A stretch of 64,000 nucleotides of DNA from positions 7,260-71,259 of IMG/VR virus record IMGVR_UViG_3300027740_000183. One strand, written 5' to 3'. The notes under the pieces were generated by a model. The model saw nothing but the letters and a program-made list of their open reading frames with translations, ran no database searches and was not told the origin of the DNA. Below are positions 1 through 64,000 of this stretch, in pieces. The position numbers and the translations under genes were made by a program. Origin of the DNA: a virus. Positions within the stretch are counted from its first letter, which is position 1. Each line of letters starts with the position of its first letter.

Positions 1-8
1 TTTATTAT

Positions 9-1145
9 GTGACTGCAAACGCGGTTAGACCAACTACGCTTTATAACGTACCTATACTTTCTCAAACTTGGGAAGAGGCACAACTGCTACTAGGTCCCTC
101 TGCTACTAACAACGATTTACTCATTGGTGCAGAATTGGTACTTAATGATAATGGCGCTCCTGGGCTGTACACTTGTCAAGCTTATGATAGCGATAGCGAT
201 GGTGTGGTTACAGTAAGCGATGTGAACACCGCGATTATTGCTACCGCGTTGAATTCAGAACTAACTGATATCATTGTGTTAAACAGTTATGGTTCGTTGT
301 CAACTGCCTTATCCAACAACGTGCAATGTAATGATCCTTTTGAAAAGAAAGAAAGAGCACTGTGGGTTGGAGCGCCAGTTAGTACCACGATAGGTAACGT
401 AACTACACCAGATACTTTGGTGTATTTAGCCAAGAATACTCTTCAAGTGTATGGGGAGTCACAGGCACATGGCACCCGAGTGCTTGTTGGCAACGTGACT
501 GGTGTGAAGACGATAACGTTAACAGATGGGTCTCAAGTTGACGTGACGTTAGATGGGTCGTTCGCAGCAGCGGCAGTTGCAGCGCTAAACGCTTCATTTA
601 CTAATCCTAACACAATGCTGCTACGACAAAACATTAGTGGATTTAAGTCATTAAACACCTATAATGAGGCACAGGAGTTACAACTTATTGCTGCTGGTAT
701 TATTTATTGTAGTAATCAGGGAAGCACAACAAGTCCTGTATACCGAATTGAGGAGTCCACTACAGTAGATGCCAGTTCTGATGACAATAAGGAAATAAAT
801 GTGGCTATAAATCAGAAGACTTATGTTACTAGAGACGTAAGAACCAGCATGGATAGCGCACTTATTTCAATAGTTCCCCCAAGCGAACAAGCCGGTGTAT
901 CTATTGTGAAGGGGTACTTAGTTTCAAAATTAGCACAATTGGTAGCTAGTGGTATAACCGGACCTTATCAAGACAGTAACGGTAACGTGAGACAAATCAA
1001 TCCAGATAGTGATGTCGAAGTATTTAGAGCTACTAATGATAAAACTCTGTATCACTTTAAATATTTTTATTATGGAATTTATGGAATTAAGAGACTTTTT
1101 GGACTTTTCTCGACAGACAGGAAATTTTGGAATAACAACGTATAG
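9..1145 (+). CDS. Tail sheath protein, C-terminal part (probably 5'-truncated by window edge)
   Basis: Sheath-like C-terminal pattern (RIEESTT..EINV..KTYVTRDVR..LV..G....Y); lies upstream of tube-like gene. Confidence 0.7.
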   Translation: MTANAVRPTTLYNVPILSQTWEEAQLLLGPSATNNDLLIGAELVLNDNGAPGLYTCQAYDSDSDGVVTVSDVNTAIIATALNSELTDIIVLNSYGSLSTALSNNVQCNDPFEKKERALWVGAPVSTTIGNVTTPDTLVYLAKNTLQVYGESQAHGTRVLVGNVTGVKTITLTDGSQVDVTLDGSFAAAAVAALNASFTNPNTMLLRQNISGFKSLNTYNEAQELQLIAAGIIYCSNQGSTTSPVYRIEESTTVDASSDDNKEINVAINQKTYVTRDVRTSMDSALISIVPPSEQAGVSIVKGYLVSKLAQLVASGITGPYQDSNGNVRQINPDSDVEVFRATNDKTLYHFKYFYYGIYGIKRLFGLFSTDRKFWNNNV

Positions 1146-1185
1146 TAAAAAATTCTATAATAATATCATAGTTTTATAAAGTATT

Positions 1186-1812
1186 ATGTCTACAACTAAA
1201 GTTTGTAATTATTGTGGTAAAACCTTTCAAGCTCGTGGAAAGAATGGTAAATATTGTCAAGAGTGTTGGGCAATACCTATGCCTAAACCGTGCCAAGACG
1301 GAAATTGTAATTGCGGAAAATTAGTGTATACGCGTTTTAAGTATTATGCTAAAGGTTGCCCAAATAATAGATTTGGGACTGCTTTGGCAAAGTGGGGTAA
1401 ATACGCGGAGTATAAGCATACCGGAATAATGATGCGTTCTAAATTGGAACGAGATTTTGCGCATGACTTAGATAAGTTTTGTATAAAGTGGGAATATGAG
1501 CCTTTTTTGAAAGGTATTGTTATTGATGGGATTGTACGCGCTTGTCTCCCTGATTTTTATATCTCAAAACTTCACACTTATATTGAACTAAGACCTAAAA
1601 AACTTATAGATAATAATCTAATTTCTAAAGTAAAATCAATACGCAACTCAGGTAAAAGAGTAATAATTGTTTCTGAAAAGAATAGGTATAAATTACTTTT
1701 AAAACTATCCCAAGAATACAACAGCACTGTAATTGCAGAAAATATAAACAGCAGTCTTTTAGATGACAATCCCATAAACCAAGAAGATTTATTGCTATTT
1801 CAAGCAGTTTAA
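1186..1812 (+). CDS. Free-standing PD-(D/E)XK endonuclease with N-terminal Zn ribbons (homing-endonuclease-like)
   Basis: CxxC pairs, then MRSKLE..FA..LD...IKWEYEP..PDFY motif; sits between sheath and tube. Confidence 0.65.
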   Translation: MSTTKVCNYCGKTFQARGKNGKYCQECWAIPMPKPCQDGNCNCGKLVYTRFKYYAKGCPNNRFGTALAKWGKYAEYKHTGIMMRSKLERDFAHDLDKFCIKWEYEPFLKGIVIDGIVRACLPDFYISKLHTYIELRPKKLIDNNLISKVKSIRNSGKRVIIVSEKNRYKLLLKLSQEYNSTVIAENINSSLLDDNPINQEDLLLFQAV

Positions 1813-1841
1813 TCGATATAGCTATGGATATATAAAATCTA

Positions 1842-1856
1842 GTTATTTAATATTAT
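1842..1856 (+). promoter_or_regulatory. Candidate late promoter GTTATTTAATA(C/T/A)TA
   Basis: Same motif at 10876, 22526, 22546 (partial), 31707, 46595; all + strand and intergenic, upstream of late-region genes. Confidence 0.6.
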
Positions 1857-1864
1857 AAGTTAAT

Positions 1865-1883
1865 TGCTCGATACGTCGAGGCA
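1865..1883 (+). promoter_or_regulatory. 5'-UTR hairpin with UACG tetraloop before tail tube RBS
   Basis: TG-CTCGA TACG TCGAG-GCA followed by AAGGAGG and ATG at 1902. Confidence 0.55.
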
Positions 1884-1901
1884 GTAAAGGAGGCAAAAAT
1901 T

Positions 1902-2423
1902 ATGCCCATCGGAACACCGCCAGGAACCCCAACACCAGTTGCTCAAGTATATCCCATCGATTATACTCATCCTAACGCGCCCTCTATTAAGACTTGGCAC
2001 GGTATTGCAATTGTAGTGAATGGTAAAATTATAGGAAGAATACAGTCATGGAACCCTAAAATGTTTGCGCGATCAGGCGCTCATGTGTGGGAACTTAACC
2101 ATCTTAGTTTTGGTAGAGCGGTTGACTATGTTCCTGGTAAAAACAACGATTATTCAATTTCGGCTAATCGGCTTGAAATGTGGAATGATGAATTTGAGTT
2201 AGCGTTGGGATTTCCAGCGGTATGGTCAGACCTGATAGATCAAGACCATCCATTCACGATTGACGAGCATTGGTACCGAGGCAGGTCTATATACAGGTCT
2301 TGGACATACTTTGGGTGTTGGTTCACGTCGCGGGTTGAAGGCGCTTACGAAGCGGAATCGGATTCCCCTAAAGTAATTGCTAACGCGGAAATAGCTTTCG
2401 TAAACAGGTTGAAGACAGCATAA
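1902..2423 (+). CDS. Tail tube protein
   Basis: 173 aa, beta-rich, tube-like pattern (IVVNGKIIGRIQSW..ELN..GRAVDYVPG..Y.GCWF), strong RBS, follows sheath. Confidence 0.7.
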   Translation: MPIGTPPGTPTPVAQVYPIDYTHPNAPSIKTWHGIAIVVNGKIIGRIQSWNPKMFARSGAHVWELNHLSFGRAVDYVPGKNNDYSISANRLEMWNDEFELALGFPAVWSDLIDQDHPFTIDEHWYRGRSIYRSWTYFGCWFTSRVEGAYEAESDSPKVIANAEIAFVNRLKTA

Positions 2424-2433
2424 AGAGGATAAA

Positions 2434-2748
2434 ATGAATAAAAATATAGCAAACAGATTAATGAGAGTAGCTACATTGTTACAAGTAGCAGCAAAAGCAA
2501 AGTATGAAGTTACTGTTACTTATAATCCTGATCAAAAATCTTCTAAATTAAAATATGTAGATTTGGATAGATTAGTAGCCAAAACTTTAAAAAAGAGACT
2601 TAGTGATGCTGGAATGGGACCGAATGGAAGAGATTTATTTTTTCCTTGTGCCTCTGAAGAAGAGGCAGCTAATTTAATTAAATTAGTCAATAAAAAGCTA
2701 AAACCAGTACTTAAGGGAGTTAAAGCAACTTATTCAAAGATTGGATAA
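2434..2748 (+). CDS. Hypothetical protein with N-terminal RLxxVA motif
   Basis: RBS GAGGA; begins MNKNIANRLMRVA. Confidence 0.6.
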   Translation: MNKNIANRLMRVATLLQVAAKAKYEVTVTYNPDQKSSKLKYVDLDRLVAKTLKKRLSDAGMGPNGRDLFFPCASEEEAANLIKLVNKKLKPVLKGVKATYSKIG

Positions 2749-2790
2749 ATTGCAGTGTGAAACAAATAAACAAATTGGAGGTATAAAGAA

Positions 2791-3721
2791 ATGGGTATTA
2801 AATTAGCAAAAAGTGATCCTATCATTGTTGAACTAGATAGTATTGCTACCGAGTTAGAGAAGGAAGGTAATGTTGTATTGGCTCGCATGGTTGATGAGTG
2901 TTCTGAAGAGCTTCTCAATCCCCCCAAGTCAGTCAGCAAAGAGAAGACGGCACGGAAAGCGCGAACCGCTAAAGTAAAAACAAGTAACAAGAGAGTTGTA
3001 AGAGCAGCTTATGGGGAACTTAAAAGCATTACTCGTGACTTGATTAAAGAAGGGGATCGCAAAAAACGCTCGCGAAGTTCTTAAACTTGCTGAAGATCTA
3101 AAGGAAGAGTATGAAACTTTAGAGGAAGGTGAGGAAGAGTTACCAGAGGCAGAAGAGATTGAAGATGGTGAAAAAGAGGATCTTGATGCGCTAGAAGACG
3201 AAAAAGCGGAAGAAGAGGGTGTCGAAGCTTTAGAAGAACCCGCAGAAGGTGACGAAGACCTAGAAGAGCTAAAGGCTGCACTAGAAGATGAGTTAGCAGG
3301 TGAGGAAGAAGCTCCCGTGGAAGGCGAAGAAGATCTAGAGGAGCCCGTTGAGGAAGAAGAGGAAGAAGAGGCTCTTGAAGAAGGTGATGAAGATCTAGAA
3401 GACCTGGAAGACCTAGAAGAAGGCGAAAAGGGTGACATTGAACTAGAAGATAAAGATTTAGAAGAGCTAAAGGCTGCACTAGAAGATGAGTTAGCAGGTG
3501 AGGAAGAAGCTCCCGTGGAAGGCGAAGAAGATCTAGAGGAGCCCGTTGAGGAAGAAGAGGAAGAAGAGGCTCTTGAAGAAGGTGATGAAGATCTAGAAGA
3601 TGATGATATCGAAGAGCTAAAAGCAGAATTGGCTGTGTTGCAAGCAAGGCATGCAGCTAAGAAAGCGAGGAAGGCAGTGAAGAAATTGACTAAAAAGAAC
3701 AAGAAACCTGCCAAAAAGTAA
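2791..3721 (+). CDS. Highly acidic scaffold-like protein interrupted by +1 frameshift in A6 run (3061-3066)
   Basis: Removing one A joins ORF 2791 to the Glu-rich frame (EGDRKNAREVLKLAEDL), which is open to 3721. Confidence 0.6.
3261..3600 (+). repeat. 142-bp direct repeat (3261-3402 and 3459-3600) in the acidic gene
   Basis: Identical copies offset by 198 bp. Confidence 0.9.
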
Positions 3722-3746
3722 ATTGTTAAAGTAGTTGAATTGTGTA

Positions 3747-3780
3747 GAAACCCGATTATGTTCTAGTCGGGTTTCTTCTT
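3747..3780 (+). terminator. Intrinsic terminator
   Basis: GAAACCCGA..TCGGGTTTC followed by TTCTT. Confidence 0.65.
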
Positions 3781-4861
3781 GTCACAGCCAGTATTAAAAA
3801 TTATGTCACAAAATATTAAAAATATATTAAACAATATTCAAAATAACTCATTAAATCTTAGTAAACTAATGTACAGAATTAATGTGGTATTGGATATTTG
3901 GAAAGGTAATTATGGTGCATCAAATTACTGGAAAGGACTTAATAGCGCTGGCATAGACTATCGTAAGAAAGAGTGGGTTGAAGTTTTCAATACGAGCTTG
4001 ACTATCTATAAAGAGTTGGAGTCTAATGTTGATGAGTTGCTAAAAATATATAACAAAAACAAATATTTAGATAAATCCATTGTTACGTCTTTTCAACAAG
4101 AGTTTGTAAATAACAGTTTGTTAACAGAAACTTTAGTTAATTCTCTTACTAATTTGTATGTGGAAGATCAAGAGGCGGTAAAGACTTTTTGTGACAGTAT
4201 AAAAAGAGTAAGTTATTTTGGGCATTCCATACATAAATTTGTGGAAATGATTCAAAATTCTTACTTTGACAGGGCAGCAGACACAGCAAGTAAAGAGGTA
4301 GAAGAAACAACAAATAAGTCGTTCAAAGAGCAATTAGAGGATTTTGTAGTAGAGCAAAAAAAGAAAGAAAATGATGTTTCTTCCTATGACAAGTGGGTGA
4401 GTAATCAATACAGTTTTCTTAAAAATGCGGCTAGTCCATACACCCATTTGTTGCAGAAAGACTTAAAATATGGGATTTGTGAAGTTCCTGTTTTCTTATC
4501 CAATGCTTATATGGATAAAGCAAACATGTCTAGGCTACGACAGGTTGGTTATAAATTATCAAAAATGTTAGGTAACTATATTCTTATTGAAAATGCTTTA
4601 CTGTTTGGTATAAAAATAGAAGAGTTAGAAGATCAATCCCAGTTCTTCCAAAAGTGGGAAGAGTTGATAAAAGAGCAAGTTGTTAACGCTAGAAATGGAT
4701 CTAGTACCAGTAATGTGATAGTTAACAATAATTTAGTACCAGTTGGACCTTTAGTAAAAAAGATGGGTCATCTGTATTCCTTGCTTATACCAAAAGATTT
4801 TGTAAGTAATCTTAATAGTAGAAATTTCGTTTTGAAAAGCTGGGATATTAATATTCGTTAG
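3779..4861 (+). CDS. Hypothetical protein
   Basis: 360-aa ORF in the tail module; no recognisable motif. Confidence 0.6.
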   Translation: MSQPVLKIMSQNIKNILNNIQNNSLNLSKLMYRINVVLDIWKGNYGASNYWKGLNSAGIDYRKKEWVEVFNTSLTIYKELESNVDELLKIYNKNKYLDKSIVTSFQQEFVNNSLLTETLVNSLTNLYVEDQEAVKTFCDSIKRVSYFGHSIHKFVEMIQNSYFDRAADTASKEVEETTNKSFKEQLEDFVVEQKKKENDVSSYDKWVSNQYSFLKNAASPYTHLLQKDLKYGICEVPVFLSNAYMDKANMSRLRQVGYKLSKMLGNYILIENALLFGIKIEELEDQSQFFQKWEELIKEQVVNARNGSSTSNVIVNNNLVPVGPLVKKMGHLYSLLIPKDFVSNLNSRNFVLKSWDINIR

Positions 4862-4903
4862 TGCTTTAGAAAATATTAAAAAATCATTAAAAGGAGTTAA
4901 AAT

Positions 4904-5587
4904 ATGATCACAAAAGATTTAGGAGAAAAAGTAGATTTACAGAAAACGGCAGCGGAAGAGGATTCTTGGGTAAGTGCGGAGCAAGCAGACGCAGAATTTG
5001 TACCCGTACCTAAGAAAGAAAGGGCACCTAGAAAGCAAAAAGAAACAAAAATAGTAGACAAAGAAATAACCAACGGGGTAGAGGACACAAAAGCGTCTCC
5101 TCAACTTAGAAAATTCAGGGAATTGTTTGGGTTGCAAAGAGTAGAGGTAAAGTATTATAATTTAACTCGACGCAGTCAAGACGGAGAAAGTAATGAATAT
5201 GTAAAGATCGGTCTTCGCGCTATGAATTTCGAAGATTTTCAATGGTGTTTGGAGCAAACTGCTGCTATCACACAAGATGTTAATCAACACATATTTATAA
5301 ATAGCGAAGCGATAGCCCAGGGGTTTGCGTGGAAACAAGCCGTTATTGCTATTTCTGTTTGTTCTTTAGACGGTGTTCCAATTTATGAAGTGTTTGGGAT
5401 GGATAAACAAGATGGTGATTCTAATTATCCTAAACTATTTGTTAGAATCCAGGCAGCATCTTTATTACTTGCTGAGTTAAAAACCACACTTTATGACGCT
5501 GTTGATGAACTCCATGATGCCATCCTGGCTTTAGTAAAGTCTTATGATGCTCGTATTGTGGAGGAAGCAAAAGACCCTTTAGTATAG
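4904..5587 (+). CDS. Tail assembly chaperone (G-like)
   Basis: Lies between tube and tape measure; ends just after slippery heptamer C CCT TTA. Confidence 0.65.
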   Translation: MITKDLGEKVDLQKTAAEEDSWVSAEQADAEFVPVPKKERAPRKQKETKIVDKEITNGVEDTKASPQLRKFRELFGLQRVEVKYYNLTRRSQDGESNEYVKIGLRAMNFEDFQWCLEQTAAITQDVNQHIFINSEAIAQGFAWKQAVIAISVCSLDGVPIYEVFGMDKQDGDSNYPKLFVRIQAASLLLAELKTTLYDAVDELHDAILALVKSYDARIVEEAKDPLV

Positions 5588-6063
5588 AAGACCTTAAGAA
5601 GGTCGATTATCCTCTATGGCTTAAATGTAAGTTAGCGGGAAAGTTAAAAACCACAGTAAATGATCCCCGCTTTGAGAACTTGTCTTGTGAACAAGCAGAG
5701 TTGTCTTTGTTATTGGTTATAGAGGAGGAAAAGAAGACTATAGAACTTTATGAAGAAATGCTTGGGTTATCCTGGACTAAGGAAGAGGTGGAGAGGATAA
5801 CAAGTGATAAGAAAGAGGGTGTAATTAAATACCCTTCTAAGTTGGTATACCCTCTATCATTAATGATTAAACCAGATCTAATTGATATCTTACGATCCAA
5901 TTTTGGGTTAGGTCCAATTGATAAGGATGGGAAGAGCACTGCCTCACTTTCTCAAGTAAGTAAAGAAGAGTTTATAAACACAATGGGATTTAAATCATTC
6001 TCTTTAGAGAACGGAGAATTTGGGTCAATGCCTACTGTACCAACTTACGCAAAAAATCGATAA
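5575..6063 (+). CDS. Tail chaperone -1 frameshift extension (GT-like)
   Basis: X XXY YYZ heptamer CCCTTTA at 5575-5581; -1 frame open (PFSIEDLKKVDYPLWLKCK...) into ORF 5680-6063. Confidence 0.7.
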   Translation, partial: PFSIEDLKKVDYPLWLKCKLAGKLKTTVNDPRFENLSCEQAELSLLLVIEEEKKTIELYEEMLGLSWTKEEVERITSDKKEGVIKYPSKLVYPLSLMIKPDLIDILRSNFGLGPIDKDGKSTASLSQVSKEEFINTMGFKSFSLENGEFGSMPTVPTYAKNR

Positions 6064-6081
6064 AAGGAAATTTAAAATTTT

Positions 6082-8559
6082 ATGACTGATAAAAAACTAG
6101 ATCCTGCTGAGTTATTAAGGCAACGAGAAGCTAATAGATTAGCAGAGCAAGCACTTAAGTTAAAAAAAGATCTAAGAAAAGAAGAGGAAGATTATCTAAA
6201 ACTTAGAAATAAAGGGTTAGATTTTGGTAAAAAAGAACTGGACCAGGAAAAGAAACTTGGTGCAGAAAGTAGAAAGAGAGCGGATTTAGAAAAGAAAAAC
6301 TGGAATTTACAAAAAGCTCATCTTCTTGAACAAATAAATTATTATGACAAGTTAAAGACTAAATTAAAAGATATAAAGATGAATATGCCCTCTCTTGCTA
6401 TGGGGGGAATAACAGGAGCAGGGAAATTTGCGTTAGCAGGTGTTAAATTAGAGCTACAAAGAGTGCAACAAGGTGTAGATCAGTATCTTAGATCCCAGGG
6501 GGAATTAGGGATTACTGCGGTAAAAACGTCTAAAGCAATCAGTACTATTGGGAATACTTTTAGCAAATTACAGCAAAACCAAATGGGGGGTTTGCAGGTA
6601 GGTATTACAGATGCTGTTACAACTATTGGTAAAAACGTAGGGGAGGCAGCAAAAAGTGCGTTAGAATTAGGTAAAGATATAGCAAGTCAATGGATGCAAA
6701 TGGATATACAGGCAGGAAAGCTTGCTATAGTGTATGGAAAAAGTTTGGATGAAGTAAGAGGTACACAGCTTGATGTAATTGCAGGTCTTGGTGACATTCG
6801 TCTTTCTACAGATACAACAAGAGTAGGTATAGAAAATGTTACTTCTTCTTTAATGTTTCTTGAAAAAACGGGTGTTCTGCCTCTAGCTGAGGGTATTGAT
6901 GCCATGTCTTCAATGTCACAGCAATTTGGGTCAGGCACTGTAAAAGCAGCAGTAGAGTCTACTAAAGCACTGGAAACATTAGCTCGTATTCCGGACCTTA
7001 TATCTTCTCGTATCGAAAAAGCAGAAGGTAGAGTAGTCCGTTTTTCCGCCACTAATAGAAAAGACTTTATGAAGTCTGTTATGGATCTAAACAAACAATA
7101 TGGGCATCAAAATACGGTACTGAAAGCTATTGGATCCACCTTTGCCGGATTAGCAGTAGAGGCAAGGAAATACGGAGCAGCAGCGGATACAGCAACAGAG
7201 GTAGCTCAGGGGTTTAGCGGAGCCTTACTAAGCAACTCCGAAGATACTATAACATCTATGCAATCTGGTATGAGATTGGCACAATTGTTGGGATCTCCAG
7301 AGGGTCTTGCTAAGATTCAAGAGGGAATGAGTACTGAGCAATTAGAGCGCTTTAAAGAGATGTTGCCCACCATTATGGAAGAAGCAAAGGAAGGGTCTGC
7401 TATAGCCTTTTCTGATATCTCTAACATGTTGAGTGGTACAATGCAAGATGTTTTTGGGAGATTGCAATCGATAAAACAAATGGCTGGTACTGGATTAACG
7501 CTATCTACATCACAACGTGTTATGCAGTCGCTTGGGGTGAACACAAAAACCCCAGAGGGCAGGGCAATAGCGGCTAAACTATTACGCTCCAATACAGAAG
7601 CTGATTTGATGAAAATAGTAAATTCTGTGATGAAAGAAAGGGAAACGGGGGAAAAAGCGGTAGCTGCGAAGAAAGGAGAAAAAGAAGCAGCTATAACAGG
7701 TTTAGGACCCACTGCTAATATAGGCAACACGCTAACAAATATTGAAAAATACTTAGAAATGGAACTAGGCAAAAAATTAATTGATTTCACAGGAGAAGCC
7801 ATAGGATGGATTCAAAAAAATCCTAAAACAGCCGCAGTAGGTGGAGCGGCAGGAGCTGTGGGGCTTACTGCTGCTTTTGTACTTGGTGGTAAGCTAATAT
7901 CAGAATCTATTAAAAAAGCTCTTGGTTTAGGAGCAAAACAAATTGGTGTAGCCATGGGAGAGGTTGGGGAAGCAGCGTCTAAAGCAGTACCGGGATTAAA
8001 AACAGCGGGTAAATTTGGTAAAATGGCGGGATTAAAATTAATTCAACCAGTTCTAGAGATTGGATCCATAGGCTACCATGGTTATAAAGGAATGCCTGGG
8101 GAAGAAGAGTTGCCTTTGGAAGAAAGGGTATCTAAAGGGGTTAAATACGGAATAGGAAGAGGTGTAGCTAGCGCTTTTGGTTTTCGTGAATTGTCATCAG
8201 TCTTATTAGATCTAACTAGTGGCACTAAAGAATATTCTACTGCTTTAGAGATAGATAAAGAAAATTTAGGGAGAGCATTTGCAGAAGGAATGGAGCCAAA
8301 ATCTTCTAAGTTTGTACCCCTAACCACTTCTATAAACTCTCCAGTCCAATTACCACAAATGAATATTACTAGTAGAACACAAAAAGAAATTGTAGCAGGA
8401 TCTCCTACAGCTAACGCTTCTAACATCAAATTAAATCCTGATGGCAGCGCTACTGTGAAAACAACAGTTGTATTTGACCAAACAATACCAGGGTTTTCTT
8501 CCGCGATAGCACAATCAAATGCAGATATAGAAAGCAGTAAACGGATAGGCGGACCATAA
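6082..8559 (+). CDS. Probable tape measure protein
   Basis: 825 aa, helical, Ala/Gly-rich, directly after the frameshifted chaperone pair. Confidence 0.6.
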   Translation: MTDKKLDPAELLRQREANRLAEQALKLKKDLRKEEEDYLKLRNKGLDFGKKELDQEKKLGAESRKRADLEKKNWNLQKAHLLEQINYYDKLKTKLKDIKMNMPSLAMGGITGAGKFALAGVKLELQRVQQGVDQYLRSQGELGITAVKTSKAISTIGNTFSKLQQNQMGGLQVGITDAVTTIGKNVGEAAKSALELGKDIASQWMQMDIQAGKLAIVYGKSLDEVRGTQLDVIAGLGDIRLSTDTTRVGIENVTSSLMFLEKTGVLPLAEGIDAMSSMSQQFGSGTVKAAVESTKALETLARIPDLISSRIEKAEGRVVRFSATNRKDFMKSVMDLNKQYGHQNTVLKAIGSTFAGLAVEARKYGAAADTATEVAQGFSGALLSNSEDTITSMQSGMRLAQLLGSPEGLAKIQEGMSTEQLERFKEMLPTIMEEAKEGSAIAFSDISNMLSGTMQDVFGRLQSIKQMAGTGLTLSTSQRVMQSLGVNTKTPEGRAIAAKLLRSNTEADLMKIVNSVMKERETGEKAVAAKKGEKEAAITGLGPTANIGNTLTNIEKYLEMELGKKLIDFTGEAIGWIQKNPKTAAVGGAAGAVGLTAAFVLGGKLISESIKKALGLGAKQIGVAMGEVGEAASKAVPGLKTAGKFGKMAGLKLIQPVLEIGSIGYHGYKGMPGEEELPLEERVSKGVKYGIGRGVASAFGFRELSSVLLDLTSGTKEYSTALEIDKENLGRAFAEGMEPKSSKFVPLTTSINSPVQLPQMNITSRTQKEIVAGSPTANASNIKLNPDGSATVKTTVVFDQTIPGFSSAIAQSNADIESSKRIGGP

Positions 8560-8637
8560 AGAATTTAATTAAATTAGGTAATTTGAAAAATAAGTCAAGT
8601 CGGTAAATTAAAACAAGTTAAGGAGGATTAAAAAGCA

Positions 8638-8862
8638 ATGTCAGCTAAATTATTGAAATCATTAGCAAAAGGTAAATGCAGAGTTCAAAACGCAATAACT
8701 GGTGAAGTTGTTATCTATTGGCCTGGGGAAAAAGTATTAGATTCCCTTGTTATTAGATCAGGACAGGACGTAAATTTGATGAGTTATGCCTCAGTGGATC
8801 AATTGAGAAGATCTCCAAATTTAAAGTCATTGGTTAACGCGGGGCATTTAAGAGTTCTTTAG
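8638..8862 (+). CDS. Hypothetical protein
   Basis: Strong RBS AAGGAGG; 74 aa. Confidence 0.6.
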   Translation: MSAKLLKSLAKGKCRVQNAITGEVVIYWPGEKVLDSLVIRSGQDVNLMSYASVDQLRRSPNLKSLVNAGHLRVL

Positions 8863-8881
8863 TGCTATAATAAGTAAATAT

Positions 8882-9287
8882 ATGTTTTTAAAACTCTATA
8901 AAAATAGAGAGATGCCTGGCATTCCTTATAAAATTGTTACTAATTTAAAAGAAAATAATAATTTTAATAATAAACGTAAGGATGGAGATCCTTTATATTT
9001 AAAGTATTCTGATTATATAGTTATTGCGTATAAAGGTAAAGAAATAATTGGGTGGTTTTTGTTTAATATTAAAAAAAAATAAAAAAATTGTACTAATTGA
9101 CGAGGGAATTTATGTTATATCTAAGTATAGAGGTAAAAGTATATCGTCTTTGTTGTGGAAATTTGCTATAAAAACATTTAAAGTACAAAAAATAAAAGTA
9201 ATAACTATGAATGTTTATGCAGAAAATTTTATCATTAAACTTAAAGAAGAATATCCTGACATAGATTGGGATATTCTAGCACGTTAA
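8882..9287 (+). CDS. GNAT acetyltransferase interrupted by +1 frameshift in A9 run (9071-9079)
   Basis: YV..KYRGKSIS..L GNAT motif A in second ORF; removing one A fuses the two ORFs. Confidence 0.55.
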
Positions 9288-9293
9288 TATTAT

Positions 9294-9746
9294 ATGCAGG
9301 TAATTTGTTACGTGCATGGTACCCCTTTCCCTAAAGAAAGTTGTCACGAACATCATAAATCTCCTCGTGCGTTAGGTGGTCAAGATGACAAGGGCAACTT
9401 AGTTTATCTTTGCGCCAATTGTCACACTTTAGTACATAGGTGCGCTCAGCTATTTATAGGTAACAAAAGTGGTATTGCTGCCGATATAGCGAGTCAGGCG
9501 TACCCCACCCCAGCCAGCAGGTCCAGATTTTTTGAATTAGTGAAGACCATTATGTCTTCAGTTGCGGAGGCAGAGGACCTTGATTTAGGGAGGGAGAAGG
9601 CTATAATTATTCTTAGTCTAGATCATAGTACCCATAGTAAACTGAAGACTTTGGCAGGGGAAAGAAAAGAGAATGGGAGAAAAGTAGGTGTTAGTAGGTA
9701 TATAGAGGCAGTGTTACTACAGCACATACAGAAAAAAGGGTTATAA
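9294..9746 (+). CDS. HNH endonuclease with C-terminal ribbon-helix-helix-like segment
   Basis: HEHH..PRALGG.D...NLVYLCANCHTLVH; C-terminal IILSLDHSTHSKLKTLA..VSRYIEAVL. Confidence 0.7.
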   Translation: MQVICYVHGTPFPKESCHEHHKSPRALGGQDDKGNLVYLCANCHTLVHRCAQLFIGNKSGIAADIASQAYPTPASRSRFFELVKTIMSSVAEAEDLDLGREKAIIILSLDHSTHSKLKTLAGERKENGRKVGVSRYIEAVLLQHIQKKGL

Positions 9747-9998
9747 TTTCTTTTTGAGCGGTACCGTTGATTTTTTGTTTATCTCATTTTCGTCTATCAA
9801 AATGGTCTCTAAGCTGATCAGAATATTTTCTAATGATTTTAATGTTCTGACCAGCTTTTTTTGATTACTCTCAGACAATACGTTGGGATTAATATGTTGG
9901 AGTATTTTTTCTATTGTGGTATTGGTAACAAAACCATTAGCCACTTTTTGATCCAGCAAACTTCGATACTCTTTAAAAAGATTTTTCATCATTCCCAA
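9741..9998 (-). CDS. Hypothetical protein
   Basis: Part of a run of four consecutive minus-strand ORFs. Confidence 0.45.
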   Translation of the reverse strand: MGMMKNLFKEYRSLLDQKVANGFVTNTTIEKILQHINPNVLSESNQKKLVRTLKSLENILISLETILIDENEINKKSTVPLKKKL

Positions 9999-10219
9999 TA
10001 TGTTCTTCCAGAAATAGAGCCAACAACACGAGTTAGTCCTAAAGACGACAGGGCATCATTGTAAGCACGCTTATTCGCGTTATTTAAAGCTTTTTTGTGC
10101 AAATCTGCGTAACGTGTGGGGTTAACCGATTCTAAAACCAACTCTGCAGTTTTATTGATTCTAACCGCTTTTTCGCCAGTGATTTTGTTACAAACTAGTG
10201 AATATTTAGGTTTTGTCAT
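9989..10219 (-). CDS. Hypothetical protein
   Basis: RBS AAGGAG upstream. Confidence 0.55.
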   Translation of the reverse strand: MTKPKYSLVCNKITGEKAVRINKTAELVLESVNPTRYADLHKKALNNANKRAYNDALSSLGLTRVVGSISGRTYWE

Positions 10220-10269
10220 ACTGTCTCCTTACTATATTATAGCAAGTTTGTTAGAAAAGTCAAGAATTT

Positions 10270-10485
10270 TTAGTCTTCTGTGTAACCGAAAGGCTCCTCG
10301 CCCTTTTCCATATATTTCCAACAAGTACTGCAAGCCTCAGGGTCTTCTTCAGTACTGTTTTTGTTTTTTTCTAGTACCGTTGTAATATTAATAACTTCGT
10401 ATTCAACACTCTGTTTTTTATTACTTGAAGTACCAGTATACAAAGTGGTTGTTGCAAAAATTATTATTACGATAAAAATACGCAT
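10270..10485 (-). CDS. Small protein with N-terminal hydrophobic segment
   Basis: RBS AGAGG; signal-like N-terminus, CxxC near the end. Confidence 0.5.
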   Translation of the reverse strand: MRIFIVIIIFATTTLYTGTSSNKKQSVEYEVINITTVLEKNKNSTEEDPEACSTCWKYMEKGEEPFGYTED

Positions 10486-10495
10486 TTTTTCCTCT

Positions 10496-10819
10496 TTACA
10501 ATGTTTTTGCTAAACAGTTTTTAATAAGTTTTTCTTCTTCTGTGGTTACATAACTACACAACCCACTTAGTGCTATAACTGCCGCAAACATTACATTTAC
10601 ATTGTAATTTTGTATAGGTATAAAATTACAAAACAATATCGAAGAAGCCGCAAACAAAGATACGGTGAGTGGAAGAAGCAGAGCAGCAAAGGAAGCTACA
10701 ACAAGAACAGTTCCAATAAGGACGTAATTTTGACTGTATGCAATTATTGGGCATGGTATTAGCAAGGAAAAGAATCCTATAGATTTTACACTATTTATAA
10801 TATTTTTTAGTTTAATCAT
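10496..10819 (-). CDS. Small membrane protein
   Basis: Several hydrophobic segments. Confidence 0.5.
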   Translation of the reverse strand: MIKLKNIINSVKSIGFFSLLIPCPIIAYSQNYVLIGTVLVVASFAALLLPLTVSLFAASSILFCNFIPIQNYNVNVMFAAVIALSGLCSYVTTEEEKLIKNCLAKTL

Positions 10820-10875
10820 AATTATATTATGGATCTGCAGGTTCTTTTTGTCAAGGGAAATCTAACAAAAAGAAT

Positions 10876-10890
10876 GTTATTTAATACTAT
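10876..10890 (+). promoter_or_regulatory. Candidate late promoter motif
   Basis: GTTATTTAATACTAT. Confidence 0.6.
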
Positions 10891-10927
10891 AGTTTGTGTT
10901 TTTGTATCTTGTTTTGTACGAGTTAAA

Positions 10928-11054
10928 TTGTAAAAAGGGATTAAAAGGTATCCCAGCCCCTTATAGACTGGGACATACTATAAACTTTGTTTTTATAATT
11001 TATGTTAAGTTGTAAAGAGATTTAAAGGTATTCCAGTGCCTTACAGATTGGGTA
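10928..11054 (+). repeat. Two tandem leader+CRISPR-like repeat units (repeats at 10939-10974 and 11019-11054)
   Basis: GATTAAAAGGTATCCCAGCCCCTTATAGACTGGGAC and a degenerate copy, each preceded by TTGTAAA; homologous to the array repeat at 46251. Confidence 0.85.
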
Positions 11055-11064
11055 TATTAATTTA

Positions 11065-12567
11065 ATGATTTCAGCTCGTTTAATATATAAAAATTCTGCC
11101 TCTTCCAAAGAGTTTAATTTAACTCGTTCTCAGATTATAGATAGGGGTATTTATAGCGGGGGTGCGTTAACAAATAACCCCGCTTCTTTTATCTTATCAA
11201 TAGCTCCCTTTGTAGCGTCAAGTTACGACGGTATGGTTATAGTAAGTGATGTAACGGAAACACTTACTATTACTGATGGTATAATAAGTTATGTGGTACT
11301 GTATGCTAAATATCAAAACGCTACCATACCGACACTACAACTAGTTGCTCTTGATGAAGCTACTTGGCTTACCTCTGCCAATAAAGACTACTTCATTACT
11401 TTTGCTAAAATAGACTTAACAGTGCCTTCTGGTGGTATACCTACCAGTGCAATCACCTATAACGAATCTGATTATGCGGAAACTCTAGGAAAAAGTCCCA
11501 TAAAGAGATCAGTAGCGAACGCGGCCGCGCTGCCTATAGTACAGAATAGGGAAGGGGATTTGAGAGTAACTACAGATACTGGGCACATCTGGAGCTGGAT
11601 TTCTGGTGCTTGGGTAGATTTGGTAGTACAAACAGCGGCAGCTACAACTTACACAGGTGGTCCCAATTGGGCTGATGGGGTAACAAACCCAGCTACTACT
11701 GTGGAATTACAGCTTGACAAAATTATCACTAATCTGGCAACCGCAGGAGGTTCCGCTAAAATTTATAGCAATGGGATTGCAGGTGCCCCAGATTCTATTG
11801 GTGCAGGTACTCTTTATAGCGCGCTGACTCAATTATTAGGACTTTCTAACATCAGGGGAAGACTTTACGAACAGAATGTTTGGACAGAGCTGAACCAATT
11901 TATAAACAGTAATGCTGGTTTTTATGCCGCATCATTTGAAACTACTAATCCTGCTCCTGCTGTCGGATCCGTTAGAGTGGTTCCACAAGCGGTAGAACCT
12001 ATTATACCTCAGGATGGGGGGCATTATGCTAACAGTGTAACTAAAACTTATAAAATAGCAGAAAACAATGAATGGAGAATAGTTAGTGAGCAGAGAAGTA
12101 GTAGAGTATTTTTGTATCCAATTACAAGTTTAGTGTCTAATTATAATGCTACTGGTTGGTACTTAGAAGATTATTGTGTGTATTGGCACAAAGGTGTGAG
12201 CGCATCTGCGCTTATTTTAACAGCTTCTTTGAACAATTTTATACCCGATGGATGTACCGTAACCAGGGTACGCGCTTATGTTACCCCAGGAGCAATCAGG
12301 GCACCTGGTAATAGGATGCGTTTATGGGGATACAGAAGAGCTAATAGCAGCGAAGTGCCCGCTGTTTTTGGGGGATTTCTTGCTTTTCCAGAAGATGATG
12401 GGACAACAAATCCTCAATGGATTGCTGCAAATGGGTTAACGCAAATTATTGATACTGATGCGTATCATTACCAAGTAGGCGTACGATCTGGGTCAGGTTC
12501 TGGGGGTGATAAGTTATTATCTTTAGAGATTACTTATACAGAGGGTAATTATCTTGCTGTACCCTAA
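11065..12567 (+). CDS. Probable virion structural protein (tail fibre/baseplate-associated)
   Basis: Beta-rich, G/T/A-rich; N-terminus resembles ORF 31075. Confidence 0.5.
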   Translation: MISARLIYKNSASSKEFNLTRSQIIDRGIYSGGALTNNPASFILSIAPFVASSYDGMVIVSDVTETLTITDGIISYVVLYAKYQNATIPTLQLVALDEATWLTSANKDYFITFAKIDLTVPSGGIPTSAITYNESDYAETLGKSPIKRSVANAAALPIVQNREGDLRVTTDTGHIWSWISGAWVDLVVQTAAATTYTGGPNWADGVTNPATTVELQLDKIITNLATAGGSAKIYSNGIAGAPDSIGAGTLYSALTQLLGLSNIRGRLYEQNVWTELNQFINSNAGFYAASFETTNPAPAVGSVRVVPQAVEPIIPQDGGHYANSVTKTYKIAENNEWRIVSEQRSSRVFLYPITSLVSNYNATGWYLEDYCVYWHKGVSASALILTASLNNFIPDGCTVTRVRAYVTPGAIRAPGNRMRLWGYRRANSSEVPAVFGGFLAFPEDDGTTNPQWIAANGLTQIIDTDAYHYQVGVRSGSGSGGDKLLSLEITYTEGNYLAVP

Positions 12568-12595
12568 ACCCTAAAAAATTAAGGATTAAAAATTA

Positions 12596-13687
12596 ATGAC
12601 AACAAAGATTTTAAAGAGATGCAGTGAAGATGCTCGTGTAACATTTATGTTGTTGCGCGAATTGCTCATTAATTGTGTAGGTTATACAGATATTTATACA
12701 GATGATGATGGGTCAGGAGCTTTTACAGCCTCTCAAACAGGAGTAGATGGGGAAACGGATATCAATAACCCCCAAAATTTTGTAGCCGCTTCTGGTGTTT
12801 TTGGTCCAGGTGATGTCGGTAAATACTTGGTTGTTTGTGATCCTTTGTTGCTTCATCATAACAATGTAGGTATTTATAAAATTGTTGGTGCTCCTAATAG
12901 TACCACACTTGCTATTCAAGGCGGATTATATGGTGGTTCTTTTACAACAGGAGTAGGTTTTACTTGGCGTTTAATGGATCCTGCTGGTGTACCTCCTGCC
13001 TTAGCGGGTTTTGATCTCACTTATGTAGTTCAAGCAGTATCGGGAACTAATCCGATATGGCAAGCAGAATTTTACCTTGCTGACGCAGATACTGTCAGTT
13101 TTAGAATTACCGTTGGTCCTGGGGGAGGTTACGATTCCACATTGTTGCCAGGTATTCCTTGGACATTATCTTATACAGATCCTGTTACCATGACTTGTGA
13201 TGTCACTTCTTTATGGACTATATTGGCAAGCGATAGTTACATTAGAATGTATACAGAAGCTGTTGGAGGTGCATCTGTATTTAATTTAGGGTATGTAGGT
13301 GCGTGTATACCAAGAAGATCTGCTGCAGATCAACAATTTGCTGTGTGCTTTGCCGACATTCCTTTAACCGCACTTACTGCTATAAAGTCTGTTGCGTGGG
13401 ATGGGGCTACCAAAGTAGATTATAGTGCTATTTATTATGGGGATCTTTTTCCTTCTAATATATTTACTGCATTACCTCCTTCTCAATTTGATTTAAGAAA
13501 CGATTCCGCACTTATTGCAATGGGTTGCGAAACAGCGGGGTCTTTAGAAGATGATAGAGGTACTTTGAACGGGGTATGCTGGATTAGTGATTCAATACCT
13601 TACAAAACTTTTGTGGATAATAGTAGAAGGGTACTGTCGCTTGGATCTGGAATTTCGATTGAGTGGGACGGCACAGTCGGGCGTTAG
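12596..13687 (+). CDS. Probable virion structural protein
   Basis: Beta-rich; shares GDVGKY.....P...N motif with next ORF. Confidence 0.5.
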   Translation: MTTKILKRCSEDARVTFMLLRELLINCVGYTDIYTDDDGSGAFTASQTGVDGETDINNPQNFVAASGVFGPGDVGKYLVVCDPLLLHHNNVGIYKIVGAPNSTTLAIQGGLYGGSFTTGVGFTWRLMDPAGVPPALAGFDLTYVVQAVSGTNPIWQAEFYLADADTVSFRITVGPGGGYDSTLLPGIPWTLSYTDPVTMTCDVTSLWTILASDSYIRMYTEAVGGASVFNLGYVGACIPRRSAADQQFAVCFADIPLTALTAIKSVAWDGATKVDYSAIYYGDLFPSNIFTALPPSQFDLRNDSALIAMGCETAGSLEDDRGTLNGVCWISDSIPYKTFVDNSRRVLSLGSGISIEWDGTVGR

Positions 13688-13721
13688 AAAAACCTGAAAG
13701 TTTAGTAATTAAGGAAAAATT

Positions 13722-14852
13722 ATGGCATTATCAATAAGTCAAGCATTATCAGTATCTGTGCCAGCTACAGCAGTACAAGCTCAGGCAGCTATTTATTACC
13801 AATGGCTTCGTTTTTGTTGTCAATTTACTGTAATTGATGCGGGTGGAAACTGGAGCAGTGGAGCGACAGGAAATGATGGAATTATAAGTATAGCTGCACC
13901 AACTCATTTTTACACCGTAGGTTCTACTTTTACAGCAGGATTAGCTCCTGCTGGAGATGTGGGAAAATATATAGCTATACGAGATCCTAATAATGCAATA
14001 AATACGGTTATTGGAAAAATATTAACAGTTGTCAGTGATACAGAAGTAACGTTAGAAAATAACGTAGTATTTACAGTAGACGCTACAGCAGTTAGTTATG
14101 TGGTTTTTGACGCCGATAATGATCCTCCTGCTGCAGCAGATTATTTTGTTATTGAAAATCCTGTTAGCACACAACCAAAATGGCACGCAGTTTGTACTGT
14201 TAGCGTGGCTCCCGCTACTATTGCTTGGCAACTAGGGCCATCAGGCGGTTGGGATCCTACCGGTCACGTGTGGACTACCGCACTAATAAGTGATCTTTAC
14301 TACATGCTGACAGCGCCATTGAGAGTATTTTGTGTATCTGATCCCGCACAGGGATGGTTTTATACATGGGCAGAAGATGGTGCCAATATAAACGCGGTAT
14401 GGTTAGGATCTATAATACCTTTCCATGCTTCAGGTATTGTTGGTATACCTCAAGATGAAAGCTATGCTCTTATATTTGGAACACCTTCAGGTTCTGGCGC
14501 AGATGTTGATAACGTGAGTAGAGATACTCTCAATGTAGCTAATTTTTGCACCGGAGAAGCGGCATCATCTTCCAACGTAATAATACCTGCATATATGTGT
14601 AGAAAATTATTTCTTTTATCAGGAAATGATTCTTGTACCGTATGTCCTGCTGTAAATCCAAGATCTGGGGAACAGGATGATTATGAAGTAGTGGTTTTCC
14701 ACGCAGCGCCAGATCAAGCATTTAGAGGAAAACTTTCAGGGGTTAAGTTGTGCAATGATGCCATTGTAAACAGAACACTTATTAGCACAGGTACTACCTA
14801 TGTGATAGAAAATGGAATAGGTTCTGTGTGGAATGGAAAATTGGCGGTTTAG
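13722..14852 (+). CDS. Probable virion structural protein, paralogue of 12596-13687
   Basis: Shared GDVGKYI/L and ..GI/VG..W.G terminal motifs. Confidence 0.5.
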   Translation: MALSISQALSVSVPATAVQAQAAIYYQWLRFCCQFTVIDAGGNWSSGATGNDGIISIAAPTHFYTVGSTFTAGLAPAGDVGKYIAIRDPNNAINTVIGKILTVVSDTEVTLENNVVFTVDATAVSYVVFDADNDPPAAADYFVIENPVSTQPKWHAVCTVSVAPATIAWQLGPSGGWDPTGHVWTTALISDLYYMLTAPLRVFCVSDPAQGWFYTWAEDGANINAVWLGSIIPFHASGIVGIPQDESYALIFGTPSGSGADVDNVSRDTLNVANFCTGEAASSSNVIIPAYMCRKLFLLSGNDSCTVCPAVNPRSGEQDDYEVVVFHAAPDQAFRGKLSGVKLCNDAIVNRTLISTGTTYVIENGIGSVWNGKLAV

Positions 14853-14854
14853 TT

Positions 14855-15613
14855 ATGCTTATAGAAAAAATAGAAAAGATCACAAAGATTGCTGCTTATA
14901 AAGGAGCTAGTAAAGAGATTATTTGTAAGTTGGTTTTTGTGCGTGCGAAGGCAAAACTAAAAATAGCTTCAAACACGGTAGACTGGGCTAAGAGAGAACT
15001 AGAACTGGCTGGTTTTTTTGACAAAGATTCTGATTACGGTGGTATGTTGGGACACTCTATTCTAGACGTGGTAAAAAAGTTTTGCGAACAAGGAAATAGC
15101 GGAAGTAGTGCTGCAATTTCTTTATCTGTATTAGATAAATTGTTAAGACACGAACCTTTGACTTCTTTAGGAAATCCTACTGAAACCGGTGAGTATGAAG
15201 ATTGCACAGAAATGGGTGGTGGAAATCCGTTGTGGCAAAGTACACGGGATCCTTCAGTATTTTCATATGATAACGGAAAAAGTTGGGAAAAATTGGCTAA
15301 TGCTGATATTCCTTTTCATGCTGAGCCTTACTTGTATTACATTATCGAAGATAAAAAACCAATGTATTATTTAGACGGATTCGGGTACGGAGAAAGCAAA
15401 GAATTTGTGAAGCGAAAAGTTACATATCAAGAACCTGTTCCTGTAAACGGAACATTTATTAAAGTTTTTCAAGATGTGTATTGGATCCCTACAGAATGGT
15501 TAGGACCTTTCAAAGATGAGAAGGATGCGGTAGAAAAAGCTTATAAATATCTGGTATATAATAAATACCCAGTAAGTGATAGATTAATACCCCGAGTTTG
15601 TCATAAAAATTAA
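14855..15613 (+). CDS. Hypothetical phage protein
   Basis: Likely start MLIEKIEKITKIAA; contains RELELAG...DYGG..QG.SG.S..EPLT pattern. Confidence 0.55.
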   Translation: MLIEKIEKITKIAAYKGASKEIICKLVFVRAKAKLKIASNTVDWAKRELELAGFFDKDSDYGGMLGHSILDVVKKFCEQGNSGSSAAISLSVLDKLLRHEPLTSLGNPTETGEYEDCTEMGGGNPLWQSTRDPSVFSYDNGKSWEKLANADIPFHAEPYLYYIIEDKKPMYYLDGFGYGESKEFVKRKVTYQEPVPVNGTFIKVFQDVYWIPTEWLGPFKDEKDAVEKAYKYLVYNKYPVSDRLIPRVCHKN

Positions 15614-15936
15614 TGATTACTAGAATTTCAAAAAGATTGTTAAAAATTGCAGAAGTGTTGCAGTATGATGACGTGTCTCCAGAAGAGAAGGATTTGTTAA
15701 CCAGGTTACGAAAAATTATTCTGGAGAGGAAAAAAATTAGAGATAAAGTGAAGAAGCAAGAAGAAAGAATAGGTATGAGTAATTCTGTTATGCAAAAAGA
15801 ACGATTGGATAATGAATTGAAACAGATGAAAAGGACGCAAGAAAAGTTTGACGAAGAGTACGAGCTGATTAAAGGAAGGCTTCTTGATATGGATCATTTA
15901 GCCATGGATAAATTATTGAATTTGGATATCTATTAA
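15613..15936 (+). CDS. Coiled-coil hypothetical protein with RLLKIA motif
   Basis: MITRISKRLLKIAE. Confidence 0.6.
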   Translation: MITRISKRLLKIAEVLQYDDVSPEEKDLLTRLRKIILERKKIRDKVKKQEERIGMSNSVMQKERLDNELKQMKRTQEKFDEEYELIKGRLLDMDHLAMDKLLNLDIY

Positions 15937-15974
15937 CTTTTTAAGGTAAAAATAGGGAGAACATAGATAAATAA

Positions 15975-16523
15975 ATGCCATCATTTTCTCTAGATTTTAG
16001 CGCATCTTTGCCCTACACAGGTTCTGGGATCTCTTTACCTCTAACTTTTACCCCTTTTTGGGGTCCCGAAATGGGGTGTACTGGTTACGGTATTGAGGAG
16101 ATTACCGTAGAGGCTAAAATTACTGATATAGCGCGTCAATACATTGCGAGATCTATTTGTGACGGTACTGCTTTTAAAGTAGATACATTTGCGGTGGGAT
16201 CTGGTGGTTATGATATAAGCTACCCCACTAGAGCAATAGAAGTAAATTCTGCTTCTACAGAATTGGATGCGGAGATATTTAGAGGTACAATTACTATAGT
16301 AGAGGAAGTAGTAGTTGATGGGACTTCTAAAAGTTTTGTGTGTAGATTGGCGCAAAATGATATAAGCGGTGGTATTGGAGAAATTGGGCTATTTGCCACT
16401 ATTATTGATTCTCCCTACCCCGCAGAAGTAGGAGCCCAATTTTTAGTTTGCTTAGCACATCAACCACTTAATACTAAAACTAAAAACCACGTGACAACTT
16501 ATAGAGTCATCGTGGTGTTGTAG
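15975..16523 (+). CDS. Tail-collar/fibre attachment-like protein
   Basis: ITD.AR..IA....F....AVG.GG...EIGLFA pattern; paralogue at 23475. Confidence 0.55.
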   Translation: MPSFSLDFSASLPYTGSGISLPLTFTPFWGPEMGCTGYGIEEITVEAKITDIARQYIARSICDGTAFKVDTFAVGSGGYDISYPTRAIEVNSASTELDAEIFRGTITIVEEVVVDGTSKSFVCRLAQNDISGGIGEIGLFATIIDSPYPAEVGAQFLVCLAHQPLNTKTKNHVTTYRVIVVL

Positions 16524-16534
16524 GTAGAAAACAT

Positions 16535-17389
16535 ATGATAAACACAATATTTATTAGCCAACTCGATGATTTAGCGGCTCAATTTGAAGATCGTGGGGAA
16601 CTTAAACACGCATCTGTTATAGACGAAGTAAGTCAATTGTTAGTTGCAGTAAACACAGATTTGTCACCTCATGTTAATAAATTGACTGATTTTCTTTGTA
16701 ACGTGTTAAAAATTGATCCCGAAGAAGCTATTTCGTTATCAGCAGATTTAGTCGAAAAATACGGGATTAAAGATATAGATCTTCTTAACATGGGAGATTC
16801 TGAGGTAGATGGTGATGTTGGGTTCCCTACTGATATATTCCCCACAGGCGCACTACCAAATAAAGAGAGGAGACAAGGTCCTGATCCTAAACTAGTTAAT
16901 ATAACCAACCCAAATTGGTGGGAGACTAAACAAGGAAATGTAGTTGAAGTTATCGATGATTTAGAGCGGTATTCCGACAAGCTAAAACAAGCTGGGTATA
17001 AAAGCCAGGCTAAGAAAATTGGGCTAGTTGTCTCCAAAGTAATGTTGGATTATAAACGTAAGGTGGAAAATTCTATCAGTGGAGAAAATATCAGAAAAGG
17101 CATGATTTTACAAGATAGTGAGAAGAATTTGTTTGGTGAAGTAAAGGATGTTGACCTAAATGGGAAAGGCATTCACGTAACTATTTGTGACCAAAAAACG
17201 GGTAACTTGGGTGGTATTACAATAAATAAAGAAGATTCCATTACTATTGTTAAAACCAGTAAACCGCTACAACAAGAAGCTTTGCTAAAAAAGGCGATGT
17301 TGTTATTAGAAGGTTTGGTAGAAGATGCTAAAGATCATGAGTTTGGTCCCCAATTGGAGCGAATAAGGTATAATATCGAGAGGAATTAA
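16535..17389 (+). CDS. Hypothetical protein
   Basis: 284-aa ORF with repeated LDDLA..(F/Y)..G...A..ID-like helices. Confidence 0.55.
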   Translation: MINTIFISQLDDLAAQFEDRGELKHASVIDEVSQLLVAVNTDLSPHVNKLTDFLCNVLKIDPEEAISLSADLVEKYGIKDIDLLNMGDSEVDGDVGFPTDIFPTGALPNKERRQGPDPKLVNITNPNWWETKQGNVVEVIDDLERYSDKLKQAGYKSQAKKIGLVVSKVMLDYKRKVENSISGENIRKGMILQDSEKNLFGEVKDVDLNGKGIHVTICDQKTGNLGGITINKEDSITIVKTSKPLQQEALLKKAMLLLEGLVEDAKDHEFGPQLERIRYNIERN

Positions 17390-17390
17390 A

Positions 17391-17702
17391 ATGGAAACCG
17401 ACGAAAGAGTTAGTATAGTTTTCAAAGAGCTTAGAAAAGATTCTCCTGATTACGATCTCATTAGCGCTACCATGAGTGACCCTGAAGAGATTAAGCGTGG
17501 TGATATTTGGATGGATTTGAACTATTTGGTTATTGGATACGTCATCTCTAATGAAGTAACTGATTTAGATATTAGAACACTCATCAGATTTTCTCAACTT
17601 GCTTCTGCCATTTGTACAAATTTGACACAAGCCCTAGTTATTTTTTATGACCGTGATAAAGAGAAAGAACAACCTAAAGTAAATACTAGCAGGGTTAATT
17701 AG
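17391..17702 (+). CDS. Hypothetical protein
   Basis: RBS GAGGA; tightly packed in operon. Confidence 0.55.
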   Translation: METDERVSIVFKELRKDSPDYDLISATMSDPEEIKRGDIWMDLNYLVIGYVISNEVTDLDIRTLIRFSQLASAICTNLTQALVIFYDRDKEKEQPKVNTSRVN

Positions 17703-17704
17703 GT

Positions 17705-18049
17705 ATGTTACAAACTGTTCTTACACTATTGTCTATCTATGGAGTTTGTTTCGCTATTAAAGATACTAAAGGTTTATCAGTACCGCGTGATTGGATTAGA
17801 AAGCATTCGGTTATACTAGATAGCATGTTAGATTGTGCTTTTTGCACAGGATTTTGGAGCGGTATTATCGTTCATCTTATAACTTATAAAATTTTTGATA
17901 TAAAGGATTTATTTTTGTATGGATTTGGGGCCGCAGCGTTATGTTATATTGTAGATACTATAATGATTAAGTTAGGAAATAGCGAGGAAAGTAATAGCGA
18001 GGAAAGTAATAGCGAGGAAAGTAATAGCGAGGAAAGTAATAATGAGTGA
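17705..18049 (+). CDS. Membrane protein, DUF1360-like
   Basis: TM helices with LDCAFCTGFW; C-terminal (SEESN)4; stop codon lies in adjacent MITE. Confidence 0.55.
   Translation: MLQTVLTLLSIYGVCFAIKDTKGLSVPRDWIRKHSVILDSMLDCAFCTGFWSGIIVHLITYKIFDIKDLFLYGFGAAALCYIVDTIMIKLGNSEESNSEESNSEESNSEESNNE
17981..18040 (+). repeat. Tandem repeat 4 x 15 bp (AGCGAGGAAAGTAAT)
   Basis: Four exact copies. Confidence 0.95.
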
Positions 18050-18094
18050 AGCCTCCCCGAGGCTAAAGACCTCGGGGTTTTCTCGCTACGGAAA
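18046..18094 (+). mobile_element. 49-bp IS200/IS605-type solo end (family B)
   Basis: GTGAAGCCTCCCCGAGGCTAAAGACCTCGGGGTTTTCTCGCTACGGAAA; second copy at 63678-63726. Confidence 0.75.
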
Positions 18095-18159
18095 GATAAA
18101 TTTATTAACAAGTTAATTAGAGAATATGTACGAGTAGAGGAATAATAAGGAGAGCAACA

Positions 18160-18663
18160 ATGAATAAAAATCTTAGAGTTAGATTAATTAAAGTAGCTAA
18201 TCAAATTAAAGTAGCTGATCAAGCTTATAATGCTAAGGAATTAGGAAGAGCTAATACCCATATACAGCAACTTCAAAAAGCGCCTTTGGAGGCACGAAAA
18301 GAGTCTGCTAAAGAGTGGTATGACGCTATTTCTACAGATCCTCAAATTGTAGCGGATCGTATTGGTTGGTTGTTTAGTGGTAATTATGGGTACGGAGAAA
18401 TGTTGTTAGCACAACGAATACTAGCACAAGGCAAAGGGGCTAATAAAGTAGCAGCGCTTTCTCTGCTAATAGCAGCATTAGAGTGGATGACCCCCTCCCG
18501 TGAAGCTATTGCGATGTGGAAAAAACTTAGTGCTGCTCAACAAAGAGCGCTAAAGAGTGTTATTGAAAAAGAAATTATAGATTACACGAAACGAAAAGAA
18601 GGGGAAGACAAAGAAAATACGCCAGAGAAAGTAGAAGAAAGAAAAAAGTCTTTGATGTCATAG
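18160..18663 (+). CDS. Hypothetical protein with RLIKVA motif
   Basis: RBS AAGGAG; MNKNLRVRLIKVAN. Confidence 0.6.
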   Translation: MNKNLRVRLIKVANQIKVADQAYNAKELGRANTHIQQLQKAPLEARKESAKEWYDAISTDPQIVADRIGWLFSGNYGYGEMLLAQRILAQGKGANKVAALSLLIAALEWMTPSREAIAMWKKLSAAQQRALKSVIEKEIIDYTKRKEGEDKENTPEKVEERKKSLMS

Positions 18664-19382
18664 TGCCTTTAGATAAAGAAATAGATCTGTTATTACCAAA
18701 AAAATCCTTAAACAAGGATTTTTGGGGCATTGGTTTATCTATAGAGCCTTCTGTAAGAGATACTCTTATTGAAATTGCAAATGATTTTGTCACAAAGGCA
18801 AAAATTGGGAAAAAGATTGTAAAAGACTATTTAGTAACAGGCAGTATTGCAAACTATAACTGGTCCAAGTATTCTGATGTAGATCTTCACATTGTTGTAG
18901 ATTTAAGGTTCTCTACAAATAATGAAGTGCTAAAAAATTATCTTGATGCTAAAAAATCGTTATGGAATGACAAACATGTTATTACTATGTTTGGACACGA
19001 GGTGGAAATTTATGTACAAGATATAGAAGAACCTCATTACTCTACAGGTACTTATTCCTTACTTAAAGATCGTTGGATCACTAGACCAAAGCGTATATCT
19101 GTTGATAATCTTGATAAAGACAGTATTGTTAAAAAAGTACGAGTAGTAAATCATTATATTTCTCATTTAGAGAATTTATATGAGAAAAGGGAGTACAAGA
19201 AGGTATATGAGTTAGCGGAGATGTTGAAAGAAAAGATAAGAAAGATGAGAAATGCGGGGTTAGCAAAAGAGGGTGAGTTCTCTGCTGAGAACTTAGTTTT
19301 CAAAGTATTAAGAAGAACTAAAAAGTTGGAAAAACTATCAGAATTGTACATAAAAGCATATGATAAAAATTTAGAGATTTAA
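18663..19382 (+). CDS. Pol-beta superfamily nucleotidyltransferase
   Basis: VTGSIANYNWSKYSDVDLH (hG[S]..DhD) plus third acid in EVEIYVQD. Confidence 0.8.
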   Translation: MPLDKEIDLLLPKKSLNKDFWGIGLSIEPSVRDTLIEIANDFVTKAKIGKKIVKDYLVTGSIANYNWSKYSDVDLHIVVDLRFSTNNEVLKNYLDAKKSLWNDKHVITMFGHEVEIYVQDIEEPHYSTGTYSLLKDRWITRPKRISVDNLDKDSIVKKVRVVNHYISHLENLYEKREYKKVYELAEMLKEKIRKMRNAGLAKEGEFSAENLVFKVLRRTKKLEKLSELYIKAYDKNLEI

Positions 19383-19383
19383 T

Positions 19384-19743
19384 ATGAAAACAAAGAAGAC
19401 GGAGTTTTCGCTTCTTATTTATTGTCTCACCGAGGTTATTAACTACTACCAAATCGCACTTTCTTACCAAGATATAACAAAATTATTGTATTATTTTCAG
19501 AAAGAGTGTAATTTTCCTTTAGGTTTATGTTTTATCACTTATGACTGTTGTTTGGATCTAGACTATTACTTAGCACGAGCTTTTATATTGAAGTTATTAG
19601 GTAAGTTTAGAAGTTTTAATGGGAAAACTTTTGATGACATGTATGACATTGGTATTAAAAAATTATCACACAGTTTTAGCGATGAGGTAACTTTAGATTA
19701 TAAAGCTATCTCATCTTTATTAGGAGGTATTAAAAAATTATGA
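19384..19743 (+). CDS. Hypothetical protein
   Basis: 119-aa ORF coupled to neighbours. Confidence 0.45.
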   Translation: MKTKKTEFSLLIYCLTEVINYYQIALSYQDITKLLYYFQKECNFPLGLCFITYDCCLDLDYYLARAFILKLLGKFRSFNGKTFDDMYDIGIKKLSHSFSDEVTLDYKAISSLLGGIKKL

Positions 19744-22019
19744 TTAAATTAAATTCTGGTAGACTAAAGATCGCATCGTTGCGCAAAGCTTCTAATACAA
19801 AGTTAGCTGGTATGCCAGGCATGTCCGGATTTGGGGGATCTGGAGGCTATGGAAGCTCTGGGGCAGGGTCTACAGGAAGTTCCGGATCAGGTTTTGGTAA
19901 TAATGGAGGTAAGTATAACCAAAATAGATTCAATCCTGTATATGACGACCTTTCAGAAGGTACAATTATTGAGCAATTTATGCCTGTTGATCCCAGGCGT
20001 CTTCATAGGATTTGGCGTCGAATTTATTTACAAGATCCCGTAGCCGGTCCTGCTGTTGATCTCTATAGAGATATTCCTTGGTCTGACTTTCAACTCACTA
20101 ATATTAATGATAAAGAAATAGAACATTTTTATACCGATGCATTAAATGCTATAAATTGTGTAGCATTACTGCCTCAGATAGCTGGTGAGCACTTAATAAT
20201 GGGCAAGGTCATCGGGGCTCTTCACATGGATGATAGTAAAGGGTACCCTACTCGTGTAATCATACATGATCCTGATTGGATTAGAGTTACAACTATCCCT
20301 ATTCCTGGATTTCAACCAAAACTTGATATTATACCTACACCCGAGATGAGGGCTTGGGCTAGTTCTAAAGACGAAAGAGATGTGAATGCACAACAACAAG
20401 TGCAATGGCTAGCTGATATGATTAAGTCGGGTAAAGAGGTGCCTTTAGCAGAAGATAATTCTTTTTATATCACTAGAAAAACCAGTCCTTCCGATAACGT
20501 AGGTGCTTCTATATATACTCGTATTTTAATGTTTGTTGCGTATGAAAAAGCATTAGTTAATTCTACTATCGCAGCAACGAAGCGAAGAATGTCAGAGATT
20601 AGACATATCACTATGGGTATCGACGGAGAGTGGTCACCAATACAAGACGAAATGGATGCTATGACCTCTTTGTTCATGCAAGCCGATGAAGATCCCGTAG
20701 GCGCTATAGTGGCGACACGAACAGGTGTAACAATAGCTCCAGTTGGGGGAGGAACTCTGAAAGATATAGTAAAAATTAGTGATGAATGGGCTTTTTTAAG
20801 CGCGGGAAAGCTAAATTCATTAGGTATAGCGGAATCTTTAATTTCTGGTGAGGGAACTATAAGCACTACTGAACAAACGCTAAGTATATTTTTAGATCGT
20901 ATAAAGGCGCAACGTGATTTTTTCACTCATGAGCTTATTATTAATAAGTTTTTGAAGCCCTTGGCTGTAAAACATGGTTTTGTAAAAAGAACTACAGCGG
21001 AATTAAATCATAAAATAAGAGTAGCGAAGCACCATACTAACGAAGATTATGTACTTCCAACTGTTGTATATTCGAAGAATTTAAGACCTGTTGCCGATAA
21101 AGATTACTTGGAAATACTTGGTATAATGGAAGAAAAGGGAATTCCAGTAACAGTGAAAACATGGGCGGCATCTGCTGGTTTCGATCTCGATAATGAGGTG
21201 GAGCAGTTCGAGGACGATTTAGAACGTAGGAAGCAGATGGCTGCACATAAGAAAAAGATTAGCGAAGTGGCACCAGAAGCGGCAGGACAACCCGGCTCTC
21301 CCGGAGGTATGGGTGGGTTAGGAGGAGGAGGAGGATTAGGAGAAATGGGAGGAGGCTTAGGGGGCGGAATGGGCGATCTCGGTGAGCTTCCTATGGGAGG
21401 CGCAGAAGGTGGAGAAGAACCTTTTGAGCTACCTACAGCAGCAAGTGTGCGCAAAGCTAGCGTGGATGCTAATGCTAATTTGTCCATGGGTCCACACTGG
21501 AGATCTGGTAATACCAGCTGCATAAGTAAGGAACAAGAAGATGTAGTCATAGATAATGATGTGGGCGAAAAAGTGGATGCTTTGCCTTATTGGGAGAAAG
21601 GATCTTCTTTTCTTGGGGTAGAAAAAGAAAGTATAAAGAAGTATGCTAGTTCTGTATTAAATAAGATTGGAAAAGATGGCAGCAAAGTGTTGTCCGATAA
21701 AGACTTGGATTGTATAAAAACGGGACATAATGGCAGAGATCAAGTAGTTAAGTATATGCTTGGTAGGTTGGGGATACTGCATGGATTTTCGTTAAGCAAA
21801 GATGTAGTTGATGACTTAGTTGACGAGTTATGTAAATTAGATAATAAAAGAGCTATTGCTGCAGAGCTACAGTATGTGTACGGATTTAGTATTAGTTCAC
21901 CAGTCAAAAGTAATGAAAATAGGGTTAAGTTGAGCAAAGTAATACCTAAAGTGGGAGTTATTGATAACGCACTACTAACCGGTTATACAGATACTACTAA
22001 GTCATCTACCCACCTCTAA
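19740..22019 (+). CDS. Probable portal protein with Gly-rich low-complexity segments
   Basis: Size and portal-like patterns (Y.QDPVAGPAVDL; GASIYTRIL; R...I.MG; E..I...FL); last codons come from an IS end. Confidence 0.6.
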   Translation: MIKLNSGRLKIASLRKASNTKLAGMPGMSGFGGSGGYGSSGAGSTGSSGSGFGNNGGKYNQNRFNPVYDDLSEGTIIEQFMPVDPRRLHRIWRRIYLQDPVAGPAVDLYRDIPWSDFQLTNINDKEIEHFYTDALNAINCVALLPQIAGEHLIMGKVIGALHMDDSKGYPTRVIIHDPDWIRVTTIPIPGFQPKLDIIPTPEMRAWASSKDERDVNAQQQVQWLADMIKSGKEVPLAEDNSFYITRKTSPSDNVGASIYTRILMFVAYEKALVNSTIAATKRRMSEIRHITMGIDGEWSPIQDEMDAMTSLFMQADEDPVGAIVATRTGVTIAPVGGGTLKDIVKISDEWAFLSAGKLNSLGIAESLISGEGTISTTEQTLSIFLDRIKAQRDFFTHELIINKFLKPLAVKHGFVKRTTAELNHKIRVAKHHTNEDYVLPTVVYSKNLRPVADKDYLEILGIMEEKGIPVTVKTWAASAGFDLDNEVEQFEDDLERRKQMAAHKKKISEVAPEAAGQPGSPGGMGGLGGGGGLGEMGGGLGGGMGDLGELPMGGAEGGEEPFELPTAASVRKASVDANANLSMGPHWRSGNTSCISKEQEDVVIDNDVGEKVDALPYWEKGSSFLGVEKESIKKYASSVLNKIGKDGSKVLSDKDLDCIKTGHNGRDQVVKYMLGRLGILHGFSLSKDVVDDLVDELCKLDNKRAIAAELQYVYGFSISSPVKSNENRVKLSKVIPKVGVIDNALLTGYTDTTKSSTHL

Positions 22020-22250
22020 AGAGGTGGGCTTGTAAGCGAACGGATTGTTAACAACCTCGAAGTGGATTTACCTGTTCGTGAGAACAGACGGGGCTTGCGA
22101 GTCCCAGTTATTAATATGAGGGGTAAACCATTGATGCCTTGTCGTAAGGGAGTTGCTAGGAAGTTATTGAAAGAAGGTAGAGCGGTAGTAATTAGTCTGT
22201 ACCCGTTCATTATTAAGTTAAGGGTAGCTACGGGTATTCTCGCTACGGAG
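22001..22250 (+). mobile_element. Internally deleted IscB (IS200/IS605) element retaining both ends and PLMP domain
   Basis: Left end GTCATCTACCCACCTCTAAAGAGGTGGGCTTG; ORF 22062-22253 contains VINMRGKPLMPCRKGVARKLLKEGRA; right tail TTCTCGCTACGGAG. Confidence 0.85.
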
Positions 22251-22255
22251 TGATA

Positions 22256-22522
22256 ATGCAGTACACATTCGATCAATTACAGAACATAGTTCTTAATTCC
22301 AATAATGCGCAACTTATTTACAACTTTGCGCGTTTGGTACAAAAATCGAATAAGAAAAAGTTGGAGCAGGCTGTGATTAGCACAAATCCTTTAGACCCTA
22401 TGTATATCTATAGTTTTTTTAGATTTATTAGAGGTGCGGATAAAAAGTTGGGGTTAGAAGTTATTAAAAAAACTAAAAATACATTTTTTATCACAATGTA
22501 TAAGAAAGACATTATGCAATAA
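22256..22522 (+). CDS. Hypothetical protein
   Basis: ORF directly after the IS remnant. Confidence 0.5.
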   Translation: MQYTFDQLQNIVLNSNNAQLIYNFARLVQKSNKKKLEQAVISTNPLDPMYIYSFFRFIRGADKKLGLEVIKKTKNTFFITMYKKDIMQ

Positions 22523-22525
22523 AAC

Positions 22526-22559
22526 GTTATTTAATACTATAATTAGTATTTAATACTAT
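22526..22559 (+). promoter_or_regulatory. Duplicated candidate late promoter motif
   Basis: GTTATTTAATACTAT AATTA GTATTTAATACTAT. Confidence 0.6.
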
Positions 22560-22578
22560 GAAAAGGAGAGAGTATACC

Positions 22579-22827
22579 ATGAATAGAGAAATAGCAAAAC
22601 GATTAGTGAAAATTAGTGAAAATTTGGAACAAATCAATATGACTAAGCGTAATATTAATGCTTATATAAGATTTTCAAGTAGTATTTTGAAAGAAACTTT
22701 TGACGAATTGTTAAAATTTAAAAAAGCTGTAAAAGCAAAAAAGTCTTTGGAGTCTTTAAACAGCCTAAATGAAGACATATATTATATGCTTGCTAAAGCA
22801 TGTGCTAAATTAAAAAATATTGCATAA
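22579..22827 (+). CDS. Hypothetical protein with RLVKI motif
   Basis: RBS AAGGAG before ATG 22579; MNREIAKRLVKISE. Confidence 0.6.
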   Translation: MNREIAKRLVKISENLEQINMTKRNINAYIRFSSSILKETFDELLKFKKAVKAKKSLESLNSLNEDIYYMLAKACAKLKNIA

Positions 22828-22864
22828 TAATTACTGAAAAAAGTTTAATTACGAAATAAAAGTA

Positions 22865-23164
22865 GTGCGTAACATTATACAAAGAATTAGAAACTTGGCG
22901 AAATTGGGGTATAGCACCCAACCAGGTGTGGGGCACCCAAATCCTAGTGGTCAAATTAGTATAAGGGAATCTCCTAATAAAATAAATGAAGAAGATGCAG
23001 ATAAGTTGTGGTGGAACACTTTTGAACTAGAAGTAGGTCCGCCTATTGGAACCAATAAGCCCAACAAGGAGTATAGAGGTCCCCATAATAATAGGGAGTG
23101 GAGGCGTGCTCCTCACGTAACTATAAAAAATTATATACAAAAATCAAAACTTAGAGGAATTTAA
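22865..23164 (+). CDS. Hypothetical protein
   Basis: MRNIIQRIRNLA motif variant. Confidence 0.5.
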   Translation: MRNIIQRIRNLAKLGYSTQPGVGHPNPSGQISIRESPNKINEEDADKLWWNTFELEVGPPIGTNKPNKEYRGPHNNREWRRAPHVTIKNYIQKSKLRGI

Positions 23165-23167
23165 TGT

Positions 23168-23473
23168 ATGAATATATCAAAAAGATTACTAAAAATTGCT
23201 AATTCTTTAAGTGTTGTTCAGGATATTGACGCTGTAGTTTCTTCTGTTTACACTAGTATTTTTTCTATGTTAGAACAAGCAGAAACTAAACATGATTATA
23301 GAGATATTATTAGTTATGCTACAGAACAAGTAGAGGATGAATTGATGGATATGGGATACACAGGATTAGAGGTTTCCTATGTAGCTGGTAAAAAAATTAA
23401 ATCATTGATAGCCAAGCAGTATAAAGAAAAATTTGGTAAATTATTGTTTGAAAATAAGTTTTTAGGAGCATAA
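23168..23473 (+). CDS. Hypothetical protein with RLLKIA motif
   Basis: MNISKRLLKIAN. Confidence 0.6.
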   Translation: MNISKRLLKIANSLSVVQDIDAVVSSVYTSIFSMLEQAETKHDYRDIISYATEQVEDELMDMGYTGLEVSYVAGKKIKSLIAKQYKEKFGKLLFENKFLGA

Positions 23474-23474
23474 C

Positions 23475-23936
23475 ATGGCAACATTTGAATCGTTGTGTGT
23501 GGTAACTAATGAAGGCAAGGCAAGAATTGCGCAATTATTAGCTACTGGTAAAAGTTTTAAAGTAGATGCCTTCGTTATTGGGGATAAGGGTCATGATCCC
23601 GTTAATCCTATGTTTGCTATTACACCTGATCCAACACGAACTGGTTGTTATTGCACTTCAGAGGGAATAGAAATAAGCGATGGATGTATATTTGTAGGTG
23701 TGGTACCACCCCCTGCTTTTGCTTCCGCTACATGCCCTGTATTTACGGTAATGTTAGAGAAGGGAGAAGCTACAGGTGTTGTGAGTTCTATTTGTTTGCT
23801 CGGCACTATTGTTTATAGCCCCATCCCTTTGGACCCAGAGGTAGGTACTTCATTTTTGTTTGCAGTAGCTAATTTTCCCATGCGTGTAAAATTGCCTCAA
23901 GAGCGCTATGTATATGATCTTACAATACAATTTTAG
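23475..23936 (+). CDS. Tail-collar/fibre attachment-like protein (paralogue of 15975)
   Basis: VTNEGKARIA...G.SFKVD.F.IG..G; SP.P.EVG..FL. Confidence 0.55.
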   Translation: MATFESLCVVTNEGKARIAQLLATGKSFKVDAFVIGDKGHDPVNPMFAITPDPTRTGCYCTSEGIEISDGCIFVGVVPPPAFASATCPVFTVMLEKGEATGVVSSICLLGTIVYSPIPLDPEVGTSFLFAVANFPMRVKLPQERYVYDLTIQF

Positions 23937-23945
23937 GAGAAATAG

Positions 23946-24272
23946 ATGAATACTTATATTAAAAACCGATTATTGAAAGTGGCAGAAATGCTTGCTGAAG
24001 CAGAAATGTCAGTACCTAATTTAGACGCTATGTCTCCATCAGAACTGATGAAATTTTGGAATAAATGGCATCGAGCTACTAAGCAACAAGCTGCACAATT
24101 GGTAGGGGTTCGAAAAAACGTTGCTGGCATTGTACACACTTTAGCTGCTTATGCCGCCGCGAAAGCGGCTGCTATGGATTTGCGAATAGAGGGGGAGATA
24201 GAAAGAGCACTTGTTTATGAAAAACACTGTGATATTTATTATGAAAGTCTTCCTGAAGACGTTCGTTGGTAA
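23946..24272 (+). CDS. Hypothetical protein with RLLKVA motif
   Basis: MNTYIKNRLLKVAE. Confidence 0.6.
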   Translation: MNTYIKNRLLKVAEMLAEAEMSVPNLDAMSPSELMKFWNKWHRATKQQAAQLVGVRKNVAGIVHTLAAYAAAKAAAMDLRIEGEIERALVYEKHCDIYYESLPEDVRW

Positions 24273-24290
24273 AAATAAGGAGAACTTAAC

Positions 24291-25178
24291 ATGCTTACAG
24301 TTGGCAAACATAACGATACGAAAGATTCAGAATTTGATCCCAAAGAGTTAAAAATGGGTATTGAAGTAGAGAAAGAACACACAGATGACCCAGAAGTAAC
24401 TAAGGCGATAGCAAAGGATCATTTGGTGGAAATTTCTGATTACTACTCTAGACTCAAAGTAATGGAAGAAGAGGGTAAAAAGGCACAAAAAGGTGCTAAA
24501 AAAGAATCCGCAACTAAGTTAGCGTTTGGTTCCTTAGTAGAAAATGCGGATACCTTAGTAGACTATTTAGATGATGCTAATGCTAGGGGGTTTATGGCAC
24601 GAGTACCAGGATCTAAGTTTTACAAAGCACCCCTAAAAAGTCCTGTTTTGAATAGGGTAGATTATCCACCTTCTTCTGATGAGGTACAAGATGTACTTAA
24701 CGATCTTAAACTCAAGTTAAGAGTGTTGAAACATAAGAAAAATAAACATGAGGGAAGCAAGAAACCAGATAAAAGTGATACGGCAAGGTGGCATCAACAT
24801 AAAATTATGGTGGATTTGGTTCGAAACCCCAATAAGCGCTTTTTGTTCAGTGATCCTAAAATGAACGACAAAGAGGCGGAAAAAATACTTAAAGAGAACT
24901 ATAATTACACTGATGCTGAAATTTCCAAGTTAAGACAAGGTTCTGTAGCAGATAGGATAAAAAAGGTAGCGGAATCTATAAGTAAAAAAGCTAAAGTTAA
25001 GATCTCTCAAGAATTAAAATACGACATGAATAAGTTGCATGAACGTATTGCTAAATGTTTAGGTTGGACGATAGAGGAAACCAAATCTTTATCGCTACAA
25101 ACGCTTAGAGATCTTGTACGCCCTTTGGATGTTAAACTTACTCATGAAATTACAGATGCTATCGAAAACGGATATTGA
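24291..25178 (+). CDS. DUF5661-like domain protein
   Basis: ELKMGIEVEKEHTDD....KAIAKDHL.E..DYYSRL. Confidence 0.7.
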   Translation: MLTVGKHNDTKDSEFDPKELKMGIEVEKEHTDDPEVTKAIAKDHLVEISDYYSRLKVMEEEGKKAQKGAKKESATKLAFGSLVENADTLVDYLDDANARGFMARVPGSKFYKAPLKSPVLNRVDYPPSSDEVQDVLNDLKLKLRVLKHKKNKHEGSKKPDKSDTARWHQHKIMVDLVRNPNKRFLFSDPKMNDKEAEKILKENYNYTDAEISKLRQGSVADRIKKVAESISKKAKVKISQELKYDMNKLHERIAKCLGWTIEETKSLSLQTLRDLVRPLDVKLTHEITDAIENGY

Positions 25179-25192
25179 GAGGAGTGAAAATT

Positions 25193-25729
25193 ATGAAAAA
25201 AATAGCTAAAAATTTAGTAATACCATTTGGTAAGTTGACTGACCTGATGAAAGACCCAAAAGCAGACCGCATGGTTTATAGATCTGTTAAATCTGGCGAT
25301 TCTATGAATTTTGATCTTGAAATTCACACATTCTCCTCTCGGGATGTGCTGAAAGCATTTTTAAAAAAGGAATATAAAAATTGGGGTGCGTTGGGGTCAA
25401 ATAATTGGAAAGCTTTGGTCATGGATCCTGTATCCCCGAATATGTTAGTATACCGTTCGTATCAAAAAGAAGCCAAAACAGCATCTTTGAAAAAAAGATT
25501 ACACAAAGTTGCTGCTACCCTAAAAGAAATGATTGATGCAGACAATGCAAAAAGGGAACAGGGGGAATGGATTCCAGCCAACAATAGAACTGAGACACCT
25601 TTTTTAACACGATCGGGAAAAAGGTTGCTGTATTGCTACCAACCATCAACGGGGCGTCATGCTTATTTAGATATGGGTACGGACCTAATTCTTTCTGACG
25701 AAGAGGCACAATTAGCACTAGGTAAATAA
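25193..25729 (+). CDS. Hypothetical protein
   Basis: RBS GAGGAG; internal KTASLKKRLHKVA motif. Confidence 0.55.
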   Translation: MKKIAKNLVIPFGKLTDLMKDPKADRMVYRSVKSGDSMNFDLEIHTFSSRDVLKAFLKKEYKNWGALGSNNWKALVMDPVSPNMLVYRSYQKEAKTASLKKRLHKVAATLKEMIDADNAKREQGEWIPANNRTETPFLTRSGKRLLYCYQPSTGRHAYLDMGTDLILSDEEAQLALGK

Positions 25730-25947
25730 TGGGTAAAAAATTAATACATATTGCTGATAAGATCCAAAAGTTGGTAGAAGGCTTTGCTACTACAGAAGAT
25801 CGTTATCGATTAAGAGATGTAGAAAAAAATAGTGAACAATTCAATATTTATGTTTGTCCTAGTTGTGGTACCAAAAATTTAGTTTGGGGACAAGGTGTAC
25901 CGATAAGTTATAGAAAATGTGGGGAGGATCTAGAAGAGGAAATTTAA
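25729..25947 (+). CDS. Small Zn-ribbon protein
   Basis: CPSC...KCG; motif-like start MGKKLIHIA. Confidence 0.55.
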   Translation: MGKKLIHIADKIQKLVEGFATTEDRYRLRDVEKNSEQFNIYVCPSCGTKNLVWGQGVPISYRKCGEDLEEEI

Positions 25948-25951
25948 ATAG

Positions 25952-26332
25952 ATGAAAATGTATAAGATGTTGCCAATTTTAGTATTAATGGTGATAGGTT
26001 ATTTATCTAGTGAGGTATTGGCGCAACAAAAATCTTATACAAATCAAATATTTACGTTTATTTCAGTAACACTTGATGGACCAAAAACATGCCCTGCCTA
26101 TACAGTCCTTTATTTTAATAGTTTAAAAGGATTTATAAAACAAAGCAAGAAAGGGGATAATGTAATAGAAGAAAGTTTTGTGGTAGCCCCAGGAAAACGC
26201 TATATAAATTGTGCTGGCTGGTACACGTGTAAAACGGCAGTATATACAGTGTCTACAACGAATAAAGAGGGCGAGAAAACAAGTTGTAGATATTTTGGGT
26301 TAATTAATGAATCAATGAATGTTAATTTATGA
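25952..26332 (+). CDS. Secreted or membrane-anchored hypothetical protein
   Basis: Signal peptide-like N-terminus ending ..EVLA. Confidence 0.55.
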   Translation: MKMYKMLPILVLMVIGYLSSEVLAQQKSYTNQIFTFISVTLDGPKTCPAYTVLYFNSLKGFIKQSKKGDNVIEESFVVAPGKRYINCAGWYTCKTAVYTVSTTNKEGEKTSCRYFGLINESMNVNL

Positions 26333-26673
26333 GTGAGAAGATAGATAAAGTAGTAAAAGAGTTAAAGAGTATCGCTGGTGGTAAAAACATCAATGATTTT
26401 AACTCTGCTACTGTTAGAAATAAAGTAAAGAGTGAAATGGTACGAATTTTGTACTATATGGCGCAAAATTTCGAGGGCCCCCATCCTTGGGGCATCGCAT
26501 CCAGACTTATGCCGCCACGCTCTCTCCCATTACCCCTGAAAGATAAAAACGCGGGTAAACACACAAGAGAGGTGTTAGAAAAGCTCATAAATGATTCTAA
26601 ATGGGATAGTCGGATTAGACAACTGTTAAGGGAAGCTAAGGACAACTTGTCAAAAGTCCCTAAAAGTAAGTAG
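26329..26673 (+). CDS. Hypothetical protein
   Basis: ATGA overlap with previous gene. Confidence 0.55.
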   Translation: MSEKIDKVVKELKSIAGGKNINDFNSATVRNKVKSEMVRILYYMAQNFEGPHPWGIASRLMPPRSLPLPLKDKNAGKHTREVLEKLINDSKWDSRIRQLLREAKDNLSKVPKSK

Positions 26674-26681
26674 GAGAAAAG

Positions 26682-26936
26682 ATGAAAAATATAATTAAAA
26701 AATTAGTTAAAATAGCTGTATTTGATTCTGATCGTTATAAATTTAATGAAAGACTGGGCACTACTCATATATTAGTAGATGATATAAATATCATTTTTAA
26801 TGAAGAGTTAGCTAAAGCAAGTTTTGATAAGGAAACTCTTATGATTTGGCATAACGCGCTATCACAAGCTAATGAAAGGCTTAGAGTATTAAGAACTGCG
26901 ATGGAAAACTTTGAAAAGGCACATAATCAGGAGTAA
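26682..26936 (+). CDS. Hypothetical protein with KLVKIA motif
   Basis: RBS AGGAG; MKNIIKKLVKIA. Confidence 0.6.
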   Translation: MKNIIKKLVKIAVFDSDRYKFNERLGTTHILVDDINIIFNEELAKASFDKETLMIWHNALSQANERLRVLRTAMENFEKAHNQE

Positions 26937-26941
26937 TTACA

Positions 26942-29305
26942 ATGATCACGTTTACAACAAGCAGAGAAGCTAATGTTATGAATGTTGGCAAAGTACTTAA
27001 TAAGTACAATGGTTCTGACGTGGAATTAAGAATAGGGCAAAAGAGTAGCCCTATTACTTTTATTTCCTCCTCTGCTACTGGTAATAATACTAATGATTCT
27101 CTTACTATAGAGTTCATTTATAATGTAAAAAATGGTAAGGATCTTGAGCAACTTTATAAATATATAAGATCTCTAATTACTAGGGAGGTAGAGGTACGAA
27201 TAGGCACCACTCCTTTTTACGCCCTTCTTGACGATACTTATCGTGTACCTGATGGGGTATCTTTTGATGATTTACTTGAATCAAAGTTTTATCTAACTTT
27301 TAAAAATGTTAGGGCAGAAAAAGCATTGAAAGCAGCGGAAGTTAAGAAAGAGGAAAAAGAGGAGGCTAAGAAAGAATCAAAAACTACATGGCTTCAAGTT
27401 GCGATACCTTCCAATATTTGGGATTCTATTAAAGGCAAAATAAAAAAGCCTGTAAAAGATCCTCATATAACAGTTATTCATCTTAATAGGATATTAGAAG
27501 AAGAAGAGCTAGCTAAAGTAAAAGAGTGTATTACCTCTATTTGTAAAAATTTTGGACCCATTTTAGTAAAAACTAGTAAGGTTACTTGTTTTGGTGAAGG
27601 TAAAGATAAAATATGTGTTTTGTTGCTAAACTCTAGTAAACTACTCCAACTTAATGAATGCGTAGAAAAAGAAATTGATTTAATTTGTCCAGACCTAGTA
27701 AGTAAAGATTTTTCGTACAATCCTCATATCACATTATCGTACTCTAAACAAAAGGTACAGCCTTTTATACCCCAAACAGCTTGGGAAGTTGGTTGTATAG
27801 AAATGCTAGAATCGGAGGATAAGGGTATTGCTTGTTTTCCTCTCCAAAAGTTTCGAAATGATGATAAAGAAAAAGGTACTCTTTGTGAAGAAAGCAATGC
27901 TGCAATTCAACTACTAAAACTAAATAGTCCACCACAACTTATACAGGAACATACAGCTTCTTCTATTGGCTATTCCTTATCCTCTGACTTAGAGGTGCTG
28001 GGTTATAAAGAAGCCTCTAAAGTAGTTAAAGAAGTAGCCCGTTCCGTTTCTAATAACCCAATAGCTAAACTTAGAACTATTGCAGGTATTCTGTATGAAA
28101 GCGGGGATGTAGATAAAGCTAAGCGTTGCATTGCTGCTGTGGATAAGATAGAGATTCCTATCGATGATAAGATACGGGATGCCCTAATGCCTTATGTGGA
28201 ACCTGTAAAGCTGGATGCTGCCATAAATGCAGTAATAGAAGCATTAGGAGATGGGAATAGAAAAGAAGAAGTGGATGCACTAGGTCCATGGATGCCTGGT
28301 ACAGATTCTCATATTGTTACTCAAGTAAAATCACCACAGACACAAGATGTACCTCGTAAAGCGCCTATATTTTCTAAAAGTTTGGAATTTGCGAAAAGAA
28401 TAAGTAGAAAAATTGGCTCTGGTGACATAGTAGAAACAGCAGCTCGTACCTATCTTCTGGAAGAAGCTGCTTCTTTGGACCCAAAACCTGATGATGATGC
28501 TGTAGCATATTTAGAGAAGTTTATCATGCATACCCCCTCAGCAGAAGAACTAGCAAAGTTCAATGGGTATTACGCCAATCTTGCGAATCAAGAACGCAAA
28601 CGAATAAATGAGTTGTTATGGAAGAAAAGTGAGCGTTGGGTAAAAGAAGATGGTGATAGGGATCTTATGAAGAATAAGGTACCAGAGGTATTTGATACTA
28701 AAAAGACTTCATCGACGTTACGAAAAGAAAGGGTGGCAAGAATAGCGGAGATAGAGGCTCTTGTGGAGAAAGGGAAGTTAAAGGTATATTCTTCTAACGT
28801 GTTTGATTTTATTAAAGAAAAAGATAACCAATTGGTAAAAAAGACCAAAACTCCTTATAACACGCTTTCTAAAAATACTTCTATAGGTCCTTACAAAAGG
28901 ATGCGCCCTGGTTTGTTGCAAACAAGTGCTAATTTGTTACTGAATAACAAGTTGAGAACAAAATCTATCGAAGAAATACCCGAAGAGTTAACAAATGAAG
29001 ATCTTGGTATACTAACACGAATATATAATTTTGTTCCTTGTAAAGAAGATGTAGAGCTTTTTAAAAAATATTACAAAGAATATTATCAAGAGTTATGCAA
29101 TAAGCATATATCTTCACCAGAAGAAGGTACAAAAGCGGGTCTAAATCTTTATGAAACTGGAAGCAAAGAAGCTGCGTATAGATTCAATAGATTAGCTAGG
29201 GTTAAAGAAAGAGCATCTAATATCGAAAAAGAGAATGAATTACCTGCAAAAATTGGAATAGTTAATAAGTTAAAACGAGCAGCTAGAATGCTAGAGAGAT
29301 CGTAA
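26942..29305 (+). CDS. Large multidomain protein with internal 2H phosphoesterase domain
   Basis: Two HxT motifs, PHITV (about 27461) and PHITL (about 27722), about 87 aa apart. Confidence 0.75.
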   Translation: MITFTTSREANVMNVGKVLNKYNGSDVELRIGQKSSPITFISSSATGNNTNDSLTIEFIYNVKNGKDLEQLYKYIRSLITREVEVRIGTTPFYALLDDTYRVPDGVSFDDLLESKFYLTFKNVRAEKALKAAEVKKEEKEEAKKESKTTWLQVAIPSNIWDSIKGKIKKPVKDPHITVIHLNRILEEEELAKVKECITSICKNFGPILVKTSKVTCFGEGKDKICVLLLNSSKLLQLNECVEKEIDLICPDLVSKDFSYNPHITLSYSKQKVQPFIPQTAWEVGCIEMLESEDKGIACFPLQKFRNDDKEKGTLCEESNAAIQLLKLNSPPQLIQEHTASSIGYSLSSDLEVLGYKEASKVVKEVARSVSNNPIAKLRTIAGILYESGDVDKAKRCIAAVDKIEIPIDDKIRDALMPYVEPVKLDAAINAVIEALGDGNRKEEVDALGPWMPGTDSHIVTQVKSPQTQDVPRKAPIFSKSLEFAKRISRKIGSGDIVETAARTYLLEEAASLDPKPDDDAVAYLEKFIMHTPSAEELAKFNGYYANLANQERKRINELLWKKSERWVKEDGDRDLMKNKVPEVFDTKKTSSTLRKERVARIAEIEALVEKGKLKVYSSNVFDFIKEKDNQLVKKTKTPYNTLSKNTSIGPYKRMRPGLLQTSANLLLNNKLRTKSIEEIPEELTNEDLGILTRIYNFVPCKEDVELFKKYYKEYYQELCNKHISSPEEGTKAGLNLYETGSKEAAYRFNRLARVKERASNIEKENELPAKIGIVNKLKRAARMLERS

Positions 29306-29309
29306 AGTC

Positions 29310-31055
29310 ATGACTATAAACAAATTAATCCAAAATGACAGCGAGGTAGCACAGAACGAGGATATCAATGATATTCAAGATCTCCTCAGCAGAGATATCA
29401 ATCAATTACTTGAAGGACAATTTGATTATAATACCGAGTTTACATTCGGGACTGCTATACCTATACCTTTTTGTGTTATTGGTGGGTTGGATATAGGATT
29501 TACATTAGGAGGTTCTTTAGCCTTTTCAATTAGTCCTGGTGTCGCTTTAGTGGATAGGTATGAATCTGCTACGTGGTCATCTCCCCATCATTTAGCTGGA
29601 CAATTAAAGCACAATAGTTGCCAAACAGCTTACAATAAAGAAATTTATCACGGAACTATTGCAGCTAATTCTCATGCTACCAATGATCGTATTGATCTTA
29701 TTGGGGTAAAGTTTAAGAAAGTAGGAGAATCTGGGGTTGAGGGTTATGAAACCAGACCGGTTCAGGTTACTGTTGATAACCGAAGAGTTATTCAAAACAT
29801 ATCCGTTCCCAAACATGTGGAATATATAGTAGATTCGTTCCAAGTAGTTCAGGGTTCTTTAGGACTTCCTGATGCTGCTAGAATGAAGGATATGGATGCT
29901 GATGCTACTTGGGGAGTAGCCCAATCTTATTTAAATTGGATGCCTTTATTTGCGGTGCGAGTTCCTGCATTAACCGCAGGTTTTGCTGCGACGCCACAAG
30001 TGTACGATTTAAGGTTGTTTTATCACGCTAAATCAGCAGCAGGTACGCTAACTGGACCTATTTCTCCGCTATGTATTAACACCTTTGGGAAAGAAGAAGC
30101 AGGGCTTTATAATGAATGGTTAGCTATTTTTAAAAATGGGATAGCGGATTCTGGGTTTGAGTTTCCAATAGTAGGGTCTTCTAAAAATAGTTATGTGGAA
30201 GCATCAACTACATTTTTTCCTATTAGTGTAAACAATGCATGGTATAAGTACCTAATGGCTAGTGGCGTAAGTAGGGCAATAGATACTTACTACTACATTT
30301 ATGCTTTCAGACCTTCTATTAGAAGTGGGTATATGTCTACATTAATGACAACGGTGCCTCCCAATAATGGTTATTTTATAGGTACTAATAGGGCTTGTAA
30401 CCCTTCTGTTGCTGTTATCCCACCCCCTCCTTTTGCCTCAACCCCTTCGCTACAGACTACTGTGTATTACCTCACAGCAGCTAAATTGTATGACAATACA
30501 GAAGATGTGCCACCACGACCTAGCACTGAATATCAATTCAGACCATTTAGAAGAAGTGGAAATTATGTAATGTTAACCCAAGAAAGGGTCAACGCAGCTT
30601 TTGCCTCATGCGGTCCTGGAACTAAAGACGGTAATTGCATTGCATTAATTAGTAAATCTATTGCTGCGAATACTTGGTATTTAATTGGTGCGTTAACAAA
30701 TCCCTTTTTTAATGGGACTACACAAGGAATTGTGGAGGTTGTGCCTCCTCATGCTGCTGGTATGAAGGTGGATATTGAATGTTCCTATATAAATGGATCT
30801 TATTCTGTACAGCCTTATTCTGAAGCGGGAGAAAGCGATTTAGCGGGTACTGGACATGTATTTAATCTATGCTCTAACTTTTTAGTAACTTCCAACGCAC
30901 AACTTAATAGAGCTACTATAGATATACCTTTTTGGACCCGATGGTCTGGTCCTGGGACGCAAGAGCCTAGATTTTGGATCTCTATAGTTCCCGTTTCGTC
31001 TCCCGTAACAGCGTTTATTTATATCAGAGTGCTTGGTTATTATGAATCTTTTTAG
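29310..31055 (+). CDS. Probable baseplate/tail structural protein
   Basis: Beta-rich; I.V.PG.A and I.AN......RIDLI.V pattern seen in baseplate-associated proteins. Confidence 0.5.
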   Translation: MTINKLIQNDSEVAQNEDINDIQDLLSRDINQLLEGQFDYNTEFTFGTAIPIPFCVIGGLDIGFTLGGSLAFSISPGVALVDRYESATWSSPHHLAGQLKHNSCQTAYNKEIYHGTIAANSHATNDRIDLIGVKFKKVGESGVEGYETRPVQVTVDNRRVIQNISVPKHVEYIVDSFQVVQGSLGLPDAARMKDMDADATWGVAQSYLNWMPLFAVRVPALTAGFAATPQVYDLRLFYHAKSAAGTLTGPISPLCINTFGKEEAGLYNEWLAIFKNGIADSGFEFPIVGSSKNSYVEASTTFFPISVNNAWYKYLMASGVSRAIDTYYYIYAFRPSIRSGYMSTLMTTVPPNNGYFIGTNRACNPSVAVIPPPPFASTPSLQTTVYYLTAAKLYDNTEDVPPRPSTEYQFRPFRRSGNYVMLTQERVNAAFASCGPGTKDGNCIALISKSIAANTWYLIGALTNPFFNGTTQGIVEVVPPHAAGMKVDIECSYINGSYSVQPYSEAGESDLAGTGHVFNLCSNFLVTSNAQLNRATIDIPFWTRWSGPGTQEPRFWISIVPVSSPVTAFIYIRVLGYYESF

Positions 31056-31074
31056 TGGTAAAGGAGTATAAGCT

Positions 31075-31707
31075 ATGTCACAAACTAGAATCTGGAATTT
31101 TGGAGATACTTTTACAGCAGAGAAAACTAAACAGGTTCAAGCCGCCCTAAATCTTCCTGGGGTTTATTTAGGTTACAACATTACTGTAACTTCTCCTACT
31201 AAGATCGCTATTTCTGCTAATGGGTATCTTTTACAACCTGATGGTATATTAGTAACGGAGACTTTACCTGTTTCTTTAACTATGGCTACTTTACCTACAA
31301 TCGCAACTATTTACACTATTACTTGTAGACATACCGATGTGCAGACCATTGGAGGTACTCCCGCTTTGTACGCTATTGAGGTAGGTAACTTTGCTATAAA
31401 TAGCCTTAGTGACGGAGTAGTCCTTGGGTGGATTACCCATCCTGGTGGTGCTTTGCCCCTCATAGCTAGCTACATCACTTTAGCTCCTAAAGCAGGCGGC
31501 AATGTTCAGATAAATAGTGATGGTTCCTATACTATATTACAGGATTTGTATGTAGAAGGTGAGCTTGGCATTAAAGTTTTTAACGGGGTATTTCCAACCC
31601 TAAATAGTGATTATTCTTTATGTATTTACATAAATGCTGGAATACCAACTCTAGTCACTAAGATAGGGGCGCAATATTACGGAGTACCTCTTGTTACGAT
31701 TCCCTAG
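31075..31707 (+). CDS. Probable virion structural protein
   Basis: Similar to N-terminus of ORF 11065 (GVY.G..IT; DG..V.ET). Confidence 0.5.
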   Translation: MSQTRIWNFGDTFTAEKTKQVQAALNLPGVYLGYNITVTSPTKIAISANGYLLQPDGILVTETLPVSLTMATLPTIATIYTITCRHTDVQTIGGTPALYAIEVGNFAINSLSDGVVLGWITHPGGALPLIASYITLAPKAGGNVQINSDGSYTILQDLYVEGELGIKVFNGVFPTLNSDYSLCIYINAGIPTLVTKIGAQYYGVPLVTIP

Positions 31708-31721
31708 TTATTTAATACTAT
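31707..31721 (+). promoter_or_regulatory. Candidate late promoter motif
   Basis: GTTATTTAATACTAT. Confidence 0.6.
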
Positions 31722-31794
31722 AAAATGCTTGTTTTCAAATGAGAAAATAATATATTTTATTTAGTTTTACTAACAATTTATTGAGGATTATATA

Positions 31795-32367
31795 ATGATT
31801 ACTATTTTAAAATTTTTTACCAATGATGGGAAGCAAGAGAATACGCTAAAGAATGATATTATTAGCAGGACTTTGCTTAAGATAGCAGTAATTTCTAAGT
31901 ATTATATTGAAAAAAACCCAGATAAGGTTCCAAAGCAAGGCGAGATTTGGCGCTGTGACATCGTTAAAGAAACCTGTTCTGGTAAATCAAAGGGTTGCTT
32001 TATTGTAGAACCTATTGAAAAGATTAATGAAAAAGATATTATTCATCTTATTCCAGGTCTTTTTTATCGAAAATTAATAAACAAAAGACTTATCATTATA
32101 CCCAAAAAGCCAGAGCTTAATTGGATCTTGCCATTAACCCATAAGCATTTAATGGTAGAAACAGACGGTGCTTATTGCATAATTGTACAGCTTGATGTAA
32201 CCAAAGAAGATTTATTAGAGCTAGAGGCTGCTAATCAGGAAAAGATGAAAAAATTGAGTTTTGAAATTTCGGAACAAAACGTAGCGGAGAATCAACATGC
32301 AATGGCTAGTAGCTTGAACGAGGTTACTTCACAAGTAGTAGAGAAATTGATAAACAGGAGATCCTAA
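31795..32367 (+). CDS. Hypothetical protein
   Basis: RBS GAGGA; internal RTLLKIA motif. Confidence 0.55.
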   Translation: MITILKFFTNDGKQENTLKNDIISRTLLKIAVISKYYIEKNPDKVPKQGEIWRCDIVKETCSGKSKGCFIVEPIEKINEKDIIHLIPGLFYRKLINKRLIIIPKKPELNWILPLTHKHLMVETDGAYCIIVQLDVTKEDLLELEAANQEKMKKLSFEISEQNVAENQHAMASSLNEVTSQVVEKLINRRS

Positions 32368-32370
32368 AAA

Positions 32371-33450
32371 ATGATCAGTATTCAATTAAATCATACCGTA
32401 CCAAGAAATACGATTATTGTAATAGGTGATAGTGGTAAAGTACCTAATATTTCTTATTTTAAACCACAAGAAGCTGCACATGTATGGTCAGAGGGAACAG
32501 CTTTTGCTGGGTCAGGACCTTCCGGTTCTATCCAATTTACTACCACTAAGATGACTATTACTCACGACATACAGACTTTTACTAACGAAGCTACCTGGTC
32601 TGTATCCGTGTGGAACCAACTGAATGATTTATTACATAGAGGTTACATTTTATTCTGGAGCCAGCAACAAGTTATTAATGATACTATTGCGGTAGCCGTA
32701 GATAGTTTGGTAACAGAAACAAATTATTTACGTGTAGGCGTGGACGCATCCACCATACTCGATGCTATTCATGTCGAAGTGAGTCACCTGGAGCCTACAG
32801 CAGAATCTATCGTTATCCTTGACGGGATAACTAAAGTAGTGAATAGCTTTAGAGAAACTGATGACGCTTCCACCATCCTTGATAATGTGGAAAAGGTAGT
32901 CAGTAGTTTTAGGGGAACGGAAGATACTTCCATTATACTGGATAATATCAGTAAAGTTGTAGATACATTGAGAATAAGTAATGATTCTGTAACCATACTC
33001 GATAACACTGGTAAAGAAGTAAATAGCTATAGAATTATTAATGATTCCATAGCCGCTATAACAGATCAGGTAAGCAGAGAAAATTATATGAGTAGATCTA
33101 CTGATGACGCGATAGCTGCAATAACAGATCAGGTTATTAAAGAGAGTGATTCGTTGAGGACCAGTAACGACTCTGTTGCTATAACAGGCGTGGAGACTGC
33201 AGTAAAGACACAAATTGGTACCGGAGATACTTTTGGCGGAGTAGCTCCTAACATGACGTTAACTGATGCTGCTGCTGCTTTTGAAATGAATGTTGTGGGC
33301 AAAAATGTAACTATTGTAGGGTCCACCACCCCAGCGGCTAATGATGGTACCTTCCTTATCTTAGCTCGTACCTCACCTACAGAAATTGTTTATGTAAATA
33401 ATAACGGGGTTGCAGAGGTTTTTCCCGGAACTTGGACTATCGTAATATAG
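32371..33450 (+). CDS. Probable structural protein with about 20-aa repeats
   Basis: Repeats of R.TDD..TILDN..KVV.S. Confidence 0.55.
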   Translation: MISIQLNHTVPRNTIIVIGDSGKVPNISYFKPQEAAHVWSEGTAFAGSGPSGSIQFTTTKMTITHDIQTFTNEATWSVSVWNQLNDLLHRGYILFWSQQQVINDTIAVAVDSLVTETNYLRVGVDASTILDAIHVEVSHLEPTAESIVILDGITKVVNSFRETDDASTILDNVEKVVSSFRGTEDTSIILDNISKVVDTLRISNDSVTILDNTGKEVNSYRIINDSIAAITDQVSRENYMSRSTDDAIAAITDQVIKESDSLRTSNDSVAITGVETAVKTQIGTGDTFGGVAPNMTLTDAAAAFEMNVVGKNVTIVGSTTPAANDGTFLILARTSPTEIVYVNNNGVAEVFPGTWTIVI

Positions 33451-33459
33451 AAGAATACT

Positions 33460-33798
33460 ATGAATAAAAATATTAAAAATAGATTGTTAAAGGTAGCCAC
33501 AATGTTGAGTACGGGTGCTTTTATGCAGCCTGAGTATTGGTTTGGTGTCATGTATGTGGTGGAAAGTAAGTATGGGGATACAGAGTACTACGATGAAAAA
33601 CGTGATGTGATAGATGCATGGGTAGAAGCTGGAAGTGATCAAGACAGAAAACCTCATGTGGTAAAGGGTTGGTGGTGCAGATTGTCAGCCCCTGGTTACC
33701 TAGACGCTACAGATATAAGTGGTCCCTTCAAATCAGAAAAAGAAGCAAGAGCATTTATTGAAGAGCATTACGAGGTGGATCCAGATACAGGTCAATAA
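33460..33798 (+). CDS. Hypothetical protein with RLLKVA motif
   Basis: MNKNIKNRLLKVAT; GWWCRLSAPGYLD.TD..GPF. Confidence 0.6.
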   Translation: MNKNIKNRLLKVATMLSTGAFMQPEYWFGVMYVVESKYGDTEYYDEKRDVIDAWVEAGSDQDRKPHVVKGWWCRLSAPGYLDATDISGPFKSEKEARAFIEEHYEVDPDTGQ

Positions 33799-33961
33799 CC
33801 CCATAATTAACTTTATAGGGCTCGGTAGGAAAACCCTAACCAGGACTAACTGCTGAGGGCAAAAAAAGATTAGGACAAAATTTTAAAGTAAAAGATTGTA
33901 AAGTGTTAACAAAACTAAGTTGGGGGTTGTTATTTACGGCAACAAAAGAGGGGTGTATTGA

Positions 33962-34153
33962 ATGATAATGAGTAAGGCACAAAAAGGCAGCAAACCAAAG
34001 CCTATAATTTTGAAGAATGTAGTAGGTATACCTACATCTCTAAAATTAGAACCTAAAGCCTGTATTAATTCCGGTACAGGTGCTTTTTTTGAGATAGAAG
34101 TTCCTATCAAAATGAATGCGGAATTATGGGTTGAAGACGATGGTATTAGATAA
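33962..34153 (+). CDS. Hypothetical protein
   Basis: 63-aa ORF. Confidence 0.45.
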   Translation: MIMSKAQKGSKPKPIILKNVVGIPTSLKLEPKACINSGTGAFFEIEVPIKMNAELWVEDDGIR

Positions 34154-34574
34154 CGCTAGAAAAATTTGTAAAAGGATTAATGAGGAATTAGAAAATTATA
34201 ATTCCTATGCAAAAATTGTACCTAGTGATAAAGAATACGATATAAATATCATTGTGGTAGGAAACGAAGATCTTCCTGAGAGGTTGCAGAAGTATAAATT
34301 TGTTAGTGAAACACTAATAGATACCCCTTATGGAAGTGCAGAAATAGATAAGATAGACAAAAATACCCCATCTGGTCCTGGTAAATGGATTGATATGCCA
34401 GCTAGTCCTGCTAACAGAACTTATGATGGACCAGGTGCGGGAGGTCAACGTAGAAGAGTTCCTAGTTTACAGGACACAGTTAGTAGATATGCTGCAGGAG
34501 GTAGTATGAACAGGATAGCACAAAAATTGGTTAAGATAGCTTTTGATGGGCAAAAGCGGCAAGAAGTTATTTGA
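34116..34574 (+). CDS. Hypothetical protein; contains internal RBS+ATG at 34506
   Basis: ORF track; GGAGG before MNRIAQKLVKIA. Confidence 0.5.
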   Translation: MRNYGLKTMVLDNARKICKRINEELENYNSYAKIVPSDKEYDINIIVVGNEDLPERLQKYKFVSETLIDTPYGSAEIDKIDKNTPSGPGKWIDMPASPANRTYDGPGAGGQRRRVPSLQDTVSRYAAGGSMNRIAQKLVKIAFDGQKRQEVI

Positions 34575-34841
34575 ATGCCAAATCCTAAAAACCCTAAAGA
34601 TAGAAAAGTGCCCTTTACTGAATCAATAAGACCAAAACGAATTTGGTCTTTATATAATTATGTTGATAAAAATAATAAACCAAATTTACCTTTTGCTCCA
34701 AAACATAATGTAAATGCTTTTTTAGAAGATTATATGGACGATTGGATGACTCAAAACGGAGAGTTGAAATTTTACAGTAGAGTATGGGGTGGTAGCCAAG
34801 ATCAGTCTGTTGATGGTATGTGGTTACTTTTGGAATGGTAA
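34575..34841 (+). CDS. Hypothetical protein (possibly 3' part of a gene starting at 34506)
   Basis: In frame with 34506 across a single TGA. Confidence 0.5.
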   Translation: MPNPKNPKDRKVPFTESIRPKRIWSLYNYVDKNNKPNLPFAPKHNVNAFLEDYMDDWMTQNGELKFYSRVWGGSQDQSVDGMWLLLEW

Positions 34842-34864
34842 AAATAATGCCTTTAAAAAACAAT

Positions 34865-35311
34865 ATGAATAAGATAGCACAAAAATTACTAAAGATCGCT
34901 GAAGACCTTGGTAAAGACCAAGGTATTGATAGATCTGTTAATCCTACAGTTATTCAATACGCGATACAATCGATGTTAAAGGGAAAATCGGTATCTGCTG
35001 CAGCGAAGTATACAGCAAAGAAACTATCTGGCAAAGATAACTTTTTTATAGGTACGGGTATAAGCATAATTAATGCTACTACATTAGAAGCTGCTTTGCT
35101 GGACTATATGGCTGACGAAGTGATAAAAAACCTAAAAACTTTAAAGGAAGGACAAGAGTACACTGCTTTAATTTCTGTTCTTAACACTTTTAACCAAGAT
35201 GAAAAGGTAGGAAAACAATTAAAGGGTGTAGTTACTAAAAAGTTAGGAAGCAATCCGTGGAAAACGGATGAACGGATACCTACACTAAAAGATTTCTATA
35301 ACCAAAAGTAA
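34865..35311 (+). CDS. Hypothetical protein with KLLKIA motif
   Basis: MNKIAQKLLKIAE. Confidence 0.6.
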   Translation: MNKIAQKLLKIAEDLGKDQGIDRSVNPTVIQYAIQSMLKGKSVSAAAKYTAKKLSGKDNFFIGTGISIINATTLEAALLDYMADEVIKNLKTLKEGQEYTALISVLNTFNQDEKVGKQLKGVVTKKLGSNPWKTDERIPTLKDFYNQK

Positions 35312-35835
35312 TGCCTTTAAAACAAAAAGTACTTATTACTAATACACCCCCCGCTGTTAAAAAGCGGTCTGCGCTGTGCAACATTAAAACTATACAAGCG
35401 GGTAAGTATAAGAAAATAAAAGAAGATTTGGTGTACGAAATAGTGTATGAAGTGAAGTGTTTAGATGGGGCGAGAAGGGTAACATTACGTTATTACAGCC
35501 CTAAGAAGTTCGGGAGAGGCTTTGGTAAGGGTCTAGTTCTCTCATATCCTGATGACAATATGGAGGTGTGGGTTAGTTGCACATGCCCTTATCATAAATT
35601 TTATGTTGAGTTCGCGTTAGCGAAGCATAAAAGCTCTTCTATATTGTATAGTAACGGAAAGCCTCCCGTGATAAAGAACCCTAGGTACTCCCCATTTATA
35701 TGTAAACACACGATTTTGGCAGTGCAAACTGCTGTGAAGGATTATGCCCGTTTGAACAAAGAAAAGAAGTTGCAGCAAAAACTTAATGTAAAGAACATAA
35801 TGGATACTAAAAAGTACAAGTTGTTTGAGAAATAA
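35311..35835 (+). CDS. SWIM Zn-finger protein
   Basis: VWVSCTCPY....CKH. Confidence 0.65.
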   Translation: MPLKQKVLITNTPPAVKKRSALCNIKTIQAGKYKKIKEDLVYEIVYEVKCLDGARRVTLRYYSPKKFGRGFGKGLVLSYPDDNMEVWVSCTCPYHKFYVEFALAKHKSSSILYSNGKPPVIKNPRYSPFICKHTILAVQTAVKDYARLNKEKKLQQKLNVKNIMDTKKYKLFEK

Positions 35836-35842
35836 AAAATAT

Positions 35843-36139
35843 ATGAATACTAAAATAATCAATAAATTACTAAAAGTTGCAGATTCTTTAAAGTCTGCAG
35901 ATGCTTTAGATATCCCTACCAATGTGGATAAAATAACTTACAATCAGTATGGTAAAATACAGGAGAAGTTGAGAGCTTTCTCGCTACCAAAGTTGCGAAG
36001 GTATCAAAAGACTTTGAATATCCAAATTGAAGATGCTTATGATGAAGACAACAAGGTAGCACTAGAGAGCTTGGATATCATGTTGAAACAGGTGGACCAA
36101 GAGATCATGAAGAGAGAGGCGGAAGAGGTGGTGAAATGA
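35843..36139 (+). CDS. Hypothetical protein with KLLKVA motif
   Basis: MNTKIINKLLKVAD. Confidence 0.6.
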   Translation: MNTKIINKLLKVADSLKSADALDIPTNVDKITYNQYGKIQEKLRAFSLPKLRRYQKTLNIQIEDAYDEDNKVALESLDIMLKQVDQEIMKREAEEVVK

Positions 36140-36423
36140 ATAAAGTTATAAAAAACAAATTACTTAAAGTTTCGGATACTCTAAAGAAACTTCCTAGAAA
36201 CGAAAGCAGAAGCAAGGAAGAGGCGATAGAAGATTACAAAAAGTTAAGAAAACAGTATCTTGACAGCAAAAAAGAACAAAGGGATGCTGCAAATGCTTTT
36301 ACTAAAGCTAGAGAGACGTATTACAACGTGAGAGATAAAGTAGAAGCTTTAGGCATAGATCTTAGAAAAGAAAGACAGAATTTGGTAGACAACGAATTCA
36401 TTAAAGTTAATGATAATATATAA
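36136..36423 (+). CDS. Coiled-coil protein with KLLKV motif
   Basis: MNKVIKNKLLKVSD. Confidence 0.6.
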   Translation: MNKVIKNKLLKVSDTLKKLPRNESRSKEEAIEDYKKLRKQYLDSKKEQRDAANAFTKARETYYNVRDKVEALGIDLRKERQNLVDNEFIKVNDNI

Positions 36424-36432
36424 AATAATAAA

Positions 36433-36678
36433 ATGAATACTATAGTACAAAAATTGATTAAAATTGCTAAAGATGCTGAAAATAAAAAAGTTACTATAAA
36501 AAAATCTACTACTTCTTATGCAAAAACTTGTGGCGCTAAATTTGTAGCTTTGGAAGAGGGGGAGACAGAAAGTCATGCCATAAATTCTGGTAAAGGTTTT
36601 TTAACAATTAGAGATGCTATTCAGTATAAACGTTTTTTAAAAAATAACGGAATTGAGGTTAGTACTGATTGGAAATAA
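36433..36678 (+). CDS. Hypothetical protein with KLIKIA motif
   Basis: MNTIVQKLIKIAK. Confidence 0.6.
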   Translation: MNTIVQKLIKIAKDAENKKVTIKKSTTSYAKTCGAKFVALEEGETESHAINSGKGFLTIRDAIQYKRFLKNNGIEVSTDWK

Positions 36679-36689
36679 CAAAATTTTAA

Positions 36690-38057
36690 ATGGCTCGACT
36701 TCAACGCATATTTGAGACTATAAACTCAAAGTTACCTTCCTACAACTCCGCGTTTACTAAACTGCGGGGTTTAGCTATACCTACTGATCCAATTTTGGGA
36801 GGTAATCTTCGGTTCGCCAAAAAAATTGGGTACCCTATTCCTATCTGGCTCCCCGATAATCTTACTACTACAAGCAATAGTCAAACCATTGTTGATAATT
36901 TTCTTTACCTTAGCTCTCCCCTCAATTGGTCCATACCTGGTTCTATAGTAAGAATATCTTCTCGATTCCTAATGTATGTTGACGATATTGTAGAAGATGG
37001 GTACCGATTGAATTTTACAGAACTGCTAAAAGTTAATGTAGATGGAGGGTCTACTGTGGAGCTATTTGCGGTACCAGTACAGGTTAATGGAGATTACCCA
37101 GCACTTACCGATACTGTAGTTATAAATTCACCTTATAAGATTTATGTGGGGGATTTTATAGTTTATGGATCATTCGAGTACGAAGTAATAAGTCTTATAT
37201 TTGTAGGCATTCTACCTAATGGAGATTATGAGTACCAAGTAGTGTTATCTCAACCTATACCGGATGCGTTAACTGATGGGAGTATAACTCAGCTTTATTT
37301 ACGATCTTATCCAGCATATGAGTCGGGTAAAATAGTAATACCCACTATTCCTAACGTCAGTATAGCCACCAATGATGTAGGTCCATTTCTTTACGATAGA
37401 ATAAGTGGGGTATTTTATACCGATGATGACGTAGAAGAAACAGATAACATCGTACTGTATGACCAAACCCAAACTGTTATCGATACTATTAATAATTGCG
37501 GTAAGAACTATTTAATTTACAAAAAAAGCATAGCCGCCGATGCCTTTCTTTTCTGTGATCTCTTGAGAGGTCATCTTAATTGGGATAAAAGCACGTCTAC
37601 ATTTATGGCAATTACTGATGATGAAGGTGTGTTTCACCTCCATTACAAATGTGTACCTATAATAAATCCGGGTCAAGTAACCAGTTGGGTTGTTAAAGTA
37701 ACACCTACTATAAAGACTACAATGGCAGTGGAACTAGAGCCTAATGTTAGCCAAGTGTGGGATCTCGTTGGGGGTGTAGAAAACACTATAAATATCCAAT
37801 TTCCTGTAATGAGTGATCCTATAGAACACATACACATACTTTTCAGCACAGGGGGTAATTCTACTATCTATATGAATAAATGGGACATTACTACATCTCA
37901 AGTAAAGTATTTTAGTTATCAAACTATTGTGAAAGCGGTTGGTGAAACGTGGGCTAGTAGCCCCGCGTTAGTTAAACCATGTTTTTTGAAACTTGGTTAC
38001 GTGGAAGTAAACGATGAGTTACAGTCTCACTTAAATAGCGGGTTAATAATTAGTTAG
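36690..38057 (+). CDS. Probable virion structural protein
   Basis: 455 aa, beta-rich; last gene of the late block. Confidence 0.5.
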   Translation: MARLQRIFETINSKLPSYNSAFTKLRGLAIPTDPILGGNLRFAKKIGYPIPIWLPDNLTTTSNSQTIVDNFLYLSSPLNWSIPGSIVRISSRFLMYVDDIVEDGYRLNFTELLKVNVDGGSTVELFAVPVQVNGDYPALTDTVVINSPYKIYVGDFIVYGSFEYEVISLIFVGILPNGDYEYQVVLSQPIPDALTDGSITQLYLRSYPAYESGKIVIPTIPNVSIATNDVGPFLYDRISGVFYTDDDVEETDNIVLYDQTQTVIDTINNCGKNYLIYKKSIAADAFLFCDLLRGHLNWDKSTSTFMAITDDEGVFHLHYKCVPIINPGQVTSWVVKVTPTIKTTMAVELEPNVSQVWDLVGGVENTINIQFPVMSDPIEHIHILFSTGGNSTIYMNKWDITTSQVKYFSYQTIVKAVGETWASSPALVKPCFLKLGYVEVNDELQSHLNSGLIIS

Positions 38058-38090
38058 TAGAAATTAATTTTTAAGTTTGTGGTAATTAAA

Positions 38091-38150
38091 TTGTAAAAGA
38101 TACTAAAAGGTATCCCAACACCTTATAGATTGGGACGGACGGACGGACCG
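38091..38150 (+). repeat. Solo CRISPR-like repeat (38101-38136) with TTGTAAAAGA leader and (GGAC)3 tail
   Basis: TACTAAAAGGTATCCCAACACCTTATAGATTGGGAC; last 32 nt identical to the array repeat. Confidence 0.9.
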
Positions 38151-38190
38151 AAACAGTCTGGCGTTTATTTTTAAAATTAGTACGGAAACT

Positions 38191-38221
38191 AAAAAACCCA
38201 CTCTATTAAAGTGGGTTTTTG
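38191..38221. terminator. Bidirectional terminator between convergent blocks
   Basis: AAAAAACCCAC..GTGGGTTTTT. Confidence 0.7.
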
Positions 38222-38244
38222 TTTTTAATGCCTATTTGTTTTAG

Positions 38245-38400
38245 CTACCTTCTCATTACCCATGTCGTGCTTAGCCCCATAAATACCAACAGAGCTATTC
38301 CAATAAGTATAAGTACTAGTGTTTTAGCTATTCCTATTGTTAGTAATATGGTCATTCCGACTATTAGGCCTAATGTCATTAATATACCTAATCCTAACAT
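38245..38400 (-). CDS. 51-aa hydrophobic membrane peptide (not in ORF track)
   Basis: AAGGAGG RBS; MLGLGILMTLGLIVGMTILLTIGIAKTLVLILIGIALLVFMGLSTTWVMRR. Confidence 0.55.
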   Translation of the reverse strand: MLGLGILMTLGLIVGMTILLTIGIAKTLVLILIGIALLVFMGLSTTWVMRR

Positions 38401-38535
38401 TACGTTTCCCTCCTTACTTGCAGTTTACTTGCTTATTATTTTGTTACTAGTATCAGCATCCCTATTAGTAAACATATTATTATTAATGTATTTAATCCTA
38501 ACATTATGTCTCTTATTAGTTTTTAGTTAGCTGTT

Positions 38536-38573
38536 GAAAACCCAACCCTCTCCCCTAAGAGAGTTGGGTTTTT
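38536..38573 (-). terminator. Intrinsic terminator after ice-binding gene
   Basis: AAAACCCAAC..GTTGGGTTTTT inverted repeat. Confidence 0.7.
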
Positions 38574-38576
38574 ACT

Positions 38577-40520
38577 TTACTGTGCGCACCCGTTACCTGG
38601 CACAGATACCACGTTAGAATCACACACAAGGGCTCCTGATCCCCCAACCCAAGCGCCACTCATGAGTCTCCCACAACTTGTTGCCCCCGTGTTCATGGTG
38701 ATATCAAAAGCTGCCAGTACGTTACCTACAAATTCCGTATACAGCCCTATAGTAGCAGAGCTTCCTACTTGCCACCACACATTAGAAGCCTTAGCTCCAT
38801 TAATTAATATAATACGGGTATGTGTTCCTGGTGTAGGCGCACCATCTGCTGTGGTTAACGAGCTAGCGGATTGAAAGATAAAAGTAGCGTTTGGGTCACC
38901 ACCCCCATCTAAAGTAATATCTCCAGTAATAAGTATAGAAGTTATTGAGGTATACACTCCGGGAGTAAACCAATTATCCCCAAGAACTAGAGGTGTACCT
39001 GTTACGTTGCCTAACGTTGTAGGGGCTGGTATAGGAGTCCCGCCACCAAGGGATCCCACAGCAGGCGGTCCTGCAGGAGGTGTGATGCTTAGGAAGGCAG
39101 CATTTAGATCAGCTTTTACAGCAATTGCTGTAGTAGTGTCTGGATACGTGCTTGTTACCACCACACCATTTAGAGTAGGAGGCATCCCGTTACATAATCC
39201 AAAACCTCCTGCATTATCTGTAGCTACCGCATTACAGGTTTGATTGGGATCTAGAATTACATCACCATTAATATGAGTTATTGGTGCTGTAATTGTATTG
39301 GTTACCCCTGCAGTAGACGCTATAGCGTATGTAGACGCGGAACCCAAATCAATGCTTATAAACGGTATTATTGGCTCAGAGGTGCTGAAACTCCACGGGT
39401 TGGGCACAAGTCCTGGTTCTAACGGGTTACCCGACAGATCTATTGCTTCTGTGGAAATTATTGCGGTATAAGTCTTTCCTCCCTCTAAAGGATTCGAAGG
39501 AGTAAAAGTTACCGTTTTAGTTAGTTCGTTATAACTAATAGATCCTTCTATCTTTGCCAACCCATCCATTACTACAAAGGAGTTAGTGTTCAGAGTCTCG
39601 ACTAGCATATCTTCATTAAAAGTTGCACTTATTTCGGCACCAGCCTGTACATCTGTAGCTAAATCTACAGGGTTTGTTACCGTTATCTGTGGGGATATAA
39701 GATCTGGGGTAATTAGGGTAGTAAAGTTCCATACATAAGGATTTTGTAATGAAACACCTGTTGATGTAGCAGCTAAAGTTGATACGGTAGCAATATAAGT
39801 TGTATTGTACAGTAGCGGTTCGCTGGTAACAAATGTAACTTTTTTGGATCCTGCGTCGTAAGTTACCACACCTTGTATAGGCAACAAGGAGGGATCTGTT
39901 ACTACAAAAGTTTCGGGATCAATAACAGTATTTTCATCCATACCAGTACTAAAAGTAGCTGTTATTTTTGTATTGATAGGTACATTTGTTGCTCCATCTA
40001 AAGGTGTTGTAGCAATAATGGTGGGAATAATTATGTCTTCTTTTGTTACAAATGTCCAACTGTACTCTTCTACCATATTGTTGCCATTTGTATCTTTTAC
40101 CTCAATTGTCACCACACCTACATATGTAGTACTAGGTAATAAATGGTTAGAAGGTGTGAATATTGCCACTTCTTTATCTACAGTAATTATCCCCTCAATA
40201 TTTGCATCTCCCTGTTTTAGTAGCACAGAATTACTGTTTACAGAGGCAGGATCCATATTCTCACTAAAGGTTATAGTTATAGTGCTATCTAATTTTACAT
40301 CAGTTTTTTCATTTTTTGGTACAGTTGTTATAACTATAGGTGCTTCTTTATCTATATAGGAATCTGGGGTAGAAGCATCTGGTATATCAGAACCTCCATA
40401 ACCACCAGATCCTCCTAAGCCACCCATTCCAGCCTTTGGTACAGGAAATTCTACTAACTGTTGTCCACACCCTGTTAAAATTAGGAACAATAGTATTAAA
40501 ATATTTTTTATTATTTTCAT
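38577..40520 (-). CDS. Lipoprotein with three Ig-like (Big_5-type) domains and C-terminal ice-binding DUF3494 domain
   Basis: Lipobox LTGC; ITF/ATFS..M...V..F.P...L...TTY repeats; PGVY...GDITLDG.GDPNA.FIFQ..SSL..NGAKASNVWWQVGSSAT. Confidence 0.9.
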   Translation of the reverse strand: MKIIKNILILLFLILTGCGQQLVEFPVPKAGMGGLGGSGGYGGSDIPDASTPDSYIDKEAPIVITTVPKNEKTDVKLDSTITITFSENMDPASVNSNSVLLKQGDANIEGIITVDKEVAIFTPSNHLLPSTTYVGVVTIEVKDTNGNNMVEEYSWTFVTKEDIIIPTIIATTPLDGATNVPINTKITATFSTGMDENTVIDPETFVVTDPSLLPIQGVVTYDAGSKKVTFVTSEPLLYNTTYIATVSTLAATSTGVSLQNPYVWNFTTLITPDLISPQITVTNPVDLATDVQAGAEISATFNEDMLVETLNTNSFVVMDGLAKIEGSISYNELTKTVTFTPSNPLEGGKTYTAIISTEAIDLSGNPLEPGLVPNPWSFSTSEPIIPFISIDLGSASTYAIASTAGVTNTITAPITHINGDVILDPNQTCNAVATDNAGGFGLCNGMPPTLNGVVVTSTYPDTTTAIAVKADLNAAFLSITPPAGPPAVGSLGGGTPIPAPTTLGNVTGTPLVLGDNWFTPGVYTSITSILITGDITLDGGGDPNATFIFQSASSLTTADGAPTPGTHTRIILINGAKASNVWWQVGSSATIGLYTEFVGNVLAAFDITMNTGATSCGRLMSGAWVGGSGALVCDSNVVSVPGNGCAQ

Positions 40521-40533
40521 TTTGTTTTTATCC

Positions 40534-41646
40534 TTATTTAGTGTTTTTCGTCACAATAAAATCAACTATAAATTCTACTCTTCTGTTTTGTTCTTTACCT
40601 ACAAGTGTGTTGTTAGTGGCAGCTGGAATAGAGGATCCCAAACCTACACTTGTTAACCTATTTTTATCTATACCAGAGGCTACTAAATAGTCTAATACAG
40701 ATTTTGCCCTGTTCTCGGATAATATTTGGTTATGCTTTATTTTACCTTCTGATGAGGCATGTCCTTCTATTCGTACTTTAATATTTTTGTTAACTACTAA
40801 AATTCTTATTACTTCATTAAGGGCAGGGATTGAAGAGCCTAATATAATAGATTTGTCGTAATCAAAGTATATTTTTTTGGTGATAGTGACTTCAGAAGGG
40901 GTCGTAAATAATTTTTCTTGTTTTGGTAAAATCCACACATCTGGATCTGCTTTGTCCTCACAATCAGTTTTTTCTACCGTAGTTTTATTTATAGTAATTT
41001 TTTCTTGTTTTTTACTACCAGGACCTATTTCAAGACTTACACCTATACTTAAAATTCGTGCATCTCTTGTATCATACCCCTTTTTTTCTAACTGAATTAT
41101 TTGCATGTATTTCACAAAAGGTCCTATTAGTATTGATTTTTCCTCATTTGTGGGGATAGATATACCGATAGATGCAGCTAAACCTGTCCTGTTCAAGGAA
41201 TCAGTACGTACATATAGCAAATCTGCGGCTACCCATGGGTAAAGAGAATAAAAAACATCATAACTTTTAGGTGTTTTTAAGCGAAGACTTCCCCCTAAAG
41301 ACCAAGCAGTTCCTGAGTCTTTCAAATCTATTTTTGTAGGCAACGTGGTGAAAGAAATGCTAGGACCTAAGTCTAGATAAGGTGTTAGTAGCCAAAGTAC
41401 TTTAATATCTTCACTAATACCCAGTTTAAAAAGTTGAGATTGCGGAGGAGTTAAAGGAATAGATAATCCGGGTTCTATTTTTAAAGAAACAGAACCAATT
41501 TTTGGAGATTTATTTTGTACTTGTTGTGTCTCTACAGAGTATGTTTGTGCGTTACCTGATGCGGAAGTAATATTTGGTACTAGTAAGGATATAAATACCC
41601 CAATAAATACAGCTTTTATTAAAAAATTACGTGATATTTTAGTCAT
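40534..41646 (-). CDS. OmpA-family outer membrane protein
   Basis: Signal peptide, beta-barrel-like middle, OmpA_C motifs (IYFDYDKS; IEGH; NQ.LSE.RA.SV..YL; NRRVEF). Confidence 0.9.
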   Translation of the reverse strand: MTKISRNFLIKAVFIGVFISLLVPNITSASGNAQTYSVETQQVQNKSPKIGSVSLKIEPGLSIPLTPPQSQLFKLGISEDIKVLWLLTPYLDLGPSISFTTLPTKIDLKDSGTAWSLGGSLRLKTPKSYDVFYSLYPWVAADLLYVRTDSLNRTGLAASIGISIPTNEEKSILIGPFVKYMQIIQLEKKGYDTRDARILSIGVSLEIGPGSKKQEKITINKTTVEKTDCEDKADPDVWILPKQEKLFTTPSEVTITKKIYFDYDKSIILGSSIPALNEVIRILVVNKNIKVRIEGHASSEGKIKHNQILSENRAKSVLDYLVASGIDKNRLTSVGLGSSIPAATNNTLVGKEQNRRVEFIVDFIVTKNTK

Positions 41647-41962
41647 TTGAACCCCCTACTTGTTTTTGTTTAATTATGGCACAAAACTAAATGTAATACG
41701 ATTTAATACATTGTAATATTTTATCTCATATCTAGTGTAATATTGTTACAATAACAATTACTACACAGATCGCAATTGCTGCGAATACAAATGTGTTCAT
41801 ATAAACCCCCTCCTTTGATTTTATGAAATAGAAAAATCCCCCTAATTACAAATAACTCTATTTGTGTCTTACTAAAAGAATGCTTTCAATCAAAATGATT
41901 GAAAAGAGGAATAAGGGTAGTGATAGGTGGAAAGAAGTCAATAAATACTTTTTTGCTTTAGC

Positions 41963-41990
41963 TTGACAGCTTAGAAAGTAATGTTACAAT
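41963..41990 (+). promoter_or_regulatory. Sigma70-type promoter, probably leaderless
   Basis: TTGACA-N16-TACAAT, TG extended -10, ATG 6 nt downstream, no RBS. Confidence 0.75.
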
Positions 41991-41996
41991 AAAGGT

Positions 41997-43085
41997 ATGG
42001 TGACATTGTTAAAAGATAGTAGCACTAATTGGTACATTTGCGAGTGCGGTTACGCAGATCGCGCTGTGCCAAAATCCGCTGGTTTTTGGTGGAATAGCAA
42101 AACCCACCCACAAAAATGGTCTACTAAAGAGGCAGAAAAGGCGTATAAATTAGCCAATTATGGAAGCAAAGAACTTCAAGAGGAACTTACGAACGCTGTT
42201 ACAGCTAAAGTAGAAAAAATTGAAGCTTCTCATGCTACTAATGCTGACATCGAAGCCCCAGTGCCTACCGGTCTTTCATATCTACCTTTCCAAAAAGCGG
42301 CTATTGCGTTTGCTAAAGATCGAAAACACACTTTGATAGCGGATCAGCCCGGAGTTGGGAAAACAATTGAAGCTATCGGTATTTTGAATAATGATGATTC
42401 TATTAAATCAGTTTTGGTCGTGTGCCCCGCTTCTCTTCGTCTTAACTGGAAGCTAGAAGCTACTAAGTGGTGTGTGAAAAAATGGAATTATTATGTTGCG
42501 GACAAAAAGGGAGAGATTCCTGAAAATGCTAATTTTGTGATTGTGAATTATGAAAGACTTGATCTTGTTATGGAACACAACTGGGACTTTCTTATTGTTG
42601 ACGAATGCCATAGAGTTAAGAACCCAAAAGCAAAAAGAACAATTACGCTTTTAGGTGATAAAAAGAAAGAAATTAAAGGAATTGTAGACAACTGTAAGAA
42701 AACCCTTTGGCTTACCGGAACGCCTATCATGAATCGCCCCGTCGAACTTTTTCCTCTTCTTTCAGTTATAGACCCTGAAGGGTTAGGAAAGAATTTTTTT
42801 GGTTTTGCAAAACGTTATTGTGCTGCACATCAAGTTCAAGTAAGTCGTTACAGTCTAGTGTGGGATTTCACAGGTTCTTCTAATCTTGTAGAGTTGCAAG
42901 AAAGACTTAGAACTAACGTTATGATTCGTAGGCTCAAAAAGGACGTGCTGAAGGAACTCCCTGGAAAGCGCCGTCAATTAGTTGTTCTACCCGCTAACGG
43001 GGCAGCAAAGGCTGTGGAGCACGAAGCTGCTATCTATGGGGAGGGTAATAAGGATTTGCTTGCGTGGGCGGCACAGGAGACGTAG
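41997..43085 (+). CDS. SNF2/HARP-like helicase, N-terminal ATPase lobe
   Basis: DQPGVGKT (I), DECH (II), LTGTP (III), MIRRLK.DV. Confidence 0.9.
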   Translation: MVTLLKDSSTNWYICECGYADRAVPKSAGFWWNSKTHPQKWSTKEAEKAYKLANYGSKELQEELTNAVTAKVEKIEASHATNADIEAPVPTGLSYLPFQKAAIAFAKDRKHTLIADQPGVGKTIEAIGILNNDDSIKSVLVVCPASLRLNWKLEATKWCVKKWNYYVADKKGEIPENANFVIVNYERLDLVMEHNWDFLIVDECHRVKNPKAKRTITLLGDKKKEIKGIVDNCKKTLWLTGTPIMNRPVELFPLLSVIDPEGLGKNFFGFAKRYCAAHQVQVSRYSLVWDFTGSSNLVELQERLRTNVMIRRLKKDVLKELPGKRRQLVVLPANGAAKAVEHEAAIYGEGNKDLLAWAAQET

Positions 43086-43105
43086 GAATAAGCAATAAAA
43101 ATGGG

Positions 43106-43133
43106 TTGACAAAACTCTAAAAAGAGCTAAAAT
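43106..43133 (+). promoter_or_regulatory. Sigma70-type promoter inside the split helicase, probably leaderless
   Basis: TTGACA-N16-TAAAAT then AAAAGT ATG. Confidence 0.75.
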
Positions 43134-43139
43134 AAAAGT

Positions 43140-43994
43140 ATGGATACCAGTTACAAAGATGCTGTTGCTGCGATGCATAGATTTGATACGTATTCTTTTG
43201 AGGAGATAGCACGTGCTCGTAAGGAAGTGGCTATTGCTAAAGTTCCTGCTTTTATTGATTATGCCACTGATGTAATTGAATCGGAAGGAAAAGTTGTTAT
43301 TTTTGCACACCATCTTGAGGTGGTATCTGCTCTTATGGAAGGGTTCAAAGAGTTCAATCCGGTAAGAGTAACTGGTGATGATTCTGTTGAAGACCGGCAA
43401 ATTGCTGTGGAAACGTTTCAGAATGACCTAAATTGTCATGTCATAATTGGAACTATTGGAGCTATGGGTGTAGGGTTAACCTTAACAGCTGCTTCTACGG
43501 TTATTTTTTGTGAGATGAGTTGGGTACCGGCTGAAATGAGTCAGGCAGAAGATAGATGCGACCGAATAGGACAACATTACCCCGTAAATGTCATTCATGT
43601 CGTTTTAGATGGATCCATAGATCAGCATTTAGCCGAAGTTCTTATTGAGAAACAAAATATTGCTGATGCTGCTTTAGACGGATTTCATTACGCTATTCCA
43701 ACTAAATTAGATATTGTTCCTACCGCAGCAGAGGTTAAAAAAGAGTATAAAGAAGTCCAGTATAAAGAGGAGACTAAGACTAAGGTACTTTCCTCCCTCC
43801 AGTTTCTTGCTTCTTGTTGTGACGGTGCTTCCGCTAAAGATGGACAAGGATTTAGTAAATTTGATGCTGGTTTAGGGCATAGTCTTGCTGCTTTAGCGAA
43901 ACTTAATAATAAACAGACTTATCTTGGACTAAAACTTTGTCGTAAGTATAAAAGGCAGCTTTCTGGTATGTCTTTTGAACAAGAATTGTACTAA
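43140..43994 (+). CDS. SNF2/HARP-like helicase, C-terminal lobe
   Basis: KVVIFAHH (IV), GVGLTLTAAS (V), QAEDRCDRIGQ (VI); C-terminal CDGA..DG.GF. Confidence 0.9.
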   Translation: MDTSYKDAVAAMHRFDTYSFEEIARARKEVAIAKVPAFIDYATDVIESEGKVVIFAHHLEVVSALMEGFKEFNPVRVTGDDSVEDRQIAVETFQNDLNCHVIIGTIGAMGVGLTLTAASTVIFCEMSWVPAEMSQAEDRCDRIGQHYPVNVIHVVLDGSIDQHLAEVLIEKQNIADAALDGFHYAIPTKLDIVPTAAEVKKEYKEVQYKEETKTKVLSSLQFLASCCDGASAKDGQGFSKFDAGLGHSLAALAKLNNKQTYLGLKLCRKYKRQLSGMSFEQELY

Positions 43995-44018
43995 GATCTA
44001 GAGTAGGTAAAAAATCAG

Positions 44019-44046
44019 TTGACATTTTAGAAAGTAGTGCTACAAT
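44019..44046 (+). promoter_or_regulatory. Sigma70-type promoter
   Basis: TTGACA-N16-TACAAT; closely similar to promoter at 41963. Confidence 0.75.
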
Positions 44047-44086
44047 AAAAAAGTCGGATCAAAATAACAACGTAGAAAGGGAAATT

Positions 44087-44287
44087 ATGGATAAAGTAAT
44101 AACGGGTTCTAACATTTTTTGCGCAGTGAAGCATTATCTTGACGAGGTATATAATGGCGATGTGGTAACATATCCACCTCTACTGAAGAGCAGAATTGCT
44201 TGGTCGGCTTGTAGCGTAGTTTCTTTACCTCTTATAGTAGGGGAACTTATTGACGAAAATGGCAAGGTAACTAAAATTACTTTCTAG
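44087..44287 (+). CDS. Hypothetical protein
   Basis: Downstream of promoter; RBS AAGGG. Confidence 0.5.
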   Translation: MDKVITGSNIFCAVKHYLDEVYNGDVVTYPPLLKSRIAWSACSVVSLPLIVGELIDENGKVTKITF

Positions 44288-44465
44288 AGATTTTGGATTT
44301 TTGTTACAGAGTTATAAAATTATAGAGAAATATTATGGCAAACAAGATTAAATTACTTAAATATTTACTTAAAGGCGCGATTCAAAGCCGCAATCATAGG
44401 CTGATTGTGGAAATAACAAAGGAACTAAAGGATTTAGAATTTTCTATTAATAAAGGAATAGAGCT

Positions 44466-44834
44466 ATGAGTATATTGTATGTTAATGTAGTATTTGGGGA
44501 AGAGAAGTTTTCTGTTGGAGACTTTGTTAAATTCTTTTTACTCGAAAGTAAAGAAGGAGTACCTATTTACACCGTTACTAAATGTGGAAAAGAAGAAGAG
44601 GAGCAGGCGGTAGTAATCTCTTTACCAGAAAATGGGGTTATGGGGGTATGTGTTGATAATGTAGAATATACGGAGGAAAAGTCTCGTACAAATGAAATAA
44701 GTAGCAGACACTGGTCTTATGATGAGGATTTTGTTACCTGGTGTAAAGAAAAAGTGGAAGAGTACGATCTTCTTGACAATAAAACATTAACTCTTATGTA
44801 TAGAGCATGGACTGCTGGTTTAGAAAGTTGGTAA
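44466..44834 (+). CDS. Hypothetical protein
   Basis: 122-aa ORF. Confidence 0.5.
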   Translation: MSILYVNVVFGEEKFSVGDFVKFFLLESKEGVPIYTVTKCGKEEEEQAVVISLPENGVMGVCVDNVEYTEEKSRTNEISSRHWSYDEDFVTWCKEKVEEYDLLDNKTLTLMYRAWTAGLESW

Positions 44835-45098
44835 AAATTATTTTGTAAAAGGGATAAAGGGGGAACAACTTGCACCAATTTCTAGAGCGTGTTTGTACCT
44901 ACTAAGTGTTTGTAACAAAAATACACATACTACTTTACACAAATATATATATATCGGCAGTATTCATACTTATGATATTACGATCGTGAGTGCGAAAGCT
45001 CACACCTAAAGGGGGAGGGAGAAGTCGGGGGTAAGAGGAAAGAATACTTGGTTAATTGGGCACATAATCTTTTTTAACCATAATTTAATTAAAAATAG

Positions 45099-45218
45099 TT
45101 GTAAAAGAAGACTATAAGGTACTCCAACACCTTATAGATCGGGACCTGACGATTATGAGATCTCATCTGACGATTATCTGACGTATAAAAGGTATCCCAA
45201 CATTTTACAGATCGGGAC
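45099..45218 (+). CRISPR. Mini-array: leader TTGTAAAAGAA, repeat 45110-45145, 37-nt spacer, repeat 45183-45218
   Basis: Two variant 36-nt repeats with CRISPR-like spacing. Confidence 0.7.
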
Positions 45219-45227
45219 TGGAGGAAT

Positions 45228-45605
45228 ATGTTTACATTATCAAAAGTACAAAAACAAGCTTTAGATTCTCTTACTTGGCTGCACTCTTGTAGGGAAGATT
45301 GTGCTAGATCCGGCAGAACTTACGTGCTAGCCCTGCATATACTTCGTACCATCGTAGACAACAACAATGAATGGGTTACTTTAGTAGATCATTACAAGAA
45401 GATAACGGGTACACTTGCTTTACTTCACAGTATTTTTGGCATCGCTAAAGAGCTTGAAATTGATGAATATCTAGAAGTGGTGCGGGGCAGAGATATCGCT
45501 ATACGCTTACTGCCTGCTAAAATCTGTGAAGAAAAATTAAAAGAAATGCGCGATGCTTTATATATATTTAATTGTGAAGAAAAAAATAAGGTTGACGTGA
45601 AATAA
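45228..45605 (+). CDS. Hypothetical protein
   Basis: GGAGG RBS directly after the repeat. Confidence 0.6.
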   Translation: MFTLSKVQKQALDSLTWLHSCREDCARSGRTYVLALHILRTIVDNNNEWVTLVDHYKKITGTLALLHSIFGIAKELEIDEYLEVVRGRDIAIRLLPAKICEEKLKEMRDALYIFNCEEKNKVDVK

Positions 45606-45613
45606 AGGAGGAA

Positions 45614-46030
45614 TTGATTATGAAAAGTGCTAATGATGTTTGGGTGCTGTTAGAAACTATTGAAAATGTAAATTACAATAAAATCAGATCCTTATATGGT
45701 ATTTTTAGAACAAAAAAACAGGCTGTGGAAAAGAAAAAAGACATACTAAAACATAGTATAATAGATCGTTACAGGGGAAATTTTAGAATAAGCAAAGAAT
45801 CTTACGTTTGTTTTACAGGGACTTTTCTTGAAGTAGATCATAGCGAAACTGACACTACTAAAGACTATGTGTGGGCTGTGCTTGAGCCTATTAAAGATTT
45901 TGATAACACAGGATCAGACTACCTTTATTGTGTTTGTAAAAGCAGAAAAGAAGCTAGGAAGATGCAAAAATGGCTAAAAAGTTCAAGTAGTATTCCTTTG
46001 GTGGTTCAAAAAGTGTACTTCATGGAGTAG
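45614..46030 (+). CDS. Hypothetical protein with internal duplication
   Basis: RBS AAGGAGG; VWVLLE...G.F...K.A-like unit occurs twice. Confidence 0.6.
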   Translation: MIMKSANDVWVLLETIENVNYNKIRSLYGIFRTKKQAVEKKKDILKHSIIDRYRGNFRISKESYVCFTGTFLEVDHSETDTTKDYVWAVLEPIKDFDNTGSDYLYCVCKSRKEARKMQKWLKSSSSIPLVVQKVYFME

Positions 46031-46200
46031 TTCATAAAGTATCTCTTACTACTGTGTATTTGTTGCATAGTAAATAATTTGCTGACAATGTGTGAGAATA
46101 CATCCATTTCTTTTTATAAAGAATGGGGGAACTTATACTAGAATTCTTGTGGATTTACATTTTATAAATTTAGTTCCTGGTCATATTCGTACTTACAGTA

Positions 46201-46431
46201 TTACAGATTGGGACGGCTGGGGTCCAGCTATTACCTTGTTTTCTCTCTACGTATAAAAGGTATCCCAACACCTTATAGATTGGGACGGGGTTAAGCGGAT
46301 TCGCTCGATTTTTTCGTACCATTGTATAAAAGGTATCCCAACACCTTATAGATTGGGACTAATCAGCATTGTAACTTGGTCTCCTCTCTTAATATGTATA
46401 AAAGGTATCCCAACACCTTATAGATTGGGAC
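46201..46431. CRISPR. CRISPR array: partial repeat 46201-46214, identical repeats at 46251, 46324 and 46396, spacers 36/37/36 nt
   Basis: GTATAAAAGGTATCCCAACACCTTATAGATTGGGAC x3 with unique spacers; orientation unresolved; no cas gene in window. Confidence 0.85.
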
Positions 46432-46554
46432 GGACGGACGGATGGACGGACCGGCAGAATATCATACGCAGCTACTAAAAATAAAATAGCTCATGGATAT
46501 CATTGGAAATATATAGAATAATATATAAAAAGTACAAAAATAACAAAATTATGC

Positions 46555-46585
46555 AACCACTGTAAGAAAATTACAGTGGTTTTTT
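46555..46585 (+). terminator. Intrinsic terminator downstream of array
   Basis: AACCACTGTAA..TTACAGTGGTTTTTT. Confidence 0.7.
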
Positions 46586-46594
46586 ATTTTAATG

Positions 46595-46608
46595 GTTATT
46601 TAATAATA
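46595..46608 (+). promoter_or_regulatory. Candidate late promoter of major capsid gene
   Basis: GTTATTTAATAATA. Confidence 0.55.
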
Positions 46609-46723
46609 AGCGAGTAAAAATCGTCCTGTATTAACAGTTTTATTATACAAACCCTCAGGATTAAAAGTTTTACAACAAAAAGGAGAAAAATAATAAAAAG
46701 TTCAGTATAGGAGATTTAAAACA

Positions 46724-47836
46724 ATGACAGATTATAATAGTCCGTATCGTGTAATGGCACACGACCCCTCAATTCCCGCGACATCGATCGACGGAATTCG
46801 TGGCGGGGCTCGCATGGCTAATGGCTCAATTCGTACCTCAAACGGTCCCGCTTTCGGTGCTAATGGCGAACTAAACGCTAGTTCAACTCAAGAACTTATG
46901 CGCGTTATTGGCAAAGTTCTACAAGACGCGCAGCAAACCCGAGTAGTTGCATCTCCAGAAGATGCTTCTATCCGTACCGCACAGCTTCATGACGCAATGG
47001 CAGACAAGAGCGGTGCAAAGTTCCAAGTTCTCGGTGAAGTAATCAGTGAGGATATATGGGAGACCCTTGGAAGAGATGGTTTCTCAAGAAAATTGCTTGC
47101 AGTACAGCCTGTAGCTAACGGTCAAGTCGCTAGAGTCAAAGTTCGCAAAAAGGATGTAGTTGCATACCAAGTTACCAGTGACGTAAAGGTTCAGGAGCAA
47201 AGAATTCGTCAAACATATATTTATCCACCTGAGTTCGTTATCAGCTGCTTACTCATGATTGAGGATAAGGAAATTGCACAGGCTGGTACCGATCTATTGG
47301 ATCAAAAGTATCAGGATGGTCTTGAAGCAATTCTAAGACGGGAAGACTTAATTACCCGCCAACTACTAATTCGTGGTTCCACAACCTTTAACGATTTAGT
47401 TCTATTCCCAACCTTTACACCAGCAGTGCTTAGCACCCTAAAGATCCAGGTTGACCGTTGGGGGAACAGTGCATCAACAATGGTTATTGCATATGATCTA
47501 TGGAATGACATCATTGCTGATACCGATTTCGTACGATTCTGGGATCAGGTTCATAAGCATGAACTAATTCTAGAAGGTCGTCTTGGTTCACTGCTCGGGA
47601 TGGAAATCATCACCGATGGTAACCGTTATCCAACCTTACAGGTTCTTCAACCTGGTGAGGTATTTATAACTGCTAGTCCCGTAACCCTTGGCGCTATTTG
47701 CCAACGCAAAGAGCTTGATTCGAAAGCTTGTGATGGTTACGCACTAGGTCGCGCTGCTCGCGGATGGTTCCTTGAGCAAATTCAAGGTCAAGTCCTTGGC
47801 AACGGTCGCGCAGTATCTCGCGGAGGTCGCATCTAG
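46724..47836 (+). CDS. Major capsid protein (HK97-like fold)
   Basis: 370 aa; own promoter motif, RBS AGGAG and terminator; strong codon bias; G.LG.L.G.EII.D P-domain-like pattern. Confidence 0.75.
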   Translation: MTDYNSPYRVMAHDPSIPATSIDGIRGGARMANGSIRTSNGPAFGANGELNASSTQELMRVIGKVLQDAQQTRVVASPEDASIRTAQLHDAMADKSGAKFQVLGEVISEDIWETLGRDGFSRKLLAVQPVANGQVARVKVRKKDVVAYQVTSDVKVQEQRIRQTYIYPPEFVISCLLMIEDKEIAQAGTDLLDQKYQDGLEAILRREDLITRQLLIRGSTTFNDLVLFPTFTPAVLSTLKIQVDRWGNSASTMVIAYDLWNDIIADTDFVRFWDQVHKHELILEGRLGSLLGMEIITDGNRYPTLQVLQPGEVFITASPVTLGAICQRKELDSKACDGYALGRAARGWFLEQIQGQVLGNGRAVSRGGRI

Positions 47837-47872
47837 TATAGCAGTATCGGATTAACTTAATATATTAAACTT

Positions 47873-47909
47873 GAAAGGCTGGGATGAAAATTCCAGCCTT
47901 TCCTTTTTT
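47873..47909 (+). terminator. Intrinsic terminator after capsid gene
   Basis: GAAAGGCTGG..CCAGCCTTTCCTTTTTT. Confidence 0.8.
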
Positions 47910-47928
47910 AATATTGTAAATATAGAAT

Positions 47929-48579
47929 ATGGAAACTATTATCAAGGCAAGAGGTATATGGATAAATGACAGTTTTGAAAAAAGGTCTTCCTCAGCTAAG
48001 TTAGCCTGCTCTAAAAAGAGCAAAGAAGCTAAACAAGCCTCGTCCTTTGCTAATATGTGGGACAAACCAAAAGAAGAGCTTGATAAAATTAAAGACAGGG
48101 CTTACAAAGCTAGAGAGTCAAAGAGAAAAGAAACTAACGTAAAAATATCTGAAGGTGTTAAAAAGAGCTGGGACGGTATCACACCAGAAAATAAAACTGC
48201 ACGAGTCAAATCCGCTTTAAACCATAGCGCAAAAGAATACATACTAATCAATAATACTATGCAATTTTTTCACAGTTCTTGGGAAGCAGGTTGTGCTAAC
48301 GTGTTTATCCAGTTAGGTATTGAATATGAGACACAAAAAATCTTCCAATTAGGCAAAAATAGGTATTCTGCTGATTTTTATTTACCACACGAAAACATAG
48401 TTATAGAAGTTAAGGGTATGCCCAAAGCGTGGAAAAGATGGCATGAAATTACACTACCGCGAATAAATAAATATTGGGATAGAGATATTAAATTATTCGT
48501 TGTCAGTTTTAACCCTATACTTAAATACAGCACATTGGATCAATTCCTGAACGACATGACATTAATAGTATTAACTTAG
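47929..48579 (+). CDS. Free-standing PD-(D/E)XK endonuclease (homing-like)
   Basis: FHSSWEA....F..LGI.YE.Q......SADFYL....VIEVKG; basic NUMOD-like N-terminus. Confidence 0.7.
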   Translation: METIIKARGIWINDSFEKRSSSAKLACSKKSKEAKQASSFANMWDKPKEELDKIKDRAYKARESKRKETNVKISEGVKKSWDGITPENKTARVKSALNHSAKEYILINNTMQFFHSSWEAGCANVFIQLGIEYETQKIFQLGKNRYSADFYLPHENIVIEVKGMPKAWKRWHEITLPRINKYWDRDIKLFVVSFNPILKYSTLDQFLNDMTLIVLT

Positions 48580-48827
48580 CACTCAGTCTTTCTTGGGGGA
48601 ATAGCGGAAAGAGTACCATCACTATTCCATTGCGCAGAATCACCTGGTAGTATTATTTCGTTTTTTCGAATAAAGGCTTTTCCGACATAAAATCCATTAC
48701 GAATCATTAAAAAGGTAGAATTTTTGGGTCTCCTTATTTGATTACCCCATTTACAAATATAATGTAAAATTATTCCATAAATGTATAAAAGTATTACTAT
48801 AACACTATAAAAAATTACTTTAATCAT
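48576..48827 (-). CDS. Small membrane-anchored protein
   Basis: RBS GGAG; N-terminal TM. Confidence 0.5.
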   Translation of the reverse strand: MIKVIFYSVIVILLYIYGIILHYICKWGNQIRRPKNSTFLMIRNGFYVGKAFIRKNEIILPGDSAQWNSDGTLSAIPPRKTEC

Positions 48828-48853
48828 TCTATTATCACTCCTCCAGTAAAAAA

Positions 48854-49042
48854 TTAGTGTGAATATAAGTCTTTGGGTATATTTCTTAGGTAATCAAAGA
48901 TTGTTTGAATTTCTTCCGCTTCCACGACAGAATATATGTTATTGCTAAAGAAGGGCAAACAAAGCTCACCCTCCGCTTTTTCTACCCATCCCTGTTTAAT
49001 CAGTCTGTCTCTAATTTGGTCTATTGTTGGTGTACTTTTCAT
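48854..49042 (-). CDS. Hypothetical protein
   Basis: RBS AAGGA. Confidence 0.5.
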   Translation of the reverse strand: MKSTPTIDQIRDRLIKQGWVEKAEGELCLPFFSNNIYSVVEAEEIQTIFDYLRNIPKDLYSH

Positions 49043-49064
49043 TATTTATCCTTTTTATTAAATA

Positions 49065-49595
49065 CTATTTAATGGTAACAGATCCTACATATCGCCCATA
49101 ACTACTTTTACAGCTTGTTTTATTATTTGCCCATAGATTAAGAGCTACGATCTGTGCTCTTTTTTCGTTAACAATTTTTACAGCATGTGTTTCGTCTTTA
49201 GCCAGCACGAAAGTAATAATGTGTTGCTTGCTCTCTAATTTTTCATTCCAAGGTATGACTTGACCTGTATACGCGCTAATTTTAGGTAGTGCAGCGTCCC
49301 AGCATTCGATTTCTCCTCCCTTCTCTGTAACCATATTGTAAGAAGAAAGCCTACATTCTGAGTATTCCCCCTCTAATGTCATAGCTACACGATAAGGAAT
49401 TAGGTTTTTAGGTATTTCTGTTACCGCAGGGTTTAGGGTAAACTCCTCGATACTATAATTCTTATAACTTTCCTCGGGGTTGTAACAGTTATAAAATTGA
49501 CAATATTTTTCAGCTAGTTCTTCGGTATCAAAAACGGCACAAATGTGGTAGTCGCTATAACTACCCGATGTTACTATATAAATTATTTTTTCCAT
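49065..49595 (-). CDS. Hypothetical phage protein
   Basis: IYIVTSGSYSDYHICAVF..E.A pattern. Confidence 0.6.
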   Translation of the reverse strand: MEKIIYIVTSGSYSDYHICAVFDTEELAEKYCQFYNCYNPEESYKNYSIEEFTLNPAVTEIPKNLIPYRVAMTLEGEYSECRLSSYNMVTEKGGEIECWDAALPKISAYTGQVIPWNEKLESKQHIITFVLAKDETHAVKIVNEKRAQIVALNLWANNKTSCKSSYGRYVGSVTIK

Positions 49596-49607
49596 ATTTT
49601 TTCCTAT

Positions 49608-49835
49608 CTATTTGTTGCTGTTATTAATTTTAGGCAATCTTACAAAGTCTACCTGATTGTAATTAAATCGTTTAATCACAACATGAAGTATATGTGCTCC
49701 GAATATTCTTTTTGTTTCCGCAGCAAAGTGTCTTGCTTCCATTCTAGTGCAAAATAAGTAAGAAGATATTGCACCATTTGTTTCGAAACCGTACAGCACA
49801 ACCACAGCCCAATTGTAATTTTTATTTCTTTTCAT
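49608..49835 (-). CDS. Hypothetical protein
   Basis: Coupled ORF. Confidence 0.45.
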   Translation of the reverse strand: MKRNKNYNWAVVVLYGFETNGAISSYLFCTRMEARHFAAETKRIFGAHILHVVIKRFNYNQVDFVRLPKINNSNK

Positions 49836-50209
49836 GTTATTTTTTGTACCAATAAAGAATCCAGCATAGTAATGGAATCAGACACTATTATACCAGGGTA
49901 AGGATTGTAGTTATTAACCACATCGTTAAAACGCGGGTAAGTCTCCGCACAAACCATTCCATCATTAAGTATACAACCTGATGGAAATGTGCCTACCAAG
50001 TTACTAACTGTGTATTCAAAACTAAGCAATGCAGCGTTCCACCCCAATTGTGCAACTATTATACAACTACCTGTTTGGACCCTACAAGTAGGTGCATACA
50101 CGTGTTGAAACGCATAAATAGTTCTACCCACCCCCCATTGGGGTGGAATAGTTAAAAATTTTGGTGTGAACTTATGGGTCATTACGATCTCTGTAGAGAG
50201 AAAGCCCAC
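49832..50209 (-). CDS. Hypothetical protein (annotated start lies within MITE; true start uncertain)
   Basis: ORF track. Confidence 0.4.
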   Translation of the reverse strand: MGFLSTEIVMTHKFTPKFLTIPPQWGVGRTIYAFQHVYAPTCRVQTGSCIIVAQLGWNAALLSFEYTVSNLVGTFPSGCILNDGMVCAETYPRFNDVVNNYNPYPGIIVSDSITMLDSLLVQKIT

Positions 50210-50298
50210 CTCTTTAGGGGTGGGTAATTGACTCCAGTATGGTACTGTAACCCGTTATGGTTTTCTTCTTCATTAGTTATTTTATAATATTTTGTCAT
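50182..50298 (-). pseudogene. Truncated paralogue of ankyrin gene N-terminus
   Basis: MTKYYKITNEEENHNGLQYHTG then reads into MITE. Confidence 0.75.
50189..50232 (-). mobile_element. 44-bp IS200/IS605 solo end (family A)
   Basis: GTCAATTACCCACCCCTAAAGAGGTGGGCTTTCTCTCTACAGAG. Confidence 0.8.
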
Positions 50299-50301
50299 TG
50301 G

Positions 50302-50931
50302 TTATTTTTTGGCTTCTTCAATAGCACTACAGGCTTCTTTTAGGGTACTAAATAGTCCTAACCTTGTATATTTGCCTTTTACTACAATCCTAACTCTGTA
50401 TTTATTATCTTTATGGGTTATGCCTCTTAGTAGCCCAGATTTTTTAGTAGTGTTCGGAAATATTCCGTTAGTAGCTTTATCATAAGCCACTAAGGCATCA
50501 TCTAATTTTTTATAACGCCCCGCGTATTTTAATTTATCTTCGAAAGTTAATTGAACTTGATAGTAACCTTTGTGTATAGTAATGCCTAAAGGAAGACCTG
50601 CATATTTAAAATGGTCTTTTGCTTTTCTGTTTTGACTTTGTTCACTAACAGTTATGTATTTACAATTATTAGGGCAATAAATGCCATTGTTGTCTATTCG
50701 TTCTATAGATAGTCCTTTAACCCACCCATGTTGTAACGACCAATACACAAAAGTACTTGGTATTCTTAACCAATCTTGGTATATTGTAATCCCACGTCCT
50801 CCATATCGATGGTAGACAGGATTGTTTTTGTTGTAGCACCTGTCTTTCATGCACATTAGTATGCGATATAGAGGATGCCTGCTTAATCCGTGTTTGTAAT
50901 TGTTATTATTTTTGCCTCTTTGATCGTTCAT
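50302..50931 (-). CDS. HNH homing endonuclease with two AP2-like domains
   Basis: MKDRCYN......YGGRGI...W...F..W....GLSIERIDNNG.YCP.NC; GI..HK..Y.V.....G.Y..L..A repeats. Confidence 0.85.
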   Translation of the reverse strand: MNDQRGKNNNNYKHGLSRHPLYRILMCMKDRCYNKNNPVYHRYGGRGITIYQDWLRIPSTFVYWSLQHGWVKGLSIERIDNNGIYCPNNCKYITVSEQSQNRKAKDHFKYAGLPLGITIHKGYYQVQLTFEDKLKYAGRYKKLDDALVAYDKATNGIFPNTTKKSGLLRGITHKDNKYRVRIVVKGKYTRLGLFSTLKEACSAIEEAKK

Positions 50932-50934
50932 TTT

Positions 50935-52830
50935 TCAGCTATTGACGTCCTCTTTCTCGCCCTCTTCTGGTACCCCAAATTCTTTCTTCTCTATTGGTGC
51001 AGATTCACCATTCCCGTGTTTTTCTATATGTTCCTCTATTAGTTTTATGTTGTTTTTGGTCTCTTCTACTAATGCATCAGGCGCATCGGGAGGCAACTGC
51101 TCCAACACTTTTTTACTCCACACTAAAGCTTCTTCAACACGATCTAGGTCAGCACACACCGTTGCCATTCTTTGACAAGGTAGGTAGGAGTAATACTCTA
51201 TATTTGTCCACCACAACGAAAAGGGTGGCTCCCCAATTGTTAGCGTAGCGTAACTGTAGAAGCGGTACGCGGCTTCGTACTCCTCTTTAAGGTAGAATAT
51301 GTCGCCTAACCACAACCAGTGATCTGCCCTGCTCCAATCGTCTGCTACGCATCCGAATAGGATATCTTTGGCTTTTTTGTGCCAATTCTTGTCTCCCGTC
51401 TCTCCTAGTTTGTCCATGTAAGCTTGTGCCAGTGCTAATCTACATTGGTACTTTTGTGTCCCATTATTGCTCACGGTTAAAAATTGTTCGTAGCGCTCAA
51501 TGGATTTATCGATATTTAGCCCTCTCCACTCTTGAGCCACGTAAAACAGGGAAGCTTCACTACCCCTACTAAGCCAATCGTTTAGCAGTGTAGTTCTGTT
51601 TTGAACCTTGCGCTGTTCCGCCCTCTCTTTTGATCTATCGATAGATCTCTCGTGTAAAGTAACTACTTGGGTTAACTTTACACAATAAGTTCCTGCAGGG
51701 TAATCAACGATATTATGAACGGGGCGTGTGAACCTAATTTCGGGTAGATTTTTTATCAACCATGGAAATGCCCATTGGTTACTACCACCTCTACGGTTAA
51801 CAAAGCCTATTTTAGATTCTTTGGGCATATGTTTGTCTAAATGGCGTAACGTTTCAACCCCTTTAAGTAAGTACTCATGGGCCTCCGTCATGAACAGCCA
51901 TTCAGAACTGCAGCGATCTATACATTGGTTTCTAATGTGGGAAAAGTGTACTTTGCCCTCCCCTTGGTATTCTTCACCAACCCCTTCTGGGTTTTCAAGC
52001 CAAAACGTGGCATCTGCGTACCAACTTGCTATCTCGAATGTATTATCGGTACCTCTTTTATCTACTCCAATCACTATTTCGTCCGCAACTTCCATAAAGC
52101 TTCTTAGTGTTTTTTCAATATCGGCACTTTCGTTACATGCAGGAAATGTCACACTTAACGTGAAATTTTTGTGGGCAATAGGTCCACATACTCCAATAAG
52201 GTATCGATCCCGACAAGCTACATAAACATCTTGGAAGTGTTTCTTCAGTTCGTTCTTGAACTGTAATGCAGTGTACATAATGGTATGTTGAGGTTCTTGC
52301 TCTGGAGGAAGTATATGATTGGGAACACTTATAAACACACCTTTTTTGGATTTTTTGGCAAGTTCGGCAAACAATCTTGTTCTTGTATCGTTGGTTAAAT
52401 GTTCCGCAACTTCTGTGGCGGTATAATAGTCTTGTTCCGGTAACGTGTAGTCACTGTTGAGATCGATAAGGAGTGTGTTTAACCCATTCTTAGAAGCAAT
52501 ATCTAAAGCAGCTTGGCTATGTTCCGCTACAGTGGCAACTACTTGTTTATCTTCTACTAGTTTAGAGCAAAGAATACCTACGCCACCCGCTATATCAGTT
52601 ACAGTACTACCGGAATCAATATGATCAGATATGTAGGTGTACACCTCTTTTAGTGCAGTACCTCTCCAGCTTGTTAAACCCTCAGACGCCCAAATTTGGT
52701 CCCAATTTTGTACCGCGTTGGCAATTTTTGCTCTTTTGTTGATAATGTCCTGGTGTCCCATTATGTTTTCTCCTTGATATTGTTTGTTTCTAAATTTTGT
52801 ACAAATTGTTCCCACAAATCTTTTAACCAT
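50935..52830 (-). CDS. Methyltransferase + GT2 glycosyltransferase + TPR fusion
   Basis: DIAGGVG SAM motif; FPACNE..IE.TL.S...DEIVIGVD; FS.IRN; C-terminal TPR-like helices. Confidence 0.75.
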   Translation of the reverse strand: MVKRFVGTICTKFRNKQYQGENIMGHQDIINKRAKIANAVQNWDQIWASEGLTSWRGTALKEVYTYISDHIDSGSTVTDIAGGVGILCSKLVEDKQVVATVAEHSQAALDIASKNGLNTLLIDLNSDYTLPEQDYYTATEVAEHLTNDTRTRLFAELAKKSKKGVFISVPNHILPPEQEPQHTIMYTALQFKNELKKHFQDVYVACRDRYLIGVCGPIAHKNFTLSVTFPACNESADIEKTLRSFMEVADEIVIGVDKRGTDNTFEIASWYADATFWLENPEGVGEEYQGEGKVHFSHIRNQCIDRCSSEWLFMTEAHEYLLKGVETLRHLDKHMPKESKIGFVNRRGGSNQWAFPWLIKNLPEIRFTRPVHNIVDYPAGTYCVKLTQVVTLHERSIDRSKERAEQRKVQNRTTLLNDWLSRGSEASLFYVAQEWRGLNIDKSIERYEQFLTVSNNGTQKYQCRLALAQAYMDKLGETGDKNWHKKAKDILFGCVADDWSRADHWLWLGDIFYLKEEYEAAYRFYSYATLTIGEPPFSLWWTNIEYYSYLPCQRMATVCADLDRVEEALVWSKKVLEQLPPDAPDALVEETKNNIKLIEEHIEKHGNGESAPIEKKEFGVPEEGEKEDVNS

Positions 52831-52970
52831 AAGTCTAACGAATTTTTGTACTTCTCACCCCACTCGCACTTTTCCCAACTGGTGTTTCCGCACTCAAGTA
52901 TATTACAACTTTTACAATTTTTGTTTCCTAAAGGTCTAATAGGATGATGACAAGTTTTTGGCGGTATCAT
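52761..52970 (-). CDS. Small Cys-rich hypothetical protein
   Basis: ORF track; overlaps the 5' region of the next gene. Confidence 0.35.
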   Translation of the reverse strand: MIPPKTCHHPIRPLGNKNCKSCNILECGNTSWEKCEWGEKYKNSLDLWLKDLWEQFVQNLETNNIKEKT

Positions 52971-52972
52971 AA

Positions 52973-53872
52973 TTAATCACGTACTCCGTAGCAAACCGCA
53001 TTTGCATTAATTATTACTTGGTTTTGTATTTGTGCCACAATACCGCTGTCGTGAACTACATGGAGGGATTTATGTTGATTTAGCACTCCTATCTCAGACG
53101 GGGCAGCGGTAACAAAAATCTCACCAGATTGAAGTATTCGTAATTCAGGGTGTCTGTACCCATCAGTGTACATCTGTATTTTGCCATATAGGCATCCTAA
53201 ATACCCCTCGTATAGCAGACTTTCGGATGTAACAGGATCAAATATAAAAGAAAAATCGGGGTCTATTACAAGCTCTTCCCTATACATATTCATGTTTATA
53301 AAAATGTTAGAGGGAGATAGCCCGTAATATATCATTCTATCGAATATTTTGTTTAAAGTACCTATTGTGCATTTTTTAAACGTAGTACACATATTAGCTG
53401 CTGCAATTAGTAATTTTTTGGTGATATTTTCTTCTTGACCCATTACTTTTTTGAGTATGATTTTATACAAGTTGTGTTTTCGTACCCGTTCAAGAAAATC
53501 TTTTGAAGAGAAGTCACGAGGTAATGTTTTTAGTAAAGGCTTTTCGTCTTCTACCAAAGCAGTAAGTAATTCAAACGTATGTGGGTAAAAATATGATGTT
53601 ACCGTATTTTGATGAGGCAATACAGCACATACTTCATTTCGATCATTAATACTATAGATGTTATTGTTAGGATTAATTCTAACTCTTCCGACTGCATATT
53701 CAGGCAAATATACGTTACTAAGTAATTTTCTTGGTAAGCTTTGACGAATAATTGTGTTCCAAACTTCTGATACAACAGCTTGAAGAGCTGGGTCTGGAAC
53801 ATACTTATTTTGTGTTTCCTGATAGATGTGTTCTGTTTCAGGCAGCCCATCTATATATGATTGATATATCAT
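52973..53872 (-). CDS. Divergent major capsid protein paralogue
   Basis: Aligns by eye to 46724 ORF: RKLL; YFYP vs YIYP; EG.LG.L.G...TDG.R.P.L..LQ.GE.F.TA.P; IQ.QV..N..AV..G. Confidence 0.8.
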   Translation of the reverse strand: MIYQSYIDGLPETEHIYQETQNKYVPDPALQAVVSEVWNTIIRQSLPRKLLSNVYLPEYAVGRVRINPNNNIYSINDRNEVCAVLPHQNTVTSYFYPHTFELLTALVEDEKPLLKTLPRDFSSKDFLERVRKHNLYKIILKKVMGQEENITKKLLIAAANMCTTFKKCTIGTLNKIFDRMIYYGLSPSNIFINMNMYREELVIDPDFSFIFDPVTSESLLYEGYLGCLYGKIQMYTDGYRHPELRILQSGEIFVTAAPSEIGVLNQHKSLHVVHDSGIVAQIQNQVIINANAVCYGVRD

Positions 53873-53892
53873 TTTTATTAATGTTTATTGAC

Positions 53893-54288
53893 CTAAATAT
53901 TTTTGGGCAATTGGTAGTGTCCATCACCATAGTACTGCCCCACTTCAATTTTTTCTACCCTGTACAGTATTTTGTGATACCTGTTATTTCTAGCGTCTTC
54001 GAAAGTAGCGTACCCCATGTTAGCAAGATCTTTCCTTTGTGTATCGCGTGCTAACTCTCTTGTTTTAAAAATACCAAGAATATGGGTATCATAACTGGTT
54101 AGCGTAGTTTCCATACTGTAGAGTACCCATACGTTGTTATTTTGTTTATTACATTTACAAATAGTTTGGTTACACATATTTTTCTCCTTTTTTAATGGTT
54201 CACTTTGTACAATTGTTGCATATAGACCAAATTTTGTCTCTATTTCGGAACACAGGTCTTCTAAGAAATTTTTTTGTTGTTTGTTCAT
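53893..54288 (-). CDS. Hypothetical protein
   Basis: RBS AAGGA; VWVLY...ILGIFKT.E.A pattern. Confidence 0.55.
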   Translation of the reverse strand: MNKQQKNFLEDLCSEIETKFGLYATIVQSEPLKKEKNMCNQTICKCNKQNNNVWVLYSMETTLTSYDTHILGIFKTRELARDTQRKDLANMGYATFEDARNNRYHKILYRVEKIEVGQYYGDGHYQLPKNI

Positions 54289-54299
54289 TTTAGTCCTTT

Positions 54300-55139
54300 T
54301 TAACGATTAACGATCTCCGTAGCGAGAAAGCCCACCCCATCAGAGTGGGTAACTGACTCTTCGCATCCCAATGTTTTTAAATATTCTACAACATCTGTGT
54401 GCCCGACATTTAGCGCACATTTATAAAAATAATCATTATTAAATCTGGGATCGCAACCAATACTAACTAAGTACTTAGTCATTTCTAAATCACCATTCCA
54501 TACTGCCCATTTCAAAGCATAGTTATTTTCAATTCTAGGATCGAAACCTGCACCTATTAAGTATTTTAGTATCTCTAAGTGTCCAGTCCTCGCTGCGCAC
54601 ATAAGAGCTGCGCTATTAGTCACTGGATTGTAACCAATACTAACTAAGTACTTAGTCATTTCTAAATCACCATTCCATACTGCCCCTTTCAAAGTATAGT
54701 TATTTTCCATTCTGGGATCACAACCAAGGCTTATTAAATATTTTACTATTTCCAAGTGCCCGTTTTCTGCTGCCCACACTAAAACGCAATCTTTGCCTAT
54801 CTCATTAGAATAAACTCTTGGATCACAACCATCTGCTACCAATTCTTTAATCACGTCTAGTGTAATCTTTCTTCGCTCTCCCAGTATAACGCGGTGCGCT
54901 TTATAGGCAACAGGTGTACCAGGATTGGTATAAACCTCTTCTCCCTCCGGTAATGTTACTTCCCTGATCCAAGATCCATAATTTAAAAAAGCTATAATGT
55001 CTACAGAAGCGAAATAAATACCGCCTTCCTCACAATCTTCCCTGGGATTAAAGGGCAGTGGGTCCACATTAAGTCCTGTATGGTACTGTAACCCGTTATG
55101 AATTTCTTTCTTGTTAGTTATTTTGTAATACTTTGTCGT
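54300..55139 (-). CDS. Ankyrin-repeat protein with YYKITN..HNGLQY..GLN N-terminal domain; ACG at expected start
   Basis: WAAENGHLEIVKYL-type repeats; frame open to 55139, AGGAG 7 nt upstream of ACG; C-terminus read from MITE. Confidence 0.85.
   Translation of the reverse strand, partial: TTKYYKITNKKEIHNGLQYHTGLNVDPLPFNPREDCEEGGIYFASVDIIAFLNYGSWIREVTLPEGEEVYTNPGTPVAYKAHRVILGERRKITLDVIKELVADGCDPRVYSNEIGKDCVLVWAAENGHLEIVKYLISLGCDPRMENNYTLKGAVWNGDLEMTKYLVSIGYNPVTNSAALMCAARTGHLEILKYLIGAGFDPRIENNYALKWAVWNGDLEMTKYLVSIGCDPRFNNDYFYKCALNVGHTDVVEYLKTLGCEESVTHSDGVGFLATEIVNR
54315..54357 (-). mobile_element. 43-bp IS200/IS605 solo end (family A)
   Basis: GTCAGTTACCCACTCTGATGGGGTGGGCTTTCTCGCTACGGAG. Confidence 0.8.
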
Positions 55140-55152
55140 ACTTTTTCTCCTT

Positions 55153-55842
55153 TTAGGATAAATTATAAAAATCTTTTGTATTCAATTTAGTCTCTACAGC
55201 TACTTGTTTACACCATTCTAAGTGGTCAACTCCGTTTTCGTTATGAGAATCGGAACTACAAATAAACCTACAACCCAATTTTTTCGCCATTGTTATATAT
55301 TTGCAACAAAGATCTTGACGAATCCCATTAATTTCTAACGCTACTCTATATTTTGCTGCCGCGTTAAAAATAAGTTCATGATTCATTGGGGAAGGGTCTC
55401 TAACACCTATTATTGCATTGGTGGGGTGTGCTACCGCATCTATTTTATTGCTACAAATTGCTGTCATTAATCTGTTGGTGGTATTTTCATTATGCTCTCT
55501 ATGTATTGCACCTGTAACAAAATCAAACATTTGTAGTAGTTCTGGATCCATGTCTAAATTTCCATCTATGTCTATGTCTACCTCAATGCCTGGAATAACA
55601 TGAATATTATTGGCTAAAGATGCAAACACACATTCTTTTTTGTAATTAAGAACATCCTGTTTAGTACTAAATTTGGAAGAATAGCTGTGATCTGTAATTA
55701 TTATAGTAGCATAGTTATTACATTTGTATAAATATGCAAGTCTGTCGATAGTTACATGGCTATCAACATCAGGGCTCCAGTTAGAATGTATGTGGTAATC
55801 TATGGGAGGGAGAGGAGAAACAGAGTCATAATACATTTTCAA
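55153..55842 (-). CDS. PHP-domain phosphoesterase (PolX/YcdX-type)
   Basis: DYHIHS..S.D; ITDHS; GIEVDI; AIH; AHPT; ALEIN; SSDSH. Confidence 0.9.
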   Translation of the reverse strand: MKMYYDSVSPLPPIDYHIHSNWSPDVDSHVTIDRLAYLYKCNNYATIIITDHSYSSKFSTKQDVLNYKKECVFASLANNIHVIPGIEVDIDIDGNLDMDPELLQMFDFVTGAIHREHNENTTNRLMTAICSNKIDAVAHPTNAIIGVRDPSPMNHELIFNAAAKYRVALEINGIRQDLCCKYITMAKKLGCRFICSSDSHNENGVDHLEWCKQVAVETKLNTKDFYNLS

Positions 55843-55882
55843 TGCCTTTCTAATGCTGAGCCTTTCTAATGCTGATTTTTTA

Positions 55883-55929
55883 GTCCCAATCTGTAAGGTG
55901 TTGGAATACCTTATAGTCTTCTTTTACAA
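55883..55929 (-). repeat. Solo leader+CRISPR-like repeat (repeat 55883-55918)
   Basis: TTGTAAAAGAA GACTATAAGGTATTCCAACACCTTACAGATTGGGAC on minus strand, upstream of PHP gene. Confidence 0.9.
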
Positions 55930-55974
55930 TTTTTAAGGATGTAGATGCGAATTTTTTGTTTATTTTTGTTGCCA

Positions 55975-56200
55975 TCAAGCTAAGAGTTTTGGATCTCCTC
56001 CAGCTTCTAGAATGATGTTAGCCAATTCTGTATTTTTAGTTCTATGAGCATAGTGAAGAATACTGATTTGACACTCCCAGGGCGGGCTTGCGGTGCTAGA
56101 ATCTGTCATTTTTAAAAGTCTTGGGATCTACATTTAATTCATCGCGGTACTGTAGTCCATACTGACTCTCCTTCTCGTTAGTGATTTTGTAGTAGTCCAT
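55975..56200 (-). pseudogene. Fragmented third paralogue of ankyrin gene
   Basis: 56096-56200 MDYYKITNEKESQYGLQYRDELNVDP; 55975-56109 in another frame LHYA...NTELANIILEAGGD. Confidence 0.7.
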
Positions 56201-63770: not shown

Positions 63771-63998
63771 TTACAAATCCACAGGTCCTATAGATTCTCC
63801 TGCTGCCAATCCTAACTTTGTTAGCAAAGCAGTTAGTATTGCTGTTTCCGTGGGATTACACAACGATCCTAAACTGCTTGATTCCACAGCGCCCTTCAAA
63901 TTAGTCTGTAAATTTAGCACAAACATTTGAAGTGCCCTTAGGTTGAATAATAAAGCAGCAAACAGCGTATTTAGCAGCCCTGCTGCGTATTTAGCTAA
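63771..63998 (-). CDS. 3' end of a gene entering from beyond the window
   Basis: Open frame LAKYAAGLLNTLF...GPVDL*. Confidence 0.5.
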   Translation of the reverse strand, partial: LAKYAAGLLNTLFAALLFNLRALQMFVLNLQTNLKGAVESSSLGSLCNPTETAILTALLTKLGLAAGESIGPVDL

Positions 63999-64000
63999 AT

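Follow-up and report, generated by a model that had tools for sequence, protein, structure and literature searches.

Organization of the repeat locus

The window analysed here, 64,000 nt in all, comprises bases 7260-71259 of a 137,151-bp IMG/VR virus record (hereafter the contig) from a huge soil phage, for which CheckV gives a completeness of 35%. Because the portal-protein relatives of this phage sit on phage records of 350-420 kb, the record is a piece of a huge phage. The locus of interest lies directly ahead of the major head protein gene and consists of a promoter-like motif, two diverged copies of a 36-nt repeat, two small open reading frames (ORFs) without any family match, a truncated repeat and a mini-array of three identical repeats, the first of which (window:46251-46286) serves as the reference copy (Table 1). 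At least three near-identical repeats of 23-50 nt with unique spacers of similar length make up a CRISPR array, and this is what the mini-array contains. The stretch between the two diverged copies is of spacer length and yet is unlike an acquired spacer, because an 11-nt sequence is present in it twice. The second of these copies ends 9 nt ahead of an ATG that is served by a GGAGG ribosome-binding site.

Table 1. Features of the repeat locus and of the elements discussed with it (window positions unless a contig is named).
Feature	Position	Strand	Remarks
Promoter-like motif TTGTAAAAGAA	45099..45109	+	directly 5' of first repeat copy
Repeat copy, S1 extended to 9 bp	45110..45145	+	S2 weakened by two mismatches and one wobble
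Spacer-like stretch, 37 nt	45146..45182	+	11-nt internal direct repeat, CTGACGATTAT twice
Repeat copy	45183..45218	+	two G.U pairs in S1, A.C mismatch in S2
Two small ORFs, 125 and 138 aa	45228-45605, 45614-46030	+	between repeat copies
Truncated repeat, last 14 nt only	46201-46214	+	in register, 36 nt ahead of next repeat
Mini-array, three identical 36-nt repeats	46251-46286, 46324-46359, 46396-46431	+	unique spacers of 37 and 36 nt
(GGAC)n run	46432..46452	+	continues last array repeat directly
Terminator-like hairpin and T run	46555..46581	+	closes array transcription unit
Major head protein gene	46724-47836	+	phrog_2522, E 1e-54; directly 3' of array terminator
Copy behind motif	10939..10974	+	G18-C30 pair, T11.C20 mismatch
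Degenerate copy	11019..11054	+	ends 10 nt ahead of the ATG of a 500-aa ORF
Solitary copy behind motif	38101..38136	+	intact from position 4; (GGAC)3, then terminator 38192-38220
Solitary copy behind motif	55883..55918	-	leader of PHP-domain gene
Strongly decayed copy behind motif	57780..57815	-	ends 7 nt ahead of ATG
HEARO (IscB-type omega RNA)	58340-58601	-	match at Rfam gathering score
Two TnpB-like paralogues	contig 97003-98466 (L014:9004-10467), 112225-113679 (L015:6226-7680)	-	484 and 487 aa, 87% identical

Beyond the array, the contig carries at least 13 solitary or paired copies of the repeat, with four more in a second phage described below. Those within the window start at 45110, 45183, 10939, 11019 and 38101 on the plus strand and at 55883 and 57780 on the minus strand, and six further copies, all on the minus strand, lie elsewhere on the contig. 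A (GGAC)n run continues the 3' end of the repeat in five copies from the two phages (window 46432-46452 and 38137-38149; contig 79658-79665 (-); L031:7383; L032:4116) and is absent elsewhere in the contig; GGACGGAC is likewise found solely after repeat copies. At contig 107790-107800 (-) the stretch GATTGGGCA, which resembles the 3' end of the repeat, abuts the intact copy 107754 on its upstream side with no spacer between them, and is possibly the remnant of a lost unit. Elsewhere in the window, 43-nt hairpin-bearing repeats related to the HEARO match occur at 50182, 54308, 57898 and 58551.

The repeat follows a promoter-like motif and leads into genes

The 9-mer TTGTAAAAG occurs 26 times in the contig against approximately three occurrences expected. 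It stands 2-4 nt upstream of 12 of the 16 solitary or first copies of the repeat, usually behind an A run, and is also placed about 10 nt ahead of the start codons of both TnpB-like genes. This excess, together with the position before the TnpB-like starts, suggests that the 9-mer acts as a phage promoter-like motif, and we regard it as a candidate phage-specific promoter. Its occurrences behind an A run are spread over the whole contig (e.g. window 34166, 44843 and 52909 (-), 81962 (-), 120582), and some of them stand before genes that have no repeat. A scan for sigma-70 promoters gave no excess over shuffled sequences.

Every copy is oriented in the sense of its downstream gene, and a reading of the unit as a promoter or terminator on the reverse strand was dropped since the orientation always follows that gene. 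Twelve of 15 copies end 7-55 nt upstream of a start codon, and a ribosome-binding site often lies in the gap; the genes behind them include those for ClpX, a PHP-domain protein and the 500-aa ORF of the virion block. As most solitary copies stand at this distance from a start codon, the repeat would form the 5' end of messenger RNAs. Two copies, 38101 and L032:2003-2038, are followed on their 3' side by a terminator-like hairpin (in the latter read by eye) and look like small-RNA genes. The lone copies are thus intergenic repeats with a promoter-like motif just upstream and no cas gene nearby, which is the make-up of the solitary repeat units known from viruses. Taken as a whole, the element combines a CRISPR mini-array carried by a phage with solitary repeat units, and belongs to a known kind that is here unusually multiplied and embedded in gene leaders.

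Searches for homologues, hosts, cas genes and protospacers

One metagenome scan found the repeat in two contigs of the same sample (L031 and L032, the second phage), as four solitary copies. The second phage has the same unit of motif plus repeat at 90-98% identity, and the flanks of L031 and L032 have almost no DNA similarity to the phage studied here. A diverged copy at L032:2722-2757 (+) lacks the upstream motif and lies 10 nt ahead of an ATG; in it, the place of S2, the second of the two helices described below, is taken by a distinct 4-bp G+C hairpin that pairs positions 19-22 with 28-31. A third pattern match from the same scan (L030) was rejected as a chance match. The repeat was found neither in IMG/VR or GenBank phages nor in eight related huge-phage records reached via the portal protein, and two scans of one genome per species, 185,579 species in all, yielded no host array with this repeat; six loci from the species-genome scan proved to be chance matches, among them a coding repeat and a 22-nt tandem repeat. 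Rfam CRISPR-DR families gave no match at gathering score in the window and none at E up to 10 on 46240-46440, and the literature held nothing relevant on the repeat or its tag.

Pfam and PADLOC scans of the large ORFs and array neighbours detected no cas genes on the 137 kb, and six-frame searches of the same 137 kb, which cover 35% of the genome, detected no Cas6 or RAMP families. Protospacers were found neither in the contig or the fetched relatives nor by exact 22-mers in IMG/VR, exact matching being a weak test. The contig's only kin of Cas12 are the two TnpB-like paralogues, whose best solved relative is CasPhi-3 (over the zinc-ribbon/RuvC-III part) and which have more than 400 relatives at approximately 50% identity, often in several copies per 200-600 kb phage record. 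We fetched 28 viral loci of this family and found over the 3' end of the gene a conserved omega-RNA-like stretch ending in ACGGT just past the stop codon, with no arrays and no match to the repeat model in any of the 28. The TnpB-like genes were therefore rejected as effectors of the repeat: the omega-RNA-like 3' region and the lack of arrays among their relatives argue that these proteins are unrelated to it, and the family appears to be an ordinary, omega-RNA guided one.

The consensus repeat can form two interleaved helices

An earlier note on this DNA had described interleaved complementary segments in the repeat and had assigned them to an H-type pseudoknot. The segments are real: AAGGT (positions 7-11) is complementary to ACCTT (20-24), forming helix S1, and TCCCAA (13-18) to TTGGGA (30-35), forming helix S2, with A12, C19 and ATAGA (25-29) as the linkers and hence loops of 1, 1 and 5 nt. 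Judged by established rules for pseudoknot loop lengths, the geometry is also correct, as 1 nt crosses the 6-bp S2, a 1-nt junction separates the helices and 5 nt cross the 5-bp S1. The repeat accordingly has what defines an H-type fold, namely two interleaved helices with sterically allowed loops. At least 11 perfect interleaved pairs arise in 0.07% of mononucleotide and 0.6% of dinucleotide shuffles.

We estimated the stability of the knot with a crude H-type energy built from ViennaRNA Turner stacking, terminal A-U penalties, an initiation term of 9.6 kcal/mol, 0.1 per loop nucleotide and steric rules. The consensus reaches -8.0 kcal/mol as a pseudoknot versus -6.5 kcal/mol for the nested optimum, and none of 1000 dinucleotide shuffles reached -8.0 (mean -0.7, sd 1.2); the margin of 1.5 kcal/mol in favour of the knot is within the error of so rough a model and not decisive. 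The ordinary nested fold of the consensus is unremarkable (z = -0.6) and has S2 as its optimum, S1 alone being weak (-3.8 kcal/mol), and the nested fold of the array transcript has no dominant helix, with pair probabilities of 0.1-0.6 for S1 and 0.03-0.35 for S2 that do not discriminate. In copy 45110 the 9-bp S1 gives a minimum free energy (MFE) of -11.6 kcal/mol (z = -3.7).

The knot-forming potential of the intact repeat is statistically unusual. Given the correct geometry and this unusual double complementarity, a pseudoknot or a two-state fold is still a credible interpretation, and for the intact copies a pseudoknot is plausible, if unproven. S2 is probably not incidental, because a perfect 6-bp helix is unlikely by chance and because one of its pairs, 18:30, covaries.

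Copies of the repeat largely retain S1 and often lose S2

The earlier note had gone on to argue that the variants mostly preserve pairing and that selection acts on the RNA structure, either a pseudoknot or a two-state switch, and had proposed covariation among homologues as the check. Our alignment for this purpose (A3) holds 20 copies, 17 of them distinct, from two phages; the copies are not independent and the power to detect covariation is low. All of the variants that had been quoted are present, namely G18/C30 in 10939, ATTTT in 45183, G20 in 11019, T14 in 55883 (-) and the 9-bp S1 of 45110. Several changes that break pairs had been left out, namely A20>C in 10939, T31>C in both 45183 and 45110, and T35 in 11019. 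That variants mostly preserve pairing is numerically true, and it amounts to no more than neutral change in a well-conserved sequence would give: 90.4% of the cells are paired versus 89.3 +/- 0.8% when the 3' partners are shuffled, and 76 of 500 shuffles are as high.

Only the pair 18:30 covaries (A-U in 7, G-C in 6, G-U in 2 and unpaired in 2 sequences), with a Fisher p of ~0.05 on copies that are not independent. Among the 20 copies there is no independent compensatory change in S1, where pair 9:22 becomes A-U just once, in the heavily decayed copy 57780. Unique single-sided changes in the stems keep pairing in 9 cases, always as G.U, and break it in 13; for transitions the counts are 9 and 6, against a neutral null of 50% (p = 0.30). 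Because the differences between copies are mostly transitions, half of which give G.U, they represent decay rather than compensatory evolution.

The two helices fare differently. Paired cells make up 96.5% of S1 and 85.3% of S2, and of the 20 copies 16 have, by energy, kept S1 and 10 have kept S2. S2 is intact at all five loci of array or small-RNA type versus 5 of 15 of leader type. Copies 11019 and contig 106580 carry changes at positions 18-19 that let S1 grow to 7 bp by taking in positions 13 and 18; S2, and with it the knot, is thereby excluded in both. The number of variants per position is 0.6 in the 5' strand of S1, 0 at A12, 1.6 in both the 3' strand of S1 and the linker 25-29, and 3.0-3.2 in the strands of S2; no copy varies at T4 or A27, the pair that extends S1, and G28 and A29 are nearly invariant. 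What the copies conserve, in other words, is S1 with its surroundings, and S2 is left to decay. With 17 distinct sequences, pairing no better than in shuffles, a single covarying pair, and S2 broken in half of the copies, selection on both stems finds no support in the variation. The sequence observation behind the earlier note is real, and the evolutionary argument for a knot fails.

A conserved hairpin and a class-1-like tag as the proposed working part

We favour, at a probability of roughly 40%, a reading in which the conserved working part of the repeat is S1 together with a class-1-like 8-nt tag, and rank it first, ahead of a true knot. The tag AUUGGGAC matches the class-1 tag AUUGAAAC, which derives from 37-nt type I-B repeats (PMC3479195), at 6 of 8 positions, and the S1 hairpin, when extended by U4-A27, ends 1 base ahead of the expected cut between G28 and A29. 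Transcription would start from the promoter-like motif TTGTAAAAG abutting the repeat and run in the sense of the neighbouring genes. S1 would then be the hairpin at which a repeat-binding RNase of the Cas6 kind docks and cuts, an enzyme that could come from the host or from the missing part of the phage genome, and cleavage between G28 and A29 would leave the tag AUUGGGAC on the product. S2 would pair the loop of S1 with the tag, by which the intact repeat may be brought into a compact H-type pseudoknot or some alternative fold. Since no cas gene, host array or Rfam match was found, the class-1 assignment is putative and left to the tag resemblance and the lengths of repeat and spacers alone.

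If the intact repeat were a true H-type pseudoknot, with the 5 bp of S1 and the 6 bp of S2 formed together as a handle recognised by an effector, its topology would be that of the Cas12a handle on a larger scale, where the loop of a 3' hairpin pairs with the flank on the hairpin's 5' side. The crude energy (-8.0 versus -6.5 kcal/mol, reached by none of 1000 dinucleotide shuffles), the rarity of 11 interleaved base pairs, the retention of both helices in all intact copies and the covarying pair 18:30 all speak for such a fold, as do the facts that type V guide RNAs are pseudoknotted as a rule (PMC12141684, PMC10200996) and that the S2 hairpin stops 1 nt short of the spacer, as in Cas12a. However, the overall covariation is not significant and in S1 is confined to a single, heavily decayed copy, 10 of the 20 copies have a broken S2 while S1 persists, 11019 and contig 106580 fold S1 into positions 13 and 18 of S2, the 1.5 kcal/mol margin lies within the error of the model and the effector is only hypothetical, so that we consider this fold rather unlikely. 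The S1-plus-tag reading and the true knot are not fully exclusive, and intact repeats may well knot while leader copies need only S1. The opposite simplification, in which S2 alone is a 3'-terminal hairpin beside the spacer in the style of a type V or VI-A handle and S1 is incidental or an alternative fold of the precursor, draws on S2 being the nested MFE of the consensus and the site of the only covarying pair, and on the fact that huge phages often carry type V effectors. It is difficult to reconcile with the solitary copies, which conserve S2 least of all their parts and keep S1, T4-A27 and the linker 25-29 better, and with the contig's only RuvC proteins belonging to the omega-RNA-guided TnpB family, unrelated to the repeat; we regard it as improbable.

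Two further readings assign the fold a lesser part. Conservation that is stronger near the promoter could reflect constraints on DNA rather than on RNA, and AAGGT-N8-ACCTT downstream of the motif might accordingly be an operator or part of the promoter, with the rest of the repeat a decaying passenger. The fall in conservation with distance from the motif fits this, as does an S1 that has G.U-type and mismatch changes and lacks true compensation, and the motif also appears to drive genes without a repeat. The array of three identical 36-nt repeats and its unique spacers of 36-37 nt, the strict sense orientation and the terminator-bearing units that resemble small-RNA genes are nevertheless left unexplained, and this is to our mind the least probable of the readings considered. 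Somewhat doubtful, and the best placed of the alternatives, is that the solitary copies are RNA anti-CRISPR decoys which mimic a host repeat and titrate away the Cas6 and effector subunits of the host, in which case structure matters only as a copy of the host repeat. The units fit published viral solitary repeat units, with an upstream promoter and no cas genes, and the small ORFs between copies recall racr-acr loci (PMC10651486). Against this, the host repeat was not found in 185,579 species genomes, and at least 13 copies per 137 kb, mostly in gene leaders, are far beyond the described cases. The decoy reading is compatible with, and not exclusive of, the preferred explanation by S1 plus tag.

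Comparison with known systems

The solitary copies are closest to the Racr and solitary units of Camara-Wilpert et al. 2023, which are single intergenic viral repeats that often follow a promoter directly and have no cas genes, some with adjoining small ORFs (PMC10651486). Unlike these, the units described here, known from sequence, number at least 13 in 137 kb and stand mostly in the 5' leaders of ordinary genes (ClpX, PHP-domain, virion-block), and a matching host repeat was not found in the 185,579 species genomes. The array itself resembles cas-less virus-borne mini-arrays in its three identical repeats, its regular unique spacers, the upstream motif and the downstream terminator; it differs from them in having no protospacer match in the searches above, two protein genes between the first two copies and the array, and degenerate repeats on the promoter side.

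With Cas6-cut class-1 repeats the element shares a 36-37-nt repeat length, spacers of approximately 36 nt, the tag AUUGGGAC with its 6 of 8 matching positions and an S1 that ends 1 nt ahead of the expected cut; the Cas6-processed 8-nt 5' tag of Pyrococcus, for comparison, is AUUGAAAG (PMC4436667). In contrast to such repeats, no cas6 or other class-1 gene was found on the 137 kb, and the tag here is complementary to the loop of S1 (as S2), which is not known as a feature of class-1 repeats.

Among classical H-type pseudoknots, the frameshift knots of retroviruses have stems of 5-6 bp. The stem and loop lengths of the repeat are in the range allowed for H-type knots, and its helices could stack coaxially across a 1-nt junction; in contrast to the classical knots, covariation support is absent and the context is a CRISPR repeat, not a recoding site. 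The Cas12a knot consists of a 5-bp stem plus single tertiary pairs, and the Cas12a hairpin ends 1 nt ahead of the spacer. Here a full 5-bp second helix would form instead, the repeat has no sequence likeness to a Cas12a-type repeat, and no cas12a gene was found on the 137 kb. The likeness to the 5' handle of the Cas12a crRNA is one of layout, the 3' hairpin ending 1 nt ahead of the spacer and its 5' flank pairing with the hairpin loop (PMC10200996). The earlier note had set the repeat apart from the single hairpin of most CRISPR repeats, which overstates the contrast, since a pseudoknot is the fold of the Cas12a repeat (PMC10200996) and has been called conserved in most Cas12 guide RNAs (PMC12141684).

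Implications for the phage

The most far-reaching possibility is that the intact repeat is a genuine 5+6-bp H-type knot, a protein handle which, whole or as its S1 core, has been placed at the 5' end of at least a dozen mRNAs behind one type of promoter, such that CRISPR repeat recognition has been recruited phage-wide for RNA processing or regulation, beyond immunity or decoy. We consider this quite unlikely. If the knot is true, it would be the first full two-helix H-type pseudoknot in a CRISPR repeat, and the architecture of the repeat would link to the pseudoknotted guides of type V systems. Whatever the fold, the placement of one repeat family and one promoter type before many genes, common to two otherwise dissimilar phages, suggests a use in gene expression or the mass production of decoys.
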